Assembly: GCA_025357175.1 (NCBI GenBank)
Contig: JANXPS010000049.1
Span: 1 to 34,281 of the forward strand
Reading direction: 5' to 3'
DNA from: Deltaproteobacteria bacterium
GTDB taxonomy: Bacteria; Desulfobacterota; Deferrimicrobia; Deferrimicrobiales; Deferrimicrobiaceae
Length of the DNA: 34,281 bases
This document shows positions 1-34,281 of this stretch, piece after piece. Positions within the stretch are counted from its first letter, which is position 1. Every line of letters starts with the position of its first letter. The notes beneath the pieces are model-generated. The model was not told the origin of the DNA. It made no database searches and was given only the letters and a program-made list of their open reading frames with translations. A program made the translations under genes and the position numbers.

Positions 1-414
1 GATGCCGAGTTCGAGCGGATGTCGCGGGGGCGGGCATTCCCGATCAGCTTCATCGCGGCCGACATCAACGGGCTCAAGCAGGCCAACGACCGGCGCGGAA
101 ACGCGGTCGGCGACGAACTCATCGCACGGGTGGGCCAACTGCTTCGCAGCCACGTCCGGGGGGACGACATCCTCTCCCGGATCGGCGGCGACGAGTTCGT
201 CGTCATCCTGCCGAATGCCGACGCGGCGGCGGCCGAGATGATCATCTCGCGCATCCGGCTCGCCATCGAGGCCGCGAACACCGATCCCGATCTCATTCCC
301 ATCTCGCTTTCGATCGGCTCGGGAACCGCTCCCACCGCCCAGCGGATGGCGGACGCTTTCAAGGAAGCCGACGACCGGATGGTGATCGACAAGGCGGCGC
401 ACTACCTCAAGTAG
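1..414 (+). CDS. GGDEF-domain diguanylate cyclase, C-terminal part (5' end lies outside the window)
   Basis: Frame is open from base 1. Motifs DINGLKQAND..GNAVGD and RGDDILSRIGGDEF give an intact GGDEF with an RxxD I-site upstream. Confidence 0.9.
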   Translation, partial: DAEFERMSRGRAFPISFIAADINGLKQANDRRGNAVGDELIARVGQLLRSHVRGDDILSRIGGDEFVVILPNADAAAAEMIISRIRLAIEAANTDPDLIPISLSIGSGTAPTAQRMADAFKEADDRMVIDKAAHYLK

Positions 415-433
415 CCCCGGGGCCGGTCCCGCT

Positions 434-457
434 GCCCGGAATCCCGCCCGGAATCCC
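434..457. repeat. 12-bp tandem duplication
   Basis: GCCCGGAATCCC occurs twice, directly upstream of the -35 box. Confidence 0.8.
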
Positions 458-459
458 GC

Positions 460-489
460 TTGACGTTGCGCCCTCCTTCCGTCCACAAT
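460..489 (+). promoter_or_regulatory. Putative sigma70 promoter of the btu operon
   Basis: TTGACG (460-465), an 18-nt spacer, then CACAAT (484-489), just upstream of the riboswitch. Confidence 0.55.
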
Positions 490-506
490 GTCAGGACGGA
501 AGTTCC

Positions 507-743
507 CGTCGGGTGGCAACCGCGCCGAAATCGGTCGGTACGCGTTGCCACTGGGAAGATGGTTCAAGTCCATCGCTGCCCCGCAACTGTAACCGGCGAC
601 GAAATCCACACCGCACCCTCCGCTCTTTAGGGAGGGGCAAGCCACCGGGCGCCATGCGCCTTCGGGAAGGCGTGGAAAGTAGGCCGCGGCCCCCTGCAAA
701 GAGGTTGGCCGCCGAAACCGGAAGCCAGGAGACCGGCCCGACG
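507..743 (+). promoter_or_regulatory. Cobalamin riboswitch 1
   Basis: GGGAA..GGTTCAAGTCC, GCTGCCCCGCAACTGTAA (575-592), GCCAC..GGGAAGGC (664-671) and the B12 box GCCAGGAGACCGGCC (724-738). CGTCGGG (507-513) pairs with CCCGACG (737-743). Lies upstream of btuF. Confidence 0.93.
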
Positions 744-825
744 TGAGTTTTCCCGGGATACCTTTCGTGGGAGAAGGGTCGGGAAACGCGGGTCAAGGGC
801 GTCATTCGCGCATTGCCTGTCATCG

Positions 826-871
826 TTCCCCCTCCTTGTCCCCGTCGGGGAAATGGCGGGGGATTATTTTT
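826..871 (+). terminator. Terminator-like or SD-sequestering hairpin; likely expression platform of riboswitch 1
   Basis: TCCCC..TCCCC-GTC-GGGGA..GGGGA followed by TTATTTTT. Confidence 0.45.
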
Positions 872-1835
872 GGCGCATTCATCGTACGACACGAAATCGG
901 GTGGGCGTTGGCGTCATGCGCCGAGCGCAATGCTTTTCCTCCTGATGCTCGTATTCGCGCCCCTCCCGGCTGACGCCTTTTACCCGGCCCGCGCCCCTTC
1001 CGACGCATTCCCCCTGGCCATCAAGGACGACCGCGGCGCCACCATCCGGCTCGCGGCGGAACCGCGCCGGGTCGTATCGCTCGCCCCCAGCATGACCGAG
1101 ATCGTCTTCCTCCTCGGAAAGCAGTCCGTGCTGGTCGGCACGACCCGCTATTGCGATTTTCCTCCCGCCGCCGCGAAACTCCCGAAGGTGGGGGGGATAT
1201 CGGACCCCGACATCGAGCGCATCGTTTCGGCGTCGCCCGACCTGGTGCTGTGCACGAGCGACGGCAACCCGAAGGAAAAGGTCGAGGCGATCGACGCGAT
1301 GCGCATCCGCGCCTTCTGCGCGGCCCCCCAGAATCTCGCCGGCATTTACGCAACGATCGAACGGGTCGGTTCCCTGCTCGGCGTCCCGGCGGAAGGCAGG
1401 CGGCAGGCCGGGTTGCTCCGGCTGCGCGCAGAGCGGGCGAAGCGGCCCGTTTCCGTCAAGGGTCCGCGCGTGCTTTTCGTCGTCTCGACCAGCCCGGTCA
1501 TCGCGGCGGGCAAGGGCACGTTCATGGACGAACTGATCCGCCTGTCCGGAGGCGCCAACGCGGCCGACCGGTACGGTACGCGCTACCCGCGGCTCTCGAC
1601 CGAGGATCTGCTGACCGCCGCTCCCGACGTGATCGTGGTCGCGTCGATGGTCGGCGTCGACCGCTTCCCGGCCGAGGTGACGCGCTGGAAGCAGGTGCCC
1701 GCGTTCCGCGAAGGCGCAGTCGAGTATGTCGACGGCGACATCGTGACGCGCCCCGGCCCGCGCATGGTGGACGCGCTCGAAACGGTTTCCCGCCTCCTCG
1801 ACCGCTGGCGGGCCGCACACCCGGGTCGGCGCTGA
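870..1835 (+). CDS. btuF: Cobalamin ABC transporter periplasmic binding protein (start uncertain: TTG 870 or ATG 930)
   Basis: Signal peptide; PRRVVSLAPSMTEIVFLLG and RPGPRMVDALE motifs of the BtuF family; lies under a B12 riboswitch. Confidence 0.88.
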   Translation: MAHSSYDTKSGGRWRHAPSAMLFLLMLVFAPLPADAFYPARAPSDAFPLAIKDDRGATIRLAAEPRRVVSLAPSMTEIVFLLGKQSVLVGTTRYCDFPPAAAKLPKVGGISDPDIERIVSASPDLVLCTSDGNPKEKVEAIDAMRIRAFCAAPQNLAGIYATIERVGSLLGVPAEGRRQAGLLRLRAERAKRPVSVKGPRVLFVVSTSPVIAAGKGTFMDELIRLSGGANAADRYGTRYPRLSTEDLLTAAPDVIVVASMVGVDRFPAEVTRWKQVPAFREGAVEYVDGDIVTRPGPRMVDALETVSRLLDRWRAAHPGRR

Positions 1836-2819
1836 ATGCGCCCGCTGGTCGTCTATCCGCTTCTGGGCGCGGCATTCGCGGGCGCCATGGCGCTGTCGCT
1901 CGCGACCGGGTCGACGCACATCCCGCCGGGCGACGTGCTCGCCGCCCTGTCGGGCGGCGGGGCCGACACGGCGGCCCGCGTCGTGCGCGAACTGCGGCTG
2001 CCGCGTGCGCTGCTCGGGGCGATGGTGGGCGGCGCGCTGTCCGTGTCCGGCGTCGCGTTCCAGGCGCTGCTGCGAAACCCCCTGGCCGACCCGTACATCC
2101 TCGGCGTCTCGGGCGGTGCGGCGGTCGGCGCGCTGATCGCGTCGCTTTTTTTGGCAGGGGCGTTCCTGCCGCTCCCGGCATGCGCGTTCCTGGGCGCCGC
2201 GATGGCCGCGACGGTCGTATTCCTGCTGGCCCGGCGGGGCGGCGGAGTGACGCGCGAGCGGCTCGTGCTGATGGGCGTCGTCGTCGGGGCATTCCTCAAT
2301 GCGCTCATCATGATGATGGTGACGATGGCCCCGCCCGGAAAGATCCCGGGCGCGATCTACTGGCTCATGGGCGACCTCGGACAGGGGACGCTTCCAAGGG
2401 TCTTCCTCCTTGCGCCGTACGTGCTGATCGGCCTCGTCGCATTGATGACGATGTCGCGCGGCCTCGACCTGCTGCTGCTCGGCGACGAGGCGGCGTTCCA
2501 CGCGGGGCTACCGGTCGAGCGCGTCAAGACGGTGCTTTACCTGACGGCGTCGCTGCTCGCCGGCTCGGTCGTCGCCGTATCCGGGCTGATCGGCTTCGTC
2601 GGCCTGATCGTGCCCCACGGCGCTCGCGTGCTGGTCGGATCGGCCCACCGGAGGCTGCTGCCGGCCGCGCTCCTGCTCGGGGCGGCGTTCCTGACGTTTG
2701 CCGACGTCGCGGCGCGCACGCTGTCGCCCTCGGGCGAACTGCCCGTGGGCGCCGTGACCGCGCTCGTCGGCGCGCCGTTCTTCCTGGCGCTTTTGCGCGG
2801 CAGGCGGGGCGGGCCGTGA
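1836..2819 (+). CDS. btuC: Cobalamin ABC transporter permease (FecCD/BtuC family)
   Basis: LRLPRALLG, QALLRNPLADPYILGVSGGA, GLIGFVGLIVPH and ELPVGAVTALVGAPFF motifs. Confidence 0.92.
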   Translation: MRPLVVYPLLGAAFAGAMALSLATGSTHIPPGDVLAALSGGGADTAARVVRELRLPRALLGAMVGGALSVSGVAFQALLRNPLADPYILGVSGGAAVGALIASLFLAGAFLPLPACAFLGAAMAATVVFLLARRGGGVTRERLVLMGVVVGAFLNALIMMMVTMAPPGKIPGAIYWLMGDLGQGTLPRVFLLAPYVLIGLVALMTMSRGLDLLLLGDEAAFHAGLPVERVKTVLYLTASLLAGSVVAVSGLIGFVGLIVPHGARVLVGSAHRRLLPAALLLGAAFLTFADVAARTLSPSGELPVGAVTALVGAPFFLALLRGRRGGP

Positions 2820-3637
2820 CCGCCCCCGCGCTGGCGGCGCGCGGCGTCTCGTTCCGGTACGGCGGACGCGCGGTGCTGTCGGATGTTTCGTTCGCGCTGC
2901 AGGCGGGCGAAGTCGCCATCGTGCTGGGCCCCAACGGCGCGGGGAAAAGCACGCTCCTGCGCCTGCTCTCCGGGACGCTTCGCCCGGCGTCCGGCGATGT
3001 CGCCCTGTTCGGGCGTCCGCCGGCCGACTATTCCCGCCGCGAGATGGCCCGCAACCTGTCGGTCGTGGGACAGGACCCGCCTGTCGATTTCCCCATGTCG
3101 GTCGAGGAATACGTGGCCCTCGGGCGTTTTCCGCACCTGGGGCTGTTCGGCGGGGCCTCGCCCGGCGACCGGGAAATGGTGGCGCGGGCGCTGGCGTCGG
3201 CCGGGCTGACCGATCTCGCGGAAAGACCGCTGTCGGCGCTCTCGGCCGGCGAGCGGCAGCGGGCCGCCGTCGCGAGGGCGATCGCCCAGGACGCGCGCGT
3301 GATGCTGTTCGACGAGCCGACCGCCTTTCTCGACATCCGCCACCGGGTGTTGTTCCACGAGATCGTCGAGCGGCTTGCGGAGGAGCAGGGCGTCGGCGCG
3401 CTGGTCGCGTCGCACGACCTGTCGCTTTCCGCCGAGTACGGCGATCGGATCGTGCTGCTTGCCGGCGGCCTGGTGATGGCCGACGGGAAGCCGGAAGAAG
3501 TCCTGACGCCGGAAAACGTGTTCGCGGCGTACGGAGTCGAGGTCGCCTGCGACCGCAACCCGGCGACGGGGGCGGTGCGCATCACCCCGGTCCGGCGAAG
3601 GAGGATCGGACGGGAACCGAACCGGGACCCGAAGTAA
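2816..3637 (+). CDS. btuD: Cobalamin ABC transporter ATPase
   Basis: GTGA overlap with the btuC stop; Walker A GPNGAGKST, signature LSAGERQR, Walker B MLFDEPT, H-loop SHD. Confidence 0.9.
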   Translation: MTAPALAARGVSFRYGGRAVLSDVSFALQAGEVAIVLGPNGAGKSTLLRLLSGTLRPASGDVALFGRPPADYSRREMARNLSVVGQDPPVDFPMSVEEYVALGRFPHLGLFGGASPGDREMVARALASAGLTDLAERPLSALSAGERQRAAVARAIAQDARVMLFDEPTAFLDIRHRVLFHEIVERLAEEQGVGALVASHDLSLSAEYGDRIVLLAGGLVMADGKPEEVLTPENVFAAYGVEVACDRNPATGAVRITPVRRRRIGREPNRDPK

Positions 3638-3641
3638 GAAC

Positions 3642-3812
3642 AAGGCAGGTTCCAACGAGGGCGGGAACCGGGGAAGGCCGTGGGATTCGGCCGCTGCCCC
3701 GCAACCGTAAAGGGAACGAAACCCGCAGAAGTGCCACTGGGGAATCTCTCGGGAAGGCGCGGGGAGTAGGCAGTCGTCATGACGCCCGAAGCCGGAAGAT
3801 CCGGACCGCCCC
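3642..3812 (+). promoter_or_regulatory. Cobalamin riboswitch 2 (inside the operon)
   Basis: GGGAAGGCCGTGGGATTCGGCC, GCTGCCCCGCAACCGTAA (3693-3710), GCCACTGG..GGGAAGGC and the box GCCGGAAGATCCGGACC. Lies upstream of btuB. Confidence 0.92.
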
Positions 3813-3846
3813 ATTTCAACCCCCTTTCGAGGGCAAAGGAGGATTC

Positions 3847-5730
3847 ATGCGGTACGGAAAAGGAAGCATGGCTGTCGCCGTGCTGCTGGCGTGCTTCGGC
3901 ATGCCGGCGTGGGCGGACGAAGACAACGTGACGCGGGTCGAGCCGGTGCAGGTGACGGCGACGCGCATCCCGCGGAAGGTGAGCGAACAGGCGTCCTCGG
4001 TCAGCGTGGTCACGCGCGAGGACATCGAGTTGCAGAGCCCGCCGCTTGCGAGCGATCTCGTGCGCAACCAGCCCGGGGTCGACGTCCTGCGCTCGGGAAG
4101 CCCCGGCGGGATCGAAAACATCAAGATCCGGGGCGGCCGCGCGGCCCACACCCTGGTGCTGATCGACGGGTTCCAGGTGAACAGTCCGATGCGCGGCGAG
4201 TTCGACCTCGGTGCGCTTCCGGCCGACATCTTCGACCGGGCGGAAGTCGTCCGGGGAGCCCAGAGCGCGCTTTACGGTTCCAGCGCGATCTCGGGCGTCG
4301 TCAATTTCATCCCCCGGAAAGGGGCGGACGCCGACCGGGGCGGAGCCGGCCTGTCCGGAGGCAGCCATAACTCGCTTCAGTGGAACGCGTTCGGCCGGGC
4401 GGGAGAAGGCGAACGGAACCTGATCGTCCAGGGGAACGGCTTCCGCGGCGACGGCATCATGGCGAACGACGGCATCGAGATGACCTCGTTCCTGGCCGCG
4501 GGAGAACTTCCCGTCGGCGAGCGCAACCGGCTCCACGCCATTTTCCTGTCCACCGACGAGCAGAAGCAGGTCCCCATCTCTCTGTTCGTTCCCCGCAATA
4601 CGAACCAGCTCGACGTTCGCCGGTCGAACCTCGTCGGCGCGAGATGGGAGACGGATCTCTCGAAGATGCTGACCGTGATCGCCTCCGGCAGCTACCAGGA
4701 CGACTACTTCAATATCGACAACCCGCCGGCGCCCGGGAAGTTCGCCTTCACTTCGCTTACGAAGTCGCGAAGGAACACGGCCGACCTCCAGGCACGCTTC
4801 TCGCCGAACCGCTATTCGACGAGCATCCTGGGCGGGGAGTACGTTCGGGATCACGGCTTCAACGAATTACGCTCGGTTCCGCCGAGCCCGTTCGATTTTC
4901 CGGCCGTCAGCGAGGGGCTCTTGACCCGGTCCCTTTATTTCCAGCAGGAATTCCGGCCGACCGACCATTCGGGGATCAGCCTCGGGGGCCGGTTCGAGCG
5001 TGCGGGCGACCAGCCGGCCAAGTTCAACCCCAAGGCGGGCGCCTACTGCGAGCTCCCCGGAGGCACGATCCGGCTCCGCACCGCGGCGGGACGCGGGTAT
5101 CGCGTCCCGGCGATCCTCGAGAAGTTCGATGCGTTCCTGGGGAATCCGCAGCTCAAGCCCGAGTCGGCCTGGTCCTACGAGGCGGGCGCCGATGCGGCCT
5201 TCGCTTCGAAACGGGCGAAACTGTCGGCGACCTGGTTCTACGAGGACTTCCGCGACATGATCGATTTCCCGGCGCCGACGTTCGTCGGAGCGAACGTGCC
5301 CCGCGCGTTTTCCAGAGGCGTCGAAGGATCGGCCGACCTCGCCCTCGTCCGGAGCGTCCGCCTGATCCTGGCCTACATGTACACCGAAAGCTGGGTGCCT
5401 CAGTTCCAGAGCGCGGTGACGGCCGTTCCGAAGCAGAGGGGCACCGTCTCGATGGTCGCGAATCCCCTTTCCGGACTCGAGACGCGGGCGGACTGGCACG
5501 TGGAAAGCGACATGCTCGATTCCCCGCCGAATGGCGAGACGCGCCGCCGCCCCGGTTTCGCGAGGGTGGACCTGTTCACGAAATACGGTTGGTCCCCGGC
5601 CGGCTCCGGCGTCCGGGATGTGGCGCTGACGGGCGAGATCCGCAACGTGCTCAACCGCGACTACGAAGAGCGCAGGGGGTACCCGGCGCCCGGCATCACC
5701 TTCATGGTGGGGACGCAGATCCGCATCTGA
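3847..5730 (+). CDS. btuB: TonB-dependent outer-membrane cobalamin receptor
   Basis: AAGGAGG SD, signal peptide, TonB box EPVQVTATR, plug motifs IRG..LVLIDG and EVVRGAQSALYGSSA, late-barrel NPQLKPE and NVLNRDY. Riboswitch upstream. Confidence 0.9.
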   Translation: MRYGKGSMAVAVLLACFGMPAWADEDNVTRVEPVQVTATRIPRKVSEQASSVSVVTREDIELQSPPLASDLVRNQPGVDVLRSGSPGGIENIKIRGGRAAHTLVLIDGFQVNSPMRGEFDLGALPADIFDRAEVVRGAQSALYGSSAISGVVNFIPRKGADADRGGAGLSGGSHNSLQWNAFGRAGEGERNLIVQGNGFRGDGIMANDGIEMTSFLAAGELPVGERNRLHAIFLSTDEQKQVPISLFVPRNTNQLDVRRSNLVGARWETDLSKMLTVIASGSYQDDYFNIDNPPAPGKFAFTSLTKSRRNTADLQARFSPNRYSTSILGGEYVRDHGFNELRSVPPSPFDFPAVSEGLLTRSLYFQQEFRPTDHSGISLGGRFERAGDQPAKFNPKAGAYCELPGGTIRLRTAAGRGYRVPAILEKFDAFLGNPQLKPESAWSYEAGADAAFASKRAKLSATWFYEDFRDMIDFPAPTFVGANVPRAFSRGVEGSADLALVRSVRLILAYMYTESWVPQFQSAVTAVPKQRGTVSMVANPLSGLETRADWHVESDMLDSPPNGETRRRPGFARVDLFTKYGWSPAGSGVRDVALTGEIRNVLNRDYEERRGYPAPGITFMVGTQIRI

Positions 5731-5735
5731 CACGG

Positions 5736-5768
5736 CACCCGGGGGCGGCGCATCGCAGCCCCCGGGTG
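5736..5768. other. GC-rich intergenic hairpin without a U-tract (possible mRNA-stabilising stem)
   Basis: CACCCGGGGGC / GCCCCCGGGTG form a perfect 11-bp stem. Confidence 0.6.
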
Positions 5769-5821
5769 GTTCATCAAACCAGAATGCGCAGGAACCGCGA
5801 ATTTGGCGGGAAGGAAATGGA

Positions 5822-6805
5822 ATGAGTCGCGGTCACGAGGAGATTATCGAAAATCCGGAGAAACGGTCGGGGTCGTCGAGGGCCGGGACGGCGCTGGCAT
5901 TTTCGATCGCTCTCCATCTGGTTGCCCTGGCGGTCCTGGTTGCCGTGGTCGCGCTGACCCCGCCGGTCCCGCGGATCGTCTGGTTCGACCTGACCGTCCC
6001 GGATTTCGAGGGTGCGATGGCGGCCATGTCCGGCCGGGCGCCCGCGGCAGCGCCGGGTTCGGCCCGGCCTGCGAAGGTCCCGGCCGGAATCCACGGCCCG
6101 TCCCGGCCGGTTACCGGGCCGGTTGTCGCGCCGTCGCTCCCGCCGTCGTCCGCTGCCCCGTCGTCGCAGGCCGCACCACCCGCGAGTTCGGCCGCCCCCG
6201 CTTCGCCGGAATTCGCGGCCGGTGAAAGTACGCCCGCCGTACCCATCGCGCAAGTCGCGCTTGCGGCGACGGTCGCCCACGTTGCGGCCCCGGCGGTTCC
6301 CCGGTCGGCCGGGTTGGCTGACGGTGTTTCGGGGTTCCCTCCCGTTTCGTCTTCGACGGGTTCTGCGGTCATTCGTGAATCCGGCTCTGGAAGCGGGTTT
6401 GCGGGGGGGGCGACATCCAGCGGGAGCGGTGCGGGACGAGGCGGCCTGTCGGCCGGCACCGGAACCGGCGGCGCCTCGGCCGTGCACGGCACCCGCCGCG
6501 AGGGCGACGCGGGGCAGGCCTTCGGCGACGGGACGGGGGCGGTTCCGCGCGCCCCCCGCGCCCTGCGCGACCGTATCCAGTCGCGGGTCGCCTATCCTGC
6601 CGAATCGGTCCGGCGGGAAGAGGAGGGCGAGGTGCTCCTGCGGGTGTTCGTGGGCGCAGGCGGCGCGCCGGGCGAGATTCGTCTCGAGCGAAGCAGCGGC
6701 ATCCGCCGCCTCGACGACGCGGCCCGCAGGGGCGTCAGCGGCGCCGCTCCGCTCCCGTCTTCCCCCGGCTGGTACGAGGTCCCCGTCCGCTTCTCGCTTC
6801 GCTGA
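5822..6805 (+). CDS. tonB: Energy transducer TonB
   Basis: N-terminal TM helix with SIALH (SxxxH), a long Pro/Ala/Ser/Gly linker, and the C-terminal TonB_C motif YPAESVRREEEGEVLLRVFV..SSG..LDDAA. Confidence 0.85.
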   Translation: MSRGHEEIIENPEKRSGSSRAGTALAFSIALHLVALAVLVAVVALTPPVPRIVWFDLTVPDFEGAMAAMSGRAPAAAPGSARPAKVPAGIHGPSRPVTGPVVAPSLPPSSAAPSSQAAPPASSAAPASPEFAAGESTPAVPIAQVALAATVAHVAAPAVPRSAGLADGVSGFPPVSSSTGSAVIRESGSGSGFAGGATSSGSGAGRGGLSAGTGTGGASAVHGTRREGDAGQAFGDGTGAVPRAPRALRDRIQSRVAYPAESVRREEEGEVLLRVFVGAGGAPGEIRLERSSGIRRLDDAARRGVSGAAPLPSSPGWYEVPVRFSLR

Positions 6806-6815
6806 CCCGCCCCCG

Positions 6816-8510
6816 TCATCCCCCGGCCGCCGGCGGGTTCCCGCCGGAAGTCCCCTGAACCGCCCTTCTCGACAGATACTCGCGGAACATCGCGTCCGCC
6901 TCGGCGGTCCGTCCCTCGGACAGATACTCGATCCCGAGGTTGTTGTAGGGGTCGGGGTAGCCGGGCCGCTCCCGGATGGCCTCGAGGAAGCATTTCTCCG
7001 CCTCGACGTGTTCCCCCCGCATGGACCGGATGTTGCCCATGTTGTTGTACGCCTCGGGATACCACGGCTGGATGACCAGCGCGAGCCGGATCTGTTCCAG
7101 CGCCTCGTCCGTCCTCCCGAGGCGGGCCAGCACGGCGCCGTAGTTGTTGCGGGCGCTCGGGTGGAACGGTTGCCTCGCAAGCGATGCCTCGAAGTGTCCG
7201 GCCGCCTCGGACAGTTTCCCGGTTTTGGAAAGCACCATGCCCAGGTTGTTCTCGGCGAACCAGTTGCCCTTCGTTACGGCGATCGCCCGGCGATAAACCG
7301 TCTCGCTGTCGTGCCAGTATTCCGCCTGCGTCCGGCAGGCGAAGCCGAGGCTCGCAAGCACGAGCAGCGCGCCCGCGGCGAGCGTCCGCCGGATCACCGG
7401 GCGATCCGGGAGGAGCGCCGGGATTCCCCACGCGGCCGCGATGAACAGTCCGATCGCGGGCAGGTAGCTGTACCGGTCGGCGATGAACTGTTCTCCCACC
7501 GGGACCAGGCCGATCACCGGGACGAGCATGCCCAGGAACCAGAACCCGCCGACCGGGAGGCAGGGGAGCCGTTTCCGGAATCCCAGGGCAAGGGCGGCCA
7601 AAAGGAAAAGGAGCGCCGCCGCGCCCGCGGCCACCGGGACCGGGAAGGGCGTTGGCGGCTTCGGGTAGAACATCGAGAGGCCGGAGGGCCAGAAAAGCTT
7701 CGACACGTAGGCGCCGCAGGCGACCGCGGCGTCCCCGAACCGCCTGGGCAGCGGAACATCCTGCAGGGAAAGGACCATCGCGCCGCCCCGGCGCTGGGCG
7801 ACGACGGTGACCGCGCAGAGCGCCGCCGAGAGCATCAGCAGCGGAATTTTTTCGGCCAGCAGTCGGGAGAGGGAAACGGCTGTCGCGCGCCCGGAGCATT
7901 CCAGCCGGCCGAGCGGCCAGAAATCGAGCAGCAGCAGGAGAAACGGAAGCGTCACCGCCATCGGTTTCGAGAGCAGCGCCAGCGAGAAGGCAAGAAGGAC
8001 CAGGGCGTAGCGGCCGGCGCCCGGCTGCCTCGCATGCGCGGCGTAGGCCCATATCGTCATGAAGGTAAAGAAGGCGCAGAGGAGATCCTTGCGCTCGGCG
8101 ATCCAGGCGACCGATTCCACGTGCATCGGGTGGAGGGCGAACAATGCCGCGACGAAGGCGCTTCGGCCGGTCGCTCCCGTCAGCGAGCGGAGCGCCAGGA
8201 ACAGGAGGAGCGCGTTGACCGCGTGAAGGAAGATCCCGATCCCGTGCTGCCTCCCCGGATCGGGGCCGAACAGCGCCACGTCGGCCATGTGGGACAGCCA
8301 GGTCACGGGATGGTAGTTTGCCGCGTCCATCGTCGAGAACGCCCATTTTACCCCTTCGATCGTGAGGCCGGCCAGCACGCGGGGGTTCTGATAGACGTAG
8401 GCGGGATCGTCGGTCGTGATGAATCCCGCATCGAGGGTGGGGAGATAAACCGCGACTGTCGCCAGCGCGAGTGCGAATGCGATCAGCAGGGTGCGCCTGG
8501 GTTCGGACAT
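6816..8510 (-). CDS. Multi-TM TPR protein, TMTC-like GT-C glycosyltransferase (start 8510 or 8519)
   Basis: First loop FITTDDPAYV, NYHPVTWLSH, HPMHVESVAWIAERKD, ADRYSYLP, then about four TPRs (NNLG/NNYG/NNMG/NNLG). Confidence 0.8.
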   Translation of the reverse strand: MSEPRRTLLIAFALALATVAVYLPTLDAGFITTDDPAYVYQNPRVLAGLTIEGVKWAFSTMDAANYHPVTWLSHMADVALFGPDPGRQHGIGIFLHAVNALLLFLALRSLTGATGRSAFVAALFALHPMHVESVAWIAERKDLLCAFFTFMTIWAYAAHARQPGAGRYALVLLAFSLALLSKPMAVTLPFLLLLLDFWPLGRLECSGRATAVSLSRLLAEKIPLLMLSAALCAVTVVAQRRGGAMVLSLQDVPLPRRFGDAAVACGAYVSKLFWPSGLSMFYPKPPTPFPVPVAAGAAALLFLLAALALGFRKRLPCLPVGGFWFLGMLVPVIGLVPVGEQFIADRYSYLPAIGLFIAAAWGIPALLPDRPVIRRTLAAGALLVLASLGFACRTQAEYWHDSETVYRRAIAVTKGNWFAENNLGMVLSKTGKLSEAAGHFEASLARQPFHPSARNNYGAVLARLGRTDEALEQIRLALVIQPWYPEAYNNMGNIRSMRGEHVEAEKCFLEAIRERPGYPDPYNNLGIEYLSEGRTAEADAMFREYLSRRAVQGTSGGNPPAAGG

Positions 8511-8643
8511 TCGGATCATGCGTGCGTGGCTCCGTGTCGCCGGGGATGGGACCATGATAGCGCAGAGGGCTCCCCCGCCTTTACTCCATGCGGGTTTGGG
8601 GTTATTTTATTGGATAGAGTCGTCTCACGGGGGCAAAAGCCGC

Positions 8644-9000
8644 ATGGACACCAAGGTGTTGGAAAAGTGCCGGGAAGCGCTTCAGCGTCAGATGAACGAA
8701 CTGATGGCCGAAACGGGTAAAACCCTTTCGGACATGACGCTGGGTCCGGAAGACAACTTCCCCGACCCCACTGACCGCGCCGCGCTCGAGTCCGACCGCA
8801 ACTTCACGCTTCGTCTCCGGGATCGCGAGCGCAAGCTGATCGCCAAGATCAAGGAGGCGATCAAGCGGATCGAAGGCGGCACCTTCGGCACCTGCGAATC
8901 GTGCGGCGGGGAGATCGAGGAAAAGCGCATGATCGCTCGCCCCGTCACCACCGAGTGCATCGACTGCAAGACCGCCGCCGAGGAAGAGGAAGTCCGATAG
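8644..9000 (+). CDS. dksA: RNA polymerase-binding protein DksA
   Basis: Coiled-coil tip DPTDRA; zinc finger CESC..CIDC. Confidence 0.93.
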   Translation: MDTKVLEKCREALQRQMNELMAETGKTLSDMTLGPEDNFPDPTDRAALESDRNFTLRLRDRERKLIAKIKEAIKRIEGGTFGTCESCGGEIEEKRMIARPVTTECIDCKTAAEEEEVR

Positions 9001-9079
9001 AAACGGGCCGGTGCGGCATCGCACGCCGCCCCCATCCCCATTGCAGCAGCTTTCCCGTCAATAATCCCCCGGAGGCCCA

Positions 9080-10075
9080 ATGACCGAACTTCGAAAAGAC
9101 CCGATCGTGGGCCGCTGGGTCATCATCTCCACCGAACGCGCCAAGCGTCCTCACGACGTATCGGAGCAGGCCGCCCCCCGGGTCGCCGGCGTCTGCCCTC
9201 TGTGCCCCGGCAGCGAGCGGATGACGCCCCCCGAAATCATGGCGTTCCGTCCGGACGGCGGCGCCAACGACGCCAACTGGACCGTCCGCGTCGTTCCCAA
9301 CAAGTTTCCGGCGCTGCGCATCGAGGGCGACCTCGGCAAGGCGGCCGAGGGGCTCTACGACCGGATGAACGGCGTCGGCGCCCACGAGGTCGTGATCGAG
9401 AGCGAGCGCCACGACGTCGACCTCTACGACCTTCCGCCCAAGCAGTTCGAGGACGTGCTCTGGGCCTACCGGGAACGTCTCATCGATCTCAAGAAAGACA
9501 AGCGCGTCAAGTCCGTCATGATCTTCAAGAACCACGGCTCGGCGGCGGGCGCCTCGCTTGCCCACAGCCACTCCCAGCTCATCGCGCTGCCGATCGTGCC
9601 CAAGCGCGTCATCGAGGAGATGACCGGCTGCAAGAATTATTACCGGTTCCGGGACCGCTGCCTTTTCTGCGACATCACGATGCAGGAGATGGACCAGAAA
9701 AGCCGCATCGTCGAGGAGAACGGCGAATTCGTCGCCTACGCCCCGTATGCCCCGCGGTTCCCGTTCGAGACCTGGATCGTCCCCAAGCGGCACCAGTGCG
9801 CCTACGAGATGATCGAATTCGAGCAGATCCGATCGCTGGCCGCAATCTTCCGCCGGACGCTTCGGCGCCTCAATCTCGCGCTCGAAAATCCGCCGTTCAA
9901 CTACATCATCCACAGCGCCGCCTTCCAGGAAGGCGCGGCCGACTATTACCACTGGCACATCGAGATCATGCCGAAACTGACCAAGGTCGCCGGCTTCGAA
10001 TGGGGCTCCGGATTCTACATCAACCCCACCCCGCCCGAAGAGGCGGCGAAGTTCCTGCGCGAACTGCCCGAGTAA
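9080..10075 (+). CDS. galT: GalT-family nucleotidylyltransferase
   Basis: ELRKDP, CPLCPG, NKFPAL, catalytic HSHSQ, YHWHIEI. Confidence 0.9.
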   Translation: MTELRKDPIVGRWVIISTERAKRPHDVSEQAAPRVAGVCPLCPGSERMTPPEIMAFRPDGGANDANWTVRVVPNKFPALRIEGDLGKAAEGLYDRMNGVGAHEVVIESERHDVDLYDLPPKQFEDVLWAYRERLIDLKKDKRVKSVMIFKNHGSAAGASLAHSHSQLIALPIVPKRVIEEMTGCKNYYRFRDRCLFCDITMQEMDQKSRIVEENGEFVAYAPYAPRFPFETWIVPKRHQCAYEMIEFEQIRSLAAIFRRTLRRLNLALENPPFNYIIHSAAFQEGAADYYHWHIEIMPKLTKVAGFEWGSGFYINPTPPEEAAKFLRELPE

Positions 10076-10080
10076 GGGAA

Positions 10081-11538
10081 ATGAAGGTACTCATCGTATC
10101 CTCCGAGGCCGTCCCGTTCGCCAAGACGGGAGGGCTTGCCGACGTCTGCGGCGCGCTTCCCGGGGCTTTGCGGCGGATCGGGATCGAGGCCGACATCGCG
10201 TTGCCGTTCTACGGCTCGATCGATCCGGCCCGCTTCGGGACGATGCACGCCGGCTCCTCCATCCCGGTCCCGCTCGGACATCGCGAGGAGGCGGGCTCGG
10301 TCGACGAGATCGTGGGCGGCGACGGCTTCCGCACATTCCTGGTGCGCAACGACCGCCTCTTCCACCGGGAATTCCTCTACGGCACCAAGGACGGCGACTA
10401 CGTCGACAACTGCGAGCGCTTCACCTTCTTCTGCCGCGCCCTGATGGAATGGATCCGGCGCACCGGCCGGCATTACGACGTCATCCACTGCAACGACTGG
10501 CAGTCCGCCCTGATTCCCGCCTACCTCAAGACGCTCTACTCGCACGACCCGGCGTTTCACGGCACCGGTTCGCTCTTCACCATCCACAACCTGGGCTACC
10601 AGGGGATCTTCTGGAACCACGACCTGCCGCTGACGGGGCTCGGCTGGGACCTCTTCACCCCGCAGGGCGTCGAGTTCTACGGCAAGCTCAACGTCCTCAA
10701 GGCGGGTCTCGTGTTCGCCGACTTGCTGTCCACCGTCAGCCCGACCTACGCCCGCGAGGTGCAGACGGGCGAATACGGCTACGGGCTCGAAGGGGTGCTG
10801 CACGAGCGCCGGGAGGCGCTGGTCGGCATTCTCAACGGCGTCGATTACGACGAGTGGAATCCCGCGACGGATCGCTTCATCGCGGCGCCCTATTCGGCGG
10901 ACGACCTGTCCGGCAAGCTGGCCTGCCGCGCCGAGCTGCTGCGCGAGTTCGGCCTGCACGACAGCCCCGACGAGCCGGTGGCCGGATTCATCGGGCGCCT
11001 GAGCGAACAGAAGGGGGTCGACCTGATCGAACGGGCGGGCGAGTGGATCGCGGGCAGTCCGATGCGTCTCGTCGTCCTGGGCCTCGGGGAGCGGCGCTAC
11101 GAGGATGCGCTGACCGAACTGGCCGGAAGGTTCCCGGGAAGGATCTCGGTCCGCCTTGGCTACGACAACCGGCTCGCGCACATGATCGAGGCCGGCTCCG
11201 ACCTCTACCTGATGCCCTCCCGCTACGAGCCGTGCGGCCTCAACCAGATCTACAGCCTCCGCTACGGCGCGATCCCGGTCGTCCGCAAGACGGGCGGGCT
11301 GGCCGACACGGTCGTCGACGCCGACGCGTTCCCATCCGACGGCACCGGCTTCGTGTTCTCCGGCTACGACTCCGGCGAATTCACCGGCGCGGTCGCCCGC
11401 GCGCTCGAGGCGTTCCGCGACACGGCCCGGCGCGATTCGATCATCCGGCGCGGCATGACGCGCGACTTCTCCTGGGATGCCTCCGCCCGGGCCTATGCCG
11501 CCCTTTACGGAAGGGTGGCGGCCATGGCCGCCCGCTAG
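10081..11538 (+). CDS. glgA: Glycogen synthase
   Basis: SEAVPFAKTGGLADV, HCNDWQ, TIHNLGYQG, MPSRYEPCGLNQ, KTGGLADTV. Confidence 0.95.
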   Translation: MKVLIVSSEAVPFAKTGGLADVCGALPGALRRIGIEADIALPFYGSIDPARFGTMHAGSSIPVPLGHREEAGSVDEIVGGDGFRTFLVRNDRLFHREFLYGTKDGDYVDNCERFTFFCRALMEWIRRTGRHYDVIHCNDWQSALIPAYLKTLYSHDPAFHGTGSLFTIHNLGYQGIFWNHDLPLTGLGWDLFTPQGVEFYGKLNVLKAGLVFADLLSTVSPTYAREVQTGEYGYGLEGVLHERREALVGILNGVDYDEWNPATDRFIAAPYSADDLSGKLACRAELLREFGLHDSPDEPVAGFIGRLSEQKGVDLIERAGEWIAGSPMRLVVLGLGERRYEDALTELAGRFPGRISVRLGYDNRLAHMIEAGSDLYLMPSRYEPCGLNQIYSLRYGAIPVVRKTGGLADTVVDADAFPSDGTGFVFSGYDSGEFTGAVARALEAFRDTARRDSIIRRGMTRDFSWDASARAYAALYGRVAAMAAR

Positions 11539-11553
11539 CCTCACGGGGCCGAC

Positions 11554-14016
11554 TTGAAAACCGGAAGCGAACGTCCCGCCTACGTGCTGTCCCGCGTCAT
11601 CGAGATCTGCAACTCCAACGTCCAGATCGAGAACCGGCTGAAACACATCTGCGATTTCCTGTGCAAGGAAACGTTCGCCGACTGCGTCTGCGTCTACGGC
11701 CGCGAGCAGCGAACGGGGCTCCTGCACCCCTGGGTCTCTTCCTGCATGCAGATCCAGGAGTGTTCGCAGATGCCGTTCCGTCTCCGTCCGGGCGAGAGTA
11801 TCGCCGGAAAATCCGCACAGAAAAGGGCGCCGCTTTTTTTCCAGGACGTCCGGAAGATACCTCCGTCGCTTCCCGATCCGCGGGAGCTCCGGGACTTCAC
11901 GTCGATCCTGTCCATCCCGGTGATGGACGACGTCTACCTCTACGGCGTCATGAACCTGTCCTCCTCGGCTCCCGCGAAATATTCGGAGGACGAGGCGGCG
12001 CTCATGCGCACGGTCGCCGTCGAGGTGGCGGGCGCGATCCGGAACAGCCGTCTCTACCACGACGCCCGCAAGCGTGTTTCCGAGCTGGTCACCCTGAACG
12101 AGATCGGGCGGGCGATCACCTCCACCTTCCACGTCCGGGACCTGCTGGGATACGTCGCCAAGACCACTTCCCGGCTGCTCCAGGCCGACGGCTGCACGAT
12201 TCGCCTCGCGGAAGGGGCGTCGAAGGGGCACCTCAAGGTCATGGTCGACGAGGGCTACCTCCGGGCCGGCATCCGGAAAGAGCTGCGCGACCAGGGAAAA
12301 CGACTTGCCGAGCACATCGCGCGGGACCTTAAGCCGGTTCTCATCAACGGGCCCGAGGATTCCCCCGCGTGGGCCTCCCTTTCGAAAGACGGGGTCGCCT
12401 CCTTCCTGGGGCTGCCGATCCTGTCCAAGGGGAAGGCGCTCGGGGTCATCAGCTACTATTCCTATTCCCCGACGCTCGTGTTCGACATGGAAGTGGTCAA
12501 CCTGATGCAGACCGTCTGCAGCCAGCTTGCCAACATGATCGAAAACGCGACGATGTACCGCGAGGCTCAGCAGCTCGCGCAGGAGAACCAGGACAAGGTG
12601 CAGCGGCTGTCCACGCTTTACGACGTGGCGCAGGCGCTCATGGCCACGGTCAAGACGGAACCGCTGCTCCAGGCCATGCTTTACGCGCTCACGTCGCCGA
12701 AGGGCCTCAACTTCAGCCGGGCGATCCTTTTCCTCTTGTCGGAAGACGGAACAAGTCTCGATGGCCGGATGGGGATGGGGCCTCGCAACCGGGGGGAGGT
12801 GCGACGCCTGGCGAAACTCGCCGCATCGGTTTCCGGCGGGATCGAGGGACCGGGCGAGGCGGTCATCGGAAAGATGCTCTGGCCCGACATCGAGCTCATC
12901 CGGATTCCCGTGACGACGGGAGGCTGTCTCGTCGCGCAGGCGGTCAACGAGCAGCGCGCCATCCGGACCGAGACCGGCTGCGGCGGCGCCGATTCGGACC
13001 GCCTCGAGGGATTCTGCGCGATGCACGCGTCCGCCTACGCCACCGTTCCCCTGATCGTCAAGGGGCAGGCGCGCGGGGCGATCTACGTCGACAACCAGTT
13101 CCGGGAACGGGAGATCACCGACGAGGACATCCAGGTGCTCACCATGTTCGCCTCCGAGGCGTCTCTCGCGATGGAAAACGCCTCCCTTTACGAGCGTCTC
13201 GAGAAGGCGCTGCAATCCGTCCGGGCCACCCAGGACAAGCTGCTTCAGAGCGAGAAGCTCGCGGCGCTGGGCGAGATGGCGGCCAAGATCGCCCACGAGA
13301 TCAAGAACCCGCTCACGGTCATCGGCGGTTTCGCGGCCCGCATCGTCTCGAAGGGCAAGTCGGGCGAGGTCGACACGGGGATGGCGGTCCGCTATTCCCG
13401 CATCATCCAGAAGGAAGTTCAGCGGCTCGAGCGGATCCTGCAGGAGACGCTCTATTTCTCGCGGGAGGTGGCGCCCAGCGTCCGCAGCGTCGACGTCAAC
13501 ACCGAGATTCGCGAGGTGCTGCTGATGTTCCGCGACGAGCTCGAGGAGTCGCGGATCACGATCGTCGGCGATTTCGCCGAGGAGCTGCCGATCATCTCGG
13601 TCGATCCCGACCAGCTCCACCAGGTGATGTGGAACCTGATCTCGAACGCGGTGCAGACGATGGGACAGGGCGGGATGCTGACGCTGGCGACGCGCGCTTC
13701 CTTCCCCGAAGAGGGCGACGGGATCGTCCTCCTGATCGGCGATACCGGGGGTGGCATCCCGCACGACGTGGTGCATAATATCTTCAACCCCTTCTTCACG
13801 ACCAAATCCAAGGGAACCGGTCTCGGGCTTCCGATCGTCCACGCCATCATCGAGCGGCACGGCGGCACGATCCACCTCGACAACCGGGAAGGGGTCGGCG
13901 TCACATTCACGATCTACCTGCCCCGCTTCCCCAAGGAAACGGGGGCGTCGGGGCGGCTGCTCGACCAGATCCGGAAAGGCGGAACGAATGAAACCGGAAC
14001 TAAGATCAATCCGTGA
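11554..14016 (+). CDS. Cytoplasmic multi-GAF sensor histidine kinase (TTG start uncertain)
   Basis: Three GAF-like repeats, H-box AHEIKNPL, N-box NLISNA, G-boxes DTGGGI and KGTGLGL. No TM segments seen. Confidence 0.9.
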   Translation: MKTGSERPAYVLSRVIEICNSNVQIENRLKHICDFLCKETFADCVCVYGREQRTGLLHPWVSSCMQIQECSQMPFRLRPGESIAGKSAQKRAPLFFQDVRKIPPSLPDPRELRDFTSILSIPVMDDVYLYGVMNLSSSAPAKYSEDEAALMRTVAVEVAGAIRNSRLYHDARKRVSELVTLNEIGRAITSTFHVRDLLGYVAKTTSRLLQADGCTIRLAEGASKGHLKVMVDEGYLRAGIRKELRDQGKRLAEHIARDLKPVLINGPEDSPAWASLSKDGVASFLGLPILSKGKALGVISYYSYSPTLVFDMEVVNLMQTVCSQLANMIENATMYREAQQLAQENQDKVQRLSTLYDVAQALMATVKTEPLLQAMLYALTSPKGLNFSRAILFLLSEDGTSLDGRMGMGPRNRGEVRRLAKLAASVSGGIEGPGEAVIGKMLWPDIELIRIPVTTGGCLVAQAVNEQRAIRTETGCGGADSDRLEGFCAMHASAYATVPLIVKGQARGAIYVDNQFREREITDEDIQVLTMFASEASLAMENASLYERLEKALQSVRATQDKLLQSEKLAALGEMAAKIAHEIKNPLTVIGGFAARIVSKGKSGEVDTGMAVRYSRIIQKEVQRLERILQETLYFSREVAPSVRSVDVNTEIREVLLMFRDELEESRITIVGDFAEELPIISVDPDQLHQVMWNLISNAVQTMGQGGMLTLATRASFPEEGDGIVLLIGDTGGGIPHDVVHNIFNPFFTTKSKGTGLGLPIVHAIIERHGGTIHLDNREGVGVTFTIYLPRFPKETGASGRLLDQIRKGGTNETGTKINP

Positions 14017-15081
14017 CAAGGTCGAGGCGGGGACGCGCCTGACGGACGACGACGCCCTGACGCTCTACCGGTCGCGCGACCTGATTGCGGTGGGCGAGAT
14101 GGCCGACCTTGCGAACCGCCGGAAAAACGGCGACCGCGTCTACTTCATCGTCAACCGGCACATCAACCCGACCAACATCTGCATCAACCGGTGCAAGTTC
14201 TGCGCGTTCAGCAAGAGCGAGGACGAGCCGCTTGCCTACACGATGACGATGGAAGAGATCCTGTCGCGCGCCGAAGAGGCGCAGGCGCAGAAGGCGACCG
14301 AGCTCCACATCGTCGGCGGGCTGCACCCCCGCCTGCCTTTCGGCTTCTACCTCGAGATGCTGCGGACGCTGCGCGAACGCTTCCCCTCGATGCACATCCA
14401 GGCCTTCACGGCGGTCGAGATCGACTATTTCGCGCAGATCACCGGCCTGCCGCTGCCCGAGGTCATCTCGCAGCTGAAAGAAGCGGGGCTCGGCAGCCTC
14501 CCGGGCGGCGGTGCCGAAATCTTCGCCCCCGAGGTCCGCGCCGCGATCTGTCCCGAGAAGATTCCCGGCAGCCGGTGGCTCGAAGTGATGGAGGCGGTCC
14601 ACGCTGCGGGGCTCAAGAGCAACGCCACGATGCTGTACGGCCACGTCGAATCGCTCGAATCGCGCGTCGGCCACATGCGTCTTTTGCGCGAGCTGCAGGA
14701 TCGCACGGGCGGCTTCCAGGCGTTCATCCCGCTGGCCTTCCACCCCAAGAACACCGAGATCGCCAAAGGGTTCACGACCGGCGTCGAAGACCTCATGGCG
14801 CTTGCGGTCGGGCGGCTCTACCTCGACAACTTCGCGCACATCAAGTCGTTCTGGATCATGGTCGGTCCCAAGCTCGCCCAGGTTTCCCTCCACTTCGGCG
14901 TCGACGACATCGACGGCACGGTGGTCGAGGAGAAGATCACGCACGCCGCCGGGGCGCAGGCCGGGCAGGAGATGGGCGTTTCCGACCTGGTGACGATGAT
15001 CCGGCAGGCCGGACGCATTCCGGTCGAGCGCGACACCCTCTACAACGTGGTGCGGGAATTCCCGGCCGAGGGCGTTCGCGC

Positions 15082-15085
<4 letters not shown>
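13988..15085 (+). CDS. mqnE: Aminofutalosine synthase (radical SAM, menaquinone futalosine pathway)
   Basis: HINPTNICINRCKFC, SNATMLYGHVE, DNFAHIKSFWIM, DDIDGTVVEEKITHAAGA. Confidence 0.9.
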
Positions 15086-16151
<1,066 letters not shown>

Positions 16152-16164
<13 letters not shown>

Positions 16165-17429
16165 AATTCGTCCGCGAGAACATCGGCACCGTCGAGGAGG
16201 CGCTGCGAAAACGACGCTCCGACCTTTCGCTGGAAGGATTCCGCGGACTCGACGAAAAGCGGCGCACGATGCTTACCGCAGTCGAGACGCTGCGCGCCGA
16301 GCGCAACGCGGCCTCCGAGGAGATCGGCCGGCTGCGGCGCGAAAAGCAGGATGCGGCCGGGCTGATGGAACGGATGAAAGCGGTTTCCGCAGCGATCAAG
16401 GAGGCCGAGACCGGGCTGCCCGATATCGAGGCGCGGATGGATGCGCTGCTGCTCAACATCCCCAACATCCCCGACGCCTCCGTCCCCGACGGGGCCGGCG
16501 AGGAAGACAACCCGGTGATCCGCACCTGGGGCACGCCGCGCGAATTCGATTTCCCGGTCAGGGACCACGTCGACATCGGCGAGTCGCTCGACATCCTCGA
16601 TTTCGAGCGGGCGACCAAGATCGCCGGCGGGCGCTTCTGCCTCCTGAAAGGCGCGGGGGCGCGGATCGAGCGTGCGCTGATCAACTTCATGCTCGACGTC
16701 CACACGGGCGAGCACGGCTACACCGAGATGCTCCCGCCGTTCATGGCCAACTCGGCGTCGTTCCTGGGCACCGGGCAGCTTCCGAAGTTCGAGGACGACC
16801 TGTTCAAGGTCGAAGGCACCGACTACTACCTCATCCCGACCGCGGAAGTGCCGGTGACCAACATCGTGCGCGACGAAATTCTCGACGAGGGGGTCCTGCC
16901 GCTCAAGATGACGGCCTACACCCCCTGCTTCCGGAAGGAGGCCGGCTCCTACGGCAGGGATGTCCGCGGCATGATCCGGCAGCACCAGTTCAACAAGGTC
17001 GAGCTGGTCGCGATATCGAAACCCGAGAGCGCCTTCGAGGAACTCGAAAAACTGACATCGCACGCCGAGGAGATCCTCAAGCGGCTCGGCCTGCCCTACC
17101 GCGTGGTGACGCTGTGCACCGGCGACATGGGCTTCTCCTCGGCCAAGACGTACGACATCGAGGTGTGGCTGCCGTCGCAGGGCCGCTACCGCGAGATCTC
17201 GTCCTGCAGCTGCTTTTCCGATTTCCAGGCACGGCGCGCGAAGATCCGCTTCCGCGACGGCACCACGGGCAAGACGCGTCTGGCGTACACGCTCAACGGC
17301 TCCGGGCTGGCGGTCGGCCGCACGTCGGTCGCGATTCTCGAGAACTACCAACAGCCGGACGGCTCCGTGACCGTTCCCGAGGCGCTTCGCCCCTACATGG
17401 GCGGGATCGACCGGATTGTCCGGCGATAG
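16152..17429 (+). CDS. serS: Serine-tRNA ligase
   Basis: [45 protein letters not shown]. Confidence 0.98.
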
Positions 17430-17567
17430 TACGCATTTCCCGGCGCATCCCAAGATTTTGTCCGCCGATGGCGCCTCATCTGGTACAATTTTTATCCTGT
17501 TCCGGCAATTGCCGCGTCTTATTCCCATGATAAACGTTCACAAAAAACGACAGGGGGGGTTATCGTC

Positions 17568-18095
17568 ATGAATCAGATTCCGGAGATCGTACTCGTCGTT
17601 CACCAGGCAATCGAGCACGAAAAGGAGGCGATCAGCATGTACCTCCATTTCGCCAAATTGACCAAGGACGCCAAGGCCAAGAACGTCCTCATCAACCTCG
17701 CGGCCGACGAGGTCGGCCATATGACCAAGCTTGAGGACTATCTTGCGGCACTCCTGCAGGGCAAGGCCTCCATCCCGGGGGCGATGGTCCCCTCCGAGGC
17801 GATGGCTTCCGTGATGACCCGGAGCATCAAGCTCGAGGAGTTCGACAAGAAGCTGCTTGAGAAGGCCGACGAGGTCCGCATCCTCGAGCTGGCGATCGAC
17901 AAGGAGATCAAGGCGAATCTCGGCTACATCGAAATGGCCGCCAAGGCGCACAGCGACGAGGGCAAGGCGATGTTCCTGTCGCTGGCCGCCGAAGAAGATC
18001 TCCACGCCCGGATCCTGCGCGCCGAGGTCGATGCACTCGGGCAGGACGGCTTCTGGTTCGACATTCAGGAATTCACGATGGAGAAGCAACAGTAG
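17568..18095 (+). CDS. Ferritin-like/rubrerythrin-family di-iron protein without a rubredoxin domain
   Basis: Two E..Y..ExxH halves (LAADEVGH, LAAEEDLH). Confidence 0.8.
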   Translation: MNQIPEIVLVVHQAIEHEKEAISMYLHFAKLTKDAKAKNVLINLAADEVGHMTKLEDYLAALLQGKASIPGAMVPSEAMASVMTRSIKLEEFDKKLLEKADEVRILELAIDKEIKANLGYIEMAAKAHSDEGKAMFLSLAAEEDLHARILRAEVDALGQDGFWFDIQEFTMEKQQ

Positions 18096-18117
18096 CAGGG
18101 AAGGATACGGAATCTCG

Positions 18118-18606
18118 ATGGAAATCATCAGGCAGGCGCGTCAGCGTCTAGAGGAAGAGCTCCAGCGGATCGACCACGAGTTGCGGGTCGACCTGCCAAA
18201 GGAGATCATGGTCGCGCTGGCGCAGGGAGACCTGTCCGAAAACGCCGAGTACGAGGCCGCCAAGGACCGGCAGTCCACGCTGCAGGCGCGCATGGGGCAG
18301 ATCCAGAAACGGCTTGCGGATCTTTCCCGCATCGACGTGAAGGGCATTCCCACCGATCGGGCGGGGCTCGGCAGCGAGGTGACGGTCGAGAACCTCGAGA
18401 CGGGCGACATCATCAGCTACACGCTCGTCATTCCCGAGGTCGCCGACGGCAAGAACAACCTGGTGTCGGTGGCGGCGCCGGTCGGGAAGGCGCTGCTCAA
18501 CCGGAAGGTCGGCGATACCGTCAACGTCGAGATTCCCAAGGGAAGCTACGAGTTCGAAGTCCAGAAGATCGTCACCACGTTCGGCGTCGTGCTCGAGGCG
18601 GAATAA
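18118..18606 (+). CDS. greA: Transcription elongation factor GreA
   Basis: GDLSENAEYEAAK; C-terminal SVAAPVGKALL. Confidence 0.92.
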   Translation: MEIIRQARQRLEEELQRIDHELRVDLPKEIMVALAQGDLSENAEYEAAKDRQSTLQARMGQIQKRLADLSRIDVKGIPTDRAGLGSEVTVENLETGDIISYTLVIPEVADGKNNLVSVAAPVGKALLNRKVGDTVNVEIPKGSYEFEVQKIVTTFGVVLEAE

Positions 18607-18635
18607 CGCCGCGCCAGTCGTTGGTCGCGTTTTTA

Positions 18636-18679
18636 AAGGGGCGGGCGGCGCAAGAGCGCTTCCCGCCCTTGGTTTTTTT
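18636..18679 (+). terminator. Intrinsic terminator between convergent greA and manC
   Basis: AAGGGGCGGG..GCGC-AAGA-GCGC..CCCGCCCTT followed by a T-run. Confidence 0.6.
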
Positions 18680-18684
18680 ACGGG

Positions 18685-19752
18685 TCACGCCAGTTCCGGG
18701 TATTTCCCCTTCACCTGGTCCACGATCCCCTTGACCTCTTCCGATCGGTTGCGTGGGCACACGAGCACCGCGTCCCCGCTGCGGACGACGACCACGTCTT
18801 CCATCCCGAGGACGGCGACGACGCCCCGGTCGGAGCGGACCAGCACGTTCCGGCAATCGGTGGCGATGACATTGCCGAAAAGAACGTTGCCCGACTCGCC
18901 GTGCCCCAGGAATTCGTGCAGCGACCGCCACGTCCCGATATCGTTCCAGCCCACGGCGGCCGGGACGACGAGAATCTCGGGTTCGTGCTCGAGCAGCCCG
19001 TGGTCGACCGAGACCGACGGGATCGCCCGGTACGCTTTTCGGATCGCGGCCTGGAATCCCGGTTTTCCCGCCTGCCGGAACGCGGACTCGAACGCGGCAT
19101 GCACGTCGGGCAGGTGGGCCCGGAGTCGTTGCCGGAACTCGGGGAGCCGGAAGAGGAAGAGGCCGCTGTTCCAGTCGAACCGGCCGGATCGCAGGAAGCG
19201 GCGTGCCGTCGCGGCGTCCGGTTTTTCGGCGAAGCGGCGGACGCGGAAGGCGCCCGTTTTCGGATCGCCGTACGGCTGGCCGCGCTCGATGTATCCGTAG
19301 CCGGTGGCGGGGTGGGTCGGGGGGATGCCGAGTGTCACGAAGCATCCGCTTTCCCGCGTCAATCGAAGCGCCCGGCGAAGGATGGCGCGGAATTCCTTGA
19401 GATCCGCGATCGCGTGATCGGCTGGTGAAGCGACCACCACCGCCTCGGGGTCTTTAAGGCGGATCGCGGCGGCGGCGAGGGCGACCGCGGGCGCCGTGTT
19501 CCGCCCCTCCGGTTCGAGCAGCAGGTTCTCCGGAGGAATGCCCAGGGCGGCCGGGGACAGATGCTCACGGTCCTTTTCACCCGCGACGACCCAGATGTTT
19601 CCGGGAGGAACGAGAGGCGCGAAGCGGCGGATCGTTTCGGCGATCATGGTTCCGTGCCCGGTCAGGTTCAGGAACTGCTTGGCACGCTTCGCCCGGCTTT
19701 CGGGCCAGAAGCGGGTTCCCGATCCGCCGGCCATCACGACCGCGTGATTCAT
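18685..19752 (-). CDS. manC: Mannose-1-phosphate guanylyltransferase (no PMI domain)
   Basis: MAGGSGTRFWPESR..KQF, EPEGRNTAPA, TGYGYI, FAEKPD, WNSG, WNDIGTW. Confidence 0.92.
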   Translation of the reverse strand: MNHAVVMAGGSGTRFWPESRAKRAKQFLNLTGHGTMIAETIRRFAPLVPPGNIWVVAGEKDREHLSPAALGIPPENLLLEPEGRNTAPAVALAAAAIRLKDPEAVVVASPADHAIADLKEFRAILRRALRLTRESGCFVTLGIPPTHPATGYGYIERGQPYGDPKTGAFRVRRFAEKPDAATARRFLRSGRFDWNSGLFLFRLPEFRQRLRAHLPDVHAAFESAFRQAGKPGFQAAIRKAYRAIPSVSVDHGLLEHEPEILVVPAAVGWNDIGTWRSLHEFLGHGESGNVLFGNVIATDCRNVLVRSDRGVVAVLGMEDVVVVRSGDAVLVCPRNRSEEVKGIVDQVKGKYPELA

Positions 19753-19829
19753 TCGTCTCCTCCGTGGAATGGCCCGGGAGCCGAATGATGGTGCGCCGCC
19801 CGTTCGCCGTTTGCGTTAGAATACATCCC

Positions 19830-20441
19830 GTGCAGATCAACCTCAAAAAGAGTTTCATCACGGGGATCTTCGTCGTCATCCCGATGGTGCTGTCGATCGG
19901 CCTGCTCACCTGGTTCTTCACGCGGGTCGACAACTTCTTCTCGCCCATCATCGACGGCGTTCTGCCGCTCGTCACCGGATACCCGGCGCACATCCCCGGC
20001 ACCGGCATCATCACGGGAAGCGTCATCATCCTGCTGGTCGGCATGATCGCCCGCAACGTCGCGGGCGCCAAGATGCTCGGTGCGTTCGACCGGCTAATCC
20101 ACCATGTTCCGGTATTCCGCGCGATCTATTCGACGATCAAGCAGATGACCGACGCCTTCTCGCCCGACAACACGACCGCATTCAAGGAAGTCGTGCTGGC
20201 CGAATACCCCAAGGAAAACTCGTACGCGCTGGGCTTCCGCACATCGACGGTCGAACTCGACGGCGAGCGGATCGCGATCGTCTTCGTCCCGACCAACAAC
20301 CTCTATCTCGGCGAAGTGCTGCTCGTCCCCGAGGCGCGTCTGCGTCGGCTCGACATGAGCATCGAACTCGCTCTGCGCTGCCTGGTCTCGGGCGGCACCG
20401 CGGCACCCAAGAAACTGCACAGCGTCCTTCCGCCGGCCTAG
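19830..20441 (+). CDS. DUF502-family membrane protein
   Basis: Two TM helices, PVFRAIYSTIKQ, VVLAEYP, VFVPT, VSGG. GTG start chosen. Confidence 0.8.
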   Translation: MQINLKKSFITGIFVVIPMVLSIGLLTWFFTRVDNFFSPIIDGVLPLVTGYPAHIPGTGIITGSVIILLVGMIARNVAGAKMLGAFDRLIHHVPVFRAIYSTIKQMTDAFSPDNTTAFKEVVLAEYPKENSYALGFRTSTVELDGERIAIVFVPTNNLYLGEVLLVPEARLRRLDMSIELALRCLVSGGTAAPKKLHSVLPPA

Positions 20442-20450
20442 CTCGCCCGG

Positions 20451-23400
20451 TTACTTGAGAACGAAGTCCACCCGGCTGTCTCTCACTTTATCTTTCTTCG
20501 CCGGCGCGAGCGTTTTCGGCTCGACGGTAAAGACCCGGCCCGCCTCGACCTGCTTCGTCGCCACCAGATAATCGATCGCCCGCTTCGCGCGCTCTTGCGC
20601 CAACTGCCGCAGGTCGTCGTCGGTGACCTCGACGTGCGTCAGGATCAGCTTCTCCATCTCGGGCACGGGCAGCTCCTTCTGCAACCCGATCAGATTTCTC
20701 GGCTTGGAAAACGTCTCGGCCGAATACGCTTTGAGCAGGTATTTCGGATATTCGGCGGGGAGCACGGTCACGTTGTCGGGCGATTGCTGCCCGCCACCCT
20801 GCTTCGCCACATCCTTGATCTTCTGCGCCCGGATCTTCCGTTCGAATGCCGCCGTTCTCAGGGCATCGCGATCGGCCGGCGGATCGGCGTGCCCGACGAC
20901 GTCGAGCTTGAGCGCGGGTCTTTCGCCAAGCGCCTTTGCGAGCGATTTCAGCTTGCTCTCGCCCGCCCCGTCCAGCACGGTCTGCCCCGCCGGAAACTCG
21001 AGGTAGCTCAACTCCTCCCCGTTGCCCATCAGCGCGCCGAGCAGCGCGAAGGGGGAGGTCGCCGCCTTGACGAGCAGGTTCTTGACGATCTGCCAGACGA
21101 CCCCCCAGACGTTGAATTTCGGGTCGTCGAGATTTCCCGTGACGGGCAGGTCGAGACGGATCTCGCCGTTCCTGTCTTTTAGAAGCGCCACCGCGAGGCG
21201 GACGGGCAGCTTCGTGGCGTCGGGGCTCTCGATCTTGTCCCCGAAGTCGAACTGGTTGATGAAGACGCTGTTTCCGGCGTCGAGCTTCTTCTTGACGATC
21301 AGGTATTTCAATCCGAGCGACAGTTTCCCCTTTTCGATCGAATAGCCGGCGTAGCGCCCCGAGTAGGGCGTCATGGGGCTCAGGTCGATGTCCTTGAAAT
21401 CGACCTTGAGGTCCACGAACAGGTCGTCGCGCAACGGGTTGATCCGTCCCGTGATTTCGAGCGGGGCCTGGCTGTCCAGTCGACCGCGAAGAAGGACGTC
21501 GGCCATCTTCGTCTCTTCGGAGGACAGGCCGGACACCCGGCCGCCCACCTCTTTCAGCTTCGCCGTGTAATTGGGGTGGACGTGCCGGTCCGTGAACAGG
21601 ATCGTGCCGCCCTGGAGCGTCACCGTATCGATTGCGACAGGCGTCGGCCCGGAGGATGGGGGAGGCTGGGTGGCGGGCACCGAGGGCGTACCGGCCGCGG
21701 AGGCTCCGCTGTTGTCGGTCCCGGCCGCGCCGGGCTCCTTCCGGACGATCCCCTGGACGTTCAGCGACCCGTCTTCATTGACCACGATCCGCGAATAGAG
21801 CCCGGAAAGCGAGAGGTCCCGGATCGCCACCGACATGGGGTTGACGCCGATCTTCATCCCGGCGAGGTGGAGCGCCTCCCACTTGAGGAAGTCCTCGCTC
21901 GTCTCCTTGTCGACCATGGAGAGACCTCGAAGCGATGTTTCCCCCTCCCAGGATGCTTTCATCGGTTCGCCTGCGGGCATCGAGAGCGAGAGATTCCCGT
22001 TGGCGTCGACCAGTCCGCCGGTCATGTCGATGCTGAGTTTTTCGGTGAAGTAGGGCTGCAGCGGCACGAGGTCGATTCCCTTCACGCTGACCGCCAGGTT
22101 GGCCATGGAAGGAGCGATGCCGACCGTCCCGCTCACGGCGGCCGTGCCGGAGCCGTTGAGCGTCATCCGCCCCGAGGCCTTTCCGTGGACGTTTTTCGCG
22201 GTCGAAAGGTTTGCGGCGGTGATGTCGAGCGGCGCCACCTTCAGAAGAACGGCTTCCTCCGGCTGCTGGTCGTCCCACGTGACGTCCCAGCGATCGAGCG
22301 CCAGCCTGCCGAGCACAACCTGCCAGGCCGCCGGTTCGACCGACTTGCCGCGCACGGCGTCCTTCGATGCCGGCGCTTTCGAATCGGCCGGGGGCGGGGG
22401 GGGCGTCAGCCCGGCCAGGTTGACCTTCCCGTCCTCGCCCCGCTCGATCCGCAGTTCGCCGCGGCTCCCGGCGATGGATCCGACCCGGACCGATCTCCGC
22501 CCGAGATCGACGACGCCATCCTTCATCTCGATCCGCGGAATCCGGAGGAAATCGGAATCGCTTCCGCGCCGCCGCAGCTTGAGCGCCGCCAGCGCCACGG
22601 ACAGGTTGTCGACGGCCGTGACGGCATTGTCGCCGACGGGGCGGTACGCATACCGGGCCGACAGGTCGAGCAGCCCCTCGCGCACGTCGAACAGCACGGA
22701 CTTCGAATAGTAGGGGGAGTATTTCCCGAGCGAGACCCGGGCGATCCGGAGCTCGCCGCGGGCGTCGAGCGGCGAAAGCGCGAGCAGCCCGTCGTGCCGC
22801 ACCGTCTCGCCTGATTCCGTGGCGAGCGCCAGTTCGAGGCGGAACGGCTTTCCGGGCGCGTTGGTGAAGTCGCTGACATCGAGCGTGATGGGGGCGAGCG
22901 TGGTCCGGAACGGCTTCCCCTCGACCGCCGCGTCGGCAAAGATGATCTTTCCGCCGGTCAGCCGTATCGACGTCGCTCCGACGAGCGGCGGCGCAGTTTC
23001 GTTCTTCGGCTTCGGGGGCTTGTCCGCAGACGGCCCGGGATTTTGCCCGTCGCCGCCGGGGAGCAGGGAGAGCAGCGTCAGCCGCCCTTCCCGGTCGCGC
23101 GAAAGGTTCAGCTCGGGCGAGGTCATCAGGATGCCGCCGAACTTGACGCGGAGCGGATCCGGCGACGCGGATTCAAGCGGAATGTCGAGACGCGGAACGG
23201 ATAGTACGGGGAGGTCCCCCCGGTCGGTGATCCGGAAATCCTTCAGCGCCAGGGCTCCCGACAAGACGACCGTGGGCGGGGCGTTTTTCTTCCGGGTGAA
23301 GAACAGGGTCGCCTTCACGTCGATTGCCCCGGACGGCACCTTGAACTTGAGCGGCACCGGCGAATATTCGAGGTAATACGGCAGGTCGAAGTCACGGATG

Positions 23401-24083
23401 TCCATCGCGAAGGATGTTTCACGGGCGTCGCTGAATGGCCGCGTCCTGCCCGTGAGCGCGACCGGCCTTCCGTTGACGTCGGCCGAGAAGGCGGGCTGCA
23501 CGTAACTGTCGACGTAATACGGGAGGTTGGACAGGAAGGGCACCGACAGTGCGATGTGCCGCACCGCGTGGCGCGTCTTCTTCGGCCGGTCGTCGAAATC
23601 GAAGGCGCCGTCGATGATCCGGATGTTGTTGAAGGAGAACCGGAGCGGTTTCGAGTCGGGCGGCGACGGTTTGCCCGTGAATTCGTCCACGAGGTCGGAG
23701 AAGTTGTAGCGGCCGTCGGCTTTCCGGACGACGGTGATTCGCGGCGAGCGCAACGTGATCTCGCGCAGCACGGGGCCGCGGTGCCAGGCCGAGGCCAGCT
23801 GGGCGTCCACGAACAGTTCCTCGAACGAGAGGAACTCCCCGCCCGTCTCCCGGTCGGCGACGGCGAGTCCCCGCAGGGAGATCGACAGCGTGAACGGGTT
23901 GATCCGCACCTCGCGCAAGGTCGTCTTGCGGTGGAGCGCCCGGGTCGCCTGCTTCTCGACGACCGACCGGACGATCGGCGGCAGCGCCAGGAACCCGACG
24001 ATGGCCACCAGCGCGATCGCGGATGCGAGGCCGATCAGCGCCTTCCGAACGGCCGGTTTCCCCGCAAGCTCGACACCGTACAT
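20451..24083 (-). CDS. DUF748-repeat envelope protein
   Basis: N-terminal TM anchor, INPFTLS, repeated beta-rich units, PYSGRYAGYSIEKGKL, LAVALLKDRNGEIRLDLPVTG, KAATSPFALL. GGAGGG SD. Confidence 0.85.
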   Translation of the reverse strand: MYGVELAGKPAVRKALIGLASAIALVAIVGFLALPPIVRSVVEKQATRALHRKTTLREVRINPFTLSISLRGLAVADRETGGEFLSFEELFVDAQLASAWHRGPVLREITLRSPRITVVRKADGRYNFSDLVDEFTGKPSPPDSKPLRFSFNNIRIIDGAFDFDDRPKKTRHAVRHIALSVPFLSNLPYYVDSYVQPAFSADVNGRPVALTGRTRPFSDARETSFAMDIRDFDLPYYLEYSPVPLKFKVPSGAIDVKATLFFTRKKNAPPTVVLSGALALKDFRITDRGDLPVLSVPRLDIPLESASPDPLRVKFGGILMTSPELNLSRDREGRLTLLSLLPGGDGQNPGPSADKPPKPKNETAPPLVGATSIRLTGGKIIFADAAVEGKPFRTTLAPITLDVSDFTNAPGKPFRLELALATESGETVRHDGLLALSPLDARGELRIARVSLGKYSPYYSKSVLFDVREGLLDLSARYAYRPVGDNAVTAVDNLSVALAALKLRRRGSDSDFLRIPRIEMKDGVVDLGRRSVRVGSIAGSRGELRIERGEDGKVNLAGLTPPPPPADSKAPASKDAVRGKSVEPAAWQVVLGRLALDRWDVTWDDQQPEEAVLLKVAPLDITAANLSTAKNVHGKASGRMTLNGSGTAAVSGTVGIAPSMANLAVSVKGIDLVPLQPYFTEKLSIDMTGGLVDANGNLSLSMPAGEPMKASWEGETSLRGLSMVDKETSEDFLKWEALHLAGMKIGVNPMSVAIRDLSLSGLYSRIVVNEDGSLNVQGIVRKEPGAAGTDNSGASAAGTPSVPATQPPPSSGPTPVAIDTVTLQGGTILFTDRHVHPNYTAKLKEVGGRVSGLSSEETKMADVLLRGRLDSQAPLEITGRINPLRDDLFVDLKVDFKDIDLSPMTPYSGRYAGYSIEKGKLSLGLKYLIVKKKLDAGNSVFINQFDFGDKIESPDATKLPVRLAVALLKDRNGEIRLDLPVTGNLDDPKFNVWGVVWQIVKNLLVKAATSPFALLGALMGNGEELSYLEFPAGQTVLDGAGESKLKSLAKALGERPALKLDVVGHADPPADRDALRTAAFERKIRAQKIKDVAKQGGGQQSPDNVTVLPAEYPKYLLKAYSAETFSKPRNLIGLQKELPVPEMEKLILTHVEVTDDDLRQLAQERAKRAIDYLVATKQVEAGRVFTVEPKTLAPAKKDKVRDSRVDFVLK

Positions 24084-24170
24084 GGTCTTCCCTCCGGTCG
24101 TGATGAGTCGATTCTAGTCCTGATTCCCCTTCCGAGGGAACCGTTACGGCACCCGTCGCATCAAAACCGC

Positions 24171-24791
24171 ATGAGAGCGGAACGGTTCACCACGATCATC
24201 ATCTTGTTATTTCTGGCGGCTTCGGTCGTTTCAGCGGGGGACAAGCCAATGTCCGCGACAGGGGGAAAGACGGAGACGGCGACGTTCGCCGGCGGCTGCT
24301 TCTGGTGCATGGAGCCGCCGTACGACAAGTTGCCGGGCGTGCTGAAGACGACAGTCGGGTACACCGGCGGTCACAAGACCAATCCGACCTACGAGGAGGT
24401 GTCGGCCGGGGGAACGGGACACGCCGAGTCGATCGAGATCGTGTTCGATCCGTCGAAGGTCACTTACGGAAATCTGCTCGAGATTTTCTGGCGCAATATC
24501 GACCCGCTGGTCAAGGACCGGCAGTTCTGCGACGTGGGTTCGCAGTACCGCACGGCGATCTTTTTCCACGACGAGGCGCAGCGCATGGCGGCCGATGCGT
24601 CGAAGGCGGCGATCGAGAAGACGAAAGGGTGGAAGGTGGCCACGCAGATCGTGGCGGCGACGCCGTTCTATCCCGCCGAGGAATACCACCAGGACTATCA
24701 CGACAAGAATCCGGTCCGGTACAAGTTCTACCGTTTCAACTGCGGACGCGACCAACGGCTCGACGAACTCTGGGGCAAGGCGGCGAAATAG
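24171..24791 (+). CDS. msrA: Peptide methionine sulfoxide reductase MsrA with a signal peptide
   Basis: FAGGCFWCME, GYTGG, FYPAEEYHQDY; hydrophobic N-terminus. Confidence 0.95.
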   Translation: MRAERFTTIIILLFLAASVVSAGDKPMSATGGKTETATFAGGCFWCMEPPYDKLPGVLKTTVGYTGGHKTNPTYEEVSAGGTGHAESIEIVFDPSKVTYGNLLEIFWRNIDPLVKDRQFCDVGSQYRTAIFFHDEAQRMAADASKAAIEKTKGWKVATQIVAATPFYPAEEYHQDYHDKNPVRYKFYRFNCGRDQRLDELWGKAAK

Positions 24792-24792
24792 G

Positions 24793-25395
24793 ATGGGAGC
24801 CCCATCCGATTCCGCCTCCTTTCCGGTGAGCGTGCCGGAGCGTCCCTGGAAGCCGACAAAGGAGCAACTCGCGGAAGCGGGATCGACCGGCTCGGTGCCC
24901 GACGTCATCGGGAAGGGGCTCGCGGTCCTCTTCGTCGGGATCAACCCCGGGCTGTACTCGGGGGCGATCCGACATCATTTCGGCAGGCCGGGCAACCGCT
25001 TCTGGCCCGCGCTCCGGGACTCCGGATTCACGCCCCGCCTGCTGTCACCCTTCGATGAGCGTGAACTGCTCACGTTCGGCCTCGGCATCACCAACCTCGC
25101 CGGGCGGACGACCGCGACCGCGGCGGAACTGACCGCCGACGAACTGGTCGAGGGCGCACGGGCGCTTGCCGAAAAGGTGAAGCGCTACCGCCCCGGTTTT
25201 GTCGCCTTCCTCGGCATCACCTCCTATCGGGCGGCGTTCAATCGGCCGAAGGCGGTTCTGGGGCGGCAAACGGAGCCGTTCTCGGGCGTGCGGGCCTGGG
25301 TCCTGCCCAATCCGAGCGGCCTGAACGCCCACCACCAGGCGCCCGGCCTCGCAAGGATGTTCCGGGAGCTGCGCGCGGCGGTGAATTTCGCTTGA
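24793..25395 (+). CDS. mug: G/U mismatch-specific DNA glycosylase (start 24793 or GTG 24826)
   Basis: LFVGINPGLYS, HHF..PGNRFW, WVLPNPSGLNAH. Confidence 0.92.
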   Translation: MGAPSDSASFPVSVPERPWKPTKEQLAEAGSTGSVPDVIGKGLAVLFVGINPGLYSGAIRHHFGRPGNRFWPALRDSGFTPRLLSPFDERELLTFGLGITNLAGRTTATAAELTADELVEGARALAEKVKRYRPGFVAFLGITSYRAAFNRPKAVLGRQTEPFSGVRAWVLPNPSGLNAHHQAPGLARMFRELRAAVNFA

Positions 25396-25421
25396 CAAAC
25401 GCCGTTAGATACTCGTACTCT
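25392..25421 (+). promoter_or_regulatory. Putative sigma70 promoter of the leuA leader
   Basis: TTGACA (25392-25397, overlapping the mug stop), an 18-nt spacer, then TACTCT (25416-25421). Confidence 0.6.
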
Positions 25422-25431
25422 GTGTGACATC

Positions 25432-25515
25432 ATGAAGACGAACACCGCGCGCATCGCTGTCGTTGGAAGCCTCGCTCTAGCAGGGCTGCCCGGAGGCCGG
25501 TCCACCGCCGCGTGA
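25432..25515 (+). CDS. leuA leader peptide, 27 aa (MKTNTARIAVVGSLALAGLPGGRSTAA)
   Basis: Ile-x-Val-Val, then Leu codons CTC, CTA and CTG; followed by antiterminator and terminator hairpins upstream of leuA. Confidence 0.8.
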   Translation: MKTNTARIAVVGSLALAGLPGGRSTAA

Positions 25516-25548
25516 GCGTAAGTCTTATTTTCTAAAAAACCGCTACGG

Positions 25549-25583
25549 GCCGCGGAACCGGCAAAGGTTCCCGCGGCTTTTTT
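25549..25583 (+). terminator. Attenuator terminator T1
   Basis: GCCGCGGAACC-GGCAAA-GGTTCCCGCGGC-TTTTTT. Confidence 0.85.
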
Positions 25584-25590
25584 GTTTTTC

Positions 25591-25628
25591 AAAAGCCGCC
25601 GGGGATCGCCTCCCGGCGGCTTTTTTTT
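25591..25628 (+). terminator. Second tandem terminator T2 upstream of leuA
   Basis: AAAAGCCGCCGGGG..TCCCGGCGGC-TTTTTTTT. Confidence 0.8.
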
Positions 25629-25664
25629 AATGCTTCGAGAGACGAAAATAAGGAGGAACGGATC

Positions 25665-27242
25665 ATGGCTGAAAAGGTATTCATTTTCGACACGACGTTG
25701 CGTGACGGAGAACAGGTTCCCGGCGCAAAGCTCGCCAAGGAGCAGAAGGTGGAGATCGCCAAGCAGATCGCGGCACTCGGCGTCGACATCATCGAGGCGG
25801 GCTTCCCGGCGTCGTCCCCGGGCGACTTCGACTCGGTCCAGACGGTGGCGCGCGAGGTCAAGGGACCGATCATCACGGGCCTCGCCCGTGCCGTGAAAAA
25901 GGACATCGACGCGTTATGGGCGGCGGTCAAGGTCGCGAAGCGTCCGCGCATCCACACGTTCATCGGCACCTCCGACATCCACATCCAGAAGAAGTTCAAG
26001 TCCGACAAGGACAAGATCCTCCAGTGGGCGGTCGATACGGTGAAGTACGCCAAGTCGCTCTGCAACGACATTGAGTTCTCGACGGAAGACGCGGCCAGGA
26101 CCGATTTCGAGTTCCTCTGCCGCTCGGTCGAGGCGCTGGTCAAGGCTGGCGCGACGACGATCAACGTGCCCGATACGGTGGGCTACGCGATGCCGGGCGA
26201 GATGGCCGACCGGATACGCCGTCTCAAGGAAAAGGTGCCTGCGCTCGACAAGGCGATCATCTCGATGCACTGCCACAACGACATGGGACTCGCGACCGCC
26301 AACACGCTGGCCGGCGTCCTCGCGGGGGCGCGGCAGGCCGAGGTGACGATGAACGGCATCGGCGAGCGCGCGGGCAACGCGGCGCTCGAAGAGGTCGTCA
26401 TGGCGATCCGCACCCGGAAGGACATCTTCAAGGGACTCTACACCGACGTCAACACGAAGGAAATTTCCAAGACGAGCAAGATGGTGTCGACGCTCATGGG
26501 CCTGCCCATCCAGCGCAACAAGGCGATCGTCGGCGTCAATGCGTTCGCCCACTCGTCGGGCATCCACCAGGACGGCATCCTCAAGGATCGTTCGACCTAT
26601 GAAATCGTCCGGCCGGAGGATGTCGGCGTTTCCGCCCACGCATTCACGCTGACCGCAAGGTCCGGCCGCGCCGCGCTCAAGCACCAGATTTCCGCATTCG
26701 GCCACAAGGTCACCGATCCGCAGCTCGACGCGATCTACGAGCAGTTCCTCACGCTGGCCGACAAGAAGAAGGAAGTGGCGATCGAGGATCTCGAGGCGCT
26801 CGTGCAGGAAGAACTCTTCAAGGTGCCCGAGATTTTCAAGCTCGAGCACATCCAGTTCCTCTCGGGCACGAAGGCGACGCCGATGGCGGCGCTCCGGATC
26901 CGCAAGGGAAAGGATGTCATCGAGGAGGCGGCGACCGGCAACGGTCCCGTCGACGCAGCCTACCAGTGCGTCGAGAAGATCGTCGGCCGGAAGTTCACGC
27001 TGATCGACTGGGGACTCAACGCGATCACCTCCGGCGAGGACGCGATCGGCGAGGCGCGGGTGCGCATCCGCTTCAAGGACACGATCGTCTCCGGTACGGC
27101 TACGTCAACCGACGTCATCGAGGCGTCGGTCAAGGCGTACCTCGCGGCGATCAACCGCTACATCGCATCCGAAGAGCGCGACAAGGCTGCGAAAAAGGTG
27201 AAGGGCGCGCCCAAGAAAAAGACGGCGAAGCCGTCGCTTTAA
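25665..27242 (+). CDS. leuA: 2-isopropylmalate synthase
   Basis: [34 protein letters not shown], regulatory domain [16 protein letters not shown]. Confidence 0.93.
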
Positions 27243-27267
27243 CGGCGGCGCCCGACCCGGGAACCAC

Positions 27268-28536
27268 TCAGCGGGTTCCGGCGTCGGGCAGCACGTAACC
27301 CGCGTCGGGCAGGATCAGCGGAGGCGGCAGCTCACCCAGTGCCGCCTCCGCTTTTTTTAGCGCATCCGGCAGCGATGCGGCCGGCGCCATTCCCATCCGC
27401 TCGACGTCTTCGGGCCGGAGCGACGAGACCAGGATCACGCGGCAGCCGAGCGCCTTGCCGAGCGTGGCGTGCGCGGTCTGGCCGTAGATCTGGTACCGCT
27501 CCCGCAGTTCCAGTTCCATCAGTTCGGGATCTTCGAAACGGAACCACGGGAAGAAGTGGGGGCTGCCGAACCCGTCCGCACATTCCGCGAGCAGGATCAG
27601 GACGCCGCCCGGCGTCACGGCGCGGAAGGCGTTGTCGAGCGCCTTGTGCGACTGGATCAGGTTGATGTCCTTGGGCCAACCACCGGCGGATGCGATGACG
27701 AAGGGGTAGCGGTGCGGCAGGGAAACGCGAAATACGGCCGCATACCGTTCACACGCCTCGCGGTGCGCCGACAACCAGTCGCCGGCGACGGCGTCGAACA
27801 GCTTCTTGCCGGGCGTCAGCAGCGTGTTGAGCAGGAAGGCGGGAGAAGCCATCGCGACCGCCTCGCGGATGTCCTCGTGCACCGGATTGCCGTCGAGCTG
27901 CCCGGCGCGCGCCAGCGGATGCTTCCCGGGCCCGTCGGGCAGGAAGACGCGGAAGTGGGTATCGGCGGCCGTGTCGCGGTGGGCGCAGCCGGGCACGAGC
28001 GCCTTGCGCCCCCCTCCGAATCCGGCGAAATAGTGAAACGAGATGGTACCGGTCAGCACGATCCGGTCGTGTTCCATGACGGGAAGGCAGACCCGCACCC
28101 GGGTCCCGCGCGTGGTCGTGCCGAGCGTCGCCATGGCGCCGTCGGGGTCCGACTGCACGACGCGGATGCCCGAGGAAAGTTCGCTTCCCACGATCGCGGC
28201 GATCTCGGCGTCGGTCTGCGCCCGGTGCGTTCCGCGCGCGATGAACAAGGTCACGCGATCGCGGGGCACGCCTGCCGCGTCGGTTTCGGCGAGCAGCGGC
28301 GCCAGGAATATCTCGGTCGCGCTGTAGCGGGTGATGTCGGAAATCGGGATCGCCACGGAGTCGGAGGGGCCGAGCAATGCCCGAAGCGGGGGAGAATCCA
28401 CCGGGTTCGCAAGCCGGTCGCGGAGCATCCCGGCTTCATCGGCCGGAAGCGCGACGGCGCGCGCGGCGACCACCGATGAACGCGCGGCGAGGCCGGAGGG
28501 CAGCTCCGCCGTCCCGCGGCCGTATTTCAGCTTCAT
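27268..28536 (-). CDS. larA: LarA-family nickel-pincer-dependent racemase/epimerase
   Basis: MKLKYG, SDITR, GTHR, HYFAGFGGGRKALVPG, GGWPKDINLIQSHKA, LILLAECADG. Confidence 0.85.
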   Translation of the reverse strand: MKLKYGRGTAELPSGLAARSSVVAARAVALPADEAGMLRDRLANPVDSPPLRALLGPSDSVAIPISDITRYSATEIFLAPLLAETDAAGVPRDRVTLFIARGTHRAQTDAEIAAIVGSELSSGIRVVQSDPDGAMATLGTTTRGTRVRVCLPVMEHDRIVLTGTISFHYFAGFGGGRKALVPGCAHRDTAADTHFRVFLPDGPGKHPLARAGQLDGNPVHEDIREAVAMASPAFLLNTLLTPGKKLFDAVAGDWLSAHREACERYAAVFRVSLPHRYPFVIASAGGWPKDINLIQSHKALDNAFRAVTPGGVLILLAECADGFGSPHFFPWFRFEDPELMELELRERYQIYGQTAHATLGKALGCRVILVSSLRPEDVERMGMAPAASLPDALKKAEAALGELPPPLILPDAGYVLPDAGTR

Positions 28537-28634
28537 GCGCCGGGGCCGCCCGGTTTCCCGAACGTCGGGTCTTTTCGCGGTGTGGTCATCGCGCCAGTGT
28601 GATGGAAACAGGCGAGGGGAGTCAACCGGATCTG

Positions 28635-28663
28635 TTGCCGCCATCACCGGCGCCCAGTAGAAT
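28635..28663 (+). promoter_or_regulatory. Putative sigma70 promoter of suhB
   Basis: TTGCCG, a 17-nt spacer, then TAGAAT. A divergent TTGACT at 28620-28625 on the minus strand may serve larA. Confidence 0.55.
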
Positions 28664-28708
28664 CCGGGTTACTATCATCCATCGATCACACACCGGACGG
28701 AGAGACCA

Positions 28709-29497
28709 ATGGACAATCAATCGCTGCTCGAATTCGCCCGCGAGACCGCGGCAGGCGCGGGGGAAATCCTGCGCAGCAATTACGGACGCCGCCAGAAGAT
28801 CCACTTCAAGGGAGAGATCAATCTCGTCACCGACGTGGACCGGGCGTCGGAGGCGTATATCAAGGGGCGCATCCATGCGCGCTTTCCCGATCACGGAATC
28901 ATGGCCGAGGAAAGCCCCGAGGACAAGTCGCCCTCGCCCTATCGCTGGATCGTGGACCCGCTAGACGGAACGACCAACTACGCCCACAACTATCCCTGTT
29001 TCTGCGTATCCGTGGGAGTCGAGCACGACGGCGTGCCGGTCGCGGGCGCGGTGTACGATCCGCTGCTGAGGGAAATGTTCACGGCGACGGCCGGGGGGGG
29101 CGCATTTCTCAACGGGGAGAAGCTCGCCGTCTCGGACATCGGCGACTTGCGCCACGGCCTGCTGGCCACCGGATTCGCCTACGACGTCAAGACTTCGACA
29201 GACAAGAACTTCGACTATTTCCAGTCGTTCGTCATGACCGGGCAGGCGATCCGGCGGGATGGTTCGGCGGCGCTCGACCTGTGCTACCTCGCCACCGGCC
29301 GCTTCGACGGCTTCTGGGAAATGCAGCTCAAGCCCTGGGATACGATCGCGGGATTGCTGATCCTGCAGGAGGCGGGGGGCATGGCAACCCGCATGGACGG
29401 CTCCCCGTACGACATCCACCAGCCCGACGTGCTGGCGACCAACGGCCGGATCCATGGGCAGATGCTGGAAGTGATCCGGCGAGTGGCCGGCCGGTAG
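28709..29497 (+). CDS. suhB: Inositol monophosphatase family protein
   Basis: WIVDPLDGTTNYAH, GSAALDLC, LKPWD. Confidence 0.92.
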   Translation: MDNQSLLEFARETAAGAGEILRSNYGRRQKIHFKGEINLVTDVDRASEAYIKGRIHARFPDHGIMAEESPEDKSPSPYRWIVDPLDGTTNYAHNYPCFCVSVGVEHDGVPVAGAVYDPLLREMFTATAGGGAFLNGEKLAVSDIGDLRHGLLATGFAYDVKTSTDKNFDYFQSFVMTGQAIRRDGSAALDLCYLATGRFDGFWEMQLKPWDTIAGLLILQEAGGMATRMDGSPYDIHQPDVLATNGRIHGQMLEVIRRVAGR

Positions 29498-29510
29498 TTC
29501 GCCGGGAATG

Positions 29511-29542
29511 AAAAAGGGCGCCCCGGATGGTCCGGGGCGCCC
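29511..29542 (-). terminator. Intrinsic terminator of the lipoprotein/tRNA transcript
   Basis: Minus strand GGGCGCCCCGGA-CCA-TCCGGGGCGCCC-TTTTT. Confidence 0.8.
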
Positions 29543-29568
29543 GCGAAACCGTTGCGACGAGGGTCGCG

Positions 29569-30117
29569 TTACTTCTTGATCGGCTCCAGCATGATCACGC
29601 CGTACTGGTCGTGCTGGAACGGATGGACCGCCGGGAACTTGCCGAACAGCCAGCCATTGAACAGTTCCTTGCCGCCCTGCTTGATCTCGATGTGAAGCGC
29701 CGGGTTCTCGAGCTTGTTGGAGCTCGAGGTGATCGAGTCGCCGTTCATCGTGAAGTGGGGCAGGAAGTCGCCGACCGCCAGCACCAGGTCGCTGTCGGGC
29801 ACCTTGAAGGTGGAGTTCAGGTCGACGTTGAAGGTCTTCTTGCTCTTCTTCTGCTTGAACTCGACTTCGATCTTGGCGCCCTTCCAGCCCTTCTTGACTT
29901 CCTCGGGGATGACGATCTTCTTGGGGCCGCCGCCGCCCATGTCGCCGTGCGGTGCGCCGCCGCCCTGACCGCCCATGCCGGGAGGAGCCTGGCCGGGCGC
30001 CTGGCCGGGCGCTTCGCCCTGCGGAGGCATCGGGGGAGGAGTCTCCTTCTTCTTGCAGCCCGTGGCCGCGAGGCCGATCGTAACGAGAAGGGCGATCAAC
30101 AGTGCAAAACGCTTCAT
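29569..30117 (-). CDS. Lipoprotein, probably DUF2155-like
   Basis: AAGGAG SD, signal peptide with lipobox ATGC, Pro/Gly-rich tether, then NPA..GWLF..P..HPFQH. Confidence 0.75.
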   Translation of the reverse strand: MKRFALLIALLVTIGLAATGCKKKETPPPMPPQGEAPGQAPGQAPPGMGGQGGGAPHGDMGGGGPKKIVIPEEVKKGWKGAKIEVEFKQKKSKKTFNVDLNSTFKVPDSDLVLAVGDFLPHFTMNGDSITSSSNKLENPALHIEIKQGGKELFNGWLFGKFPAVHPFQHDQYGVIMLEPIKK

Positions 30118-30183
30118 CTTGAAATCTCCTTTCGGTTCTTTACTCAGGGGTTCGAAACAAACTTCATAAAAAAAACGGGAATA

Positions 30184-30275
30184 TGGCGGAGAGGGAGAGA
30201 TTCGAACTCTCGGAACCCTTTTGAGATTCACACGATTTCCAGTCGTGTTCCTTCGGCCAGCTCGGACACCTCTCC
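30184..30275 (-). tRNA. tRNA-Ser(GGA)
   Basis: GGAGAGG..CACGA-CTGGAAA-TCGTG, long variable arm, GTTCGAATC, CCTCTCCGCCA. Confidence 0.96.
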
Positions 30276-30342
30276 GCTTGAAAAACCGTCTGATCAAAGA
30301 TCAAGTCTTGATGAATGCCACCTTCCCCTTGCAGGGAAAAAG

Positions 30343-30435
<93 letters not shown>

Positions 30436-30466
30436 GCATTTCGGGGGTCCGTCAGGAAAGACTACC

Positions 30467-30554
30467 TGGCGGAGGGAGCAGGATTTGAACCTGCGGAGCA
30501 TCGCTGCTCAACGGTTTTCAAGACCGCCGCCATCAGCCGCTCGGCCATCCCTCC
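30467..30554 (-). tRNA. tRNA-Ser(TGA)
   Basis: GCGGT-CTTGAAA-ACCGT anticodon arm, long variable arm, encoded CCA. Confidence 0.95.
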
Positions 30555-30631
30555 CCGAACCTTCTATTTATACCCGAATTTCCCGCCGATTGGGACAAAA
30601 AAATGATAACACCGGGAATCCAATCCGGGGT

Positions 30632-31187
30632 GCGGCCCATGGCTCCCCTTCGATGCCCATTCCCTGGACGGCCATAAACTCTCCGTCTAGCGCCACGCGG
30701 GGGCCTCTTCCCGGGGGACGTCTTGTTCGGGCATCCCTGCCCTCTCTGCGACTCCATACCCCTCGCGCCGCCAATCCATGGCGGCTACACCCGCTCGGGG
30801 CATAGGCCCCCGTCCAGAGACCCCCGCTTTGGCGTACGCCGGAGAGCGTGAGGCCTCAATATTATTCTCCAAACCGGGTCGTCGCCGATCTTAACTTCGG
30901 GGCTCATCTCGGCGCGTAGCGGATTCGGGTGTCTCCTGGAAGGGGGCCTGTGCCCCGAGCGGAATTAAGCGCCAGGGATGGCGCTGCGAGGGGTATGGAG
31001 ACGCAGGCGGCCCATGGAAGGGCCGGCAAGGCGTCCCCCGGAAGGAGATACCCGATCCGCCTGAGCGATGAGCACTTGCCCCGCCCACCTCTCTCGCAAC
31101 CGAAACTTGCGTGTATGGGAAGGGCGCCCCCGCGTGGCGCTCGACGGAGAGTCATGGGCCATACTCTAGAGGGGATGTCCGGGCCGC
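30632..31187. repeat. Long imperfect inverted repeat built from structured modules
   Basis: 30678-30704 matches the reverse complement of 31126-31152 at 26/27; 30752-30766 matches that of 30986-31000 at 15/15; 30791-30811 matches that of 30942-30962 at 20/21. Confidence 0.9.
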
Positions 31188-31222
31188 GGCCGAGCCGACG
31201 AGTGCTCGCCCCGCCCACCTCT
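31063..31222 (+). repeat. Direct repeat, two copies 130 bp apart
   Basis: GCCCCGCCCACCTCT at 31078-31092 and 31208-31222, each preceded by GAGC(C)GAYGAGYRCTY. Confidence 0.85.
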
Positions 31223-31305
31223 TTAGTAATCCCAACTACCCGCGTACGGTAAGGGTGTCTGGCCGGAGAGCATCGGGCCGACTCAGGTTTTCGGGGCGGG
31301 CTCCG

Positions 31306-31334
31306 TTGCCGCGGGCGTCATCTTCCAATATGAT
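31306..31334 (+). promoter_or_regulatory. Putative sigma70 promoter of the LPS operon
   Basis: TTGCCG, a 17-nt spacer, then TATGAT. Confidence 0.6.
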
Positions 31335-31368
31335 GGGGGGCTACACCAACTGTCGAAGGGGAATTCCG

Positions 31369-32469
31369 ATGGCGATACCGTTCATGGACCTCAAGGGCCA
31401 GTTCTCGGCGTACGAATCCGACATCCGCGCGCAGGTCGACGACGTGCTGAAAAGCGGCGCGTTCATCATGGGCCCCAAGGGCGCTGCGCTGGAAAAGGCG
31501 CTTGGCGGATTCGTCGGCGCCCGCCACGCGTTCGGATGCTCCTCGGGCACCGATGCGCTGCTGCTCGCGCTCATGGCGTACGGGGTGAAGCCGGGAGACG
31601 AGATCGTCACGACGCCGTTCACCTTCATCGCCACCGCCGAGGTGATCGCGCTGCTCGGCGCCGTTCCCGTATTCGTCGACATAGAACCGGTCCACTACAA
31701 CATCGACCCGTCGAAGATCGATGCGGCGATCACCCCGAAGACGCGCGGCATCATCGCGGTCTCGCTCTACGGGCAGTGCGCCGACATGGAGGCGATCCAG
31801 GCCGTCGCCGAAAAAAGGAACATCTTCCTGATCGAAGACGGATGCCAGTCGTTCGGCGCGGCGCGCAACGGAAAACGGTCGTGCGGATTCGCCCACGTCG
31901 GGACGACCTCGTTCTTCCCGTCCAAGCCGCTCGGCTGCTACGGCGACGGCGGGATGGTGTTCACGTCCGACGACAAGATCGCCGACCTGATCGCCGGGCT
32001 TCGAAACCACGGGCAGTGGGAGCGGTACCGCCACCGGGTGATCGGCATCAACGGCCGGCTCGACGACCTGCAGGCGGCGGTGCTCCTGGCCAAGTTCGCA
32101 CGGTTCGAGGAGGAGCTTGCGGCCCGGGCGCGGATCGGCGCGCGCTATTCCGAAGCGCTGGGCGACGTCGTGACCGTGCCCGCGATCATGCCGGGCAACA
32201 CGCACGTCTTCGCGCAGTACTCGATCCGGACCGCTTCGCGCGACGCGCTGGCGAAGGCGCTGGGCGACAACGGCGTGCCGACGGCGGTCCACTATCCCAT
32301 CCCGCTGCACATGCAGGAAGCGTTCTCGGGGCTGGGACTCGGGGCGGGCGCGTTCCCGGTTTCCGAGTCGGTTTCCACGGAGATTCTCTCGCTTCCGATG
32401 TCCGCGTTCCTGTCGCAGGCGGACCAGGACGAGGTGATCCGCCAGCTCCGTCGATTCTTCGGAAAGTGA
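31369..32469 (+). CDS. DegT/DnrJ/EryC1/StrS PLP-dependent sugar aminotransferase (WbpE/GnnB-like)
   Basis: SGTDAL, PFTFIATAE, SFFPSKPLGCYGDGG, GINGRLD, VHYPIPLH. Confidence 0.92.
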   Translation: MAIPFMDLKGQFSAYESDIRAQVDDVLKSGAFIMGPKGAALEKALGGFVGARHAFGCSSGTDALLLALMAYGVKPGDEIVTTPFTFIATAEVIALLGAVPVFVDIEPVHYNIDPSKIDAAITPKTRGIIAVSLYGQCADMEAIQAVAEKRNIFLIEDGCQSFGAARNGKRSCGFAHVGTTSFFPSKPLGCYGDGGMVFTSDDKIADLIAGLRNHGQWERYRHRVIGINGRLDDLQAAVLLAKFARFEEELAARARIGARYSEALGDVVTVPAIMPGNTHVFAQYSIRTASRDALAKALGDNGVPTAVHYPIPLHMQEAFSGLGLGAGAFPVSESVSTEILSLPMSAFLSQADQDEVIRQLRRFFGK

Positions 32470-33527
32470 CGGCGTCCGCGCCCACGAAAGAGATCCTGGT
32501 CCGCGCGGTCAACTGGCTGGGCGACGCGGTGATGACGACCCCGGCGCTCGCGGCGCTGCGCGAGGCCAGTCCCGGGGCCCGCATCACGCTGGTGGCCAAG
32601 CCGCTCGTCGCCGACCTTTTCAAGGGGCACCCCGATATCGACGAGGTGATGGTCTACGACCGCGACGGGGTGCATCGCGGTTTTTCCGGGAAGCTTCGCA
32701 TGGCGTCGGCGCTCCGGGCCCGGCGATTCGCATCCGCAATCCTGTTTCAGAACGCTTTCGACGCCGCGCTGCTCGCCTTCCTGGCCGGCATTCCCGAACG
32801 GGCGGGTTATTCGACGGACGGCCGCGGGCTGCTGCTGACGCGGCCCGTGTCCGTCACGGCCGAAACGATGGCACTGCACGAGACGGAATATTACCTCTCG
32901 CTGCTCTCGGCGCTCGGCGTCCCGCGTCCGGCGACGCCGGCGCTCAGATTGCACGTCTCGGAGGTGGAACGCGCCGGGATGGCCGCGCTGCTTGCCTCTC
33001 TGGGGATCGAACCGGGCCGGCCGCTCCTCGGGATCAACCCGGGCGCGACGTTCGGCTCGGCCAAGCGCTGGTTCCCCGAGCGGTTCGCCGCGGTCGCCGA
33101 TGCCCTGTCCGACGCCTGGGGTGCGGAGGTCGTCCTGCTCGGCTCCCGCAAGGAGGCGCCCCTTTCCGACGCGATCGAGGCCGCCATGAATAAGAGGCCG
33201 CTCAACCTGACGGGGAGAACGACCGTGCGCGAAATGATGGCGCTGCTCGAGCGGTGCGCGTTCCTCGTGACGAACGACTCCGGCCCGATGCACATCGCGG
33301 CGGCGCTCGGCACGCCGCTGACGGCGATCTTCGGCCCGACCGAATGGGATCGCACCTCGCCGCTGACGAAACGCGCACGGCTCGTGCGCGCCGACGACAT
33401 CGCCTGCGCCCCGTGCAAGCGGCGCGAGTGCGACCGGGAGCACATCTGCATGCTGGGCGTGACGGCCGAAATGGTGATCGAGGCCTCCCTCGGCCTCTCT
33501 CGCGAGGTGGCCGGTGGCCGCGTCTAG
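32466..33527 (+). CDS. waaF: LPS heptosyltransferase II (GT9)
   Basis: ILVRAVNWLGDAVM, INPGATFGSAKRW, TNDSGPMHIAAA. GTGA overlap. Confidence 0.92.
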   Translation: MTASAPTKEILVRAVNWLGDAVMTTPALAALREASPGARITLVAKPLVADLFKGHPDIDEVMVYDRDGVHRGFSGKLRMASALRARRFASAILFQNAFDAALLAFLAGIPERAGYSTDGRGLLLTRPVSVTAETMALHETEYYLSLLSALGVPRPATPALRLHVSEVERAGMAALLASLGIEPGRPLLGINPGATFGSAKRWFPERFAAVADALSDAWGAEVVLLGSRKEAPLSDAIEAAMNKRPLNLTGRTTVREMMALLERCAFLVTNDSGPMHIAAALGTPLTAIFGPTEWDRTSPLTKRARLVRADDIACAPCKRRECDREHICMLGVTAEMVIEASLGLSREVAGGRV

Positions 33528-34281
33528 AATCCTGATCGTCAAGCTGTCGGCGATGGGCGATGTCGTCCACGGGCTCGCCGCGGCGGCGTTTCTCCGGAAG
33601 GCCGCGCCGGACGCCCGGATCGCGTGGGCGGTAGACTCCCGTTTCGCGGGACTGGTCGAAGGACATCCTGCGGTCGACCGGGTCGTTCCGCTCGATATCA
33701 AATCGTGGAAAGGACGCTGGGCGGCCCCGGAGACACGGAAGGAAGTCGCCGCGGCGCTCCACGCGCTGCGCGCAGGCGGCCACGACGTCGCATTCGACCT
33801 GCAGGGAAACATCAAGAGCGGCGTGGTTGCCTGGCTCTCGGGCGCCCCGGTGCGCGTCGGCTTCCCGAAGGAGACCGTCCGGGAAAAGCCGAACCTGCTG
33901 CTCACCAACCGGCACGTGGCGCACGACCCGGCCGACCGGCATATCACCCACCGGTTGCTTCGGCTGGCATCCGCCCCGTTCGGCGGGACGTTCTCGCCGG
34001 AAGATGCCCGGCCTTTTTTCCCGGTATCGCCGGACGCGCGGCAGGCGGCGGGCGACCGGTTGCGGGAGGCACTCCCGGGAGCGACCCGTTTCCTGGCGCT
34101 TCATGCGGGAACCACCTGGAACACCAAGCGGATGGACCCGACCTTCTGGGCAGCCGTGATCGTGTTGTTGCGCGACCTGCAGCCCGGCCTTGGAACCGTG
34201 CTGTCGTGGGGCGGCGAGGCCGAAAGGGTCGAGGCGGAGCTGATCGCAGCGCTGGACGGATTCCTCGCCGCCGACGCCGCC
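33514..34281 (+). CDS. waaC: LPS heptosyltransferase I (GT9), runs off the window; absent from the ORF track
   Basis: GAGG SD, then GTG: MAASRILIVKLSAMGDVVH..FDLQGNIKSG..LHAGTTWNTK. Confidence 0.85.
   Translation, partial: MAASRILIVKLSAMGDVVHGLAAAAFLRKAAPDARIAWAVDSRFAGLVEGHPAVDRVVPLDIKSWKGRWAAPETRKEVAAALHALRAGGHDVAFDLQGNIKSGVVAWLSGAPVRVGFPKETVREKPNLLLTNRHVAHDPADRHITHRLLRLASAPFGGTFSPEDARPFFPVSPDARQAAGDRLREALPGATRFLALHAGTTWNTKRMDPTFWAAVIVLLRDLQPGLGTVLSWGGEAERVEAELIAALDGFLAADAA

Follow-up and report, generated by a model that had tools for sequence, protein, structure and literature searches.

Attenuators are textbook cases of RNA-based decision making, and to our knowledge the amino-acid attenuators described so far use one terminator. 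Can a single sensing event govern two terminators placed in series? This question is raised by the leader of leuA in a 34,281-nucleotide contig of a Deltaproteobacteria bacterium (GenBank JANXPS010000049.1, assembly GCA_025357175.1), the whole of which is called the window below. An earlier reading made from the letters of the window (the sequence-only reading) had proposed that two tandem terminators in front of this gene are wired as a relay, so that one stalled ribosome could disable both. Here, we follow up this proposal by RNA folding, by comparison with the leaders of related genomes and by comparison with known systems. The features of the locus are listed in Table 1.

Table 1 Features of the leuA leader in the window
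Feature	Position	Strand	Description
Putative leader promoter	25392-25421	+	TTGACA 25392-25397, 18-nt spacer, TACTCT 25416-25421
Leader peptide ORF	25432-25515	+	27 aa, MKTNTARIAVVGSLALAGLPGGRSTAA*, stop UGA 25513-25515
Antiterminator 5' strand (segment 2)	25496-25518	+	Last leader codons, spans the stop codon; starts 10-25 nt past the Leu codons
Antiterminator 3' strand (segment 3)	25541-25562	+	T1 5' arm plus part of the T1 loop
Terminator T1 (predicted)	25547-25590	+	Stem 25547-25579, 13 pairs, one bulged C, loop GGCAAA, U-rich tail UUUUUUGUUUUU to 25589
Relay hairpin R (predicted)	25566-25607	+	T1 3' arm 25566-25581 with T2 5' arm and loop 25591-25607; excludes both T1 and T2
Terminator T2 (predicted)	25591-25632	+	Stem 25591-25624, 14 pairs, loop AUCGCC, U8 at 25621-25628
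leuA	25665-27242	+	525 aa; Shine-Dalgarno AAGGAGG 25650-25656, 22 nt past the T2 U8 tail

A conserved leader ORF with leucine codons precedes leuA

The gene behind the leader encodes a true 2-isopropylmalate synthase, its product scoring 729.8 bits against NF002086 (cut-off 532) and 682.9 bits against TIGR00973 (cut-off 598.7). An intergenic region of 270 nt separates it from a mug-like glycosylase ORF that ends at 25395, and these two genes on either side of the leader are both on the plus strand. Because the next gene (larA-like, 27268-28647) is convergent on the minus strand, leuA is monocistronic. Relatives of the locus were collected by a LeuA search with one genome per species, which yielded 80 loci, including 46 with a LeuA 66-96% identical to that of the window. 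Several of these 46 loci belong to Candidatus Deferrimicrobiaceae, Deferrimicrobium or Deferrimicrobia, and some are cut by contig ends. The same layout (promoter, ORF, antiterminator, T1 and T2) was found directly upstream of leuA in 35 further loci, whose LeuA is 77-96% identical.

An ATG-started ORF with a GLALL core is present in all 36 leaders compared and has a length of 27-29 aa in 31 of them, and the indels among these ORFs are multiples of 3. In the window, the ORF contains three non-adjacent Leu codons (CUC at 25471-25473, CUA at 25477-25479 and CUG at 25486-25488), while up to seven occur in the relatives. Every one of the 35 aligned leaders has the CTA codon, which accounts for only 6.6% of the Leu codons across eight long ORFs taken from the window and is therefore a rare codon. 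Thus, a short ORF enriched in end-product codons, the first mark of a ribosome-mediated attenuator, lies upstream of leuA. The leader ORF region itself folds no better than shuffled sequences (z +0.82), and an A/U-rich spacer of ~30 nt separates the ORF from T1.

Upstream of the ORF, TTGACA occurs at a fixed distance in 34 of the 36 leaders, the remaining two being cut by a contig end. The TACTCT hexamer fits the consensus at only three of six positions, which is why a consensus scan omits the leader promoter. The leader ATG is not preceded by a Shine-Dalgarno sequence and stands 10 nt past the -10 element, a spacing from which we infer that the leader ORF is probably leaderless or nearly so.

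These observations bear on a reading without any sensing of translation, in which the hairpins would end the upstream transcript or answer to a protein or small RNA, with leuA expressed by other means. Such a reading could appeal to a start site deduced from sequence, to the ATG without a Shine-Dalgarno sequence and to the leader having no Rfam family at gathering score. However, the upstream gene differs among the loci (mug-like in the window and in L001, a different ORF of ~206 aa in most others), whereas the promoter, ORF and hairpins stay with leuA, indicating that the hairpins belong to leuA and not to the preceding gene. Moreover, the ORF stays open with its indels in multiples of three, its rare Leu codon and the distance of TTGACA are preserved, and sister lineages show obvious Leu-run leader peptides at the same place. 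On this evidence, we consider the reading highly improbable.

The leader is predicted to fold into an antiterminator and two tandem terminators

The two U-tailed hairpins that the sequence-only reading saw between the leader ORF and leuA were both recovered. T1 has a folding energy of -22.8 kcal/mol (z -3.49) and T2 of -26.3 kcal/mol (z -4.84), and in neither case was any of 200 shuffles as stable. A simple terminator scan detected T2 and missed T1 because of the bulge in the T1 stem, and only one further hairpin about as strong was returned for the full 34 kb (29542-29516, minus strand). Since strong hairpins are that scarce in the window, two of them within 80 nt are not a chance arrangement. 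The generic idea that all terminators here share a stem was rejected, as the stem of the minus-strand hairpin just mentioned is unrelated. Rejected as well was T2 as a terminator for the opposite strand or the upstream gene: only four U follow the reverse complement of T2, the upstream gene differs among relatives and the flanking genes are both on the plus strand.

Conservation was assessed on two alignments. Alignment A2 is a structure-blind MAFFT alignment of 37 T1-T2 regions, while A5 contains 40 matches realigned to a covariance model of the T1+T2 structure only and so leans towards the structure that rivals R. T1 and T2 together are 91.5% paired on A2, with both-side changes in 6 of 24 pairs and a covariation score of 0.205, and 94.2% paired on A5, with both-side changes in 11 of 23 pairs and a score of 0.263. 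The cells of the T1 helix are 96-97% paired in 36-39 distinct leaders; of 39 distinct sequences, 18 have CG and 18 have GC at one pair of the T2 stem. Wherever T1 folded separately (33 of 37 leaders), at least five of 8 nt in its tail are U, and the T1 tails of one clade begin with G and are interrupted. T2 tails, for which the counts are approximate, are imperfect in L008, L007 and L035, with 4-5 U in 8 nt. Both T1 and T2 thus place a GC-rich hairpin with a U tract between the ORF and the gene, as expected of an attenuator.

The antiterminator proposed to capture the T1 5' arm folds as described, at the positions in Table 1. It is the minimum free energy (MFE) structure of the transcript preceding the T1 3' arm (-28.0 kcal/mol), an energy within the ordinary range for RNA this rich in GC (z -1.53; at least as stable in 17 of 200 shuffles). 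Across 35 leaders, the consensus antiterminator helices are 96.5% paired, compared with 27-45% in slid controls, and in 35 of 35 the pre-T1 MFE structure joins the ORF-terminal segment to 10-13 of the 15-16 nt in the T1 5' arm. No compensatory changes were found in these 35 leaders because the helix is invariant, so that it neither gains nor loses support from covariation. The leader therefore has an antiterminator that excludes the terminator and that a ribosome could mask from the stop codon, but not from the regulatory codons.

A protector hairpin that had been placed over the last Leu codon (25483-25503) did not hold up: it is absent from the MFE folds, and in 35 aligned leaders it is 57.6% paired, compared with 51.4% for the +1 slid control, with no compensatory pairs. 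No well-supported anti-antiterminator was found in the leader. As a side observation made by eye and uncounted, CGCUC/GAGCG pairing can be drawn between the Leu codons and the stop-codon region; it would be broken where the Ala codon is GCC.

A conserved helix connects the two terminators

At the heart of the sequence-only reading was a complementarity of 12 bp between the T1 3' arm and the T2 5' arm. This was borne out and proved longer, since the hairpin R comprises 16 bp with one bulge, the extra four bp reaching into the T2 loop (-21.9 kcal/mol, z -3.90, 0 of 200 shuffles as stable). On A2, R is 89.4% paired, compared with 35-62% in six slid controls, and both-side changes occur in 5 of 13 pairs (14 cells). 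On A5, which leans to the rival structure, the corresponding values are 90.2%, 43-59% and again 5 of 13 pairs (16 cells). The covariation scores of R, 0.198 on A2 and 0.214 on A5, were each reached by 0 of 500 shuffles. The suggested check for covariation in orthologous leaders thus came out in favour of the relay, with compensatory changes and with pairing above all slid controls.

Three pairs of R use loop positions that are unpaired in T2; counting only cells in which both sides hold a letter, these are paired in 36 of 37, 33 of 37 and 37 of 39. In three leaders (L041, L052 and L054), one position of the T1 3' arm has changed from G to A and its partner in the T2 loop from C to U, which gives A-U in R, and the corresponding T1 pair is broken. 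Judged from these alignments, the T2 loop bases, which T2 does not need, are conserved solely for their pairing with the T1 3' arm. Folding predicts an R-type hairpin in 34 of 35 leaders, with energies from -12.0 to -30.0 kcal/mol, and it is weaker than T2 in 24 of the 34. One pair in the centre of R is missing from 22 of 36 (A2) or 21 of 39 (A5) distinct sequences, through a G-to-C switch in the T2 5' arm that is compensated within T2 and not in T1. T1 and T2 arms from the same leader pair at -21.6 kcal/mol and swapped partners at -20.4 kcal/mol; 1 of 10,000 permutations was as low, a figure uncorrected for phylogeny. The complementarity of R could in part be a relic of duplication. Overall, the sequence evidence supports the relay about as well as it supports T1 and T2 themselves. 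The leader thus combines the two components of a coupled tandem terminator, namely two adjacent predicted terminators behind one sensing ORF, and a conserved helix between the T1 3' arm and the T2 5' arm.

Some of these findings would also suit an arrangement in which T1 alone is regulated, T2 acts as a leaky back-up or insulator terminator or as a stabiliser of the mRNA 5' end, and the complementarity is a functionless leftover of duplication. T2 resembles a diverged copy of T1, from which the complementarity would come free; the central R pair is not kept in 21-22 of 36-39 sequences; swapped partners are nearly as good as own ones; and a few relatives have degenerate T2 tails. Yet this would not explain why R is 89-90% paired with compensatory changes across lineages whose LeuA is only 67-80% identical, nor why pairing with the T1 3' arm is preserved at loop bases useless to T2. 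In addition, a 14-bp terminator with a U8 tail, 36 nt before an essential gene and with no promoter between, needs an off switch, for which R is the sole candidate encoded there. We regard regulation through T1 alone as unlikely.

The spacing of the locus is relevant here. The 36-nt gap between T2 and the leuA start contains no second ORF, and no promoter-like site was found in it by a consensus scan, which is blunt and misses the conserved leader promoter too. There is thus too little space for a promoter or a second sensor among T1, T2 and leuA, which supports the coupled-relay reading.

The doublet is kept in a lineage whose sister groups mostly have single terminators

The covariance model of T1+T2 matched 37 relatives at 60-88 bits and L030, L022 and L012 at 38-44 bits. 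By these sequence matches, the leader recurs in about 40 Deferrimicrobia-type genomes, and Candidatus Deferrimicrobiota, a lineage that is largely uncultured, has kept the element throughout. In L012 and L030, with LeuA 67% identical, the leader sequences differ, and the same four helices (antiterminator, T1, R and T2), the Leu-rich ORF and the two U-tailed hairpins are kept; R has -18.3 kcal/mol in L012 and -26.3 kcal/mol in L030, and the L030 antiterminator consists of 13 perfect bp. L014 retains the leader with T1 alone, which has a U9 tail; T2 is lost and a long inverted repeat is found instead.

The loci of Desulfobacterales or Syntrophobacterales type (L015-L034 and L067-L080) have a LeuA 54-61% identical to that of the window. 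A single terminator was found in 16 of the 16 leaders of this type that were inspected, consistent with the premise of the sequence-only reading that classical leuA attenuators use one terminator. Among 33 scanned distant loci, most showed one strong U-tailed hairpin region; the scan missed T2 of L022, so its doublet counts are lower bounds. In L022, of Desulfobacterales type, a terminator is immediately followed by a diverged copy, with R at -17.7 kcal/mol (z -2.6) and T2 at -20.4 kcal/mol. From these sequences, the doublet seems to have arisen at least twice, in the Deferrimicrobia-type leaders and independently in L022, and a tandem duplication of the terminator is its likely origin. A duplicated T1 5' arm can pair with the T1 3' arm from the outset, and a regulated terminator that is duplicated is thereby 'self-wired'.

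L014 and the sister leaders also help to weigh a chain of the his type, in which T1 would be a non-terminating relay like C:D of the his leader, T2 the sole attenuator and R its antiterminator like D:E. The topology is the same as that of the his leader, where, as set out in an excerpt of PMC4046918, E:F is the terminator and B:C with D:E forms the read-through fold. A sub-threshold Rfam His_leader match covers 25502-25628 (24.9 bits, with a gathering score of 49), and the interrupted T1 tails starting with G in one clade would be in keeping with a T1 that does not terminate. By contrast, T1 of the window has all the sequence features of an intrinsic terminator, with its GC-rich 13-pair stem followed by UUUUUUGUUUUU, and at least five U lie in the 8 nt past T1 in all 33 separately folded leaders. 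L014 has T1 only, with its U9 tail, and the single hairpin of the sister lineages, a predicted terminator, stands at the equivalent position. These points make a his-type chain quite improbable in our view.

A relay model for leuA attenuation

Considering the arrangement and conservation of these elements, we favour, with reasonable though far from full confidence, a ribosome-mediated leuA attenuator whose terminator exists in two tandem copies and forms a six-segment chain, through which one sensing event would reach both copies. The model supposes that the ORF is translated from the deduced start site, that transcription can terminate at both T1 and T2, and that the helices form in a kinetic order.

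When leucine is plentiful, the ribosome would reach the stop codon (25513-25515) and cover the antiterminator 5' strand (25496-25518), upon which T1 would form and terminate transcription. Polymerases escaping T1 would then meet T2, which would be free to fold since the T1 3' arm is locked in T1, and multiplying the two escape fractions would give the off-state leak. Under a shortage of leucyl-tRNA, the ribosome would stall at the Leu codons (25471-25488), including the invariant rare CUA, and the T1 5' arm would be taken up by the antiterminator 5' strand. Deprived of this partner, the T1 3' arm (25566-25581) would pair with 25591-25607 once this segment is made, the T2 5' arm emerging ~10 nt later. 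R would close before the T2 3' arm is transcribed; the latter would be left without a partner, and polymerase would enter leuA. The geometry is compatible with textbook footprint sizes: a ribosome held up while CUC or CUA occupies its A site covers to about 25483-25490 and leaves the antiterminator strand free from 25496, while a ribosome at the stop codon covers most of the antiterminator 5' strand.

Prefix folding with the stalled footprint masked showed that, as the chain grows, the optimum alternates from the antiterminator (AT) to T1, then to AT+R and finally to T1+T2. At the T1 decision point, the T1 state (-32.7 kcal/mol) is more stable than the antiterminator state (-28.0 kcal/mol); at the T2 decision point, which is also full length, AT+R has -51.3, AT+T2 -53.1 and T1+T2 -58.1 kcal/mol. 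Since T1+T2 is the thermodynamic optimum at full length, the 'on' state would rest wholly on folding order. Heuristic direct-path (findpath) barriers were 15.0 kcal/mol from AT to T1, 14.6 from AT+R to AT+T2 and 18.4 from AT+R to T1+T2. The barriers protecting the two helices are comparable (~15 kcal/mol), so the second helix would be about as protected as the first, and by order-of-magnitude reasoning polymerase would have left this region, within a fraction of a second, long before such barriers could be crossed. The proposal that one stall disables both terminators thus has in silico support, with a relay helix that is conserved and covaries across about 40 related leaders.

Possible benefits of a coupled doublet

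If the coupling holds, the locus would present a natural design in which one sensor acts on two serial terminators through a domino of alternative helices, and in which the off-state leak multiplies down with no cost to induction. Duplication of a terminator would be a simple evolutionary route to this design, and the doublet might serve as a compact part for synthetic regulators. The leader also suggests that pairing partners beyond a terminator hairpin can constrain its loop. Attenuation as generally understood would be unchanged.

A more speculative idea, about which we are doubtful, is that the doublet works as a time filter, in which only stalls outlasting the transcription of both terminators are read through, a form of kinetic proofreading of leucine starvation. 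A ribosome resuming after a brief pause would strip the antiterminator, whose 5' strand is inside the leader ORF. If polymerase had by then not yet crossed the ~47 nt from one U tract to the other, T1 would fold again, R would come apart and T2 would terminate transcription. As a corollary, tandem duplication of any regulated terminator would be self-wiring, which would explain a doublet arising at least twice.

Comparison with known systems

The 27 sub-threshold Rfam matches of the leader (E up to 10) are dominated by sRNA models consisting of a hairpin plus a U tail. Leu_leader (RF00512) gave no match at gathering score and is absent from these 27, and a T-box is likewise absent from the matches at gathering score and at E up to 10. 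The His_leader (RF00514) match, at 24.9 bits, lies below the gathering score of 49, and the likeness to this family is topological only.

The leader shares with the trp, leu, thr and ilv attenuators of enterobacteria an ORF with cognate codons, an antiterminator competing for the 5' arm of the terminator and an intrinsic terminator. A rare CUA codon in the sensing stretch is a further common trait, the CUA codon being important in the enterobacterial leu leader. It differs from these classical attenuators in having two terminators, joined by a second alternative helix, in Leu codons that are interspersed (L-A-L-x-G-L) and form no run, and in a 5' UTR that is probably absent. The leuA leaders of Desulfobacterales or Syntrophobacterales type are similar in gene, position, Leu-rich peptide (e.g. 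MRLLLLGLLLLLGLL...), antiterminator and GC-rich terminator, but they have one terminator, L022 with its own doublet excepted.

In the his leader of Salmonella and E. coli, according to the excerpt of PMC4046918, a stall allows B:C, which forces D:E and so blocks the E:F terminator. In these terms, the antiterminator here would correspond to B:C, R to D:E and T2 to E:F; unlike in the his leader as described there, the middle hairpin T1 (equivalent to C:D) is itself a canonical U-tailed terminator by its sequence, and Leu rather than His would be sensed. The ermK leader of Bacillus licheniformis is a stall-dependent attenuator with two adjacent Rho-independent terminators (PMC4335068, citing Kwak et al. 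1991). It is alike in its two terminators and its dependence on ribosome stalling and is a possible precedent, compared here through the citing description, in which the stall is drug-induced and a resistance methylase is controlled; there is no sequence relation. The actinobacterial LEU element also has a leader ORF with Leu codons before leuA (PMC1262725). As presented in an excerpt of that paper, it differs in forming a pseudoknot between the Leu codons and the leuA Shine-Dalgarno sequence and in working without such terminators. Excerpts on the rimP leaders of some gammaproteobacteria, which have a second terminator in tandem (PMC2965389), and on the zipper-type attenuator of pLS20 (PMC13401043) describe different designs.

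Coupled terminators in an amino-acid attenuator, including a deltaproteobacterial leuA attenuator, had no description in the full-text literature searched, most subscription journals being outside its scope. Overall, the leader has the defining features, at the level of sequence, of what would by function be a classical leader-peptide attenuator, and the coupled doublet is what appears to be new.

Alternative pairings around T1 and T2

The whole segment holding the two tandem terminator hairpins of the leucine leader, T1 and T2, adopts a single long hairpin as its MFE fold in four relatives (loci L054, L055, L057, and L002). In this fold, the T1 5' arm and the T2 3' arm are paired with each other around the relay helix R, which joins the T1 3' arm to the T2 5' arm and loop. 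These predictions point to the long T1-T2 hairpin as a possible third conformation of the region, whose 3' end would still be the T2 U tract.

By eye, we also noticed that CCUCC in the T2 3' arm (25610-25614) is complementary to GGAGG of the leuA Shine-Dalgarno sequence (25652-25656). In the read-through fold, in which the antiterminator and R are formed, the T2 3' arm would be unpaired, and its CCUCC could transiently cover the leuA ribosome-binding site.

Variation between the attenuator and leuA in relatives

Downstream of T2 and ahead of the leuA ribosome-binding site, many relatives carry an additional inverted repeat of about 40-70 nt, GGGGGACACTC...GAGTGTCCCCC (see the table), with two copies in L062. 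The repeat resembles a small hairpin element of a repeated or mobile kind, and the window lacks it. At another locus, L014, the place of T2 (about 2800-2920) is taken by a long inverted repeat, GGGACGGTCCTGAGT ... ACTCAGGACCGTCCC, which spans about 100 nt, and this element also lies 5' of leuA in L003 (1-90). The L014 arrangement could serve for comparison as a natural variant without T2.

In the distant relatives (L015-L034, L067-L080, and L030), we observed a second small ORF between the attenuator terminator and leuA. This ORF has a strong Shine-Dalgarno sequence (GGAGGTG..ATGGG), encodes a peptide beginning MGL.., and is kept across the Desulfobacterales- and Syntrophobacterales-type loci; it was not found in the window.

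Genes and other features of the window

Features of the window and of related leuA loci
Feature	Position	Strand	Remarks
Cobalamin riboswitch aptamer RF00174	494-755	+	74.4 bits
Cobalamin riboswitch aptamer RF00174	3630-3823	+	68.3 bits
1210-aa ORF	20451-24083	-	weak sub-threshold matches only: TIGR03545, GspN-like model
ORF upstream of leader	24595-25395	+	G/U mismatch-specific DNA glycosylase match only from residue 101 on
Three successive tRNA-Ser genes	30184-30554	-	anticodons GGA, GCT, TGA
Inverted repeat GGGGGACACTC...GAGTGTCCCCC	T2-to-leuA RBS gap		loci L007, L008, L011, L039, L041, L043, L048, L050, L052, L054, L058, L061, L062

The ORF directly upstream of the leader scored 143.2 bits against the glycosylase model, the cut-off being 144. 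Either it would have an N-terminal extension or its true start would lie further downstream. Its stop codon overlaps the -35 hexamer of the leader.

Start of the sensing ORF

The ATG of the leader lies about 10 nt 3' of a putative -10 element, and no Shine-Dalgarno sequence was found 5' of it (window 25392-25434). Given this short gap and the missing Shine-Dalgarno sequence, the sensing ORF would be read from an mRNA that is leaderless or nearly so. The spacing from the -10 element to the ATG is maintained among the Deferrimicrobiaceae-type relatives. By contrast, the leaders of L030, a distant Deferrimicrobia-type locus, and of the Desulfobacterales-type loci have GAGGA 5' of the leader ATG.

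Follow-up and report, generated by a model that had tools for sequence, protein, structure and literature searches.

A dispersed family of structured repeats with paired hairpin loops matching the CsrA-binding site in an uncultured deltaproteobacterial family

We analyzed a stretch of 34,281 nucleotides, hereafter the window, that covers contig JANXPS010000049.1 of the assembly GCA_025357175.1 (Deltaproteobacteria bacterium; GTDB family Deferrimicrobiaceae). The genome comprises 2.52 Mb in 321 contigs and is 96.8% complete. Positions 30632-31280 of the window are occupied by a block of mosaic, repeat-derived modules, which lies next to a cluster of tRNA-Ser genes on one side and, on the other, to a plus-strand gene for a DegT-type aminotransferase located 3' of the right copy (Table 1). 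The block contains two cores of approximately 150 nt in opposite orientation, and a repeat comparison within the window identified them as the arms of one larger imperfect inverted repeat. Its matching segments are 30698-30773 against 30979-31054 (76 nt, 72% complementary), 30774-30817 against 30936-30979 (44 nt, 82% complementary) and 30678-30704 against 31126-31152 (27 nt, 96% complementary).

Table 1. Features of the repeat block and its surroundings in the window (positions are those of the whole stretch)
Feature	Position	Strand	Evidence or remark
Three tRNA-Ser genes, downstream of the left copy	30184..30554	-	
Third hairpin and, after it, remnant of a second 3' module (GGGGAGCCATGGGCC)	30632..30668	-	
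Third hairpin, GUCC-AGGGAAU-GGGC	30654-30668	-	hairpin scan
Left copy, full element, subtype A	30670..30857	-	R1 150 bits; aligned with 8 further subtype-A copies; ends pair together
Left copy, 3' module (GCGTGGCGCTAG..GGCC)	30670-30712	-	
Left copy, core	30691-30837	-	
Left copy, arm-2 hairpin GGGC-AGGGAU-GCCC	30729..30742	-	hairpin scan; A-N-GGA here in 91/91 distinct copies
Left copy, arm-1 hairpin GCCGCC-AUGGAUU-GGCGGC	30767..30785	-	hairpin scan; stem covaries among copies
Left copy, closing helix, 5' strand	30838-30857	-	
A+T-rich spacer between both 5' ends (AATATTATTCTCCAAACCG)	30858..30876		
Right copy including outer "shell" helix	30877..31073	+	R1 129.6 bits
Right copy, shell helix	30877-30886 (GGTCGTCGCC) paired with 31064-31072	+	
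Right copy, core	30914-31061	+	apex of the shell helix
Right copy, arm-1 hairpin AGCGCC-AGGGAU-GGCGCU	30968..30985	+	hairpin scan
Right copy, arm-2 hairpin CGGCCC-AUGGAA-GGGCCG	31008..31025	+	hairpin scan
Third module, two tandem copies	31066-31160 and 31196-31280	+	direct repeats D1, D3
Common 3' module ending each third-module copy	31126-31160 and ~31259-31280	+	

The initial annotation of this region, made from its letters, had described five hairpins, an enclosing helix with opposed GA/GA dinucleotides, and a core shared by two dispersed elements of an undescribed family. An independent hairpin scan recovered all five hairpins at the positions given for them, and the enclosing helix is present in both copies (in the right copy, 30947-30960 paired with 30985-30999). 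Two long overlapping ORFs also run on the plus strand in different frames, at 31111-32469 and 31536-33527. The first encodes a DegT/DnrJ aminotransferase, the second contains a family-9 glycosyltransferase domain in residues 388-636 only, and the true starts of both probably lie further downstream than in the ORF list. A protein-coding reading of long ORFs across the block was rejected in view of the covarying stems and of indels between copies.

To describe the repeat at the scale of the genome, we used sequence and covariance models. A single-sequence nhmmer search located 23 places, and a covariance model (R1) built from 20 own-genome cores of 147 nt gave 25 matches, to which both window copies belong; the view of them as dispersed elements with a common core was thereby borne out. 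A regular-expression census of the short modules was too noisy to be used. Besides intermediates, the copies include subtypes that differ in their closing helix. In subtype A this helix forms between the element's own, mutually inverted ends, and in subtype B it is GGTCGTCGCC/GGCGACGACC; a shared 3' module ends both alike. At six loci the copies form head-to-head pairs, with the minus-strand copy preceding the plus-strand copy and the core 5' ends approximately 100-580 nt apart, and several copies are located at contig ends. Neighboring genes encode a photolyase, a sodium:solute symporter, nitrogenase-like oxidoreductases, an H+-pyrophosphatase, permeases, cytochromes, GcvH and glutamate dehydrogenase. 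Because these neighbors are unrelated in function and the orientation of the copies relative to them is mixed, a pathway-specific leader is disfavored.

The family also proved to be undescribed in Rfam. No family was assigned to the element when the whole window was searched at gathering scores, and a search of 30500-31600 at E <= 10 returned only noise (Trans44 and PhotoRC-I, with 14.2 and 12.3 bits against cut-offs of 108 and 45, respectively). Four other subtypes searched at E <= 0.1 likewise gave no match.

RNAalifold predicted that the core folds as a rod opening into two arms. Arm 1 consists of opposed G-A dinucleotides and a hairpin. Arm 2 begins with the 3-bp helix G-N-C/G-N'-C, which has A and G at its flanks, and runs into a terminal hairpin. 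Compensatory changes, that is, two-sided changes that keep the pair, occur in 22 of the 36 predicted pairs. Paired cells amounted to 95.7%, against 84.1% in shuffled alignments, and the covariation score of 0.322 (0.126 in shuffles) was reached by none of 500 shuffles; when the partner was slid by 1-3 columns as a control, only 41-52% of cells were paired. The same fold recurred in a second, divergent subtype found in other genera, where 22 of 33 pairs show compensatory changes. The strand carrying GGA was predicted to be more stable than its complement in all 90 copies compared (mean, -90.0 versus -78.4 kcal/mol), a difference partly explained by the G-rich base composition, and the excess of G-U over A-C cells outside the loop-closing column (46 versus 22) is a weak signal for the same strand. 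Substitutions between orthologous copies, with one doubtful pair at the C41 locus excluded, were too few to decide: four kept the pair through changes on both sides, five produced a wobble, seven broke a pair and 40 fell at unpaired positions.

Against this changing background of stems, the loops are nearly constant. In an alignment of 91 distinct copies from at least five genomes, arm 2 presents A-N-GGA in all 91, with N taking all four bases, and arm 1 presents CA-N-GGA in 87. The claim that the loops are kept while the stems covary thus stands, with A-N-GGA constant across at least five genera. Each arm tip is a short G+C stem carrying a C-A-N-GGA-N-G loop; 260 of 312 loops are hexaloops, and the two loop sites are separated by a median of 40 nt. 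According to passages of PMC7652899, the SELEX consensus for CsrA is RUACARGGAUGU with mostly six-base loops, RsmE complexes contain an ANGGAN hexaloop, and one CsrA dimer bridges two sites that are 10-63 nt apart. Both loops of the repeat match this published CsrA/RsmE site and are putative binding sites, and their spacing of approximately 40 nt falls within the range that a single dimer is reported to bridge. The stems are a further point of comparison: 89 of 312 have 6-8 G+C-rich pairs, and most SELEX hairpins have stems of four pairs or fewer, with a hint in the same source that very stable stems may weaken CsrA binding (PMC7652899). Genome-wide, ANGGA hairpins are not enriched (485, compared with 269-925 for six control words), and only 45 of the 485 fall in cores.

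CsrA is a global post-transcriptional regulator. The Pfam models of CsrA and FliW had no match in this assembly (96.8% complete, 321 contigs); csrA is present in both other species of the genus. In the congener G002 the gene order is a flgL-like gene, csrA, fliW, an unassigned ORF, flagellin and flaG. The CsrA of this congener, a protein of 76 aa encoded at L163:5805-6035 on the minus strand, can be aligned over its full length with CsrA and RsmE chains of solved structure. The flanks of the csrA region in both congeners match our contig C31 up to bases 1-6 and contig C258, which carries a flgL-like gene, up to its last base, 7796. Because the csrA-fliW-flagellin region of the congeners falls exactly between these two contig ends, the missing csrA is probably an assembly gap. 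The absence of csrA from the lineage, named at the outset as grounds for refutation, does not apply: both congeners have the gene, in the stretch between the ends of C31 and C258. The lineage thus has the canonical csrA-fliW-flagellin set. The assembly itself breaks inside flagellin-type genes at the C31 and C258 ends. In the flagellin leader of G002 (L163:4155-4215, minus strand), a GGGC-AAGGAU-GCCC hairpin precedes AAGGAGGA, after which comes the start codon. Judged by its sequence, this leader has the two-site CsrA layout described for the hag and glgC leaders (PMC7652899), and it adjoins csrA-fliW.

We then examined how the repeat is distributed relative to csrA. Among 41 relatives, R1 matches were confined to the same family. 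Across 70 genomes of that family, R1 matched 15 and CsrA 16: both were found in 11 genomes, R1 only in four, CsrA only in five, and neither in 50. With laxer filters, three of the five CsrA-only genomes matched R1 at E < 0.01, and five csrA-less controls gave E values of 0.15-0.5 or no match. The weak control match in G052 turned out to be a real copy, so a second covariance model (R2) was built from 12 divergent copies, and it matched 61 of the 70 genomes. The R2 matches comprise two forms with a near-identical rod, one with two ANGGA loops and one that is GGA-less. In the latter, arm 1 carries loops such as GAGAU or AAAU and arm 2 reads GGUC-GAA-GGUC. This form occurs at loci L187-L216 and L247-L276 of family genomes without csrA, with up to 43 motif matches per genome.

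In a census of sampled copies, a hairpin was counted when ANGGA plus 0-2 loop bases was flanked by at least three pairs; CGTATGGAGCG, a word of the rod that would have been scored as a 3-bp hairpin, was excluded. In 10 genomes with csrA, 91 of 99 sampled copies had two or more such hairpins, seven had one and one had none. The 22 copies of this genome gave 20, two and zero, respectively. In 15 genomes with neither csrA nor flagellin, only 10 of 83 sampled copies had two or more hairpins, three had one and 70 had none. Because sampling drew on the top hits of models that had themselves been built from GGA-type copies, it favors such copies everywhere, and the contrast is therefore conservative.

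A strong GGA-type match, defined as a best E value <= 1e-15 with R1 or R2, was present in 15 of the 16 csrA genomes (five of which hold 40-62 copies each) versus eight of the 54 without a csrA hit. These eight are this genome, G018 (which has flagellin), G076 (57% complete), G052, G056, G060, G069 and G006. The reverse held for the GGA-less arm-2 motif, with up to two mismatches allowed: of the 54 genomes that gave no csrA hit, 41 have it, versus two of the 16 with csrA (three copies in all); this genome has no copy of it, the reversed control pattern had no match anywhere, and nhmmer with a GGA-less profile found nothing in this genome. The split of loop forms by csrA also holds within genus g2 and within genus g11. 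Loop form thus follows csrA across the 70 family genomes, which are related and not independent. The exceptions are G006, G052, G056, G060, G065 and G069, which have neither a csrA nor a flagellin hit and keep 1-3 sampled GGA-type copies; three of these assemblies (G052, G006 and G069) are 91-97% complete. On the other side, the csrA genome G021 lacks a strong match. Flagellin has the distribution of csrA, with the addition of this genome and G018, and because the two co-distribute, the phyletic pattern does not separate CsrA from other genes lost with the flagellum. The csrA association may also reflect only a few evolutionary events.

In G021, which belongs to genus g10, we observed a tandem array at L176:1482-1606. 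It consists of 2.5 copies of a 51-nt unit with 100% identity, and each unit carries the hairpins GGCC-AUGGAU-GGCC and GCCC-AUGGAU-GGGC, which gives at least five GGA hairpins in 125 nt. The array is built like a classical sponge of the CsrB/RsmZ type; it is cut by a contig end, and an assembly effect is possible.

Outside the family set, a species-wide pattern scan returned 46 stretches, 21 of which came from one record set already covered. The other 25 were run through the model, and 12 of them matched. The 13 unmatched stretches, from Nocardioides, Streptomyces, Gemmatimonadota and others, were taken as chance occurrences. Real members outside the family set were found only in records named "MAG: Deltaproteobacteria bacterium" and in one "uncultured bacterium" record, and the core pattern had no match in viral contigs.

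Comparison of orthologous sites indicated that the repeat is movable. The site that spans approximately 700 nt here (30602-31304) is only about 59 nt long in the congener G002. In the congener G001 it is about 235 nt long and includes the third module together with a coreless shell; a coreless shell also occurs in this genome at another site, on contig C115. Since the shell of G001 has no core, the core occupies exactly the apex of a hairpin that existed beforehand, and since the block is absent from the same site in two congeners, it was gained or lost recently. At eight other loci, a copy is found at the matching site in a congener. Six G000/G001 pairs have cores of 86-100% identity and one G000/G002 pair has cores of 88% identity, with flanks at 82-99%; the eighth pairing, at the C41 locus, shows 58% identity and may not represent the same insertion. 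At locus C88, the three species of the genus retain different members of an old pair. Copies in other genera and genomes have unrelated flanks. No target-site duplication is readable at the orthologous site in the G001/G002 comparison because the flanks have diverged too far. A search for the Y1 transposase (Pfam PF01797), the only transposase family searched, gave no match in the three genomes of the genus; we take PF01797 to be the family of the IS200/IS605 TnpA and of the REP-associated RAYTs. Taken together, the copies constitute a new, folded, dispersed and movable repeat family.

In our judgment the repeat is probably a mobile structured element that displays a putative two-site clamp for a CsrA dimer. 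The strongest alternative is a purely selfish or structural DNA repeat, similar to a MITE or a REP/BIME mosaic. Its hairpins would then be relevant at the level of DNA, in single-stranded or cruciform state, for instance as transposase sites; the GGA loops would be unrelated to CsrA, and their association with csrA would stem from the common ancestry of flagellated lineages. Such a repeat would fit the presence and absence of copies at orthologous sites, the nested mosaic build (core at the shell apex, common end modules, head-to-head pairs), the many copies at contig ends and the occurrence of at least two subtypes per genome. It would also fit the heterogeneous neighbor genes, the lack of a detected promoter of its own (see below), and the GGA-less scaffold that thrives in 41 genomes without csrA. 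We nevertheless consider it unlikely, for several reasons. All three genomes of the genus lack PF01797, and an autonomous parent did not come to light. In both arms the loop word is the exact CsrA consensus, with variation at the position where CsrA tolerates it. Within single genera the loop forms split by csrA while the rods stay near-identical, and cores at orthologous loci are conserved at the levels given above, next to flanks matching at 82-99%.

A second alternative, in line with a suggestion of the initial annotation, is that the copies are stand-alone genes for trans-acting sRNAs of the CsrB/RsmZ type, each with its own promoter and terminator and serving solely to titrate CsrA. Three features would suit such genes: the many GGA hairpins, the A+T-rich stretch that separates the 5' ends of the two window copies, and the tandem array of G021. 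The proposed transcription start points near 30850 and 30900, by contrast, found no backing: a consensus promoter scan detected no sigma-70-like site between the window copies, the spacer at 30858-30876 included, nor upstream of them, and no shared promoter was visible by eye upstream of the other copies, whose upstream flanks are unrelated. The scan located a promoter-like site at 31306-31334 and one terminator-like site, where 1.6 were expected. A search for sequencing runs containing the stretch turned up none of RNA, and the four runs compared with it were DNA contigs, which carry no information on expression. Known sponge genes keep conserved positions between species, whereas the positions of the repeat vary, and each unit offers two sites only. 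In addition, fliW-type lineages are described as anti-correlated with BarA-UvrY, the driver of Csr sRNAs (PMC7652899). We therefore regard stand-alone sponge genes as distinctly improbable.

Parts of the structure are conserved beyond what CsrA binding needs, namely the rod, the GA/GA internal loops, the three-way junction and the A-G-N-C-G/A-G-N'-C-G junction helix. Since genomes lacking csrA also retain the rod, the internal loops and the junction, the scaffold must have a reason to exist other than CsrA binding alone. This over-conservation could point to a structured RNA with a different partner (a protein reading tandem G-A motifs being one candidate) or to a ligand-sensing or processing element, with the GGA loops making loop-loop or loop-receptor contacts, but neighbors without a common function, tens of copies per genome in mixed orientation, the lack of an Rfam match and the failure to explain why the loops alone change with csrA make it the least credible reading, to which we assign very little weight.

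Returning to the element with a putative CsrA clamp, a possible mode of action can be outlined. A copy would be transcribed on the GGA strand mostly by read-through from neighboring genes and not from a promoter of its own. Because many copies are head-to-head pairs, transcription from either side would present one GGA-sense copy. A transcript with such a copy would bind one CsrA dimer across both arms. Individual copies might thereby influence in cis the RNA of which they are part, and all copies together might hold a share of the cell's CsrA. A broader scenario, which we put forward tentatively and with less than even confidence, is that a mobile RNA element spreads two-site CsrA clamps in flagellated members of this uncultured deltaproteobacterial family, where it may place neighboring transcripts under CsrA control and buffer free CsrA; when csrA is lost with the flagellum, the loops may be replaced and the bare scaffold may continue.

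The repeat can be compared with three known systems. It resembles the sponge sRNAs CsrB, CsrC, RsmX, RsmY and RsmZ of Gammaproteobacteria in presenting GGA in the loops of short hairpins that have the form of the CsrA/RsmE site, and with about 50 sites in this genome (25 copies with two sites each) its total is similar to or larger than that of CsrB. Unlike these sponges, which are one or a few genes with many sites, it consists of tens of dispersed, movable units of approximately 150 nt with two sites each. It also differs in having a conserved rod and three-way junction, in the lack of a promoter or terminator detected by the consensus scan and of a match to an Rfam model, and in a host with fliW-type CsrA control.

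The CsrA sites in mRNA leaders such as glgC and hag/flagellin share with the repeat a high-affinity hairpin site within bridging distance of a second site, as described in PMC7652899, and the congener's flagellin leader shows the same hairpin form as the repeat. In the repeat, however, the two putative sites are both hairpins within one autonomous fold, they overlap no Shine-Dalgarno sequence, and the next start codon lies approximately 50 to more than 300 nt away.

MITEs and REP/BIME/REPIN elements are in general small, non-coding, intergenic, multi-copy and palindromic, with frequent inverted pairs, a mosaic of modules and presence or absence between close relatives, and the repeat has all of these features. 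It differs from them in that no target-site duplication was readable and neither a parent transposon nor, within the genus, a Y1 transposase was seen. Its stems covary around invariant loops that match the site of an RNA-binding protein, and its loop form changes with the csrA of the host. Full-text searches of the literature found no report linking CsrA sites to dispersed repeats, MITEs or REP elements.

The passages of PMC7652899 used here describe RNA antagonists of CsrA for Gammaproteobacteria and a protein antagonist for fliW-type lineages. If the scenario of spreading clamps is right, the repeat would be the first RNA-based partner of a fliW-type Csr system. Confirmation would reveal an RNA layer of Csr control in fliW-type lineages and a case in which a repeat rewires the regulon of an RNA-binding protein. 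The two natural forms, which share the rod and differ in whether they carry GGA loops, provide a built-in control pair.

Two smaller observations concern the window itself. In a related strain, two DNA runs join 31144 to 31264, which leaves a single copy of the third module instead of two. Far upstream of the block, the plus strand carries two cobalamin riboswitch aptamers, at 494-755 (74.4 bits) and 3630-3823 (68.3 bits).
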